Source of the DNA: Podarcis pityusensis
Taxonomy: Eukaryota
DNA: 64,000 nucleotides
NCBI GenBank assembly: GCA_964106645.2
Contig: OZ067041.1
Direction: 5' to 3' (one strand)
Below, piece by piece: positions 1 through 64,000 of this stretch. A program made the position numbers and the translations under genes. Each line of letters starts with the position of its first letter. Positions within the stretch are counted from its first letter, which is position 1. A model generated the notes under the pieces. That model had not been told where the DNA came from. It made no database searches and saw nothing but the letters and a program-made list of their open reading frames with translations.

Positions 1-1517
1 GAGCCTTTTTCATCTGGGCTGTTCCTAAGAGTCTCACCCATGTCCTACTGCCTAGTTTCACACACAGAGCAGGCCAACTCTGCATGGTATTGAACAACTT
101 CTACATCCTTCTACTCTACATCCATTCCTATAAGCATTGTCCCAAAAAAAATCCTACTTATTTTCTCCATAAGAAAGCAACCATCAAATTAAGGGAGTGG
201 CGCCCTAGCACTTATGCCATCCTTGAAGGTGACAGGTTGGCCATTTGTAGCAGCTTTTCCTTTTTAGTTCCTGGCCCAGGAAGCTGATGCAAACTGGTGA
301 AATACGGTCAGGCTAGCTGCCATTTTGAGTGCAAATCCAATTGAGGTGTCCAGTACTATGTCTAGTTGAGCACTGTTAGATCAGTTTCCTTGCTCAAAAT
401 TAGTTCAGAATCTGTTCTCTTTCATTTAGGACAATAGAGCATTTACCCAGATAACCAACTCAGTTCACCCCCCCCCCCATTAGTATGTGCTCTGCAGATG
501 TGCACAAATAATTAGTTTGGGTACAGTTAATTATCACTGGGCAAAAAGACATATGCCGAAGCATTAGATCTGAAATGGCCATTACTACCACTGCTAATAA
601 TGCTGCAATCCTTGGAATTGCTACTCATTCCCACCAATAAGCCCAGTTGCATTGTCCCCAGCTGTGGACGAGAGCAATCTATCTAATTTCCTGGAACAAA
701 ATATGGCAAGCAGGGGATGTGCTAACTCTTAAATTTCAGTGTCCCTATTACTCCAAGTTTCTAACAGCTGATTGGGTATTGTGAGGAGCAATCTGTCTCT
801 AAATGCTAATGGGCCCATGCTTGTGATATAAAATGCAGGTATGGCTTTTTTGGAATATATAAAATACAACAACCTGGGATGTTCAGAAATCTTCATACCA
901 CCACACAAAGAATGATTTGTAATCCATTATATAGTGCATTCATTAGTACAATGTTCTATGTGAAACCATATTTTCTTATTATTTTGCTGAGAAACCATTT
1001 CAGGATTCCTGTACAGGTGTTGCTCTGGTTCATTTGACATCTTGAGTTTTAATAAGAGATCATAGGGAATGAAAGATTATGCACAATGCTGACAAGTTGT
1101 TTGCTTCTACTGTGCAATTTCCTGGGAAGCAAATTAAATGTTTGTTTTAAAATGTAAAAGGCACTGTATCTTTTTTATTGTTGCTGTTGTTCTATTCATT
1201 GTTGTCAATTAGGTGTGATGAACAGTCCAAAGAGAAAATAATTTAATCATCATCAATCTAGCTTGGGCTACTGCTTTTGTTGATACTTCCTTCATGGAGA
1301 AGTTGAAATACAGAATTGGAAATACAGCTTTGTGGTAATTGCTGTCACATTGACTGGGAACTATTATTTTTGCCCAACAGTAGAAGTGGCTGAAATAAGA
1401 CCAAGTTAGAGAGCTGGAAATTGAGAGGCTGAAATTTTAGTCCTATTATCTTATTATTTGCTTGTAAGACTGTGTTGACAATGGAAAGCAGGGCCTGGCT
1501 GTGCTACTGGTGTCATC

Positions 1518-1882
1518 CCAGGTAGTGGGTGGTGCTGTGGTTTAAACCACTGAGCCTCTTGGGCTTGCTGGTCAGAAGGAGGTTTGAATCCACGTGATGG
1601 GGTGAGCTCCCGTTGCTCTGTCCCAGCTTCAGCCAACCTAGCAGTTTGAAAGGAAACCAGTGCAAGTAGATAAATAGGTACCACTGTGGTACCTATTTCT
1701 GTACGCTCTGGCTTCCGTCATGGTGTTTTTTGCACCAGAAGCGGTTTAGTCATGCTGGCCACATGACTCAGAAAGCTGTCTGTGGACAAACACCAGCTCC
1801 CTTGGCCTGAAGTGAGATGAGCAGCGCACCCCATAGTCACCTTTGACTGGACTTAACCATCCAGGGATCCTTAACCTTTACA
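1518..1882 (+). mobile_element. Sauria SINE, near full length
   Basis: Diagnostic body GAGCTCCCGTTGCT...GCCAACCTAGCAGTT...AAGTAGATAAATAGGTACC and ACCTTT-type tail; collinear with the copies at 18820 and 44753; candidate TSD GGTGTCATC at 1509-1517 and 1883-1891. Confidence 0.9.
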
Positions 1883-3274
1883 GGTGTCATCTCTAACATC
1901 TGTGTACATCTGTGTATCTAGCATGTGCATCTTCAGTTGAGTGCTTAGGTGTTCATGCAGTCATCTGTTCTGGACACACAGACACTAACTGGGCAGGACA
2001 AGGAGCCCTGCTGTCCATGTGGTAGTCCATATGCAAGGTGCATGTGGATGCATCTTTCTTTACAAAACACAAACCTAAGAAGCTGGCATACAGATCTTGG
2101 AAACCTAAGCATAACTGACTGCAACCCTACTACTAGGTAATAAATGTATAGGAGACAGTTACAAGGCAGCCTAGGTCAATGGTGGCTACTGTTGCCTCCA
2201 ATAGCTCTTATAATATCTTAAAATCAAAGCTTAAAACCAAACCCTGAGGTCTCTTAAGAAGTCCCCACCTGAGTTTCTTGCCTGATCCTACCTTGCCCAT
2301 CTGTACAAGAGCTTCTGCCTGGTGAGTGCCAGTAGGTCATATTTTCCACCCTGTATTTAAAGCTTAATTTTGTCTTGCTTCTTTCCCATACTCTGTGCAT
2401 TAGTATAGAGACAACTGAAACCATAAGTCATTCCCTCCAGCTATTTCCTTCTTATTGCTGCCTGCACTTTAGCAGGTTTCCGTAGTACAACCTTAGTTTC
2501 CTGTGCATCAATGAAGCTGCTACCCCCAGTACCAGGTGTTCCGTTGTCCTTTGTAATATTGTCTCCCTTCCCCTCAGGAGCTCTCTCAGGTTTGTGAGTC
2601 TCTGTAGCTTCCACAGCCACCTTGGTGTATTCTGAGATCTGCGACTGCTGTCCTTGCACCTCTGGGCCAGAATCAGTATCCAAGGTGAGAGATTGGAATC
2701 AATCTTACAGCTCCAGTGACACAACATGGCTTCTGTGTGTCACCTTCCTCCAGGGGTTCATCTCCTGCAATGGACAATCTTCCTTCTCCACTCTGCCCTG
2801 TCAAGAAGTTCCTCATGTTGCCTAGTACCTTGAAGTGTAGATAGGCTTCCTGAGAAGAGACAAACCAGGGGCTTAAGGGGATCTCCCCCTCCCCACATCC
2901 ACACAAATCAGCAACCCACTATAAGCCCTAATTTTGGTGGGGTAACCCATGAGATTACTATCATGTGGAGGGGGGGGAGTACTGCTCCACCATCATTTCC
3001 CCTGCTGGGCACCCCGTCCTTCACAGTCCACACATTTGGGAGATGGTGTGGTCTGCTCTAAAAACACTGTGACCCTGAATTTCCCTTGCCCTGTAGAAAA
3101 CCAATTGCAATTTTGATTACTGCAATGAGCTGGGTAGTGATGAGAGCCTCCCACCTGGAAACACCTACCACCCATATACAAGAACAAGACATTACAAGGC
3201 ATCGCAATTCGTCCCCCTGGCTCACTTTAATTGATTATTCAGTAAACACTGTTTTCTTCTTTACCTGTCTATTC

Positions 3275-3875
3275 ATAAGAACATATAGAACCTTTCTGGA
3301 TCAAACCAAAGATCCACCAACATCCTGTTTTCAATGCTTTCAGTAAACCCACAGGTAAGGCATTAAGGTCATCCCTAGCTGTTTACCTCCTCAGCAACTT
3401 ATACTGAGAAAAATAGTGCTTTCAAATATAGAGTGTCCACTGAACTGTCATTGATAGACCTATTAGCTATAAAAGCATGTGGCAATAGCAGTGAATTTCA
3501 TAACTGTATGATATGTTGTATGGAGAAATGCTTCTTGATCTGTACCGGACAGTACTTTTATGTACTGTCCATCAATAAAATTGAGTGACCTGGAGTTCTA
3601 CTTTCGCCAGAGAGAAGAAAATGCACCTGTGTCCACTTTTTGCAAATAATGCATAATGTTATAAGGGTCTGTCATTTCCCTGTCATTTTTTTTTCTAACT
3701 AAGAAGTTCTGAATATTTTACCATTTCCTTTCCTTTCAGAGAAATTGCTCAAATACCTTGATAATTACCCTTTTCTGAATCTCTTTCTCTTATTTTAACT
3801 CTACAATGTCCTTACTAAGATGTAGATACCAAAGATATACACAATATTCCAAATACAGCCATACCATAGATTTGT
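3275..3875 (-). mobile_element. Degraded CR1-type LINE 3' fragment
   Basis: Starts CATAAGAACAT...CTGGATCAAACCAAAG (reverse of a CR1 3' end), resembling 10425-10720; ends with TACACAATATTCCAAATACAGCC, typical of reversed CR1 ORF2 sequence. Boundaries approximate. Confidence 0.55.
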
Positions 3876-5989
3876 GTGCTGTGTTTTTACTTTTCTAATA
3901 ATTTCAGACACCAGATAACCACAACCGACTACCTCCAGATGGGTGACTCCTCAGACTAACAACCATTGCTCTTCCACATGTAGCTTACAGCAGGGATTGC
4001 AGTTGATTCTCCACAATATTTTGGATATTGCACCTTTTGTCTATCAGTGATGCAGCTTCCATGCGTCAGGGAAGTCTAGTTTACCTGTGTGGCCATTTGA
4101 AGCTCACTCTCAATATAATCTTTGCAGTTGGTGCCATGTTATCATCTGATTAATTTTCTTAATCAGCATTTTAATTAGCATGAAAACGCTTTTCTAGCTA
4201 TAATTCTTTTTTAAAAAAATAAGTGAATGAAACTGTGTTTATAGTGCTATAACACCTTTTAATGTTTAAAATGATTCCTCCCCCAAAATAACCCCCTGTT
4301 TTTTCATTACTATTTTAGTGCTGCTATTTTGTAGAAAGCTGGTCTGCCTATGTGCTAAGGAAAGATGGAAGACAGACAGGAAAAATACAGGGCAATGTCA
4401 TGGTACCAGGGCATCATGTGGCTGCTGTTTAAAAATTGAGCAAATGAAGCATGGAAATTCCACACTAAATGCTTAAACTGTATCCATATGAGGGAGCTAT
4501 GTTGCAAATAAGTCATTCAGATCCAAGAGTTAGATAATGTTGCTGTAAATTGTTTTGGAGATTCTGAGCTTACATCAGAAGTTGAGTTAGCTGATGGTAC
4601 TTCTGATTTTTTCCCCCTTTTACATTATTGATATTCGTTCATGTTATTATTGTGTTTGTACTTAAGCATATTATAATGTAATTGTCATGGCCTTTGGCTA
4701 TTATAGTAAGCTTATTGAATGCAGTGATCCAATTTTTCCTGTGTGTGAGATTGACGCATAGGGTGCCTCACACCATTTTTTTCATTCACCATATTCTTTG
4801 TTATTTCACTGCTTGTCATCCACCCCAGTGAGTGCAGCTTGACATAAAATTTCCTGGGTGTGGTTCTTTTCCTCCATTCAATCTGACACCACCACTAACC
4901 AGTTAATTTAGAGGATCAAAATGCAGAAATGTACAAGATCCATAATAATAAAAACAAACTAAGAATGGCTGTGAACTGGATTCGGCTGAATACTGAACTG
5001 AATCGGGAAGATCTGAGGCTTGTCGAAATCAGGTTGAGACAGCCTCAAATTGTTCCTGGTTGGGTCAATCTACCTGAGGTAATCCAGGGCTGTCAAAAGG
5101 CAGGGTGGTGGGTGGCAGGGGGAGGAGAAGGAGAGGCAGCCAGCCTCTGAACAGAGCAGTGTGTTGCTGTTTGCAAGAGGGCTTTATCTACAGATGGAAG
5201 AGAAACAAAAGAAACCTGATCTTGCCAGTGTTAGCCGACTTTGAATGCCAACATCTGAATCACCCCCTGAATGTGCATGAGAAATTTGTGGTGAAAATGG
5301 TCACGGTGAAATGTGAAGCAAATCAGAGGTCAAAGTGACTTGGAGACTTCTTTCCTAATCTACTCTGTCATGTAAACACTCAAGAACCCACTCAGTTTTT
5401 TGAAGGATGGTTTATTTCATTTTATATCATATGCTGCAAAAATTAACTGAGCTCAACAATCTTGGTTCTCAAAAGCCTTTTCAGCACTGGAAGAGAAAAG
5501 AGAAATGGGTGTTTTAAAAATCTCTTGAATATCATATTTTTCTCACATTGTCAGCTAGCAAAATGTCAGCTGAAAGTAAAGTCTAAATGTGAAATCAAGG
5601 CTTTCAGACTCTCTGTATCTGATTTCAGTCACATGCTCTCTTAGTGTGCCAGCACATCATTTTGTGTAAATGGACAAGGGTCTGGTCTGTACTCAAACTG
5701 AAGGCTGCCAAGAATAAACAGATGCTGTAGGATGCAGACATGTTTTTTTTCACTCTGACTCAGTGTGATATCAATGCCTGGCATGATACTAGTAGGCACC
5801 AATATATTTATAGATCCAATATATTTATTTCCAGTGCAGAGTTTGGTGTGATCCTCTTTGCACGTATGGAGCTCCTGCACATGTAAAAGCTTCTTTATTG
5901 ACTACAGTGTCCAGGATAGCTCCATCCTGTATAATGGGGGTGCACACTGGGGTCCCTAAATTACTGAGCTACTGGATCCACATGAATGA

Positions 5990-6150
5990 CTGGTCAGTCT
6001 GGTGCAGTGCTTGGAGTGGGATGCTGGGAAAACCAAGGTTCAAATCTCCACTGCCATGAAGTTCACTAGATGCCTCAGCCTAACATTCTTCACGGAAAAA
6101 GGCTTTTTGTAAGGATAAAGTGGAGATAACCACGTACAGCACCTTGAGGT
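5990..6150 (+). mobile_element. Old tRNA-derived (MIR/CORE-like) SINE fragment
   Basis: B-box-like GGTTCAAATCTCCAC followed by GCCATGAAGTTCACT...CTCAGCCTAAC...GTAAGGATAAA; heavily diverged. Confidence 0.45.
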
Positions 6151-6904
6151 CTTTCAAGTCAATAATAAATAGCAATTAAATGATTGTGTGCCATGAACTG
6201 GGAATATAGCCCCTGCTAACTCAAGTCACATGTAACTGACATAAACTTTACATAATTATCATCAACACTAGAGGTGCCAAACTGTTTTGGTACATAACCC
6301 CCCCCCCAAAAAAAAAGTATCCTAGAAATATTTTATGAGTGTACTACCATTAAAATAGATGGGATTCATGTTTATTGTGAGGCTTTGATTCTATGGAGAC
6401 AAGAAACAAAGAACAAATATGCATGTGTGTGGATTAAAAAATAAAACCAAGCAAACAGTGGCATGTAATGTGGTCTTAGTTGATTGAAAAAGAACATAAT
6501 ACTCATCCTCAATAGATAGGATTTATAGGAATTTGGTTAATGGGATTTCCTCCTGCAGATGGAATTGTATCTTGCTGCTGTGCCTTCTACAAAATATTAC
6601 CATATGTACTGCTTTCAGTAGTGAGATCACTGAGTGAGTGAATGAATGAATAAGAATTGATTGGATTATAGGTACAAAAACCATTTAAATTCTGACTCTG
6701 TTGGCCAGTGTTATCTCAAGTGAGGAAAGGCAGTCCACATTATCGGCTCCATTGGTTAGAGTATTGTCAAAGTTAAAAGAAAAGATCTTCAAAAGTATTT
6801 TTGCTGAGTACCTGCTTTATCAAATGCCCTTAAATGTTAGAAAAAGTTATATGTTTAGCTCTTCTTTTGTACTATTTAGCAGTTTGAAGTGGTACATTCT
6901 GATA

Positions 6905-7110
6905 TAGGTGTGGTGGTACCTACCCTTTGGAATTCCCTCCCCTTGAATATTAGATGGACTGCTGTCTTTTCAGCACCTATTGAATATCTTCCTCTTCCAG
7001 CAATCCTTTCCCAATCTGTATCTGTATTGGAAATGTTTTTAAGTTGTTTTATTGTTTTATCATTTTCACACTGCCCTGAACTCCTTTGGAAATAAAGGTA
7101 ATATATAAAA
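6905..7110 (+). mobile_element. L2-type LINE 3' end
   Basis: Encodes the L2 terminal motif PTLWNSLPLNIR (ORF 6889-7095), followed by a T-rich 3' UTR and terminal stem region. Confidence 0.6.
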
Positions 7111-7114
7111 TCAT

Positions 7115-7152
<38 letters not shown>
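7115..7152. repeat. Compound (AC)n(AG)n microsatellite
   Basis: Seen directly, immediately after the L2 tail. Confidence 0.95.
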
Positions 7153-8428
7153 TCCCATAACAAACTGAAAATTTATCGATCATTTTCTGATAAAATTTCT
7201 GAGATAGTTTCCCACACACACACACACTCCTAGAAAAAGGTGACTGCAGAATTCTCTCTGAATAATGTCTGCTATGTTTTCATAGCAGTGTGAGGAGACA
7301 ATGTATTATTTAGCAGTACTGAAGATAAAGGTATATGGGTTAGACCTAGGAATGAGTTAAGTTTTGTCCTATGGTAAATGAAACATGAGGTGAAACTGTA
7401 TTTGATTAGACCTCAGAACTCTGCGAAGGTTATATTGTATGAAGGCCTGAATGCTAGCAGAAGCCGTGGTTACGGTTGCTAAGGAAGGAAACACCTTTGG
7501 CAGCTAGTAGTACTGAAAGTGAATGTCCCTGGTATTTATACTTATCAGGGGCATTAGAAAGGTTTAATCTGATTGGTGTTCTGAGAATCGCTTTTAAAAC
7601 CCCTATTGATCCTTGAAATAAAGGTCAGTAGAAGGGGGAACTGCAAGGTGGCCAGAGGCAGTGGTCAGTAAAGACTAGAAAACTAGAAGAAGTTATTTTA
7701 AGAGCCTTTTGGAGCTGGGGTCATGGAGAGAAGGGCCTGAGGACGGAAGACAGAAAGTTAAAGAAAACAGGAAGAGATAGGCAACAGAAAGCATAGTGTT
7801 CAAAAGCACAAGGCTGAGACAGAGAAGAAGACCCAGGCCTGAAGAACATCTAGAAGAGGAAGAACCAGAAGACAGCAGCTAGTAATAAAGAATTCCAGAA
7901 GAGATGGAAAGTGTTTTGTTGTTTAGTCATTTAGTCGTGTCCGACTCTTCGTGACCCCATGAACCAGAGCACGCCAGGCACTTCTGTCTTCCACTGCCTC
8001 CCACAGTTTGGCCAAACTCATGCTGGTAGCTTCAAGAACAATGTCCAACCACCTCGTCCTCTGTCGTCCCCTTCTCCTTGTGCCCTCCATCTTTCCCAAC
8101 ATCAGGGTCTTGTCCAGGGAGTCTTCTCTTCTCATGAGGTGGCCAAAGTATTGGAGCCTCAGCTTCACGATCTGTCCTTCCAGTGAGCACTCAGGGCTGA
8201 TTGCCCTAAGAATGGAGAGGTTTGATCTTCTTGCAGTCCATGGGACTCTCAAGAGTCTCCTCCAGCACCATAATTCAAAAGCATCAATTCTTCGGTGATC
8301 AGCCTTCTTTATGGTCCAGCTCTCACTTCCATACATCAGTTACAGATAGGTAGCCGTGTTGGTCTGCCATAGTCAAAACAAAAAAATTCCTTCCAGTAGC
8401 ACCTTAAAGACCAACTAAGTTAGTTCTT

Positions 8429-8468
8429 GGTATGAGCTTTCGTGTGCAAGCACACTTCTTCAGATACC
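8429..8468 (-). ncRNA. Minimal type I hammerhead ribozyme motif (PLE-type), antisense copy
   Basis: Reverse complement GGTAT-CTGAAGA-A-GTGTG(CTTG)CACAC-GAAAGCTC-ATACC; 5-bp stem I. Confidence 0.8.
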
Positions 8469-8472
8469 TTCT

Positions 8473-8510
8473 GTATCTGAAGAAGTGTGCTTGCACACGA
8501 AAGCTCATAC
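8473..8510 (+). ncRNA. Minimal type I hammerhead ribozyme motif (PLE-type)
   Basis: GTAT-CTGAAGA-A-GTGTG(CTTG)CACAC-GAAA-GC-TC-ATAC: CUGANGA and GAAA cores, 5-bp stem II, stem I GUAU/AUAC, and palindromic AGCU in place of stem III. Confidence 0.8.
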
Positions 8511-9438
8511 CAAGAACTAACTTAGTTGGTCTTTAAGGTGCTACTGGAAGGAATTTTTTTGTTTTTCCATACATCACTACTGGGAAAACCATAGCTTTAA
8601 CTATATGGACCTTTGTTGGCAAGGTGATGTCTCTGATCTCTATTAAATAAATCAGTTTCCATTACTGTATCTCCAAACATAGGATGCTGTGATTTATTCT
8701 AACTGTGGCTGGTTAACATGTGGTTGGTTTGAGCATGTTTTGTCTTAACTAATCACATTTAGACTAAACCACAGTTTCTTGAATGTAATAGGAAACTGTG
8801 AAGCTTTCAATCTTTTCCTCTTGTGTCTAAAAGAGGGAAGAAAGAAACAAGCAAATCTAAGGATTGAACTCATAATAATGTTTGTTGCATCTAAGCTAGG
8901 CTATTTTAGAACTACTTCTCTAAAGAATCAACCTGGTTTTTTCCAAATTAATTTTAGAATTTTTCACCAATTTTAAGAATTTTGAGAGTAATTTCAAGTT
9001 TGGCTTTTTAAAAATGCTCTCAATAAATTTATCATCTGAATTTCATTAGCCCATACTAGCCAAATTTGTTTTAATGTTCAACGGTAATCTAATTTCACTT
9101 CTATTTTATTTATAACCATTATTTATGATCAAGAAAAGTTTTTCCATGCAAGGATAGAAGACTAAATAAATCAAATTTTTATTTATAATCAGCATGCCGA
9201 ATGAAGCATCAGCTATAAATAAATTATACACTGCCTGTGTGTGTGTGTGGCTATTACAATGGTGCGTTTCCCAACAACTGTCTAAAAGTCTAGAGCAAGA
9301 AAATTCTAGCTTTAGATGTCCTGGTTTCAATAGCCAGATAAGCACATGCTCCAGAGGAAAAAGAAGCTCACCTTTCGGGAGGTGCAGTAGTTCACTGGTG
9401 GAGCACAGACTTTGATGAATCTTAGATGAATATGCATA

Positions 9439-10295
9439 ATGACCGCTCCCCGCTTAAAACGGGGGGCGCCCTTTGCGTGGACGCGCGCAGCCCCTAGATC
9501 TGGAGCGGCTCCAACAGCATAGGCTTGGTTTGCCTTCCCTCAGGTGGGATACCTGGAGGCCTCCGCCTACCTCAGTCAGTTGTCCAATCCCACCTGGGGG
9601 AAGCATTGCCAAGGAGACCAGGCCAGGTAGGGGAGGGATTACCTGCCCACACAATAGAGGGAGGATCTTACCTGGGAATCCTCACTTGGCTCCAGAGCTT
9701 CTCCCACCCTACCCACCCTCAGTTAATGTCTTATTTGCAGGTTAACTTTTCTTCACAGGTTTTGCAGGTTAACTTTTCTTCGCAGGTATGCGGGCGCTGC
9801 TACATTAAGGTCGCTGTTAAAGGGCCGGAAAGGAATTTCCCTGCATTGGCAGGTTTCGCCTTTCCCGTAGCAAAATGTCACAACTTTGGCGGTATCAGGC
9901 CTTGGGCGGAATCTTTTAGTCCATCTTCCTCTTTGCGGCGGCGATACCAGGGTCCCCCTTTAAAGGGGTTTCTGAAGGGAGGCTTTGACCGTACGCCGAA
10001 AGGTCGTCATTGCTCTCCCCTGCGGCGGCGGCGTAACGGGGGCGGCTATCTCTGCTTGAACATATGTTCTCCAGAGCCGGCCCATCCCCCCCCCACACTG
10101 GATAACCCTGATGCTCCTTAGGTCCCCGGCTGGGGACTGGGGAGGGAGAACGCCCAATGCCTGAGCCAAGGTCTACCCACATTTGAAATTTAATAAAGTT
10201 GTGGCCAATTTAATCCCATAGCACGTTGTCATGAGTCGTTATTCCACATGACGGGGGGACCGCGCGGGATCTGGGGACTCCGCCTGTCCACGCAA
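9439..10295 (+). mobile_element. GC/CpG-rich non-autonomous element, tentatively DIRS/Ngaro-like (copy 1, most intact)
   Basis: Sharp GC/CpG contrast with flanks; imperfect ~29-bp inverted repeats TTTGCGTGGAC...CCCCTAGATC (from ~9471) and GATCTGGGG...GTCCACGCAAA (to 10295); AATAAAGTTGTGGCC near the 3' end; core shared with the copies at 47297 and 53170; no TSD seen; appears to split an old Squam3-like SINE (about 9382-9415 and 10296-10400). Superfamily assignment is inference. Confidence 0.6.
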
Positions 10296-10424
10296 AGTTT
10301 GAGGGTCAATCTCTAGGAACAGCAGTTAAAATACAAACACACCCAGAAAGAAAATTTGGAGAAGAGTCCTTGCCCAAGAGCTTGGGAAACCATTGCCACT
10401 CACAAGAGTTGCAAGAAAACAGTT

Positions 10425-10720
10425 CAGAACATAAGAGTAGCCTGCTGGGTCAGGCCAATGGCCCATCTGGCATCCTGTTCTCACAGTGGCCAACCAGATG
10501 CCAAATGGGAAACCTGCAAGCAGAATTCAAGCATAGAAGCTCTCTTCCCTCTTGTGGTTGCCAGCAACTGGTATTCAGAAGCATTATCGCCTTCAACTGT
10601 GGTGGCAGAAGAGAATCATCATGGTTGGCAGTCATCAATAACCCTCCATGAATTTGTGTAATGCTCTTTTAAAGCCATCTCAGTTGGTGGCCATTTCTGT
10701 CTCCAGTGTTTAACTATGTG
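10425..10720 (-). mobile_element. CR1-type LINE 3' end
   Basis: AGAACATAAGAGTAGCCTGCTGGGTCAGGCCAATGGCCCATC...CATCCTGTTCTCACAGTGGCCAACCAGATGCC, the typical reversed reptile CR1 3' terminus. Confidence 0.7.
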
Positions 10721-11084
10721 TTGATCCAGTAGCTTCATGCAACTTTCATATAAGGGACGGAAGGGGAGAGCTCTTGGTAAATTTTTATTGTTATATCATA
10801 GTTTAGAATGCACCATATGAACAATGTTTTTAAAAGCTCTACCGTGAGCTTCACTTATAGAAAAAAAACCCCTAAGCATAATTTAATATAGTGCAGAAAG
10901 TAAGTTCATTTATAATCTTAATAAAGATATCTGTGTAATAAATAGGAAATGAATTAGTAATTCTTCTTTTGGTGGTGCAGGTGCTCACAGCCCCACTTTC
11001 CTTCCTATTCCTGGTTACCCATATGCTTCCTGTACTTCATACCACTTCTCTCCAGAAAATTAAAACTAACATATTTATTGTTTC

Positions 11085-11260
11085 ATTGATTGTTTGTTTA
11101 TTCATTCATTCATTTTATTGTTTTATCATTATTTATTGTATTAAATTTGTATACCGCCCTTCATCTGAAGATCATAGGGTGGTTCACAACATAAAAATAC
11201 AAAATGAGAACACAAAATACATCATAAAACAAAAGCAAAAACAAACCATCAGGCCCCCCC
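11085..11260 (-). mobile_element. L2-type LINE 3' end
   Basis: TTTATT-rich tail then TACCGCCCTTCATCTGAAGATCATAGGGTGGTTCACA; near reverse complement of 55745-55800. Confidence 0.65.
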
Positions 11261-11514
11261 ATGCTATTTTATTTATTAAATTACTCATCTGTTGAATGGG
11301 CTACAGTAAATATAGCCCCCCACCACAGTCAAAGAATTCCCAAGTCACTAGTGCCTGTGAGTTATAAGTTACAACCTTTATGAAATAACATCAATTCTTT
11401 GTTACTGTCTGGATGTTTTAACAATTGAAATGCAGATACCAAGAAAATATTTTTTATGTATTCTAAATTTATGGGGCCTTCAAAGTCAGTCTTCCTTTTA
11501 TTGTCTCTTTTCAG

Positions 11515-11553
11515 TTCAGAAATGACTTGAACCGACAACAAAAAAGGAGCTGA
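11515..11553 (+). CDS. Candidate short alternative terminal exon (FRNDLNRQQKRS* in phase 0, or xQK* in phase 1)
   Basis: Long polypyrimidine tract CTTCCTTTTATTGTCTCTTTTCAG ending at 11514; AATAAA at 11761. No homology recognised. Confidence 0.25.
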   Translation, partial: FRNDLNRQQKRS

Positions 11554-12489
11554 CAGCAGTTTTTTTTTAGATAGCCACTTTATAGCTACACACTTTGCAA
11601 CTATATGATAGGGCAACCTATGTTGCCTTGAATACAAAATTAGCTTGTTGATATGTGCAGCTACAGACTGAGGAGCAGATGCAGTAAGTCTAATTCTAAC
11701 TTATTTACATAAAATCTCTAAAAGGACATGTTATTCCATGGTGCCATATCTATAGCATCTAATAAATTTTCCATCTTGTTCCATTAAGCCAATCTTATTG
11801 TCTCTGGTAATTTGATTTTTAAGAGGAAAATGACATCATTGCTCACCCAGAAAGCAGCTGATTGCCAAGATACAGATTTTAGGCTGCAGAGTTGTGCTAA
11901 TCTTACGTGGGGAAGTGGAATGAATGGGAGGGGGGCATTTTCACCTCCAGATTACCATGCTTCATGCTTTCCCTTGTAAAATTCACATGGGACTAATTCT
12001 CCTCACTGGAACAAAGTTGTCTGAGAATATTAAGCACTCCTACAAAGCACCCCTCTGCTTCACTAGATATCATGACTCATTTGGGTGTAGTATCCCTGAT
12101 CTCTGACAAGTAAAGATATACAGGCCAAACCAGCCTGTAGTGAAGCAGGTTCTGTGGTGGTTTGACACTGGTGCATTGTTTGCTGAATGGTGAACAACTG
12201 TGTGGCTGAGTGGAGGGACTCTTAATGAAAATCTGAATTGTGATGGCAAAAGAACTCATGTAGAGGACTGAGTAAGGGAATCAGAAAATTTTATGAAAAG
12301 GAATTGGGTTTCCCAGCCACTTCTACATATGTAATATTTAATTTCTATTATTATTTATTTAGTTTTCATCAAAGCTTTATTAGACTTCAAGCTGCAATAG
12401 ATTTGTCTTCCAAGAAACTGTTCTAATCTCAAACCTTTCCTGAAGCCGTAGGCTTGAAAAATAAGCGAGGATTAATTTGGTTTACATAA

Positions 12490-12880
12490 TTTAACTACTC
12501 TATTATAAACTTAAAAATGGAAAGTGTAATGCTGGTGGTCAACAAAAGAGGTTTAAAGACTGTCTCAAGGCAAATTTTAAAAAATGTAGTATAAACACCA
12601 ACAATTGGGAAACACTTGCCTGTGAGCGCTCCAATTGGAAAACAGCCTTTACCAAAGGTGTCATGGGCTTTGAAGACTCTTGAACTCAGGACGTACTAAG
12701 AGGAAGGCACACTTGGCAAATCCACACCGTGATCAACTCCCGCCAGGAAACCAATGTCCCCACTGTGGAAGGACGTGTAAATCCAGAATTAATCCAGTCA
12801 CTTACGGACTCATTGTTAAAACTGTGTTTATGGAAGACAATCTTACTTGGCTACGAGTGATCACCAAACAAGAAGACGAC
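12490..12880 (+). mobile_element. RTE-clade LINE 3' fragment (non-Bov-B)
   Basis: Translates LKNGKCNAGGQQKRFKDCLKANFKKCSINTNNWETLACERSNW (RTE ORF C-terminal G-R-KR-KD/W-LA-R-W pattern), then CPHCGRTC zinc-finger-like segment and a GAA-type tail. Confidence 0.8.
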
Positions 12881-14749
12881 ATAATTGGCTTTAAACAGAC
12901 GGTATAGACACTGAGTTGTGATAATATGGCTGCTTTGGGCTATTTAAAATGGACTTGCAATCCTATACATGTTTCCTCAGAAGTAACCCCCATTAAGTTC
13001 ACTAAGACTTGAAAGCAATATAGTGCTACTGTACTCATGTCCCGCTTGTGGGCTTGCCATACATATCTGGTTGGCCACTTGTATGCTAAATTATATGGGG
13101 TTTTGGTCTGATCTAGCAAGGTCTTATGTACTTAAAGGTGCACCGAATTCTAACCTACATCAATGCCTTTGTAAATGGGAACATTTTGCGGGTCAATGTG
13201 GGTTAAGAACAGGCTGGAACATGGTTGTCATGCACAGTTTGCACCATGTGGACAATTGTGTGAAAAGCCGTTGAAGTTCAGTATTTGTTATGTGAACTTG
13301 CATTGTGAGTTAGGGGTGTGTGCTTTGGTATTCTTCCAGCAATCTGACTGGATTTATTCATTCTACCAATCAGATTTGTAGCAGGGAATCTTGGGTATAA
13401 GGGGGAAAGTGATGTATTTACTTCAACATTATGTACCTTCTAGATATCTACTGCACTTTCTACAAGATTAAAAAAAAAAGTTGTGTGTTTGTCTACCCAT
13501 ATTCTTCATGTCAGCTATTAATAAAGGAAACTAGCTGTTTCTTTAAAAATTCATGTGGCTATTAATATTCTTTAGGCAGTACTTACTGATGGTGTAGTTG
13601 AAGGGGGGCGTTGTTTTAAATTAGCCTCACTAACCTGTCACTCACCAGATATTTTAGCTGTGTCTGGTATCATTTGAGAGATAAGATGCTACTAACAGAA
13701 CCACAAAAACTACTTCCCTTTTCAAGTGCATAAATAACAGTTAGGGGCAAGCAATCACCTGAAGGTATAGAAAATCTATTAGGTTTGAATTGAGTGCTCT
13801 TGTCTCATTAGAGAGCTATTCATTAGGATTCACAGATATGAATGCAATTTTGCTTTGGATATCGTGTTGATAATGAAGTATGAGTAAGGACATGAATAAT
13901 GTGCCCCGATACAGTATTTCAGGACTCTTTCCCAAGGAAAGTTTGAATGAAGTGATGGTGTGATTTGATAGGAATTAGTAAGTATTTAACTAAAGTACAA
14001 ATAACAGAAGACGACTGGGGGGGGGGGGAGAGAAGGGGGAGAAATGCCATTCCTTCCTCCCCGGAAAAGCATTCTGGTTTAAGAAAAGCTGCAAGCTTTA
14101 ATAATCAGTGAAAGAGAGAACACGAATGCCAGGATTTGGAAGAGATTTGCAGATGCACTGCTCTCTGAGGCAGAAAGAAGGCTCATTAAATGCAGGATGC
14201 TGCTGTGTCTCATTGTGTGTTTGCACTAAGGTATAGGTTTGCCAGGCTGACGTATCAGATAAAGTCAGAGTGGTTACCACACCAGCAGTGTAGCAGCTGC
14301 ATAATAAATGATGGAGAGAATCATGTTAGGCATGCCCACCTAACCTAACTTGAATCATGCGAAAGGGGAGCTATTGGAATTCAAATAGACTTTCTAGTTC
14401 CCAGCAGTCGGCAGCAATAGAATGCTTTCAGGAAGATGACAGATGCAGGGGAAAGATGCTGTTTTGCACTATCTTGATTTGTTACCGCAGCCAACTTATT
14501 GGCATGATGGAGTGACGAGAAAAGCAGCTGGCATGGAAGGTAGGATGATCAAAGCCTTTGCATTGTCGTGAATGTCATTAGAAACTGACCATGACAAAGC
14601 ATATGTTAGAATGAGCCTCTGTTGATAATGGCAGAGGATTTGTTGCTCAGGTCTTGAAACTCTCTGAAAACAGTGTTGCTTCTGCAAAATGGATTTTTGA
14701 ATTGCATTTCTGCTTGCGTTACGTCTTTTGTGCTTGCTTCTCACCTCAG

Positions 14750-14784
14750 GGAGCCACTTGCCTGAAAGATATTGTTATGAAAGG
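14750..14784 (+). CDS. Candidate 35-nt internal exon (xSHLPERYCYER if entered in phase 1)
   Basis: Strong acceptor TCTTTTGTGCTTGCTTCTCACCTCAG and strong donor AGG|GTAAGG; the phase 1 reading is open and exits in phase 0, matching the exon at 15011. Confidence 0.5.
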
Positions 14785-15010
14785 GTAAGGTTAGAGAACA
14801 AAGTGTTTTCGAAGTCTGGGGAAGCCCAGGTAAGGGGAAAGAAGCAACCCAGAAGCCTCAAAACGTTTCATATGGTTTAGTTGCATGGTCTTTGACTTCG
14901 AAATGCTGGCATATACATAGAGCTTGAGGAAATGAAGCTGCATATTTTGAACATTCTGAAATAGCAAATAGTATTGCAGATTCTGTTTTTGTAGTTTGCT
15001 TTGCCAACAG

Positions 15011-15196
15011 GGTTTCATCCTCCCCTTTTTAGTTCTTGCTGTGTGCTCACTTGTGTATTATTATTATAAAGAGGAAATTCATGTATATCTCCTGCAGGGT
15101 CTTTCAACAACTCTAGCATCTGTTTCAGCTACTGAACTGTATTCACGTTTTGCCAACTTGATGTCTGCCCAGCTGGGTCTATCATTTCTCGCATGA
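15011..15196 (+). CDS. Candidate terminal coding exon encoding a C-terminal transmembrane anchor
   Basis: Acceptor TTTGCTTTGCCAACAG; 61 open codons GFILPFLVLAVCSLVYYYY-KEEIHVYLLQGL...LSFLA* (hydrophobic helix with Tyr belt and charged flank); ATTAAA/AATAAA signals at about 15659-15697. Gene not recognised. Confidence 0.5.
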   Translation, partial: GFILPFLVLAVCSLVYYYYKEEIHVYLLQGLSTTLASVSATELYSRFANLMSAQLGLSFLA

Positions 15197-16374
15197 TTAC
15201 TGTTCTTAATTTCTCTGTATCAGCTTGTTTCAGATATAATTTTGAAAACTGCTAATGAGAAATGACGGCAAATGTGAAATCATTTGAAATGGAATATATG
15301 GGTGTTTTTCATTGTTGTTTTTTAACACAGAGGATATTCCAAATAAATTATCTTCCAGTCTGTAATGTTCATTATTCAGTTGCTGGATTGTTGTTTTGTT
15401 AGTATAGGTGAGCAATAAGCCAAAGTTTCAGGTGACTTTGTTAGAAAGTTTTGAGTTTATGTGAAAAAACAGTCTCTTAGCTCCATGTATCATTTCCCTT
15501 CACCCCCTTCCCTCATTCCTGGTGAGCAATATTATAGCAACATGCATGATTCATCCTGATCACCTGTGCAAGGTTGAGTCTTGCTGTTTATACCTTATTG
15601 GAAAAGAATGATTAATTAATTGCCAGTTTCCTGCTTTGTGGAAATAATGTTTGCTCACATTAAAAAGTAAGCTTATTAAAAAGTGAGCTGAAATAAACTC
15701 TGTACCAATAAGAATACCTAAGTTACATAAAATGTATATGTGAGTTTGTTAGACATTTGCAATCTGATATCTCATCAGCTAACACCTCGGTACTTTCATT
15801 TAAATATCTTATCATATCTGTATGTTTGTGCTAACGTCACGTTCAGTGATTGGCTGCAAACATGACTAATGTTTTAAGTGGCATCTGAATATACTTTTGT
15901 ATAGATAAAGGGAGCAGCTTGATATTAAAGTGGTGTTATTCTAAAACCAGGCAAAAATTAGTAACTTGGTATTTGCCAGGTACAAATTATTACGACAAAC
16001 TTGGTATTAGCCATTTTGAGCATTTCAGCTTATTTCCTTGAATTTAAAAAAGTTTAAAGTGCACAGAAAAAATATAAAGGTTGTTAATTTTCAGTATACA
16101 AACTTGTTCAGCGATTGAACTAATAATATCCTAATAAAATTCAAATGCTCTCTAGGCAGGCTTGGATAGCTCTAAGGATGCAGCAGGTGTATTCTCTTTT
16201 CTTGCACCTATTTTCCAAATTCATAGCATTTTCTTTCAAGTTGCTAAAGTGCATGCTTTGATTTTGCTTTTGTAAAGATAATAGAAGGCTGTCGCCATCT
16301 AATTGAAAATAGTGATTTTATAGTTTGCTTACATTTTGTCAAGAAGTGTGTGAACTTTGGACTGCATTAAGACA

Positions 16375-16391
16375 ACACTAGGTGGCGCTAG
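16375..16391 (+). promoter_or_regulatory. Candidate CTCF binding site
   Basis: ACACTAGGTGGCGCTAG closely matches the CTCF core (CCACYAGRKGGCRSY) and retains a CpG in CpG-poor unique sequence. Confidence 0.55.
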
Positions 16392-18229
16392 CAGTTGATT
16401 ATATACAAAATACAGAATCAAAGGCTTGGGTTAAGCTGCCTAATGTGCAAGCTGATTTCTATAAAAATAATGGTAATAATTTTTCAAAAACCCTGTCAGG
16501 CTTGAAGTCAAACCTTCAAGTCATGAAATGCTAAAGTTGCTGGAGTTTGAAGGAAATAGACTTCAGCTAGTCCAGACACTGGCCTGCTTAATGAGTGCCA
16601 TGCGAGGTAATGCTGCAAACATGGGCACAGGTAGAGGGATTAGAGCAAGCAAATGGGAATGAAGGCATAAAATAAGCAGCTTTTTATTCGAGTATACAAT
16701 TTATCTCATTTGTATCCTCTGTTGTTTCAAGGAGCAATAATGTATCCCTCCCTATTTTCAAAATATTGGATTACATAAATATTTTGGACTTTCTCTGAAA
16801 TATTTTGTTGAAATGAAAAACTTAGATTAAATGAATGATTTGGGGGGGGGGGGATGATTACTGGCATTTTATAATGCACAAGGAAAAGTAGGCCAGAACT
16901 GCATGCAAAGTTAACATCCATTTGGTTTTTCCAGTACTTTTGGCAGTAAAATGGTAACATGGAGAATCGTTTAGCTGATCCTGTGCACATTTATGTGAAA
17001 ATGAGTGCCAATGGGATTTACTCCCAAAGAAGTATGCAAGAGATTTAGCTTTAATAGGAATGGAAAGGGAGAGACAGGAGATCATCTATAGTCTCCCTGC
17101 GTTTCACAACATTTGGAGAATGTTGATAAATCTAGAGGCCTGGTTGGTAGTCTAGTACTACCCTGGCTCCAAACCTTGAGAAAAATAACATCCATGTAGA
17201 ATCACTAGTTGAAAATAGGTTGGGTTTTATGTTGCCTTTGAATTGGGCTTGTATTGTCTCTGGATTCATTAACACACAACTGGCCAGTCATAATTTTTAC
17301 TGCTCTTTATTAACCAACCTGTAGAGTCCCAGCAAAAAGAGCTGTAGAATTCCAACAGAAGGAGGAAGAGCAGAGCAAGGAAGAAGTACAAACACAGCTA
17401 AGCCTCTGTGACAGGAGGGAAAGTAATAGGGTGCATGAAAACTGCAAAGGCAAGGTAGCTGAACAAATAAAGTCCAATTATAACGATTAGATACTATTTA
17501 TTATTCCGTATTATTTGTAGAATGGTAGTGCCTATACTGATAATTTTATTATGTCCCTATTTTTATAGTGCTACAACTCTGAAGAATTATTGAATATCTA
17601 GGTTTATCTGATTTAAGTGGCAAGGTAATATAGATTTAAAAAATGCAAAAGCTGGTAAGCATCCAAAATGAATCCTAAACAAAGGAAATGCTATTGCAAG
17701 ATGCTGACAAAATGAGGATTTTGTTTTTTAAAACAATAGCTCAGCAAGTTTCAGCCTGTGGTTGTTAAGGCCTTCCTCATGGTCAACATGAAAAAGAAGT
17801 CTTCAAAGATCTCTTCTTACTGTATCACTTGTTTGCACTAACTGGCAACATTATACGATTAATGTATACAATTGACTGATATCTGCAGGCTTGCCACAAT
17901 GGGAGTTTGAAATGTCTCAGGACACCAGGTTGAGGAAGGCTGCTGAATACAAAGAGCAGATTTTTTTTTTTAAACAGAATTCTTAACTTTGCTAAGGAAA
18001 TTCAGTCCCAGACCCAGAACTGAAACTCTCTTAGCCCTTCTCTGGGCACGGTTATCCTTTCTCTCAGCAATGGATTTACTTTGAAGAAGTTGGTAATGAT
18101 GGAAGACCATCTTGTATCTATCATCCCACCCACTTCTTAAGGTTTGGTTAGGGAACTGTGGAAAATGTATTTCTTGAGCTTAAACTGTTTCTGAAGATCA
18201 AGAATGTTGGGGCTGTATTGGGGCAAACG

Positions 18230-18454
18230 AAGTTAGACCATTGGTCCACTGAGCTTGGTATTTTCAACACTTAACCTGCAATGGCTGCTCATAGTTTCAA
18301 ACTGGATGTTTCCAACCCTACCAGACATCTGAAGGCAGCCCTGTTTAGGGAAGCTTTTAATATTTGATGAATTATTGTATTTTAATATTTTGCTGGAAGC
18401 CGCCCAGAGCAGCTGGGGAAACTCAGCCAGATGGGTAGGGTATAAATAATAAAT

Positions 18455-18490
<36 letters not shown>

Positions 18491-18568
18491 CTGGAGATGC
18501 CAGGGATTGAACCGGAGACCTTTAGCATGCTAAGCATGAGTTCTACCACTGAGCTATGGTGCTCCCCT
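18230..18568 (-). mobile_element. Squam3-type tRNA SINE split by an L2 insertion
   Basis: 18491-18568 reverse complement gives CCATAGCTCAGTGGTAGAAC...AAGGTCTCCGGTTCAATCCCTGGCATCTCCAGGTAG (A/B boxes); the remainder lies at 18230-18322; collinear with the copy at 57416. Confidence 0.75.
18323..18490 (+). mobile_element. L2 LINE 3' end with (TAC)n tail
   Basis: GGAAGCCGCCCAGAG...CAGCCAGATGGGTAGGGTATAAATAATAAA followed by (TAC)n; CTACC duplicated at 18318-18322 and 18487-18491. Confidence 0.75.
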
Positions 18569-18819
18569 AAAACTGACACTCCCTCTTCCCCTTAAGCAGA
18601 GGGGATGCTGCAGCAAGAGTTTGTGAGTGACTGATGTTCTTAAATGTACTTTTTAACACGTGTCAGTGATTAAGAGTAGAGGGACAAATGCAAGTGGTCA
18701 AGCACAGGTAGAGGAATTAGAAAAGAGACCTTAGGAGACAGGAAGCAAAACTGTGAACACAAAAGCTATAACTGCAAGGAGCACTGAACCCAGTTGTTTT
18801 TTGTCCTGTTTCTGATTTA

Positions 18820-19174
18820 AAAGGTAAAGGTAAAGGGACCCCTGACCATTAGGTCCAGTCGTGGCCGACTCTGGGGTTGCGGCGCACATCTTGCTTTATT
18901 GGCCGAGGGAGCCAGCGTACAGCTTCCGGCGCATGTGGCCAGCATGACTAAGCCGCTTCTGGCGAACCAGAGCAGCGCACGGAAATGCTGTTTACCTTCC
19001 CGCCAGAACAGTACCTATTTATCTCCTTGCACTTTGACGTGCTTTCGAACTGCTAGGTTGGCAGGAGCAGGGACCAAGCAACGGGAGCTCACCCCGTCAC
19101 GGGGATTTGAACCGCTGACTTTCTGATCAGCAAGTCCTAGGCTCTGTGGTTTAACCCACAGCAGCACCCGTGTC
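18820..19174 (-). mobile_element. Sauria SINE, full length, young
   Basis: AAAGGTAAAGGTAAAGGGACCCC tail, CpG-retaining body, perfect 15-bp TSD CCTGTTTCTGATTTA at 18805-18819 and 19175-19189. Confidence 0.95.
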
Positions 19175-20239
19175 CCTGTTTCTGATTTAGAAGTGGGGAA
19201 ATTGGTTTTTGGGGAGAAAAGGGAAAAACAGAGAAATCATATGTCATTTTTCATGATATATTAGCAGTTAATATATTAAAAGAGGCTCGTAGGAGGATAT
19301 TCCACAGTTTGAGAACCACTACCCTACATTAACACCTGACAGAAGTTAATGTGCCCTAATGATTGTATGGAACCAGATTTAGATGCAATGGTGGGCTCTT
19401 CTTGTCTACTCTTTCTTTGCTGCTCCGGTTGCATAGAAGAAATCTGGGTTTTGTTTGACAGGACAACGAGCCAAAGTATGTGTGAAAACATGACAAGCTG
19501 GGTAGAAATGATGGGCTACTTTGAAAAGTATACTGCTTACTCCCTGAAGGAGCACAATTATATTTGTCAGTTAACATTTACTGAGATGCATGCTAGCTCG
19601 TGTGAAGAATTTTCTCTTTTTTTTACAATAAAACCTATTTTAATTAGCTCATTTGAGTCCCTCTGTCTTAATGAGAAATCATTGAGGAGGGAAAATCATT
19701 TGAGAGAGGCAATTATGGACGAAACAGAGTTTGTGAAAGCCTTTTGAATGAGGGAGAGAGAGACTAACATCCAGTAAAAATGCTGAGAGAATAAACTGAC
19801 CAGATTCTGAAAGACTCAAATGAATCGTACTGGGAATCCAAAAGAGGATGACCAAAAATGACTTGAGCCTTGAAATCAAAATGTAGTGCCACAGAAGTGA
19901 AAGTATCCTGATTCACATTACTGAGACTTCAGTCATTAATATTTTACATAACATCTGACTTTTCTTTACCCTCATAGTGTTGCAAACACTGTTCTTGATG
20001 TCTGAATTACTAGGATATTAAAATCCTGTTACTGTACTATTGTTGGGCAGTACAGTATAAGCAAACAAGTACGAGTCAGTTCCAAAGTTACTGTTAGGGT
20101 AATAATCTTCAAACCTCGGACATCTGAGATAGTTATTTCAAGCTTTTGAGCACCTGTACTTGCCATTATCAGCTGTATTAAGATACTCTTTAGAAGCACC
20201 TCCAGCTGTGTGAAAAGAATCGCTTTTCCATGAGTTGAT

Positions 20240-20466
20240 CTACATGAGTTGATCTTCGGCCAAGGCACAGTTTGACCCCCCTCCTTTGGTAATCCTCATA
20301 GAACTCTAGCCCAATGATTGCCATTAATTTGTTTCTGATTTGATTTTAAAATGAATTGATTTTAGAATGCTGTGTTACTTTTATTGTTGTTGGCCGCTCT
20401 GAGCCTGGCTTCGGCTGGGGAGGGCAGGATATAAATAAAAATTTATTATGATTATGATTATTATTA
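20240..20466 (+). mobile_element. L2-type LINE 3' end with (ATT)n-like tail
   Basis: GGCCGCTCTGAGCCTGGCTTCGGCTGGGGAGGGCAGGATATAAATAAA followed by TTATTATGATTATG repeats. Confidence 0.65.
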
Positions 20467-23400
20467 GGGGTTGCATCTGAATAGCACACAAGCCCTGTTT
20501 AGGTATCATCAGTGCTTTTTTTTCTGGGTGTACTCAAGGGTTTGCAGTACCAGCACCATTATTCTAGAAGAAAATACTGGGTATTATAAATAGGGACCAT
20601 GCTCAATAGCCCACCTCCCACGTTATAAATGCCAAGTAGCATCTACACAGACAACATGAACATTTTCAAGGAGTGAGCCTTTGCATGGGCTGTACATGCA
20701 AAGGCTTCTGTGTGTCCTGGATTCCATTGGTAGATTGGGTTCCAGATTGTATCAAAGCCTTTTTATGTAACATGTATGTGCAAAAGCACCCTCCTTGCAG
20801 TTGTTTCTGCTGTGCATGCAAACAGTATGGAAAAGGGCTAATCACTGTTCGTGATGTCAAAGGCAGGGCTACTCAGCCCGCCCCAGTCCCTATTATCATG
20901 TTTGCCTTAATCAAGAGTGCTGCAGTGCCTAAAGAGGGCTAGACATGTGGGCAGTTGTATGTTGAATTGAATCCAGGGAATCAGTTTCCAGTTCCATGGG
21001 GAAAACCTCACATAATCAAGCTCACTCAAATTGTTGCATCATTCTTGTTGCTGCCCTAGCAGCATGGGTTCAATTCATGGAACAGCAGTGATTCCATTAT
21101 GGGTGGAAGGCTGGGGGCCCTTATTAAAACTAAGAAGGCCCACCTCCTGAGCATCGAGTTTTAGCCAAGTCATGCCTGTCTATTGCATAGTAGGGGGTTC
21201 ACCTAATGATCCCACTTCCACAATGGGGCTTTTCCTCTCTAGCCCCTCAAATTGGCTCTGAGGGGGTTGGGAGAATCCCCCAGAACAATGTGCAGGGAAA
21301 GGGGGACCATTCCATCTGTTTGTAATAGTGCCCTGTTGAATTCAAATGTGGAACCACCTCCCCACCTACATTCAGAAGTTTTAAAGTCCCATGAGTTTTC
21401 TAACGGGGTTTTCAGTTAGAAGAGTTATAGGCAACATGAGACTCACCTCCTGCATCTGTTCAGCCTATAAGCTGATTTAGAGAGTGTACAAATTTTCAGG
21501 GCAGTGTCTTGGCACCTGTGGCCTACTTCTGATTTAAGATATATTCTGAAATACATCCTTTTAGGTTTCTGCCCTAGTTTCCTGAACCTCATTAATTTTT
21601 TTAAAAGGAAACGTTAGGAAATTGGGGGGGGGGCTTATTTCAATTCTATAGCTGACTGAAGAATAGGTATTTGAGGATAAATAGAGTGTGTTTAATTCTG
21701 ACACCCACCCAATTTAGATTTGAGACATCCTATCATGCTTGAATGGTGTCTGGGAGAGAATGAGTCAAAAGATATTTATGGAAACATAACAGAGCCTTCC
21801 CCCATACAGCTGAAGGAATTCAGTTACTCCACACCCGCTGCAGGAATGAATTCTTAATGTCCACTAGAGACGTGTGTTCTTTCATGACATGAGTGACATT
21901 TTTTTTATATTTTTCAGCATGACATTTAGCTGCTGTGAGTTATTTATCTTTCTTTTTTTATCTTATTCACACACAGAGATATATGCCAATAATATATATA
22001 ATATATCAAAATCTCATAAATAGATTAGAAATATGAAGTTTAAAAACACATAAATCTAATGGGTTATTTAAATAGCATCTGAATAGCAAATCTTTTTTCA
22101 TACGACACCTTTCCAACATTCTATACATTTCTGAATGTACTAGTGAAATGCATTTTAATTCTCTGATTTCATAGGACATTAGAAATAGATTATATGTATG
22201 TGTATCAAAGTAATCTGCCAAATTACCTCTATCTGCCCCCCCCAAAACCCTGATATATGCATGTATGTGATGTGGCCAGGCATAACAACTGTTTGATTCT
22301 TCATGGAATCAAAGAATACCTTGTAAGAATCTCATACTAATTCTTATTTTTGTACTAAGCAAACACATGGTAGCATGCAAATTTCTATTTTTCATTTTCC
22401 TTCATTAAGGAGTTCTCTGCTAAGATCTTTAATTCATGATAAACTATAAGTAACAATAAATGTAATATTTGATTCTAAAAGGTTTTTATAGTCAATTGTA
22501 TAATCTAGAGAGCAATGCATTGCCCATTTTGTCCAATTAGTCTCTTATAGGCATTCTAGTCACATGTAGAAGCATTATGCAGACAGGCAGAGCAGGGAAT
22601 GAGCGTGCCAAACTCTGCCCTCCACTGCCCATCCCACGCCACTCACAGAGAGTGATGGGTGTGGTGGCAGAGGGCAGAACGCTGCATTCTCACCCCGCTT
22701 TGTGTGCTTCTTTCACATGAAAATCAAGTGCCTTAAGATGGCTATAGATTTCTCAAATTACATTTGTAGTTCTCAATATGTCAGCTCCTAATTTAATATT
22801 TACCAAATTCCTAAACAGGAAAAACAGAAGCAGATGAGGTCTCTCTGTAGTACACAATTGCATGTTGATACAAAAATACATTATTCTACAGTGTCCAGCT
22901 ATGTTTTACAGCATGTCAGGTTAGGGCAGTTAACGCAACAGCACCATATTGGATATAACATGGTCATGGACGGACTTTGGTCTTTCAAATTTCAGCAGCA
23001 CCCTGTTTGAGGCCAAAATTCAGTGCCCCCCTGCCTTTCTGCTCAATTCACTACATCATAGTTGCAATCACCTGCAGCACCTCCTAGGCTCGGCATCCAG
23101 TGTGGCAGAAACGGTAACACTGCCCTAAATCCACTACTCTAAATCTGCCTTTGTCTTGGGAATATAAAGTAAGCAACAGCTCTGCTTTTACTGCAGAATA
23201 CCTAATGTATACATAAAGGTGGTCACTGAAGCATAATTGTTTTGATGTAAGCATTCCTATTGGCCAGAGCCATTTTGTGGGGTTATATCAATCATTGTTT
23301 TTCAGGTTGTCACTTGTTTCTGGTTGTTGGAACACTTTCATTGTTGTTATATTGCACAAACTCACACTATACTTCTGAAGTGCTACTGAGTTTCCAGCAG

Positions 23401-24872
23401 TGAAATTTCTCACATTCTATACAGTACTTCTAAGGGCAAAAGATGTGAAGGTATTATAGGTTCTATATTTGTCTTGTAATTATTCATTGAAGGGGTGGGG
23501 GTTGGGGGAGTAACACCTAGCTAGTTAACAATAAAGGTAAAAGTCAGGTATCTGCAGTAAATCAAAGAGACATCTTTCTTTAGGGAAAAATATAAGCATT
23601 TTTTATTTCTTACGCACTCACAAAGAAAGACATCTTTTTTCTGTGTGTGTGCGCACATTTCAAATGAGTCTCAGCTTGACTTTCCCATGGTGGATGCATT
23701 CAGCTTGGAGCTAAGAAAATGAAGATTGAAGCTTTCAAGAAGTCAGATCCTTGTAATCCTATTTGCATCAATTTAACAGTACAGGTCTGAAGTTTGATAT
23801 TAAAATAAACATTGTTAACCTTGGGGAGTAACCAGTGTGGGATGTCACTGATTAAACCTTGCATCACAGCATCCTGGGAGAGGAAGGGAAAGATGAGGAA
23901 ATCATATATATAAAAGAGATGTTGGATACTTCTGTATAATAGTTTACTGAAAAAATATATGCAAATGATGCCCCCTGCAGAAGGAGATGGTAAAGCAACA
24001 AGCTTTTCACAAACCAGAGAGATCTTATAAGAAGTTAACACCTAGCACTAAGGTCTTCCAGAACATAATTTGTTATTTGTGCTTATATATAGCAGATGAG
24101 AGAGACTGAGGGAATGGTGCAAAGTATATGGGCCTGAGCCTAAGTATGGGCCTGAGGCTGTCTAGGAGCGCATTTACCGGTATATCCCTCAGAGCAACTC
24201 CAATGAAGGGTAAAAAAATAATACCTGGCTTTTGAAACTAGAGCCCTGTGGCCACAAAACTAATACAGTTCTCACTTTGGATGTGTATAGTACTGCAGTC
24301 ATCAGTAAAAGAGGATCTGAGATGGAAACATGTTTTTTCTTTTCTTTTAATGGATAGTGACCTGTAGAGTGATGCAAAGGTGAAAAAAGGATTCTGTATA
24401 AAATTTGATCAGGGACAACTTGTTATACAGGTTCAATCTTCACAGCACTCTGAGGTACAGGAAGCCTCTTCTACTAACTTTACTTATGATTAACTGGTAT
24501 GAGAGAACCTGCTGTATCTTGCGTTCTCCTTTTAAGTGTGGTGGTGTTTTGAGCACCAGAACATGGTGGTTCCAAAGTTATTACAAAGCCATTATCAATA
24601 AATTCCTTGAATGGTGTGCCAGTTCCTGGAATAACATGTCAATAGACCACTATCCTTTTGCAATATTGTCCTAAACTATGTGTTGCTCCAGTCCTAGCAG
24701 AATCAGGCTCCTACTGGCAGATGCTCTCTCTCCAAAATGTATTCTTATGGGCCACAATCACCTACAATAAATGTCAGTTCATTAACCACTTTGAGAAGCT
24801 TTAGTTTAAAATGACAGGTCATTTTAAAATAACTGAAAAAACTGGTAAAAAAAGAGAAAGATTGTCCTAGCC

Positions 24873-25266
24873 CAGGGGTCAGCAAACTTACCGCGCCTTG
24901 GGCCAGTGTCTCCAGCGCCAATCGCGCGGCGGGCCGGAGGGCGGGGGAGCACATGCCCATACGCATGCGCACATGCTATTTCCGGTGCATTTCTGGGTCG
25001 GAGGAGCACTGGAAATAGCTTGTGCGCATATGCACGGGCCTCCTCCGACCCATATGTGCACCGGAAATAATGCTTGTTCATGTGCAAATAACGCTTGCGC
25101 ATGTGCTCAAGCTATTTCCGGTGCTCCTCCGACCCGAAAGAGGGCAGCAGCGCAGCGTCGGTAAGAGCAGGCGGCGGCAGCAGCAGGTGGCGGGGGTCTC
25201 CGCGAGTCAGATAAACGAGTCCCTTGGGCCTTATCCAGCCCGCGGGCCTTAGTTTGGGGACCCCTG
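24873..25266. mobile_element. Non-autonomous hAT (Charlie-like) DNA transposon
   Basis: TIRs CAGGGGTCAGCAAACT and AGTTTGGGGACCCCTG; 8-bp TSD TCCTAGCC (24865-24872) and TCTTAGCC (25267-25274), one mismatch; CpG-rich interior with repeated ATTTCCGGTGC and CCTCCGACCC motifs. Confidence 0.85.
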
Positions 25267-26585
25267 TCTTAGCCATATGAAGGTCGGATAGAGACTGGGA
25301 ATCAGGAGTGCTGTGACTGTGTGGGAGCTGTGGGCAAAGAGGTAGTAGACATGTTCAGACATTCAGAGAAGAGACTATGGGGCTTGAGTATCTGAAATGT
25401 TGCTGTCTGAGTGCCCTGCCTGAGCACATTCAGGCACATAGCCAAGTTGCTGTTGATTCATTACATTTCTTACCCACCCTTCACCATGGGTAGGTTACAG
25501 TGATTTTAAAATATTGAAAAAAGTCAAAACAACTTACAGCCAAGAGAACAGAGTGAGTCCTAAAATATATAGCTCAGGTGTCTTAAGGCCAAGGTAGAAA
25601 GGTTGATGGATGACCCAGTACTTCCCACTGGTCACAGAGGTGAGAACCATGAAGTTTGTTCTTAATCACCTCTCACAAAAACCGAGATGCATCTCCATAC
25701 TTACAGGAAGTGCACTGTAGACTTCATAATGTATATAAACAGCAGGAGCAACCCCCTTAGCACCGAAATAATTCAATTGCTACTTAACACTTTCTGAAGA
25801 AGTAGGTTTTTAGTGCTAGCAAAATAAATTGCACAAACCCAAATAATAGACTGTTCCACATATTGAATTATTCAAGGATTTCCTCTGCTTCAAAATAACC
25901 ATTTTTAAATGCTCAGCTCCTTGCTATTTGATTTAACCTTAACTTGGGCCCCCTGGAGCCTGGTAAACTTGGAGAGCTTTGCTCCTTTTACTGGATTCTA
26001 AATTAACTGTAGCCACTCAGGAAAAAGACCTGAACATTATCATGTACAATTCAATAAAAGCGCCTATGGTTTGAAAATGTTGGGATGCATGTGGAACAGA
26101 ATAACAAATCACGCTGAAGAGAAATGTAATGCTATTAATATTACTTGAATCAATAATAAGCTTCTGCCTGGAATGCAGGGTTCAGTTTTGCTCAGCTTAT
26201 CTTAAAAGACCTATTCCTAAATTATGAAAGATACAAAGAGAGGCAAGAAGCATAACTGGCTAAAAACAGTTTTGAGAGTTTTATATCGCAGGGGAAATGA
26301 TCAAAAGGGGTTGACACAGGTGCATGTTATGTAAACAGAGAAATGGTCCTTAAAATGCTATTTTCTATATTTATAGTGATATTTCGCTCTTTTGCTTTAT
26401 GCTGTCATCAATAGTCACTAGTGTTAGGCACAATGAAAACCAAACTATACAGAGAGGGGTGGATCCAAACTTGTGATCAGCAAGTTTCTGCTTGAGGGGT
26501 CAGGGATGTGATTTTTGCCAATTCCTATCTAGAGAGCATTGATCCTTAGCATGAATCTTACTTACATATTCTGTTGGAAAATATC

Positions 26586-26637
26586 GGCTGATGAAGACTA
26601 TTTCGAAACAGTAGTATCATTCCAGAGACACTGTCCT
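26586..26637 (+). ncRNA. Degenerate hammerhead-like motif (possible old PLE remnant)
   Basis: CTGATGA-A-GA(CTATT)TC-GAA-ACAGT...ACTGT-C: both cores, a 5-bp stem III and a GUC triplet, but stems I and II are only about 2 bp. Confidence 0.35.
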
Positions 26638-29600
26638 TTTTAGGCTTTTGAGACGTCTTCTGTTAAAACTTTTGAAAGACTGTTGTGAGACTGTCCTTAG
26701 ACATCTGTTTTGAACACATGGCTTGATGGTCCTTGCTACCACTCTGTTATATTGTACATATGAACTTTGATTGGCTTATTCCTGTAATTTGAATGATATC
26801 ATTATTCTATTATATATTCTCTACAAACTATTAGCCTATGTGTTGTGTTTGTATTGTAAAAATATGCTCCAGCAGGTTGGCAGACCTCCAGAACAGTGTG
26901 AGGGGTGGCACTGGTGTATGTGTGCAAAAATAGCTTCCCCACCTTCAGCAGGTAGTCTCTACTGGATCCTGGTTCCTTCCACAAATGGAAAGAGGGCTTC
27001 CACTCACAAGGGCAACCATGTATCCAACCAAATTTCCTCCCTTTGCTTATTAATCTAAGGTTACATATACTTTCACCTCTCTGTCCTTCATAAAGTAAAA
27101 CCAACCACTTTCCCTACATTTATGGGATTCCATCCAACACTCTACCTCCCGTATCTTCAAATGCCATTGATAATATCTGGCAGGAAAACAAAGTGCTTTT
27201 ATAGCAAGCTCTTTTTGCTTAGAAAGCCATATGTTATAAAATATGAAGGCATTATTACCAGCAATATGTTGGTAGTCATTTATAACTGTTATTAGTATCT
27301 GTCTTTTAAAACAGATGTGGCTAGATTTGAATGTAAATAAAAAGTGAGCCAGTTCACATATGTAAAGTGACTGCTTCACCCACACTTTGTGTTTTTTGTT
27401 TTGTTTTTTCATTCTATGCATCTTTCATCCATTTCAGTGAGATCTGGATGCTTCATGGAGATAACATGCAACTATTCCTTTTATTTCTGTGATCACAAAA
27501 GGTACTGATATCATCCCAGCAATGGCTTTGGTTTTTCCGTGTGCAGATCATTTTACATTGGCATTTCTTCATGTGACTTCCCCCTCCCCCATGCAAAATA
27601 TGTGAACTGCCCCATAAAATGAATTAGCGATATAGCTTGTCTCTACCAGTATGTATATTAAACAGCTACAGTAGCAGCAAGTACATTACAAAATGAGCAA
27701 ATTTCCATGCTTTACACTAATGAAGCCTCAAAAAAAGGTTTTTGTGTAGAAATGTACTTTGTTGTCCTTGGTTTTGTTCTCTGCTCCCCTCCTCCACTGG
27801 CAGAGAAAGGGGGGTGCGGTGGGTGCTGTCCGCCCCAGGTGTCATCCCTGAGGGGGGTGACATTGCTGCGCCACTCCACTGGGACACCCGCTGCAGGTGG
27901 TATCTCCCTGGGATGCTCGCCCTGCCCTTGGGTGCACAAGGTGCCAGAGCAGCTAGCTCCGCCTCTGCTCCTCCCCCCCATTTCCTCTATCTGTGCCATG
28001 TTTTCCTGCGTAATTTAGTATGATAGATGCTAACTTCAATCTCACAATATATATGACTCCCTTTCTCCTTGCCTTCATTTGTGCTGCTGCATTTCACTCC
28101 ATTGGCAGTATCTGAGAAAATGTTCTCAGGCTCCTACTTACCTGTTCTAAGCTACCCTGCGATAAGAGATATTTTCCAAATATGTAAAGGAAGCCAACTG
28201 ACTGTACTTGTCAAAGAAAGGCTGAAATGACAGGCATATGTTTAGGTAACACGCCAGCCTTCCTTTGCATGCTGCTGTCACCTATTCTGAAGTTACTCAA
28301 GATTAGATTTGAAGCAGTGCAAAAAGGCACTGGGCAGGCAGATTGCTGCTGCTTTGAACTCTATGTATCAGATTGACTTCTCTGCCAGATATTATTAAAC
28401 TAGAGAATAGCTGGTGGATGTTAGTGGGTCAGGCTAGGATTTCTTTCTCCTTTTAAATCATTCATCAGCTTTGGGAGAGTTTGCATTGGGCTAGATAACA
28501 TATAACCCAACTTCACTATTGTCTGCTTTTTGTAACTGTTCACATCATTGTGGATAACTTGGTTCTGACTTGTTGCAAATCTGTGGTATTTTATTTCTTT
28601 TGTGGACTGTTATCTTGTTACCCAACAGGAGCTCATAATTTGATTTTTTTACATGAAGGCTAGACATCTTACAAATCAGCTCACCAATGTAGTTTTGCCC
28701 TGTTGCAGCCCTTTAATAGCATAGGCTGGCATATTTTCTATATTTTGCTTATGCTGGATATCACATCTTTTCTATTACTTTTATGGGATCTTCTATATTT
28801 GGGAGGAAAAAAATCTGACCTAGGGGCTTCATTTTTAAATATATTTATATTTGTGCATGTTTGAAGGGTATCTTCTCTTGGTTCAGTTTTGCTCATTGTG
28901 GTGGAGGAAGAAAGATAGAAAAAAGAATATTTTTTAGTTTAATTGGCCAAGTTTGTGCTAATGATGCTCATGGCTTGAAGGGTTTTCTTTTAAGTTTAGC
29001 ACATTGTCATTCTGCCAGCAAATGCTCAAGGTGACTTAATTGTATTCTGGTTGAGACTCTACCCCTGCAGTTAGTTTTTTCTTGCAGTTCCTTGTGTGCT
29101 GAGGGATTGGGTTTAGATGCAGCTGGAGGAGCAATAGCCTCACACACGAAGGTGAGAGAGGATAAGGTCCCGAAGTGGTGGACAGAATGCATCAAGAGAA
29201 CTTAAGTTACCATGCCTTTCGCCACTAAAACAGTCTTCCTGTTCTTTGTAGGGACCCTAAAATAAGAACATTATAAGGTTCTTGAGATTTAATATTATTG
29301 TGTGCAAAGCCTGGAGGAAGGCTTAAAATTTGGGCTAGGGGGCATATAAATTTACTTTTTACTTTTTGAATACTAGTAGAAATTAGAAGCCTGGAGACTT
29401 CTCACAGTATCTGATAGTTTGCTATTCTTCTCTTCATGGTAGGATTGAGGGTGACTTGGGACAGTGTTATTGCAGGGATACTTTGCAGTTGGCAAGTATC
29501 TGCTTTCAACCTCAGCTGCTGGTCAAAAGAGCTCCATGGCTCTACTGACCAACCAAAGTGGTTCTGCTGCCTTCTTCAGTTACATTCACTAATCCTCACT

Positions 29601-30369
29601 ATAAAGCTTATCTTATTTGGTTGAATCAGCAGCTGGCAGTGGCTTGTCCATGGGGCCCAGGGGAGGCTGCATGCAGATCTTTATTGAGAGTGAAGCAGCT
29701 GATTGAACAGCAGCTGAAATAACAGGACTGGTATGAATGCTGATAGAGAATATGAAAGCTTCAGGTATTTGCAGAAGTCACCTGAGGACAAGCATATTAG
29801 CCTACCCCTGGGAATAGACTTGAAATACTGAAGATATATTCTAACCAGCTTTTCACACAGAACCTCAAAACCATGTAGTTATTAACGGCTTCAAAGCCTG
29901 CCCTAGACACAACCTAGTTCCAGATGCCGTTCGAGATGTATTATCTGAATAAATACAATTAGCCACAGTGCTGATTGCTGTTGGGATGTGGGTTACTAAG
30001 AGGTCAGGGGCCATGGAGAAAGTTCTCTCCTACCATTTTTTTAGTCTCCGTTTCTTAAAAGAAAATTATTTAATTAAAGGATACTTTGAGCATTGATGCT
30101 GGACTAATCCCTACTCATCCGTCACACACCAGGAAACCCTAGGGTTTAGGAAGGGCAAGCTAATTAATTTCTTTTTCTGTGTGTTGCCCTTTTAAGTGGA
30201 ATGCACCTCCAAGTCAGCTGCACAAAAATGCAGTATGTGAAGGTATAGATATGAGGAAGGAAGGAAAGTATCTTGTGAGGATGGCCAGATGCAGAAGAGG
30301 CCTGCGCTCTCTTGCACCTTTAAACAGTTGTGTAAAAGAGGGAGTTTTGGTGGGGGGTGCAAAAATATA

Positions 30370-30568
30370 TCCAGTGAAAGGAGAGTCCAGCACCACCCAA
30401 GGCAGTCTGTTCCACAGTCAAACAGCATGTTCAGCCAAAATCTGCTTCCTTGCAACAACAACAACAATACCACTTTATTATGGTCATAGACCAGCCTAAG
30501 GAGGGAGGGGTACAATCTTTTAAAATAATCTGAAATCTAAAAAACACACCCAAAAACTAAAAGAAGTT

Positions 30569-30617
<49 letters not shown>

Positions 30618-30830
30618 TCCTTGCAATTTCCCAGCACTGGTTCTAGTCCTGTCCTCTGTTATAACAGGGAACAGGTCTGCTTTATCTTCCTCATGATAGC
30701 CCTTCAGATATTTGAAGACCGCCATCATGTCTCTCTTTAAACCTGTGTCCTGAAGGCTTTTTCAGATGCCCCTCATAGGGACTGGTTTTGAGATCCTTTC
30801 ATAATTCTGGTTGCCCTCTTCTTGACGTGT
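30370..30830 (-). mobile_element. Old CR1 LINE fragments
   Basis: AAGGAGAGTCCAGCACCACCCAAGGCAGTCTGTTCCAC and GCCCTTCAGATATTTGAAGACCGCCATCATGTCTC are reverse complements of motifs in the + strand CR1 at 31058; interrupted by a (TG)n tract. Confidence 0.6.
30574..30615. repeat. (TG)21 microsatellite
   Basis: Perfect dinucleotide run seen directly. Confidence 0.97.
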
Positions 30831-31057
30831 AAAATTAATTTCTCCCCAAACTAGGCATAGGACTGGGTTCAACTAATGAGTTCCGCTAGTGCAATGGGAC
30901 TTTCCCCATTGCCTCCACACACCTCAGACTGGCTTGGGTGTGGTGGTTGTTAGGAGATTCCAAAGAATAGCAGGCAGGGGGGAGAGGTGGTGGTGGTGGT
31001 GGTTTTATTACCCACCCTTCACCCTAAGGTCCCAGGGTGGGTTATCACAAAAATAAG

Positions 31058-31610
31058 ATGTGTCCTAACAATATACTGCATCAACAGAAGTATAGTGTCC
31101 AATCAAGGGAAGTAATAGTACCACTTGGAATACTGTGTCCAATTCTGGGGACCACAATATTAGAAGGATGTTGACAAGCTAGAATGTATGCAGATGAGGG
31201 CAAACTAGGCCTTATGAGGAGCGCTTGAAGGAGCTGGTTATGTTTAGCCTGGAAAAGAGGAGACTGAGAAGGAGATGTGATAGCCATCTTCAATTATCTT
31301 AAGGGGTGTCACATGGAGCAGGGAGCATGCTTGTTTTCTTCTGCTCTGGAGGTAGGACTCAAACCAATGGCTTCAAGTTGCAAGAAAGGAGATTCTACCT
31401 AAACATTCGAAAAAAACTTTCTGACAGAGCTGTTTGGCAGTGGAACAGACTCCTACAAGAGGTGGTGGACTCTCCTTCCTTGGAGGTTTCCAAACAGAGG
31501 TTGGATGGCCATCTGTCATGGATGCTTTAGCCGAGATTCCTGCTTTGCTGGGGGTTGGACTAGATGACCCTTGGGTTCCTTTCAACTCTAAGATTCTATG
31601 ACTCTGTGTT
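31058..31610 (+). mobile_element. CR1 LINE 3' end (internally deleted)
   Basis: ORF remnant GRTQTNGFKLQERRFYLNIRKK...WNRL..EVVDSPSLEVSKQRLDGHLS; terminal GGTTGGACTAGATGACC...TTCAACTCTAAGATTCTATG. Confidence 0.9.
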
Positions 31611-31719
31611 CCACAGGTAAGCAGAAATTCTTGTGCTGATGGAGCAATCTGCATATTATTATGTTGAATTCCTCCCACCGTACTCTAGATGCGGCAGAAT
31701 AGAACAGAGTAATTGCTTT

Positions 31720-32130
31720 CCATGATTTCTGCATGACTTTTTTAGCAGCAGCATTGCCCACCTAGCTCATGTTCATCCTGCGATGCCTGTATACAATCCC
31801 CATGTACTGCTGCCAAGTCAGGGCTCTCCTGTCATATATGTGTGTTTTTGATTATTTGTTTATTAATCTAAATGAAGTGCTTTACATTTATCTTTTTTGA
31901 ATTTCATCCTGTTGGTTTTGGTCAGGCATCCTAGCCTGTCCAGATAATTTCTTTCTTTAATGATGGTGGCTACCTCTTCCAGTAAGTGCCATCGGCAAAT
32001 TTGATAAGCACCCCTTCTGCTTCCTCGTCCAATTTACATAAAAATGTTGAGCAATACAGGGCCAAGGACAGAGCCCTGGAGCATTTTACTCCAGTTCAAT
32101 GTTCAGCAACTAATGAGCATTCATCAGGTA
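31720..32130 (-). mobile_element. Old CR1 LINE reverse transcriptase fragment
   Basis: CATCGGCAAATTTGATAAG (reverse of the LIKFAD RT motif) and ACAGGGCCAAGGACAGAGCCCTGG (reverse of QGSVLGP). Confidence 0.7.
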
Positions 32131-33062
32131 CATGAGCCTATAAAATATATACTGTGTAGCTAAGTAGGCTCGGTTTTTACATAGAATTCATTGTTATGAA
32201 TATTAATGTGATATTCTGCAAATAAAATTGTTTAATAATGATTAGTTATTGTGCAAGTTCACTTGTTGTCCCATAATGTGCATCTTCTTGTAAGACAAAA
32301 AAATGAAGTAACATTTTCACTTAGAAAACAAAAAAAAAGAATGGGTCATCATTCCTGATGTTATTGGGTGGTGTCTCATAAACTTTGAAGCAATTTAATA
32401 TAGTCATTAGACAGGATCTTTATGAAATTGTGGAAGATTGATGATTGCTTTCAAACCAAAATTGCTGAATTCATGCCCTTTGTTCTAAAAACTGCAATCT
32501 CAAGGAGAGAGTAAAGGATTTCTTTAAATTGTTACCTGTCACCATTCAGCCAGGGCCCCTTATCTAAAACTTGTGGTTATATACTTTTTTTATGAAATAA
32601 GCTTAGATCTAATCAAATGGAATTGTAAATACAGTGAATATATACAGCCTTTGATGGTATAAAGCAAGTTATGACTCTGTCGTATCAGACAAGGCATCAT
32701 AAATCATTAAACTACTAATTATCCATGAAGGGACTGTAATAATGTTAGGGCTGACAGAATATTCCATCCAAGTAAAATTAATAAAGTTTTCATACAAGGT
32801 TTCGAGTACCTCTTTGCAGCTCTATTTGAGACTTCACATACACTTTACATATGGACTTGCTTTAGAAACTGTCATGCTAATCAAACAATTAAGCAGGGAA
32901 TTTCCACTTGCTGTTCGTTTGTCTGAAATCTTTCTTGGTGTTATCAAGGAAGGATACAAAATAATTTGTACAAATCAAGATCACCACCCTTCTGTACCCA
33001 CTTCATCTACAGTAAAGAAGCATCCTAATGTGTGGTATTCAAATAGGTTTTACTCAGAGTAG

Positions 33063-33165
33063 ATCATAGAATCATAGAATTGTAGAGATGGAAGGGACCC
33101 TGAGGGTAATCTAGTCCAACCCCCTGCAATGCAGGAATCTCAACTAAATAATACATGACAGGTGG
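33063..33165 (-). mobile_element. CR1 3' tail fragment
   Basis: ATCATAGAATCATAGAATTGTAGAG...CTAGTCCAACCCCCTGCAATGCAGGAAT; ATTCTATG tail repeats on the minus strand. Confidence 0.8.
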
Positions 33166-33366
33166 AAATCCAAGGGATAAGAGGACAAATCCTTGGCTTA
33201 GTAATTGGTTTAATAATGGGAAAGCATAAGGCAGATTCTCACAATGTAGGCTCCTCTTTCACATGTCACTCCAAATGCAGGACCAAGAGGGTAGGCAACA
33301 TTGGGGAGAGAGCTGGTGGATCTGGTGCTAATCTCCATTTATAAACTACCAGATGATCATTTAAAC

Positions 33367-33502
33367 CAGGCATAGGCAAACTCAGCCCTCCAGATGTTTT
33401 GGGACTACAACTTCCATCATCCCTCGGTAACAGGACCAGTGGTCAGGGATAATGGGAGTTGTAGTCCCAAAACATCTGGAGGGCCGAGTTTGCCTATGCC
33501 TG
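33367..33502. mobile_element. Palindromic hAT MITE (136 bp)
   Basis: Long near-perfect TIRs CAGGCATAGGCAAACTCAGCCCTCCAGATGTTTTGGGACTACAACT...; perfect 8-bp TSD ATTTAAAC at 33359-33366 and 33503-33510. Confidence 0.92.
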
Positions 33503-36097
33503 ATTTAAACACCCTTAAGCCTCCTCCCTCAGTAAAGATAGTAAAAGTTCTGCACATATCAAGGAAGCCCGTTTACTATGAAGCAAGACGATTGACATTC
33601 ATATTTAGAAGTGTAGGTCTTGAGATCTTAAGTAAATTTCATAGATGCACAGCTCCGTTGAACACTGTCATTTCCCCTCTGATTTTCTAAAACTTACTTC
33701 TCACTAGAAGATAATAATAATAAGAAGAAATAGAATTGTCTTCCCTTTCACCCAAAACAAGCCACTTAAAGTGTCTGCCTCACTCTTCCTAATGGTAAGA
33801 TCAGTCCTGCAACACAACAGGCATAATTTGTTTCTTTTCTGTTCAAACAGCTGTGGGGTTTTTTTCCTTTGACAAGTTCACATTCTTTATTTTCTGTGTG
33901 AACTAAGGCCCCAATGAAGTATAGTTAGGTTAGGAACATTAGGTCCTAGAAACCTTAAATGTCAAATTACCTGAGGTAGCAGCTTGGTAGAGGCTGCTAA
34001 GCATGAAGCAATAATGGTTGGAACTATTTATTTGTCCACTCTCCCTCCTCTCCCTTCAGACAATCATTCTAGGTACACATTTGGCAGGTGGTAAATTAAT
34101 GTAGTGCCATTTCATCTCCTTTATGCAGAGCATTTGGCTGTTAATAGGTAGAGATGTGGAGTGAGAGCTAATACTGTGTTCAAGCTTGTCTTACGGCAGG
34201 CTGCCAGAATTTATATCTTTGCTTCTGTGTAAGGCCAGTTGTAGCTTATAAAAATGATGTTGATTAATTAAACCACAGTTCTACTGCATTAGTTGAAACA
34301 TTCAGAACCAAGTGATTGCTTTGCAAAGAATGAAGAATAAATGCAAAGTTTCTCTTGTCTTAATCCATCTATGTAGGGTGGTTAGCTGAGTCCATTTTGA
34401 AATGCTTCCTTTTTAGGAAGTGATAAGCTCATTTTGTGGCTTGCATATCTCTATATATCCTGAGAAACATGTGACCCTGCTTAATGCTACTGGCCAAATT
34501 GTGTGTGCTGAGGGGGTGGTTTGTGCCCCATGAGTACCATGAACATTTGCTAAAGCAAGTATTTCTCACTCTGAATCTTAAATTGGACATCAATATAATA
34601 AGTTCATTGGGTTTGTTCTTGCATATGTTGAACTTGGGGAAATGTCCCCACTCAGAAAACTGTTCACTTTGGTTCCTTTGGGCATGAATGTTTCTCTACC
34701 TTATTTCCCCATTAGAATAATAGAATATTAATTATCCTCCTCTTGGGCTTATTTTGATCATGGTGCATGCATAGACACACACAAGCCTATGAAAGGAAGG
34801 AGGCATGAAATTAAAGGCAATTCAAATCTGTTTATGAAATTCTCCTAATTAAGGGAATTACACATTCAAGATCACAGGTGGAATGCTGCTGCACAGAGAA
34901 AATGCTTTAGTGGGTGTAGGGTTCAATGTGTCAGCTTTCACATCCTCATTATAAGTGGGAAATTAAGTAGACTATTTAATTGCAGGCTCAGGGTTTAGTG
35001 CACATACGATCTGTTAAAAACAGATAATGCCTAATGATAGCTGGTCAGTTTTCAGGCATAATGGTTTGATAGCTGCTTTGAAACATGTGTCATCGTAATA
35101 CCCATTTCCTATAAAGGTGGCTGCTTGATGATGATGATGATTATTATTTTAAAAAAAGTTTTATGAAGAAAAGATGAATTGTTATGGCAACATCAGCATT
35201 TAGCATTGTTAAAAATTACATGTTCTAATAGTTTGGCCAATATGATGGCTGTTTTCAATAATTCTTATGCTCCATCTCCCAAAAAATAATTCTGGGTTTC
35301 TTTTAGGGGAGGTTGATTCTCCAACCACTCTGTTCTTAGTTTGTCTGAGTTCCATCCTAGGTTCAAATTGTAGGACTTCAGTGGTCCTAACCATGAGTGT
35401 AAGCTGAGCTTTAAAAGTGGCCAGCAATGTACAAAAGAGCCCTGCCTACTTAACTGATACCTTTTATTGCAGAGAGAGCCTGTATGTATACGACTTGTAT
35501 GTCTGTAGACTCTGTGCAGAGGCCTGATCAAAATGTGATGGTTGATGAGTGGTGTCTGCTTGACATGTTGATATATTTTCCGATTGGTCATCTGCACTGG
35601 GCACAGTAAGAGATTGTGGGGACAAAGGATAGACTTGCAAACTAGTGGTCAAAGGCCATAGTCTAGCTAAAGGAAGTTGCAAACAAATCCCATTGAGATC
35701 ATTGGGACAGATTAATCATAACAACTAATTTAAGTTCTATAGGTTTCAACAGCTGGATCAGTACTATTGCTTGTCTAAAAAATTATTGGTGATAGAGAGC
35801 CAGGTTCTGGCAGTAATTATGGATTTATTTCAGAGAAAAGAATGTGATCTTCAAATTTTCGTCTAGGAAGCCTGAGAAAATACATTTCATTTAGAATACC
35901 CTTTAAAGATGTTTGTGTGCCACAGTATCTTCTATTGTAAACATCATTTCTTGGCTTTATTTCATTTTTTAAAAACCCAGCAGAGCTATTAATTTTCATT
36001 TTCTTCTGCTCTAAATGGGCAACTATCCAATGACCTAAAAAAACCTGGCATGTACTATAGATTGTGTGCTGTCACTGCTTATGCCTGTTCTTTGCAG

Positions 36098-36121
36098 TTT
36101 GGAGTGATCAGGTGGTGTCAG
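36098..36121 (+). CDS. Candidate 24-nt frame-preserving microexon
   Basis: Acceptor CCTGTTCTTTGCAG preceded by TGC motifs; donor CAG|GTTAGT; open in phase 0 (FGVIRWCQ) and phase 1 (xWSDQVVS). Confidence 0.25.
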
Positions 36122-39100
36122 GTTAGTTTTTCCATCTTAGATTGTGTCAGACATGGCTTTTGAAGCAAGGTGAAGTCTCCTTTTATCAGAGCCGAAGAGC
36201 GCAGATGTGTCATTGAAGTGATTCGTTTGGTCACTGAAGGGAGCTACTGCTGTTCTTTAGGATTGAGTGATTGACCAAAGTGGTCTTGATTAAGTGACTG
36301 AAGCCTCACAAACGTGTCCAGACTTAACTTACTCTTTAGTTTTTGTTCCCAAGTAAGGATTTGATCTATTAATGCCCATGCAAGCATACCGCAGCATCAA
36401 CTTTTAATGTTGATAGGCATGTGTCTCCCATATTGGTCTCTACAGCCACAGCAGGTGCTGTAACTCAACCAATGGTTTGACTTTACCCCCATCTTCCAAA
36501 AGTGCAGTCCTTAATTATTTCCTGAGACAAATGGATGCCAACAATTGTTTGCTATTTGCGCTGATTAACAACAGTACAAAAAAAATTGACTCCCTCCTCA
36601 ATAAAAAATAAAAATACATGCTAAAATATGCAGTCACAGATTTAAATATCCCATTTCACCTGTCCCACACCCAGTTGTTCAACACTGCACAGAAGTCAGG
36701 CAAAGCAGTATTATCCGTTAAAGTTTATAAATTAAGCTGCTGCTAAAGGCATAAGCTCGTAAAACAGTTGTGGCCCCAACAGGAACATGTAGTTACTAAT
36801 GCAAGAAATGTGGTTTAAATTGCATGAGATTTTTAAAAAACAGGTTTGTACTTAAGAATACAGAACATTTATATGGTGATTTTTTTTAGGAGTTCAAAGT
36901 GCTTCATGAAAATTACCTGTAATCCTTAGAAAAGCCATTAAAAGTTAGTCACTATTATTGTTCCCATATTGCGACTTCAGGATGGGAGAGAATGACTTGC
37001 CTGGTGTGTTCATGGCTGGAGTAAGATTTCAGCTGGCTTGCAGCTCTTGCTCTTAGCTACATTTGGTTTCTTTAATAATCTTTTAAGATAATTATATTAC
37101 CATCATGTTTCATGCTTTGGGATCACCTAGCTGGGAAATGAGCCTGGATCTGTCTAAATGTACACCATAAACCTACTGTTCACTGTGCTGGCCGCTAATG
37201 AATTGAAGCTTGTTACAGTTGATTAAGTGGCCCACTGAAAGCCATAAGGAGATGGTGAAGAGTGTGGGCACAGAGTATACTCTATTTCTAAATTACTATG
37301 CACCTGGCATGAGGCCAGTGTAAGGAGAACTCACTCCAATTTAGATATACAGAGATAGATAATAGGGAAAAAATGTTCTGACCTTTTGAGCTGTTGGAAA
37401 CAAGGCACTTTTTGCTTCCCTCTCACTTTTGTAATGTGCATGTCCTTCAGAGATATAAATGTGCATATGGAATGATGCATCATTATTAAGTGCAGTTTCC
37501 TTTCAGTTTATTGTTTCAAGGGTACTGTCTTTTCTTCTCTTCCTTCACTACCTTTCTGATAACAAACAAAAACTGCATCTGTTTTGGCTTTGATTTCTGC
37601 CCTATTTCTAAAGAGCTACTGGTTTACATTTGTGCTTCAGTTCAGCTCAGAAGTCTGACCTTAGAATTCAAAATTATTGAATGCACAACTGCCATTTTGC
37701 TTCCCTTATGATTATTGCTAAATAGCAAATTAACATTATTTGATGGGCAATTGTGATTGGCTACAAACTGGTATATTTTTTTAATACTAAAAATTGAATT
37801 ATTTTATGGCACTAAGTAATACAAATCAGCAGGATCCAGAAAATATTTTGGGGTAAAGATTATAAATGTTCATTTTTCTGAAATCTCTGTTTTCTGAAAT
37901 CAGGCAAACTCTGTCATTCAGCCAGAGGAGATCAGCCATAGTCTTCATGAGAATTGGTGCTTAGTTAGCATTTAACACATGCTTTCTAGGCACTGGTCCA
38001 AATGGTTTTCCATTTGCCCTGCTGCTTTCCCAGGAAAAACCATCTCTTTACCGCTGAATCAGAGCAAATGTCAATCCACAGAAAATCCAATTGACCTTTG
38101 CTCCAGTCCAGCAGTAAAGAGGGGTTTTTCCCTTGGGGAAAGCAGCAGGACAAGAGTAAGTGTGGACAAGCCCAGAACTGGCAACAGGCAGAGCAACTTG
38201 GCAACCACAATCAGTGGCAGGAGTAATGAGGCTAGAACTTCAATCTTTTTACAACACTGGACAAATGAATTTATATCAGTATATTCAATACGAAAAGAAT
38301 GTTCCTCATGTGCTAGTATTAACAGGGTGTTTTTTTCTAAAGGCCCTGGTCTCTGAAGCAAAGAAATGTAATTTAAAATAATTTTATTCAAAAGCAGGCA
38401 GCTTAATAAGGTAATTCACTACTTCTGCACTTGGCGAGAATGCAAGCACAAAAAGGTTAAATGAAAAGTAAAGAGCCAAAGAAAGAAGCAGCATTTTATA
38501 ATAACCTTCTATATATGTGCAATATTTAATGGAAAAAACAAAGGGTGATGTAATACCTTCACAAAATAGATTTGTGCTGCTTTTCATCCCATATCAAAAT
38601 TAACCAGATGAGTATTAATGCAAACGCAAATAGCCTAGTTGATTGCAGGCATTTGCCTGCTTAATATTTTAAGTTGTTTTTAATTTATGCAGTGCTTTAA
38701 CATGATAAATAGTAATTGAAAGTTACTTTGTGAAATGTCTTGGTGTGTGTCATAAGCAATGCTTAAAGTCATTATAATTGGACTGAACTACAAGGCTTTT
38801 GGAACAGTCCAGATCTGGCTGTCGGACCTTAGACTATATTTGGTTCCCGTTATTGTCCCATCTATTTCTCCCTAGATGTTTGAGCACAAAAGGGAGATTC
38901 TCACCTGGCAGGTGCCTCAGTGAAAGGGAAACAGGAAGCTGTTTCATACTCATTTCAAGCTGAGAGAAGGTTATGCCATGGGTATTGATTTTGTCCTAGC
39001 CAGAGCCTGGTCCAGATCAGTGGGTTGTACTGATAAGGTCCCAGGTTCAGTCTGTGGTATTTCAAAGGGATGGTGCTGATTAGCGTAGACCAGGCTTCCA

Positions 39101-40244
39101 CAATATGGTGTCCTCCAGATGTTATTGGACTACATCAGGGGTGGTTTTAGGGTAACACAACCAGTATGGCTGTACTGGTTGCCACACTGCAGGAGGTGCC
39201 AAAACAGTGTAGAACAGAGCACAAGAGTGAAGAAATCGTATACCCACCTGGTACCCAGGCAAATCTTTAATTCCTTTTTCCGGATTACTTCTGTAGCAAT
39301 AAACATTATTTTTTTTTGTATAGGAAAAATCTACTTCCACAGTCCCTTTAACCACTTTATTAACAATGCATAGTTGCTGCAAGGTCTTACTTCCAGATGC
39401 AGCCAGATGGCTGTCTAAGTATCTGGCCTAATTGTCTCGAGACACGATAGTCAGCTCCTTTGACTCTTTTCTCCTTGCCTCCCCCTTCATCAATTTGTTG
39501 CATAATTATTGGGAGACTAATTGCCTACCCTTTTTATTCTGTGTGTCACCTGATCTATGCCTGCTAATAAGCTCATCTGGCTTTGGAACTGAGGCCTTCC
39601 TAATCCAATATCGCATCTGGCCCTCAGGTGGTAATATATTCTATTAGCAATATCATTATACCATGGAGCTTTTGCAGTGTCTTTCATGATGGGCAGCCAC
39701 CCATCTCAAGTGGACTGAACAGAAAAGATAATTTACAAAGCTATGTTTGTCTTTACCACCTTCCCCAGATGGCCAAGTGGGATGTGTTCCACAGGTCCAA
39801 TGTCATCCATCTGTCAGACTTGGGGAATGATACTTGACTTTCAGGCATTGGTTCCAGGTTGCAGGATAAGCTGCATATTACAGTAGTTTGACTGTAATGT
39901 AGTGTGGTGCTGGAGAGACAGGCAGGATCCCTATTTGAGGAAGAAGTGGAATTGGGCTTCTTGCTCTCTCATTCAAAGGTGGGACAATCCACACCAGGGT
40001 CTGATACTATTGCCATGTCCCTGGGTGTTTGGGTAGCAGCCGTGGGAATAGCTCAGGTTGTCAGAGACTCCTGTTTTCCACCTTCCAGTGTTTACTCAGC
40101 AAACAGGCTGGGCTACTTCTGGGAGCTTCCATGAATGCAGGATGGACAAACATCAGTTTCTCATTTCCAATTCCCAATCTTAAATCCAGTTCTCTATATT
40201 TCGTCATCAGTTTGAAATGCAGAACTTTAGTGCACATTTTCCAT

Positions 40245-40538
40245 AATCTCAGGGATGATTCACACCCTGGCCGGCACTGTCTTGATCTCCTGCCCTCAGG
40301 CAGAAGATATAGAAGCATGATTAGTCGCACCAACAGGGTAAAGAACAGCTTCTATCTGTGGGCTGTTAGGCTGCTGAATGAAAAGATAACAACAGGGCAA
40401 CTGACTTTCGGGTTTGGTGCGTGTGTGTCAGTAAATGAGGGGAATTAAGACTAAGAGAGCTGAGTGGGGGGTGCTTGTGTAATCTCACTGTATACAAGTT
40501 GTACAAGTGACAATAAAGTATTTCAATTTTTCGATTTC
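40245..40538 (+). mobile_element. Rex1/Babar-clade LINE 3' end
   Basis: LRDDSHPGRHCLDLLPSGRRYRSMISRTNRVKNSFYLWAVRLLN matches the Rex1 C-terminal HP..LLPSGRRYRS..T.R..NSF...A.RLLN motif; 3' UTR ends TGACAATAAAG plus short repeats. Confidence 0.85.
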
Positions 40539-43500
40539 AACATACACATTTTTAAAACAATTTCACCTAATATAATGCATTTTTGCATGATTCTTAAACT
40601 AATATATGCATTTTATGCAGAATTTTTGTGCACATGGCTTGGTTGGAGAACTGCATCACATAAATTTAGAAAAGCATGAAGTTTTAATTTTTTTCCCCAT
40701 CTCTACCTGGTTCAAAAGATCCCTTTCTGGTAGTGAAGGGGCAAAGCCATTTGTCCCCAGTACCACTTTATAACAAAAATATAGAAGGTCTTGTTTGGAT
40801 TATTGTGTGCATGTGTGTGTGTTTTATGCTTAGTTTGAAGTGCATTAATGTCAAGTAAGAAGAATTGTTTCACCCATAGATGGTTCTGCCTCTTTCTTTC
40901 TCTGCCTCAAACTGCCAGTATTCTAATAAAAAGCTCCAACTTAATTTTGATCAAAATCATAGTATACAGCTATCAGATTTATTGGTTTGGGGTTATTGTC
41001 TGTATTACTCTATAATATCCTAAGAGATCTTTTACCATTATGAGGGCCATTGATCCTAGTTTCACAATTTGACATGGGTTTATATGACTCTATTGACCTT
41101 GACATATGGCACAGAAGTGAAGTAACTGAGAAGAGAATCATTTTTGAGTAAGCAGGAAAACATAATAGGCTATAATCCTGAAACCTCTTATTCAGAAGTA
41201 GCCTGGCAGACTTTGTGGGATTTCCTATCATAAAGTAATTTCAGAGTGGCAGCTGTAACCTTTCAGATTGCTCATTCACTTATTCCAATGATAAAGTGTA
41301 TCTCTCTGGATAGTGGCAATATCTTCCAGTCTAGCTCCCTCAAAATGCCTTGCTGAGTCTTCAGGGGAAGAGAGATTGACTGCAAAAGAATTCCAGCGAA
41401 GGGCCTGAAGCACTCTTCATTAAGATGCCAACCACAAGATACCAGTCGCCATATTAGCTAAAGCGAGATCGTGCAATTTTATTTTACTTTTTGCCAAAGA
41501 AAAGGTTGCAGATAAATGCACATTAGGCTTCTTTTTTGAAAATTGCACTTGTAGCCTACAAGTACCCTGCTGCTTGGATAAATTCATTCATATCAGAAAT
41601 TAAGATGTTGTTGTATAATATCATCAAACCTAAGTATTCATGGAATTGTTGCCATGTATACAGTGGAACAATAAACAGAGAGCCTGGTTGTGATGCATTG
41701 CTTGTGAGAGTTCTTCTGAACTAATGTTTTGAGGCAATGTATAATTGGTTATAAAATTAGCATGTTCATAAGATGCTAAGCAGTGTAACTGGCTAGTGGT
41801 AAGCCACAGTGTAGTAATTATGTATTGGCATTAAAGAGGGCCTAATCTGCTGTGGCACCCCCATTATGTAACCACATTGGTAGAGAAAGATGTCTGTTAT
41901 GATTCATTTTTCAGGAATTTTTAATTGCAAGTCATTTTCCCCCAACTGTTTTAGTGCTTTTAGTAAAGACTCTTGACAGAAAATTGACTGAGCTGATGCT
42001 CAGGGAGTGAAGGTGTTGGAAGGAAATACAGGCCACAATATATTGAATGCAATATACAGACCCCAGAATTCAAAGAGTAGTGTGATTGGGTTGCGTTTCA
42101 GCTTACTTTAATGTGTCCTGGAGAAGGAAGGAGGGACCCTGAGGGACTACCAAACCACATTGTTGGGATAACAAAGGATACACTCAAATTATGCCGTAAT
42201 CAATATTGGATGTGGATGGCCCACTATCTGTCCAGTCAAATGACAGCATTGGTTAAAAGGCAGGTAAAGATATAAACTTGACAGGAACATGCCAGGGGGA
42301 GATCAGGCAGGTCATGACCTTACCATGGTTATGGCCTTACTTTCTCCGGCACCTCCTGAGGCCCTCATACCAGCAGAGGGCTAATTGCTTATCCCATGTG
42401 CTACTTGTCAGTACTCATCCTTGCTATGGCTGCCTGTTCACTTGCCCATGCCAAGCATGCAAACTGTGATGAAAGCAAGGTGAAGAATCAGCAACTTTCA
42501 CTTTCCTTGCCTTCTGGACATTGGTATGCGTTTGGCTCACAGCGATAGGGCAAGGAAATCAGCATTGGCTTGGTGGCAATTGGCAGAAGGTGGACCCACA
42601 CAGAACATCTTGCTGAAGCCCTCCCCTTGCCCTGCCCCCCCCCCCAAATCCAGAACCAACACTGGTTGGAGGGAAAGCAGCTAACGCAGCACTAGCTCAT
42701 CTGTGCAAAATTTTAAGAGCCTCTGTACCTAGCCATTGTCTTAGAGGCATTCACATTGGCCTGGTGACTAGTGAGCAGCAGAGCATGTCCTGCAGGCCCA
42801 TTCAATATCTGTTCTGGCTTCATTTTCTGTACCTTCAAGGGGAGGGTTTGGCATCTTGGTTTATTTCATAAAGCAAGTGACTGAATCTAGACTCCATGAT
42901 TTCAAAGTATTTGGCACCTTGCATAATGATAGGGATAGTATAAATGAGAAAATGTGTTGAAATCTGAATTTCAGGCACTTTAGTTATCAGGAAATTATTC
43001 TTAAAATAAAAGTGATAAGCAAAGATGATTAAAATGAATACAGTTTAGAAGAGAGATAACAATTCTGCTAGTAACTGAAGCATATTCTATGAAAAAAAAT
43101 AATTACAGAGATTTAATTTTGCATGACTGGTGATGTGGGAAACGTTTTACACTGAATTTACTGGTGCCAAATGTTGTATTTTTATATTACATGCATTGTT
43201 TTGATTTCATCTTTGTTTCTGCTTGAATGTCTCACATAGGACAATTAGCAGCAATGGTTCTCTAAACAAACATTTCATCCTTGTTTCTAATATGATATTT
43301 ATAAAATTGATTGACATATCAATAATATTATATGGGATTTCCTTCAAATGTACATCTAATCTTTTTGCTTATTGCTGCTTTCTCATCTGTGTTTTAACAC
43401 TTGTAAGTAAATTTTTAGTCTGTTGTCCTTAGAAACGACATACTTGAATTATAATTATATCTTATCTCTTTGAATTGATGGAGAGGATATATACTATTTA

Positions 43501-44752
43501 AAACTTGACACATATTTAATGATATCAATACTGTACAATATCAATACTGAATATTGTGGGCAGAAAATAAATAAATGTTGGGTTGTTATCAAGTATACAT
43601 TTGCTTTAACAGGAAATGCTTCTGTACAAACGAGTTGGACTACCCGATTTCTACTGAATCTCAACCCCCCTTCCTACTAACCCCAATCCATTTAGGGCTC
43701 TCATTCCCTCCAGAACACAATGGCATGTGGTGCAGAAGGTTGCAGCAGGTATGGGGGGAACTGGCAAAGAAGAAGAAGAGTGTGCTCCAACTTGTGCAAG
43801 TAGAAGCATTTTCTGCTAAGACAAACACCATTGGATAAAACCCAGTATCATGAAACAGTTTCCCTCTGCACTTCTACACACAGCTTTCACTATCAGGACA
43901 CTCATCTGATATTTCAGCTATCCAACTAATTCAGATAGCTGAACAGCCAGAGTTTGCCCACTTCCTTGTGTGTGTTTTACTGGCTGGCTGCAGCAGTTTC
44001 AGGCAGAAACCAGGGAAGGAGGGAGATTGAACAAATCATGGATTAGAAATATTTCCATAGGAGACAATGGAAATCGTCAGCTCATCTAATGAACAATTTC
44101 CTAGGAATGCATTGTGTTTTGAAAGTGGAACCTGTGTGTATATGCTGGTTTTCTTTTTCCAAAAATTATTAGACAACAGCCCATCTATTATTAAGAGTAT
44201 TAACTGGTTTTCCCACTTTACTCACATTGCACATAGTTGGGCAGGTTGAGAAGCTTTTGTGCAGGATTACAGTTTTGGACAATCAATAAATGTGACTTCA
44301 CTTGTTATGTGAATGAGTTCTGAGTGTGTCAATTCCCCCCCCCCCCCATTTTCTGGTGCAGACATGAAGAAGAGAGAGGAAATGTTTGCTTTCACATTTA
44401 ACTTAACTCAGTTTAGTATTATGACTGAACTTGAGCAAACTGTGTTTGGTCTTAACTTTGGTTTCCCAAAACAAACCAACTTCAGAGGGTAGTTTACAAA
44501 GATGCTTGTCTCAATAATCCACAGATAGCATTACTCACTTTAGCGTTTAGAGGTAATGCTGAACTGTGGTTAAATGAAAATGAAAACCTTGCTTTGTGGA
44601 TGCAACAGAGCTTGCGTTATGTTGGTGCATATACTGAATACAGTAACTGTCTCAAAGCTTTTATTCTGAGCTACTTGTTCTCCAGCATCTCTGATAAGAA
44701 CGATAATGATAAAGTATATATAGTTTCTGGATTTTGAAAGAAACTAAGCCTG

Positions 44753-45018
44753 AGCTCCCGTTGCTCGGTCCATGCTCCTGCCAACCTAGCAGTTCGAAAG
44801 CACGTCAAAGTACAAGTAGATAAATAGGTACCACTCCGGCGGGAAGGTAAACGGCGTTTCCGTGCGCTGCTCTGGTTCGCCAGAAGCAGCTTAGTCATGT
44901 TGGCCACATGACCCGGAAGCTGTACGCCAGCTCCCTCGGCTAATAAAGCGAGATGAGCGCCGCAACCCCAGAGTCATTCACAAATGGACCTAATGGTCAG
45001 GGGTCCCTTTACCTTTAC
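44753..45018 (+). mobile_element. Sauria SINE, 5'-truncated
   Basis: Closely matches the reverse complement of the 18820 copy; ACCTTT tail; TSD CTAAGCCTG at 44744-44752 and 45019-45027. Confidence 0.93.
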
Positions 45019-45493
45019 CTAAGCCTGTATTATAGAGCTCATTCCCAACTTAAATGAGTATCCTCCTTCACCTCAGAATTTTGAGTTGATTTTCAAACTG
45101 ATGAAATAGCCCTCCACTAACAAGCAAGATTCATTGGCTTGATGCCTTATGTCATTCAGGATCTAGTAATACTTGGTGCACTTTTAAAATTTTATTCTGT
45201 GCAGCTTACTAACTACCAATTAGAGCTATACTTCAGTGCTGCAATCTTTGTATGGCAGGGGTATGTGTTTGGATCATTAGTTATTCAGCTTGAGTCTGCT
45301 ATTCTACCTTTAGGTTTTTCTTTAAAAAAAAAAAAAACCTAACTGGGGATTTCATCATCCCATAAAAATCTCAATTCTTATATGTCTTGTTAGTTAAAAG
45401 AACAAAAAAAATATTTTTGCACATAGCGGCTTGTGCTAGAGAGTCTTGTGTTACTTGTACAGAGATAATGATATTGCTCTTTTTATGACTCAG

Positions 45494-45530
45494 GCAAAAT
45501 CGATTTCCAAGCTTATGAAGCTGGGGGAAG
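45494..45530 (+). CDS. Candidate 37-nt exon
   Basis: Acceptor TTGCTCTTTTTATGACTCAG, strong donor AAG|GTGAGA; readings AKSISKLMKLGE (phase 0), xKIDFQAYEAGG (phase 1) or xQNRFPSL* (phase 2); TGCATG about 65 nt downstream. Confidence 0.4.
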
Positions 45531-47296
45531 GTGAGACTCAAGATGCAAATTCATCCCATCTGCTTCTATGGATTTGGGAGTTATTTACTTTGTTGCATGA
45601 GATGCAATGACAGCCAGTCTTCGTTGCATAAGTTCTGTTTCTATTTATAATTGCTGTTAGGCTGGAACAGCCTTAGCTAATGGACACATTCAGATCATAC
45701 CTCCTTATGTGATATTCCTTGTTTCTTTAAGGATCTGAAATATCCCATTCATCAACTATTGCCTGTCATGATGAGCTCTTAAGATTCAGACAATCAGCTG
45801 TCGTAATATACCTTGCAATACAGTTATTTTCAACTCTTAAATTAGAAAAGGGAGGAGGACAAGAGAACTTTATTCACCAGCTCTAGGAAGCTCTGACACA
45901 TCTGAAAGTTAATTATTTTTCTAGCCACCAAAGGAGAATTTTGGCCATAAATCACACCAAAACGTCTTAGCACACTGTGTTGAGGATTACAGTTGATTTG
46001 CTGCAGTTACTGATGGTCAAAATGAACAGCTTCAAAAATGTAGACCCTGTTAGTGAACTCAATCCAGGTTGTCAACATTATGTTGAAAGGTTTACGTATT
46101 ACTAACATTACAACTCAAGGTTATTCAGTTTTGAAGGCTGTAAGTACATTGAGCAGTAGTAATTAACAAGATGCAGGAATATAAGGTTCTTGGGTACAAA
46201 GGAGACTAATGAAAGGCTGAATCCCCTGTTCCTTTTGTACCATACAATGTCAGTCATTTGAGACTAATAATGGAATATAACAAAGTGGAACAAAAGTAGG
46301 GATGCAAGTATTTTGCCAATAAACTCTGCAGGGTTTTTTAAAAGTACTTTTGTAGTCAATATATGAGGGAAAAGATATTTTTATTTGAACAGAATAAGAA
46401 AACCACCTCAAACAGCAACAAAAAAAACCCTCAAACAGTAAACCTTCTTGCAAAGTAATGGAAACCCTATTACACCGGGAAATTAACCCCAAAGGAACAA
46501 TTACCCCCACCAGACCTTCACCCACATACAACATTCAATCCAACCATAGGATGCCTCAGCAGTTTTTGTCCATCATCCTCTTCCCCCTCGACACATTGCT
46601 CTGCACTATTTGCACCTGCCTCAACCAGGTGGGGCTGGATATCCCCACGGACACCACCTGTGGCTCCTAATCAGGGCATTTAGCTCCAGCTTGGCCACAC
46701 ATGAAGGCAGGAGTGCTCCTGCAAGGACTCAAAGGAAGGATTGACTACGTAAGGCCAATCCTACACCTCCTCGATTTTTTCTTTCTTCCACATTTTCCAC
46801 TACAGCAAGGCAAAATGCCTGTCCTTGACATGGGAGATTCATTCATATCTCAAGGGAGCCATATGTCATATTATTTTTCCCCAACATGACAGTTAATCAT
46901 CACCTCAGAAAAGTATATACAAAACATCAGGGAAGTGACTCAAGTGACTTCATATACACTGCCAGCATGTCCATTGGAAATGTGAACTCCTCATTAACTT
47001 CCATGCACTGTACTTCTCATTGTGCAATCTACACTTGAGCAGACCTTTAAGCTTGTCCTTCTAGGTTGGATATTTTCACATATTGTCACCTGTACAACAT
47101 CTCCAAATTTCAGCCAGTTAACACTTAAAATTTTCCTGCTAGAAACAGAAAACTGCCTTTGGTATAAAATGCCACAGAAATGCAATGATTTTTGCTATTG
47201 GGGTGTGTTTATTATCCAAAGCAATGTTTGTGGATTGGGGTAATAAAACACCCCTTCATTTTTTCATAGCAAATGATTAAGAAAAGCTTAAGAAAG

Positions 47297-47820
47297 TGTC
47301 AGGAGGTCCGCTCATCCTCATTGGTGGGCAGTGTTGCGGCCAGGCCCTGAACCCATAAGAAATCCAACAAATGGTAGGCCAGATCACCCAGCTGCTGGCT
47401 ATTGGCCAATGCTGGCTGCCCTTGGATGGGCGTTCCCCTGGCAGCGGGCCAAACCAGCCAATGGGGATGCTTGGGCCCACTCCCAGGGGTCGTTAAATTG
47501 CAGCCTGCCCTGCAGTCTTTCCTTCCTTTTTTGTCGGATCTCCTGCCCACCCTCCTTCATTCTGTTTGCTTTTACTTGTACTTTGACCTTGCTAAGGACC
47601 AAGTCGGCCACCATATTCAGGGCTGGGCAGGAATTTTCCCATTTGGCAAATTGACACCAGCCATCTGGTTTTTGCCTACCTTGTAGCAATTGTCACAACT
47701 TTGTAAGGCTGTTAGGCATTGGGTAAACCTAGATCTTTGGTGGAGGGGAGGTGGTAGTAGCCTCTGTCTGCCCCTCCTTTGGAAAAAGGGTATCCAGTTA
47801 AAAGGATCTGGATAGGTCAC
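47297..47820 (+). mobile_element. DIRS/Ngaro-like non-autonomous element (copy 2, 3'-truncated)
   Basis: Shares TTGACCTTGCTA, GGCAGGAATTTTCCCATTTGGC and GGTTTTTGCCTACCTTGTAGCAATTGTCACAACT with the copies at 9439 and 53170. Confidence 0.55.
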
Positions 47821-49743
47821 TTTCTACTTTACTCTAAGAAGCTATTTTTTTGTTTCCTGGAATGGAATAGAGAGCTACGCATAAACATCAGTGGAAATTT
47901 AATGCCACTGGGATTGATGTTCATCTGCCATTGTTCCCCACAAACCCCCAAAATGTAAATGGCCGAAAACAAAAATGGAGAAAACAAAAATAAAACAGGA
48001 CAAATGGAACTGAGCATACTCGATGGGCTCAGAACGTTGACTGGCTTTTGTGGAAGGGAATCAAACCTGGAGAGGGATGGTGGATGGAATTCTAAATGGA
48101 AGCACTTCACAATGCAACATGAATGCCATGAAGTACCGCCTAACTACAGAGGTGCTTTTCTCTTTTTTAAGGCACAAATATTACTGGTAAGGGTTGAGAG
48201 TGCTCTAGCTCTAATACTGACAAAGCTTTCCAAGTGCCTCTGCTTATGTAGTGAAAATAAGAGGGAGGTATTGTCCAACTCAGGGTGACTCAGAGGTTTG
48301 CAGAAGTATGAAAAACCCCTATTGGGGCCACCTCAAAACAACCCCATAATAATTCAGTGGAACAGAACATGGAGTGACTGAGATCACAGTATTAATTTTG
48401 CAATCAATCAAACCATAGTTTGGAAAGTAGTCTGAATTCAGGCTATGATTTTATGACTCCACCTACAGATATAGGCCATGTCCCTGCCCTGTTTCCAAGA
48501 TCAGGAAGCCAACTTACAGAATCCTTAACCAATTTTGTGTAGTATAAAGTTCTATACTGAAGACATCTGGAAAAAGAAAGCAATCAAGATCCTACCATAC
48601 TGCTAACTGTATTTACACAGTTGTAGAAAAAAAATTGTAAAGTCAGTTCCACTACAGCTGTATCATAGATATAGATGTGTATGTACACACACGCACACAC
48701 ACACAATTTTTATTTTTGTGCTGAAATCTAGGAGGTAGAATCTTTCATTAAACAGAGTTACGCAAAAATAAATCATTTCCCCAGTTTGGTTATGGTGGAC
48801 TCAAACAGAGATTTCACAGCTTCCTAGATCCTTTCAGTTAGCCCTTTGGCACAGCTCTCCCAGAGTAGTGCTTGGGAACAAAAATAGAGGATATGATTGA
48901 TGAACCTGAAGAAAACACATAGGAAAAGGTGCTTTTTAGACAATAGCAATAAAAACAAAATGAAAGTACCGTAGATCATTTTAGCTCAGCTTCAGCTCTG
49001 TTTTAAATTATTTACAGCAATCTATAGAAGCATTAGCAACCACCATGAGAAGCAACCACTATGAAAAGCCGAACTCACAGAGTTAGCGTTAGAATTATTG
49101 AAAGAACCAAATACTTTAAATAATTTTTGCTCCAACATTTCATAAGTGAGAATGGTTACCTTTATTCCTAGGCAAAAGCTGTGTCTGAACAGCTACACAT
49201 AACTATTTTGTTTTAAAATGTAGACTACTGTGCACCTGGGGAAACTTCACACAGAAGCGACTATGGAACTGATATTTAAAGAACTTGGCTGTAGTGTCAC
49301 AAGCCAAGCCAATAGATGTCAATCTAAAGTCTATGGAGAAAAGCAAGTTAACGACTCAGAGAAACATGCTGGTTCTGTGTATTGCCCCCCCATACCCCCC
49401 ATACAAAAAATATTACTGATTCCTTCCTGAGAAAATCTAATTCCACAAAATCACTATGTTCAAGATGCTTCTTTTAATTCTTAAAATAAATTGAGATAAC
49501 TTAGCTGCAAGCAAAATGAGACCTGCTGTTATGTGATAATTATTAAATGGCGATCTTCGTAAGTTTTTGCTCTTTAACGGGTGTTACATTCAAGGATTAC
49601 CTTGGATGCCTTATTGATAATACCTGTTGTAATGAAAATTGCATTTATCAAGTAACCAATTTTCATGTGAAATGGGACTTTAGGTAGCTTAGCTTGATTG
49701 GCTAAAATAACAAGCAGGCTCAGATGCTGCTAGGCCATTAATA

Positions 49744-50883
49744 CAGTGGTGCCTCGCAAGACGAAATTAATTCGTTCCGCAAGTTTTTTCTTCTTGCGAG
49801 TTTTTCGTCTTGCGATGCACAGTTTCCCATAGGAATGCATTGAAAATCAATTAATGCGTTCCTAGGGAAACCGCTTGCCAGGCTGGCGGTGCGGAGAAGG
49901 GCTTTTCTCCCCACCGCAAGCCTTCAGGACAGGTACGGGAACAGAGGGGAAGGCGCGCAGCGCTTTCCCTCTGTTCCCGGGGCTTGCGTGGGAGGAGGGT
50001 TTTTCCTCCCCACCGCCAACATTAAGAACAGCATTCTGAATGTTGGCGGTGGGAAGGAAAACCCTCCTCCCACCCCAAGTCTTCAGGAAAGCCATCCGAT
50101 GCCGGGCGGCGGGAGAAGGTGTCCCCCCCCCGCCCGGCACCGGAGCTTCGTTCCGATGCCGGGCGGCGGGAGGAGGCGTTCCCCCCCCCCCCGCCCGGCA
50201 CCGGAGCTTCGTTCCGATGCCAGGCGGCGGGAGGAGGCTTTCCCCCCCCCGCCCGGCATCGGAGCTTCGTTCCGATGCCGGGCGGCGGGAGGAGGCGTTC
50301 CCCCCCCCGCCCGGCATCGGAGCTTCGTTCCGATGCCGGGCGGGGGGGGAGGAGGCATCCCCCCCCGCCCGGCATCGGAGCTTCGTTCCGATGCCAGGCG
50401 GCGGGAGGAGGCATTTCCCCCCCCCGCCCGGCATCGGAGCTTCGTTCCGATGCCGGGCGGAGGCGTTTCCCCCCCCCCCCGCCCGGCATCGGAGCTTCGT
50501 TCCGATGCCGGGCGGGGGGGGGAGGAGGCGTTTCCCCCCCCGCCCGGCATCGGAGCTTCGTTCCGATGCCGGGCGGCGGGAGGAGGCATTTCCCCCCCCC
50601 GCCCGGCATCGGAGCTTCGTTCCGATGCGGGGGGGAGGAAGCGTTCCCCCCCCCCGCCCGGCATCGGAGCTTCGTTCCGATGCCGGGCGGGGGGAGGAGG
50701 TCCGAGGACAGTGGGGAAGACGCGCTGCGCTTCCCCGCTGTCCCGGAGATTTCCCTATGGGCTTTCGTCTTGCGAAGCAAGCCCATAGGGAAATTCGTTT
50801 TGCGAAGCGCCTCCAAAACGGAAAACCCTTTCGTCTAGCGGGTTTTCCGTCTCGCGAGGCGTTCGTCTTGCGGGGTACCACTG
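49744..50883. mobile_element. Non-autonomous Tc1/mariner (pogo/Tigger-type) element with hairpin-rich interior
   Basis: 22-bp TIRs CAGTGGTGCCTCGCAAGACGAA and TTCGTCTTGCGGGGTACCACTG (2 mismatches); TA TSD at 49742-49743 and 50884-50885; subterminal TTCGTCTTGCGA repeats; no transposase. Confidence 0.9.
50095..50700. repeat. ~59-bp palindromic GC-rich minisatellite, 10 full units plus a leading half unit
   Basis: Unit Cn-GCCCGGCATCGGA-GCTTCGT-TCCGATGCCGGGC-GGCGGGAGGAGGCRTT; ten copies of the GGAGCTTCGTTCC core counted. Confidence 0.95.
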
Positions 50884-51974
50884 TATTGCTCTATATGCTA
50901 CAGTTTAACATTATTGGCACGTATCCAAAATAGCTCTGCATCATTCATTCTGTTAGTGTAAGGATTTCTGGTTGCATAATGGAAATTTCCCCTGTCTCCT
51001 CTCTCCACACAGCCCCTAAATCTGTTCTGATGGTTCCCTCAGACCTCTGGAGCAGATTTAGAGAGGGAATGGGGTACGTAGAAAGGAAGAGAGGGAGTTC
51101 CATTGTGCAAGCATTAATTATTGCACTAATGGAGGAAGGATATTGGATACTGACCATTGCTTATGATTTGTGCTGGTTTAGATTATCATGTCTCAGTTTA
51201 ATAAATCAATATATAAACAGGTTTTGTGAGCCTCTGCGCATCCCCTTCATGGAGCAAATGAACCAGGAATTATTCAATTGATTATATTTTCCCATTTTGT
51301 CCAAAGCAAGAAACTATGATTAATGACCTTTAAAACAACAGAAATGATAAAAAGTCAGAATACCAGGAAAACTGTAAATTTTACACATTATGTAATTATA
51401 CACAAGGATTAACAGTACTATGAGTTCTAGACATGATAAAGTAGAATAAATATGTAAAAACATAAGCAAATGCAGCTTGACTGCTTAATTAAAATAGGCA
51501 CCTCTGATTGTCAAACAAAGAGATAAAATTGCTTCTCAAACAAAAAGATGCAATGCAAAAAACATTCTCAAACAAGATAAAGACCAAAAAAAACGAGTAA
51601 ATGGCCTTTTGCAAATAAACACTCTTGTGGCCTTTTTCAGTGGCACATATTGAAAAATAAATTGATTGCTCTGAAGTGCACAGTGTGTCAAACTTCTTTG
51701 TACTAGGGCAAAATGTGCTCTTGAAAAGTAAAATTACAAAATTATTATATTTACTTGGAATGCTCTTATTTTTTAAAAGATGAGAAAGAATGTCAACCAT
51801 ATAAACTCCTTGGGTCAACAGAGTTAAGCTGTCTAAATTCACAATACTCTGCTTAAGATCTTTAAGCGACCATTGCATATCTGTTAATATATGAACTGAA
51901 AGTTGTTGATTTAACAACTCACTATGTGTATATATCAAAATTACCACTCAAATATCTGCTATGTATATAATTCA

Positions 51975-52395
51975 GATGGAATCAGTGGTAGAAACCTTTG
52001 TTTTGTTTTGCATGGAGAAGATCCCAGGTTCAAACATTGGCATTCTAGGTGGGTCTTGGAAAGACTCCTGTCTGAACTTCTGCCAATCAAGAATATACCG
52101 TATTGGTCCAAATATAAGCCACACCCTAATATAAGCCACACCTTTAAAATTCAATAGGGGGAAATGGAAAAAAGACCATACCCTAATAAAACACTGCATT
52201 AAAATTCTGCAGGCACTCACACCCATTCTGTTTTACCGTATGTCTGTTTCAGCAGCAATATTGTAAAAGCCTGTTTTTGTAAGGTCGTGAATTTAAGCCA
52301 CACTTTAACTTTTCACAGTCAGAATTTGGGGAAAAAGTGAGACGTATATTCAGGCCAATACAGTACAGTACTGAGGTACATGGACCAATGGATCT
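51975..52395 (+). mobile_element. Squam3-type SINE split by a MITE
   Basis: TCAGTGGTAGA...TTTGCATGGAGAAGATCCCAGGTTCAA...GGAAAGACTCCTGTCTGAA before the MITE, and TACTGAGGTACATGGACCAATGG after it. Confidence 0.65.
52098..52363. mobile_element. Tc1/mariner-superfamily MITE (CCGTA-type TIR)
   Basis: TIRs CCGTATTGGTCCAAATATAAG and CGTATATTCAGGCCAATACAG; TA on both sides (52096-52097, 52364-52365); subterminal AATATAAGCCACACC repeat. Confidence 0.8.
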
Positions 52396-53169
52396 GAAGT
52401 AGTATCCTTCCCCTGTTTTACTGGACTTCACTGCAGGTTTTACTCAGTTTCTGAGCAATCTGTGATAAACTTCCAAGTGATTCAAGGATATTCTCTAAAT
52501 ATATGGATAGCATTACAGGCAGTAGGCACAGGATTGGGCAAGCTCACACATACTGTATATCTTTAATACTGAGGAAAAAATCAAAAACTATATTACTTTT
52601 GCAATGTGCATAATTATTTCATGGCAGTAGATGTACAATACTATGCAGTTCATTTAAAATTTGGTTTATTTTCTTCAATAGTATTGATTTCATCGGTGCT
52701 TAGTTGCAAAGAAAGAGACCATTAATAAAGGGTCACTTCAAATTAGCCACTTAAAGTTGCACCACAAGTTATACCACATATACAAAGTTAAAACAGTAAA
52801 ATGTGCTTGGTTCACATACAAAAAAAAATGTTTTATTAATTTTCTAGTCTGCAGTTAGAAACTGAAAGATGCTAGATAAATTTCTGAAGAACATGCTCAG
52901 CATAATAAATTATATTTATGAGGTAATTAAAGATAGTGTATGTATTTTCTTTGTTTTTATCAAAACAGAATACTGAGGATCATGTAAAGGACAGAAAAAT
53001 AATAATGTCATAATTAGTTGGAAAATGAGATTGCAGTGAGCTGAAAATGCCAGGGTTTCCCATGTACAGAAGTAATAAAGTCATTTGAGATTAAGTAGAC
53101 CACAACTTAATTGATTACAGATGTAATATGGTTTTGGCTTATGTATTGGGTATGCATCCTGAATCAACC

Positions 53170-54165
53170 ATCCTGTTATTGGGGGGTGGGGTCCTGAGGC
53201 CTGTCAACCCCTGTATGGGTATTTGGACAGAGGCACTCCCACTGGACTCCTTTACCGGAGTACCCTAGTTCTCAGAGTGGGAAAGGGGCATAGGGCTCTG
53301 GCCCACCACCTTCCTAAACTAAGGATGTAAGCCAATGCCTTATCCACCAAGCAGTTGTGACAGTTGTGTGTTCAGACCCAGAGACCTCCCCCCTAAATAA
53401 ATACACATTTGACTCAAATTTTAGTTTTGGTTTTTGGCAGAATTTAGGCCACAACTTTATTGATTACAGAAAAGTGAGTGGTTGCATAGGCTCTGGTTCG
53501 ACTAGCTCCCTGCACTGTTGCAGGCAGTGCTGACCCAGGGCACCAGCAAAAGTCAGCCAAGGGTGAACACCTGTGTAGGCGAAAAGTCCGGGAACAGACT
53601 CTGTTCACTCCCCAGATGCTCTTCTGGACCCAGGCATGGGCACAACCCCCTCTTGGGAGTTGACCAAACCAAGTTGAGTCCCTGGATTCCTTTAACGGAA
53701 TACCCTTCACATAGGGATGGCGAGAGTGTTCTCCCATCCCTATCACCTGAACCAGAGCCTATCCGCAACCTTACAAGTTGTGATGATTTGCTACGCGGCA
53801 GGCGAAACCCAAATGGCAACAGCCAATCAGCCAAATGGGGGAAATTCCTGCCATGCCCCTGTCCCAATGACAGATGACACACAACGGCATAGCAAGGTCA
53901 AGCACACAATGCCCTAAAAGTAGGGAGAGGTGGGCGGGTGTTCTGATGCACGAGCCGAAAGAGGAAGCTCTGGGTCACGTGCATGGGTATATATAAATAG
54001 GTTCCTTGATCTGTTTAGACTGCACCCCATTGGCCAGATTAAACCCAGCAATGAGGGACCTACCAATCGGGTGTTGTGGCTGTCCAGTATCCCCATCCAG
54101 AACCAGGAGGTCAGTCTTCAGGTCTCACTGCAACACGTGCCCTCTTTTAGGGAGGATACAATTTG
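53170..54165 (-). mobile_element. DIRS/Ngaro-like non-autonomous element (copy 3) plus a partial repeat of its internal segment
   Basis: Minus strand has AATAAAGTTGTGGCC (~53445-53462), the shared structured core (53776-53900) and imperfect terminal inverted repeats (~53364-53390 and ~54106-54134); TGGACTCCTTTACCGGAGTACCCT (~53243) recurs as TGGATTCCTTTAACGGAATACCCT (~53683). Confidence 0.55.
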
Positions 54166-54324
54166 CCATTAGGTAGACAAAACCCCAGACAGGCCCAGTT
54201 AGACTGCAGGTAAATTTGAATATGGCTTTGAATATGGTGACTGAATTGATCCATTGCAAGGTTTGCACAATGCAAGCCCCACCCCTTCACCTTCACAGGC
54301 TGCTCCCCAACATAAAGGCAGGAC

Positions 54325-54482
54325 CCATGTTTTGTATGCAGAGCATTCTTGGTTCAATTTCTGGAATCTCCAGTTTAAAAGATCAGGGAGGTGATGAGAC
54401 CCTGGAGAGCTGCTGCTAGACAGAACAGATAGTTTGGGGGAGGGAGGGTGGAACTAATCTAACATGGTATAAGACAGCTTGC
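54325..54482 (+). mobile_element. Degraded Squam3-type SINE
   Basis: TTTGTATGCAGA...GGTTCAATTTCTGGAATCTCCAG...GAGACCCTGGAGAGCTGCTGC...GTATAAGACAGCTT. Confidence 0.6.
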
Positions 54483-55533
54483 TGTATACTAGAAGGAGAT
54501 TCCTTATGAAACCCAAATGCTTCTTCACTTCTTTGCCTTGTTATTCACTTACGATTTCTCCCTCCCCTTTAGTGTCATTTGTGCTTGATAATTTAGCTTC
54601 CAATGAAGCTTGTTCTCAGGTGAATGTTAGGAAACATTTGCAATCTGCTTCAGAACTGGAACACTCCAGGCTCGTTATATCTGTGCAGTAAATGACACTG
54701 TGTAAAACACATCAGATCCTTCAGAATTAGATGACAGGATGACAGTACTTTACTCACAGTTCAGATTACTGCAATAGGAAATGTAATGAGCCATAATGCC
54801 ATTATTTTTCACTTTAGAATTTTAATACTGTGTTTTCTATGGCTCTTAAAATATCATGCATAAAACATTTTTGCTGAAAACCTCACTGAGTTATGTATGC
54901 ATAATGTCATTAGGGAATATATTCCTCCTCCCCAAACTTCACAAAATGATGGACATTCTTTTAATTTATTTTTTTTCCATGGTCGTGGTAAAGAAAAGCA
55001 CATCAGCCTGGAAATACTTAAATCTAAAAAAGCAGTGAAAGTGTATCCCAGATATGATAATTGGACTCCCTGTGCTGCTGTGTGGATTACAGACTTTAAC
55101 TATGCAGCAATGTCTGTACTGTGAATCAATGTCTGCACTGTAATCAAGGTGATAGTTAGGTTTTGTTCCACTGTATCTCCAGTTGGAAGGAAACTGAATT
55201 CTGCAGATACTGGTCTGCCTGTGAAGCAGCATGTAGTCATCTAGGAACCCAAGCAGGAGGGAAGCAGATAGGAGTGTGTTGCGGGGGATAATGGTACAGG
55301 GAGAGCGTTAAGCGGCAACCCAAGCCAAGTCTACGTTCCCATCACTGCTGAACATTTACATTGGTCCCAATTTGAGATCAGGAACTATCTGTTTACTGTG
55401 CACCTCATTGTTCTGAGCTGTGTTTTCCTGCGACACTTGCTTTCGATCATTTGCACATGTGATAGGAAATTCATCTGCTCATTGCTAGTAGCATGGCTTG
55501 GAAGCCGTAGCTCAATTGCTGTATGTATTCCTC

Positions 55534-55655
55534 GAATCACAGAATTGTAGAAGAGTTGGAGAGGACCATGAAGGTCATCTTGCCCAACCCCCTGCAATGC
55601 AGGAATCTTTTTGCCCAGCATGGGGCTTCAACTTGGTGCTCTAGCACCAAGCGGA
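55534..55655 (-). mobile_element. SINE with CR1-derived tail and remnant tRNA(Lys)-like head
   Basis: CR1 tail (CAACCCCCTGCAATGCAGGAAT) joined to TGCCCAGCATGGGGCTTCAAC, whose reverse complement resembles the tRNA-Lys(CTT) 3' end GTTCGAGCCCCACGTTGGGCG. Confidence 0.55.
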
Positions 55656-55699
55656 AGCTTTCATCTTCAGACCTTTGGCTAATTAAACAATCTATGTCC

Positions 55700-55800
55700 T
55701 TTTAAACTTGTTACTTTGGTATGTGTTTTTGAGTTTTTATAGTGTAAACCATCCTGTGATCCTCAGATGAAGGGCAGAATAGAAATTTAATAAATAATAA
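55700..55800 (+). mobile_element. L2-type LINE 3' end
   Basis: TGTAAACCATCCTGTGATCCTCAGATGAAGGGCAG...AAATTTAATAAATAATAA; same family as 11085-11260. Confidence 0.65.
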
Positions 55801-57415
55801 AATACTAGCTGTGACACAAGAATAAAGCCTTAAGCCAGGTTTTTTGGGAGGTTTTGCACTCTCTCAAAATATGTTTTCTGTGCTGCTGCTCTTGCTCTTT
55901 CAGTCCACTGACTAACAGCTTCCAAGTAAAAGGCTAGACACCTTTTAAATAGTAGGGATATTTCAAGTAAAGTAGTTTTTTTAAAAAAATGGAACCGTGA
56001 TCCAGCGAAGTCAGTATAATGGTGTCATCAATGAAATTAGGCAGCTGCAGTCTTCAGTTCAAGGAAAATAGTCTAAGGCTGCAGGCAGGCAATAGATTTT
56101 ATGAGAACTTCCAATAGTGTGTGTACATTTTTCTTTTTATTCCATGGCCATCTCTAATAAAACAGGTTTTGAAATATCTTCAGAAACCTCTGAAACATGC
56201 CCAACCAAGGACAAAAGGTGAACAGTGATCCTGCTTTTAATCCACCTTCAAAAAAAGAGCTATTCTCTGTCTCAAGCCTAATGGAAAACCTGGGAACTCC
56301 ATTTTTAAACATTTCTGAATAATATTCTGAATTGTAGCACATTGCCTAGATTTTACCCAAAAACATTATGATTAATTATATTGCAGAGGGTGCAATAGCT
56401 TTTCCCATTGAATTATTGGTCTGGTTGGCTTTGAGAGTTTTTCTGGGAAATCCATAGGAAAGGCAGCTCAGTGCTTCTTCCCGTTTGGTTTTAGGCTCTT
56501 TTCCTGTCTTCTTCTTCCATCTAAAATCACATGCATCTCCTTTATGCACAGAACATCATACAAACTGTGTTTATATCTTTGGTGACCACAAGATGCAAAA
56601 GTAGAACATTAAAATGCTCAAGAACTAGGCTGGTTAAAAGAATAATGAGATTCAGCTGATAAGTATTTGTTGAGAAATGGTTTGTTCAGCTGGATTTGAA
56701 GATTTATGTAAGCACCGATTGATATGGACTTTATAATTTAACATTTCAAGAAATCAAACAAATATGAGTTTGCATATAAAGAAAAGTGACTGCATTTCTA
56801 TAGTTCTATATATTTCATATATGAAATAGCTATTGCTGTTTTAAAAGGAGTTTGGGAAGTTCATGCATAGCTGATGCCTCCCCTTAAGTGCATTTAAAAT
56901 AAGTTTTTTGAGGCGCACATTAAGAGCAAGTACAGAGCTTCAGGCTGAAGGTCACCTCTCTTAATGTTGCTATTTTAGTAATGAAAACATTTTAGGAAAA
57001 ATTAAAATGAAATGCAGACTAAAATGCAAACACCAACTGGCTTAGCAGACTTCTGCTAGAGTATTCATTTTCTTTCCTACAGCATATGGTAGTTTCAGGC
57101 AGCTAGGGCCTATACCCACCTGTTAAGCTGTACTCTCCAGAGTATAAAACCAGGGAAAGTTTAATGATGAAAGATAACTGTACATTTCAAATACTTGCAG
57201 CATAATATATCAAATGCTGATGTTAAAAAATAAGTTTGTTTGAAGCTTGAAGCATTGTTGAGAAATGTTGGTGATTAATTTAACAAATCAGACCGATCTT
57301 TCTTTTCAGAGGCAGAGAAATTTCAAAGGTTTGGGGGAATAAACACTCCTTTAACTGAGACTTGTTGACAACTATATTTTTGTCTTGTTAGTAGCAGTCA
57401 GATGTGTATTCAGAA

Positions 57416-57590
57416 CGGCCATAGTTCGGTGGTAGAGCATGCAGAAGGTCCTAGGCTCAATCCCTGATTTTTCCAGGTAGGGCTGAGAATATCCCAATGT
57501 GGAACAGCGGCGATCCACTGTCAGCCAGTTGATATGATAGTGAACTAGATGGACCAATAGCTCTGACTCAGTATAAGGTAGCTTCCTATA
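57416..57590 (+). mobile_element. Squam3-type tRNA SINE
   Basis: GGCCATAGTTCGGTGGTAGAGCATGCAGAAGGTCCTAGGCTCAATCCCTG...CTAGATGGACCAATAGCTCTGACTCAGTATAAGGTAGCTTCCTAT. Confidence 0.8.
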
Positions 57591-60500
57591 TACATACAGA
57601 AAGATCGTTCTCTGAGCAGAATAGGTACACTCCTAAACACCCTTGCATCACCGGCACAAGAAGATACTGATAGAAAAAAGTTTCACTGGAGTTAGGGACA
57701 TATTTGTGCTAGTATTTTCATGTTGTCAGAATTCATTCCACAACTATAAAAGTTCCACTGGGCCATAATGGTTGGCATGTAGAAGACCACCACCCTTCCT
57801 GTTATACACAGCAGTTCAGTTGTTTCCATGATAAACCATGGACACTTCGAAATCAATTCAATGGAAACTTATTGCCCTCAGGAATGAGGCTCTTCATCTT
57901 GCCTGTGGCCTTTGCCATTGTGTAACACCAGCAATGATTCACCAAGGTGGTTGGAAGAAGTTCAGTGTCCTCCTTTTGAGTGGGGGTAAAAGAATTTATT
58001 CATTTTCAATAACAATCTTCCAATTAATAACAAATTAAATCAAATTGATCCAAATTACAATAATAACAATACACCAATTATATATTCCAATTATAAAAAA
58101 AATCTTGGGACCTCCCATGTTGGGGCCTCAGATGTCTAGAGATAATCATCCTCATTCATATCTCTGCATTTTTGGTATTTTTCAAATTCAAAACTAATAT
58201 TATCCATCCTTAATCTCAGTCTAATCAGCCGTTGTTTCTGTGGCTCGCATCTTCTGTGGCAAAATTTTCGTGTTGTTAACCCACAAGAAGCAGAAGCTCC
58301 GTGTTCTCTTGATTCATCATAACTATCAACAAGTGCAGTTGTAAAGATAAGCCCAGTCGCTGGGCCACATAAAATCCAGGGTGAGAAGTAATACCAACAA
58401 TGAAATGTCTGGTGACAGTAACCAAGGATACTGGTGATCCTCCTAATGTGGATGTGTTTTAATTTTTGTAAAAGACAGACAATTTAAGTGCTTTGTATAC
58501 ATAGTCCCAGTCATTCATTGTGTATTCCATGCATGGCTAACATGGAAGCGCATGCTATCATGACTGATGGGATGAGGCACTTTTTTTGCAGAGAAGGTTT
58601 GGTCATGGCTATCAAATGGTGCATGGCATGAGCATTTGTTTCTCCAGCTGATGTGTTCAGCAAAGGATTTTGACTATACTATACTAGCATTAGCCCTGAC
58701 TAGAGCTGAGCCCTTCTCCCACCCAATACCATCTTTTTTGGAAGAAATACGCTTGTTAAAGGGTAAAGAGATGAACAGGAAAAGGAAGAAAATTGAGCAA
58801 TTTTGGCAATCAGGAGGCTTACATGGGAAAGTGTCAGTACCCACCCTCCCCCCACTATTTAACAGAAAATGTTGGCAGCCACTGCAAGCAAGAACCACAT
58901 TCTGAGCCCCTCCTACTTCCTAATTTTCGACTCTCTTTTCCTAGGGGTCCTCAAGTCACTAGAATCACTCTTAGCTTGTCATCCTTTGCACACTTATCAG
59001 GCAATAAACCCATGGGAACTTCCAACAGTGGAAGTTGCTTAGATAAATACACATCATGTAGGCTGAACAAGGTGCAGCTTCTAAGATATAAATTTTAATT
59101 TGCCTGAACTGCCTTTGGACAAGACAAATAATAAATGGTGAGATTATGGGACAGATCAACCTTTACTTCACTTAGGAAGCCAAATTCAGCTTATTAAGTC
59201 TGAGTCAGATTCCTCTTTTTTAGTTCAAATTCTGGGAATTTATATTCATTTCACTCTGATTAATCATGTAACCATTTTTCATTACGTTAAAATGTACTGT
59301 CTTCTTAAAATGTGAAAGAAAACAAGCTGAATGTAGATATTAGATTCATGAGTTGTTCTAACACTTGGTATGACTCAGCTAGTTAATATATGTGCCGATG
59401 AACTGCTGGAGGTTTTGTCCCTTCCTGAAGAAGAGACTAAAAATACTTGAGTTTGTAACAAGTGCCATCAGAGCTTGGGATACTCAACGTTTTCATTTAA
59501 TCCACATTTTTAAGCAAACTGACCTGATCAACAGTTCCCAGTGACATAATTCAAAGGCTGTGCTCAGACATCACAATAAATTAAAGTTTTTCATAATGGA
59601 AATGAAACTAGCCTCGGTCTTGCATGTGTGAATTTCCTCCAAAGTGGCTATGAGGAAGAGATCGGAATTGTTATCTGCTTTTGATCAACCGGTTTAGTGC
59701 TATGTTCAAACGCTAAAATGCGATAAATCTTAACCATGGTTTGTTGTAACAAGCCAGTAAAGATTAATCATAGTTTATCCGATTTAGATGATATGGCAAG
59801 TTGCTGCTGCTGCTGTTGTTATGATGATGATCTGCATTTATTAGTTACTTTTTTCATGGAGAGTGACCCCAAGCAACTATGGTTATTTTATTTTATTTTA
59901 AGAAAGCAAAAGCTTTCAGATTCTTCATGGCCACCCTGGAGAAGAGAGAAGGGATACTTTGAACCAGGGGGAGGCTAACCTCATTACCATAGTGGCAAGC
60001 CATGGTTAATCATGGGATCTAAAAATAGACTAAAAATAGCATCTTAATGAGAAAGCCCTAGGGAAACCCAGAAGCTAGTTAAGCAGTTACTAATGCAAAG
60101 ATCTCACAGAAACTCCAGATAATGTTTTTCATCCTTTCTGAGGCAGCACTGCTGTCTGCGTTCCAAGGAAAACAAATAAGGACAACTGCTAAAGAAGTAA
60201 GTCAAGTCCTACTGGCCAGTACTAGAACACAGAGGTGCTGATGCCCTGGGCCTCGCCTGGCCTTGTTCATCTGCAAAAGCAAACATCCTCATTTGTCTAG
60301 CCTCCTGTCATGGTTGGGAGAAACATAAACACCCAGAGCTGGAAGGCAAGAGATATCATGAATTGTTAAATTGTTTTATTTAGCAAGATGTGGGCAATGT
60401 TGCAGGTGAACTTTGGCCAACTGTTGGCCTGCTTCCAAAAGCACAATCCAATTATGCTACCTTTTGAAACATGCTTCCTTGTACATTTGAAGATACATCA

Positions 60501-63164
60501 GTCTGAGGTGGGTGAAATATGAAAAAAATATGGTGAAAATGATATTGAATTTCCCTATGCCTTTGGATTCATTAGCAGAAAATGTCAGCAGGATACCCTT
60601 TAATTTTTGCTACTCATGGCATCACCCATAAAATAATCCTTTTTGTACATGGGCTAAATCTTTTTCTGTTCTACCAAGCTCCCTGCTACAGCCAGTTTCT
60701 TGGTAATTACATGAGTGCAGACAAGCTGGAGACAGGTGGATTTAAGGCCAGCTGCACGATTTGTTTTGCACAGCACTGGAGCGAGGGAGAAAAGCTTGTT
60801 TTTAAAAAAACCCAGTGAGGGAAACAGCTGTCTTCTCTGAGCCTCCCAGTTGCTGCCTTAGTTGGTACTGGCGTAGGGCAGAGCATGAACTAGTGCCAGA
60901 TACATAGTGTGAGTGGGAATTAGCTGATTGTAGTTCTGATATTTTCTTGGCTGCCTGTTAACTGATTTTGTTTGGGACTGGGAGGGCCATTTCTATTCTT
61001 AGGGAACTGTTTGCATCAAGGGTACAATCTCCTTTTTTGGATAACCCTCCAAATAGATATTCTGTCATGTCACTGCCTTGGCTGCTTGATTTGTGCGGAG
61101 GAAGATAGAAGCTTTCCTGCATGGAAATGAAGCATTTGGGGGATGCCTATGAAGTTTAAGTGTTAGACGAATTTGGTTTTAAACTGGATAGTATTCTACA
61201 CAAGAGATTTTTATCAGTTAATAAAAAATGGTCTTAACACAATGCCTGTAAGTACTACTTGCCATAGCTTAAAGTGTGTGTATGTGTTCCTTCATGTGTG
61301 GAGAAAAAGTACAGTGTTACATTTCACAATATAAACATACTTCTCTAACAGCACATCTGTAAAGGATAAATGAGGAATCAAATATATGCATTATTATTCA
61401 CAAAAGTTAAGATACACCTTTAGCTGCTTCCATGCCTGTAAGATGTGGGAGACCGGCCAAAATTGCACCTGGATACTGCCACTTTATAGCACCACCATAT
61501 AATATAGATATTTAATGAAACCAGTCTTGATTTGGAGATTGCCACACCGGAGCCCCGACTCAGGACTAGGAAATGTTTCTGTGTGGATTGCATTTTGAAA
61601 GTTGCAAAACAATTTGTGCTGAGTTTATGTGATTGCCAGGTGGCTAGCTGTTTTGTGTCAAACAAGATGGCTGGCTGTTAACATAATGCTTATGTGCACT
61701 CTTGGGAAGCTCTCAACATAGCTTAATGTAAATACAGTAAATTTTCTCATGCCAAGCTGCACACCATAAAAATGATGGAACAGCTTTGTCCTTTAGTTTG
61801 ACAGATGCGAGACATGCTTTAATTTTCCGGCTTAAATAATTGAGAAGGTATATACTATTGTGCAGTATTTATACACAGTTCAATCTTTTATTATTACTGT
61901 TTTCGTTAGTATAATTTAAATCCGGTTCTTAATTGTATTCAGTCTTTCCTTCATTGGATTCTAACTGGCATCCATCTACTGTCACAAGACAATGGGCTTT
62001 TACCCGACCAACAACCACCAGTAAAATTGCAATGTGCACAGTTTTTCTGAAGCATAAAAATGTTCAAGTGATGTTTCATCACAGATAGCTTGTGGATTTT
62101 GAGTGGCAATCAATGTCTTTCTTCTTGTGTGCCTGCTTTTTCTATAGTTTCAGTCTGATAGCAAGAGCTGGTTCACAAAGGCATGTTCCTCGCTGGATGA
62201 CAGTACATGTGTGAATAAGACATCCTAGATATAACTCCACAGGGAGTGTTTTAATATTTTCACAGGTGCTACTTTTTAAAATGTTCTTCATTGTAAAATG
62301 GGGGATAAGCAGTTGTTTCTGAACTGTAATAGCTGGGGTGGAAATGTATTGGACAGTAACTCCTCATATATTGTCTAGTCACCGATAAAATGAGGGTTTG
62401 ATTATTGTATAAAAAGGCATTGCCGTGAGAAAGTGAAAATGATCTGCTTCATCACTTCAATAAACTGTCCATAGGGAAATGCATTTATCCCACTTGTAGG
62501 GAAACCTTACTTCCATTTGTTCATTGAACTAGAATGTTGAAATAATGATTGTTTTCCTGATTATGTAAATGTACAACAAAAACAAAAACCCATCACTTCC
62601 TTAATTTTTGGTAAATATCCATGGACTCATAAGATGACATGGATAAGAAAAAAAGCGGGTGGGGACTATCAAACCAGCTCACCTGAATCTAAAACCAACA
62701 CACCATCTGGCAGACAGAATTCCTCCCATAGGACCCAATATAACTTCAGCAAATGCACTTTATTGTATTTAGGGGATAGTTGTGGAAAGGGAAACATTTT
62801 AAGTTGTCAGTTCTTTCATAAATGTCTTGTACGTGCTTAGGCCTGCAGCTTTAGCTTTAAGGTCCAAGGACAGAACATGTGCATGCTTCTGTAAAAATTG
62901 TTTCAATTTCTAGGTAAGGAGATCTACTCAAAGCCACATTATTGCATTTCTGTCAATTAGCACTGAGGTGGAACACAAGATAAACATTGACTATTTTAAA
63001 ATGCATAAACAGAGGGGGAAAGAAAGTGAAAGGGGGAAGCATGATTTTAGGTCTACTACAGGGTAAATATCTGTCCTTATATTTCTTCTCTGTAATAGTA
63101 TGGAACCTTCTTATTAAACAAGGATAACAATGAAAACTGAATAGAAAACTATTTGCATCAGCCA

Positions 63165-63321
63165 ATCTTGTGGCGCAATGGGTCAGCGCATCTGGCTGTT
63201 AACCAGAAGGTTATTGGTTCAAGCCCACCCAGGGACAGCTGTGGGCAGGCTTCCTGCATTTCAGGGACTTGGACTAGATGACCCTTTAGATTTCCTCCAA
63301 TTCTAGAATCCTATGGTTCTA
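63165..63321 (+). mobile_element. SINE: tRNA-Asn(GTT)-derived head fused to a CR1 3' tail
   Basis: 63165-63236 TGTGGCGCAATGGGTCAGCGCATCTGGCTGTTAACCAGAAGGTTATTGGTTCAAGCCCACCCAGGGAC is collinear with vertebrate tRNA-Asn (anticodon GTT at 63198-63200); followed by TTCCTGCATT...TTGGACTAGATGACC...CCAATTCTAGAATCCTATGGTTCTAT. Confidence 0.85.
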
Positions 63322-63412
63322 TCATCTTTCATGTAAACAAGTGGTGCTCTGAATTTGACCCGGTGTATAGAACTGAATAAACTAACATTTAATATGTTTC
63401 TACCACATGCAG

Positions 63413-63652
63413 TGCCGTGGCATTTGCCTAAAAGAAAAAATGGAAGTGTCATGTCCAGATGAAACATCCCTAGTGGATCTTGAAATGTCCAGAAGAGACA
63501 TCTGTTGTGGAATTTCAAAGGCGGTTCAAAGTCTTTCATTACTGACACTTCTCAGGAAGGTCCACAGGGTATCCCACGAGAAGCTAACTATCCCCTTTGC
63601 CTGCTTCAGTTCTTTGAACATGAAAGACACTGCCTGGGTGGTGGAGGTGTAA
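63413..63652 (+). CDS. Candidate terminal exon (79 open codons in phase 0)
   Basis: Branch-like CTAAC at ~63382, acceptor TTTCTACCACATGCAG, open frame to TAA at 63650-63652 with AATAAA directly after. No homology recognised. Confidence 0.2.
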   Translation, partial: CRGICLKEKMEVSCPDETSLVDLEMSRRDICCGISKAVQSLSLLTLLRKVHRVSHEKLTIPFACFSSLNMKDTAWVVEV

Positions 63653-64000
63653 AATAAAATACTGACTGGATTGTTTCTGGTCCAGGGTGTGGGGTGCATA
63701 GCACCCTTGGAACAGGTATGGCAATTGCTCCCAAAAGTAAAAGCTTGGATTTTTCAAATTATTTAAAAACTATAAATTATGCCTGAGACATTATGCTGCT
63801 CTGGGTTACATGTTCAAGCTATAAGAACAGGAAGAATATGTTGTGCTTTGTAACATAGCACTTGGATTCCTAGTATTTTTAGGGGAAGCAGTTTCAATTT
63901 ATATATTTTCCTTAAATGATGGCTTTGTTTAGGATTGACTTTTGTAGTTCCACAGACTTTTCCAAAGGATTGTTTGTTTTATTTGGAAGTCATCCATGTA

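Follow-up and report, generated by a model that had tools for sequence, protein, structure and literature searches.

The question raised by this locus is what three divergent repeats without open reading frames have in common, and why they keep it. They lie in a 64,000-nucleotide stretch of Podarcis pityusensis DNA (contig OZ067041.1; below, the window), and according to the original prediction, made from the letters of the window, they share a functional cis-acting fold, possibly a ribozyme or a nuclease-resistant RNA. We refer to them as elements 1 to 3 in the order of their positions.

The G+C content of the window is about 40%, and long coding frames are absent. It carries what we take to be an RTE-BovB-like fragment and Sauria-SINE-like copies. 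At 8345–8560, adjoining the end of the RTE-BovB-like frame, there is an inverted pair of short fragments, presumably resembling the terminal repeats of Penelope-type elements, and within it, at about 8478–8510, what we assume to be a hammerhead-like minimal core; no Rfam match at the gathering level was found in this region. The GGAAGGAATTT strings at 8384–8394 and 8546–8556 are not further copies of the module described below, the remainder of which is absent there. A G+C-rich tandem array with a unit of about 58 bp occupies positions 50095–50700, and a tRNA-like match at 63164–63237 (41.6 bits) is possibly the head of a SINE.

The boundaries of element 1 come from four public sequencing runs laid on positions 9300–10450. 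A contig of the empty site joins 9437 to 10294, omitting 856 bases (two letters are ambiguous). The insertion, element 1, is 856 bp long, overlaps AA and made no target duplication, its limits being 9438/9440 and 10293/10295; an early assignment of its end to 10307, with an AAT duplication, was discarded because of the empty-site contig. The element has the following general features.

9440..10293, plus strand: element 1, a repeat without open reading frames; ends overlap AA (9438–9439 / 10294–10295), no target-site duplication
9444..9468, plus strand: terminal hairpin with a TTAAAA loop, seen as a DNA fold
9471..9508, plus strand: subterminal imperfect inverted repeat, partner at 10260–10297 (79%), score reached by 5 of 500 shuffles
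9955..9968, plus strand: internal hairpin with a TTAAA-type loop, also found in elements 2, 3 and 4

In one run, 11,704 contigs fall on element 1. Their summed depth, about 2.4e5–1.4e6 where the flanks have 101, gives no copy number but indicates that the family is highly repeated. RNA reads on the element number 135 of 12.8 million in run X23 and 23 of 11.0 million in run X21, in both directions, and 65–78% of them run on into unlike sequence; neither an element-initiated transcript nor piles of starts or ends were seen in these reads, and the sequencing-run search yielded no RNA run among the matches listed. The open frame at 9498–10118 matched no longer protein, and no frame with a Pfam match was found in the window elements. 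Some copies carry a 40-nt insert with a 5-nt duplication at 9925–9929, and RNA reads also run off at 9929. Upstream of the module, at 9736–9786, a pyrimidine-rich unit is tandemly duplicated and ends in CAG like a splice acceptor, with a donor-like GGTATG after it.

The stems of the module are exactly where they had been placed. The inner stem pairs GGAAAGG (9827–9833) with CCTTTCC (9859–9865) in element 1, GGCAGG (47626–47631) with CCTACC (47675–47680) in element 2, with one C-A mismatch, and GGCAGG (53852–53847) with CCTGCC (53802–53797) on the minus strand in element 3. The outer stem TGCTA..TAGCA is present in all three elements, as claimed. The inner stem, here P3, needs a correction in its length, which is 7 bp without an indel in every copy. 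The shared TTGGC motif stands only in part: in elements 2 and 3 the first TTGGC belongs to a stem, and it is ATTGG that stands in the apical loop, with ATTGA instead in element 2. The string TCACAACT is common to all three elements.

By modelling, the fold is larger than originally described, as it forms a three-way junction of the helices P1, P2 and P3, where P3 opens into an internal loop closed by P4. P1 is TGCTA(C) with (G)TAGCA; the internal loop has AA-U3-4-(C) opposite U3-5-(C)G; P4 starts as CC paired with GG and continues into free sequence. In the coordinates of element 1, the parts are as follows.

9798..9803, plus strand: 5' strand of P1, pairing with 9867–9872
9809..9826, plus strand: P2 side hairpin, 9809–9812 with 9823–9826, a bulged G and further pairs
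9827..9833, plus strand: 5' strand of P3, 7 bp with 9859–9865, pair probability 1.0
9834..9839, plus strand: 5' side of the U-rich internal loop, AAUUUC, unpaired probability 1.0
9840..9853, plus strand: P4 hairpin with an apical AUUG loop, from folding
9854..9858, plus strand: 3' side of the U-rich internal loop, UUUCG, from folding
9859..9872, plus strand: 3' strand of P3 followed by that of P1, from stems, alignment and folding

The module was further suggested to contain a pseudoknot of GGGC with CCC and GGC of the loop. This is unsupported, because P2 and P4 use the same bases: GGGC is the 3' strand of P2, which covaries, and the CC after the first U-tract pairs with the GG before the second one. 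As a separate observation, the apical loop (9845–9849) could form 5 bp with 9876–9880 after P1; this pairing involves G-U in element 1, A-U in element 2 and another register in element 3, and is not general among the relatives.

Conservation of the module is well above that of its surroundings. A descriptor of the core (GG-AA-U3-5 ... U3-6-(C)G-CC with at least six of seven flanking pairs) has three matches in the window and none in any of 40 block-shuffled windows. In 60-nt windows the module forms a conservation peak with z of 10–17 relative to shuffles, most other windows staying below 3; outside the conserved peaks, the second of which is the AATAAA region (z 8.4), the three elements are unalignable. 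In the MAFFT alignment of the three copies, 52 of 54 cells are paired and four of 20 pairs show double-sided changes, of which P3 has three and P4 one; each of these values was reached by one of 500 shuffles, which with n=3 is not a formal significance test. Slid controls on the same alignment gave 33–56% paired. With P2 included, 19 of the 21 variable cells pair and six columns have double-sided changes, and a P value that includes P2 and P4 is inflated because the registers of these two helices were picked for best pairing. The conserved pairing and covariation bear out the predicted cis-acting fold, and we are highly confident that what is conserved here is a genuine structure of the single strand.

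In elements 1 and 3 and in L032, a related locus introduced below, the predicted probability of P3 is 0.99–1.0 and most U are unpaired. For a second related locus, L065, the prediction of the U-loop is weaker and P1 is lost, and in element 2 neither P3 nor P1 is formed in a 310-nt context. The two G-C pairs of P3 adjoining the loop are invariant in five of five loci (the window copies, L032 and L065), and an invariant AA stands between them and the 5' U-tract.

Variants within the family of element 1 fall on the same fold. The family base at 9804 is G (A>G in 11/11 reads of X23 and 98% of X1 depth), adding a pair with C9866 to P1. The common variants 9839 C>T (13/26 X23 reads) and 9857 C>T (11/26), at positions that are often U, lengthen both U-tracts. 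The variant 9863 T>C, seen in 8/26 reads and at 9% of X1 depth, would disrupt an A-U pair of P3, and no compensating change of the partner was found among 40 of the 139 variant rows.

The module copies outside element 1 and the elements that carry them are listed below.

47590..47700, plus strand: module of element 2; the element spans about 47297–47830, its AATAAA block and P5 partner being missing
53776..53894, minus strand: module of element 3, from stems, folding and model
53365..54160, minus strand: element 3, approximate ends, with AATAAA at 53461
54150..54259, minus strand: fourth module, decayed, 24.5 bits and E 0.0024 with model R1
53090..53360, minus strand: downstream half of the fourth element, with TCACAAC, P5, the TAAA hairpin and a decayed AATAAA block

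What was taken for a single element starting at 53170 on the minus strand is in fact two elements, one inserted in the other. Element 3 lies inside an older relative; its insertion truncated the fourth module at the 3' end and parted it from the downstream half of that relative. The insertion is at AA directly before TGTCACAAC of the older relative (53345–53370, 54150–54175), and this placement may reflect targeted insertion into the element's own kind. Upstream of its module, element 3 has CCAAT-, E-box- and TATA-like motifs.

Downstream of the module, the elements share a long-range helix, P5, and a block with AATAAA.

9895..9908, plus strand: 5' arm of P5, 13 of 14 Watson-Crick pairs with 10151–10164, none of 2000 shuffles as good, pair probability mostly >0.9
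10151..10164, plus strand: 3' arm of P5, partner of 9895–9908
53762–53749 with 53499–53486, minus strand: P5 of element 3
9879..9887, plus strand: CACAACTTT, complementary to 10195–10203, overlapping AATAAA
10192..10206, plus strand: AATAAA-GTTGTGGCC, block with a putative poly(A) signal, 327 nt downstream of P3

P5 is a 14-bp helix found at the same place in elements 1 and 3 and in the downstream half of the fourth element, 17–21 nt after TCACAAC and 21–34 nt before GTTGTGG. The number of its Watson-Crick pairs is 13, 14 and 11, respectively; among 2000 shuffles, none did as well for the first two, and 24 did for the third. Pairing holds in 38 of the 42 cells, and six of the 14 columns have double-sided changes (permutation P 0.0006 and 0.007). 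The truncated element 2 lacks the partner (7/14). As modelled, P5 closes off a loop of about 240 nt, and the AATAAA region would then come to lie next to the junction. The CACAAC/GTTGTG pairing has a predicted probability of 0.17 in element 1, 0.48 in element 3 and 0.98 in the fourth element, and gives no covariation evidence because it is invariant. The AATAAA lies 327 nt from the module in element 1 and 334 nt in element 3, and the block presumably directs polyadenylation. Within the L032 locus no AATAAA follows the module, and in L065 it occurs only after 955 nt.

As to their class, we tentatively read the elements as probable solo A-B units of Ngaro-like tyrosine-recombinase retrotransposons (A1-ORFs-B1-A2-B2). 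Such elements make no target duplication, as in element 1, a trait common to Helentrons, and in a solo unit a half with promoter-like motifs is expected to precede one with a poly(A) signal, the order seen here. A contig of run X1 (depth 22.6, against 101 in the flank) joins the 3' end of element 1 at 10293 to its 5' end at 9439, with one other letter; it may represent a tandem copy, an internal B-A junction or a circle, and is also consistent with the Ngaro-like class. The AATAAAGTTGTGGCC block is, we assume, linked to Ngaro. On the other hand, the window copies have no reverse transcriptase/RNase H or tyrosine-recombinase frame and no repeated A or B, no autonomous parent of element 1 was found in the run contigs or by protein search, and the halves of element 1 are about 440 and 410 bp, compared with 236 and 152 bp in what the source gives for Xenopus DIRS-53_XT.

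A non-autonomous Helentron is a distinctly weaker candidate, to which we give perhaps a quarter of our credence. The hallmarks of HLE2/HINE, in the part of the literature consulted, are asymmetric inverted repeats of 11–18 nt, a terminal stem-loop and T-T insertion. On the minus strand, element 1 has an inverted repeat at one end, with the partner about 33 nt from the other, and its terminal hairpin and insertion at TT without duplication match as well. However, the inverted repeat of element 3 is not significant (180/500 shuffles), and the window elements contain signals of the RNA type. The consulted part of the HELIANO data has hits in two of four reptile genomes, all of them HLE1, and lists no HLE2 for the four. 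The Ngaro-like class seems more likely than the Helentron. Parts of bioRxiv 2021.08.05.455354, PMC11417382, PMC4067079, PMC6681497 and PMC5753468 were used as further sources.

Relatives were looked for outside the window with a pattern scan, which gave 47 metagenome loci and 18 loci in viral contigs. These 65 preselected loci were scored with model R1, for which the three window copies alone were used. The fold is in none of the 18 viral loci; 45 of the metagenome loci are chance-like and two were kept, L032 (43.4 bits, E 2.6e-7) and L065 (37.9 bits, E 5.8e-6), the E-values being rough and the best score among the other 63 loci being 20.1. Both share P2, P3 and the U-loop with the window copies, the helix sequences being different, and both resemble DNA of a vertebrate host. 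The frame upstream in these loci gave no Pfam match at the cut-off and no longer homologue; eight of its 17 short hits were looked up and are unnamed. Decayed tandem repeats of the 3' half of the module are seen downstream, at about 790–1030 in L032 and 4150–4460 (minus strand) in L065.

The second group of relatives is formed by CR1 LINEs of fishes. In Supplementary Table 2 of PMC13343379 (at least 951 rows), the search covered the first 400 nt of each consensus. In the portion of the table covered, ggaatttt occurs in nine rows and tttttcgc in ten; the four with both are all fish CR1 (AlbGor_CR1-1, AldAff_CR1-1, MegCyp_CR1-1 and PolSen_CR1-2). Read by eye, these de novo and possibly chimeric consensus sequences have P1, P2 and P3 of other sequence and an AA-U4 / U4-5-CG loop. 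Two of them were parsed pair by pair: P3 is GTGTGGG/CCCGCAC in the bichir CR1 and GAGAGGG/CCCTCTC in the tarpon one, and in both P2 retains the bulged G and a 4-bp stem is followed by a second symmetric loop, U6-7/U6-7. The bichir CR1 has neither CCC after the U-tract nor ATTGG. The module stands in the first 400 nt of a consensus of 4.6–5.8 kb, far from the tail. The original prediction placed a similar motif in the 3' UTRs of reptile CR1; sharing of the module with CR1 is supported, by eye, in the first 400 nt of these four fish consensus sequences. One CR1 consensus in the consulted part of PMC4316615 keeps TTTGCCTTCCTCTG, similar to the 3' half of the module, in its 3' UTR, which is a hint only; the CR1 alignment from the same source (Suh 2014) is trimmed at the boundary of ORF2 and the 3' UTR.

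The two-sided U-rich loop, missed originally, points to an element of the ENE type. According to the sections of PMC7583470 and PMC13541005 consulted here, an ENE is a U-rich internal loop adjoining G-C pairs and flanked by short helices, which binds poly(A) through U-A-U triples and A-minor contacts and blocks deadenylation; a double ENE has two U-loops separated by a short duplex. In transposable elements, the same sections place ENEs in plants, fungi, slime mould and stickleback retroviruses, and further mention viral ENEs and MALAT1-type helices of vertebrates. An ENE raises RNA stability and transposition of the Arabidopsis element Evade (PMC12501189, consulted in part).

On balance, we lean towards reading the module as a putative ENE-like element that stabilises RNA by a triple helix with poly(A), because compensating helices surround fixed two-sided U-tracts and fixed G-C pairs. 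A two-sided U-loop flanked by helices is present in the predicted folds of elements 1 and 3 and L032, and G-C pairs stand beside the loop, though AA intervenes before the 5' U-tract. The window copies have one loop and not two, elements 2 and 3 keeping a 2x2 pyrimidine loop above it. The module departs from known ENEs chiefly in its short U-tracts (3–5 in the window copies), in the additional AA and, in CR1, in lying at the 5' end.

The proposed mechanism would be as follows. Transcription would proceed on the module strand, as the promoter-like motifs upstream suggest, with polyadenylation probably after AATAAA. P5, perhaps together with CACAAC/GTTGTG, would bring the 3' end beside the junction, and in the RNA of the element the module would hold the poly(A) tail in U-A-U triples, slowing its removal. 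The loop could accommodate three or four triples, supplemented by A-minor contacts to the G-C pairs that are invariant in P3. A scaffold or an end pocket might be provided by the P1/P2 junction together with the bulged AA and (C)G, both invariant. As the fold occurs in unrelated types of elements, it would likely act on RNA decay of the host rather than on an enzyme of the element.

An alternative is that the fold serves as a recognition signal for proteins of the element itself, in packaging or in strand transfer by the reverse transcriptase, at the boundary of the repeat halves by TCACAAC. Indeed, the module ends at this conserved TCACAAC, where element 3 entered its older relative, the P1-P2-P3 arrangement is more elaborate than a minimal ENE, and the Ngaro literature, in the part consulted, requires annealing between repeat parts in replication. 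Nevertheless we consider such a signal unlikely, since the same architecture is found in CR1 LINEs, with different proteins and a different replication route, and two-sided U-tracts are unnecessary for this role.

Slightly less probable still is a translation or export element of a 5' UTR, or a triple helix completed by an A-rich stretch encoded in the genome instead of the poly(A) tail. In elements 2 and 3 the module follows the CAGAGCTTC/CAGTCTTTC block behind TATA-like motifs by about 80–105 nt, in fish CR1 it is within the first 400 nt of the consensus, and A-rich linkers are present in element 1 and the fish copies; but the P1-P2 linker of element 3 has no A-run, the A-run after P1 is only 2–4 nt, and the window elements, as noted, have no frame with a Pfam match.

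Conservation at the DNA level, by transcription-factor sites or by single-stranded folds read by a recombinase or a rolling-circle Rep protein, is improbable. All window copies contain GGAATTTCC, which we take to be kB-like, and what is presumably a CCAAT box, and the ends of element 1 are HLE2-like (inverted repeat, terminal hairpin, TT/AA target). However, double-strand sites leave the compensatory changes unexplained, the bichir CR1, as represented in its source, keeps the fold without CCC or ATTGG, G-U pairs are kept in the plus sense and the plus strand folds more stably in all three copies, and the HELIANO data cited above give only HLE1 where reptiles have hits.

Finally, the pseudoknotted ribozyme or nuclease-resistant RNA of the original prediction is very improbable: GGG upstream and CCC after the U-tract are indeed present in all five loci, and the 5-bp apical-loop pairing is possible in the three window copies, but both strands of the pseudoknot are occupied by the covarying P2 and P4, the bichir CR1 lacks CCC, RNA starts and ends form no piles, and an Rfam search with E as high as 10 gave nothing across the module (only two sub-threshold hits in element 1, upstream of the module, and, at the gathering level across the window, nothing except one tRNA).

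We return to the ENE-like element. We found no description of the module in the mostly open-access literature covered on ENE, CR1 and Ngaro, and Repbase, Dfam or the ENE papers of 2016 and 2021 may record it. More speculatively, and with considerable doubt, poly(A) clamps built on a three-way junction may be spread across vertebrates, from bichir to lizards, and passed between LINEs and recombinase-type elements, so that the 5' UTR of CR1 would catch the tail kilobases away, looping the RNA, while in lizards P5 would deliver the tail. If this is true, junction-embedded ENEs in amniote repeats and CR1 LINEs would mean that vertebrate retroelements broadly counter deadenylation by structure and that the module moves between classes of elements, and the 5'-located version would be a new geometry, with capture of the tail across the whole RNA. 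The fold is about 75–120 nt long and comes with natural compensatory variants.

Compared with known systems, the module has the U-loop, short helices and adjoining G-C pairs of ENEs and double ENEs from transposable elements (Tycowski, Shu and Steitz 2016; TWIFB1; Evade), as far as the consulted parts of the sources describe them. The setting, a mobile element with a putative poly(A) signal further downstream, is comparable, and two of the fish CR1 relatives likewise have two U-loops split by a short stem, as in double ENEs. It differs from them in being embedded in the P1/P2/P3 junction with a covarying long-range helix downstream, in the invariant AA before the 5' U-tract, which is not described in the consulted sections of the reviews PMC7583470 and PMC13541005, in the amniote host, and in the position near the 5' end in fish CR1. 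Unlike the KSHV PAN ENE and the MALAT1/MEN-beta triple helix, the module has 3–5 U per side and is part of a dispersed repeat, and, unlike MALAT1, it has no long genome-encoded A-tract and is not followed by a tRNA-like element (no Rfam match at 9400–10320). At the same time, it shares with PAN, MALAT1/MEN-beta and the MALAT1-like vertebrate loci a lone U-rich loop, slightly bulged on its 3' side, and a purine-rich lower stem.
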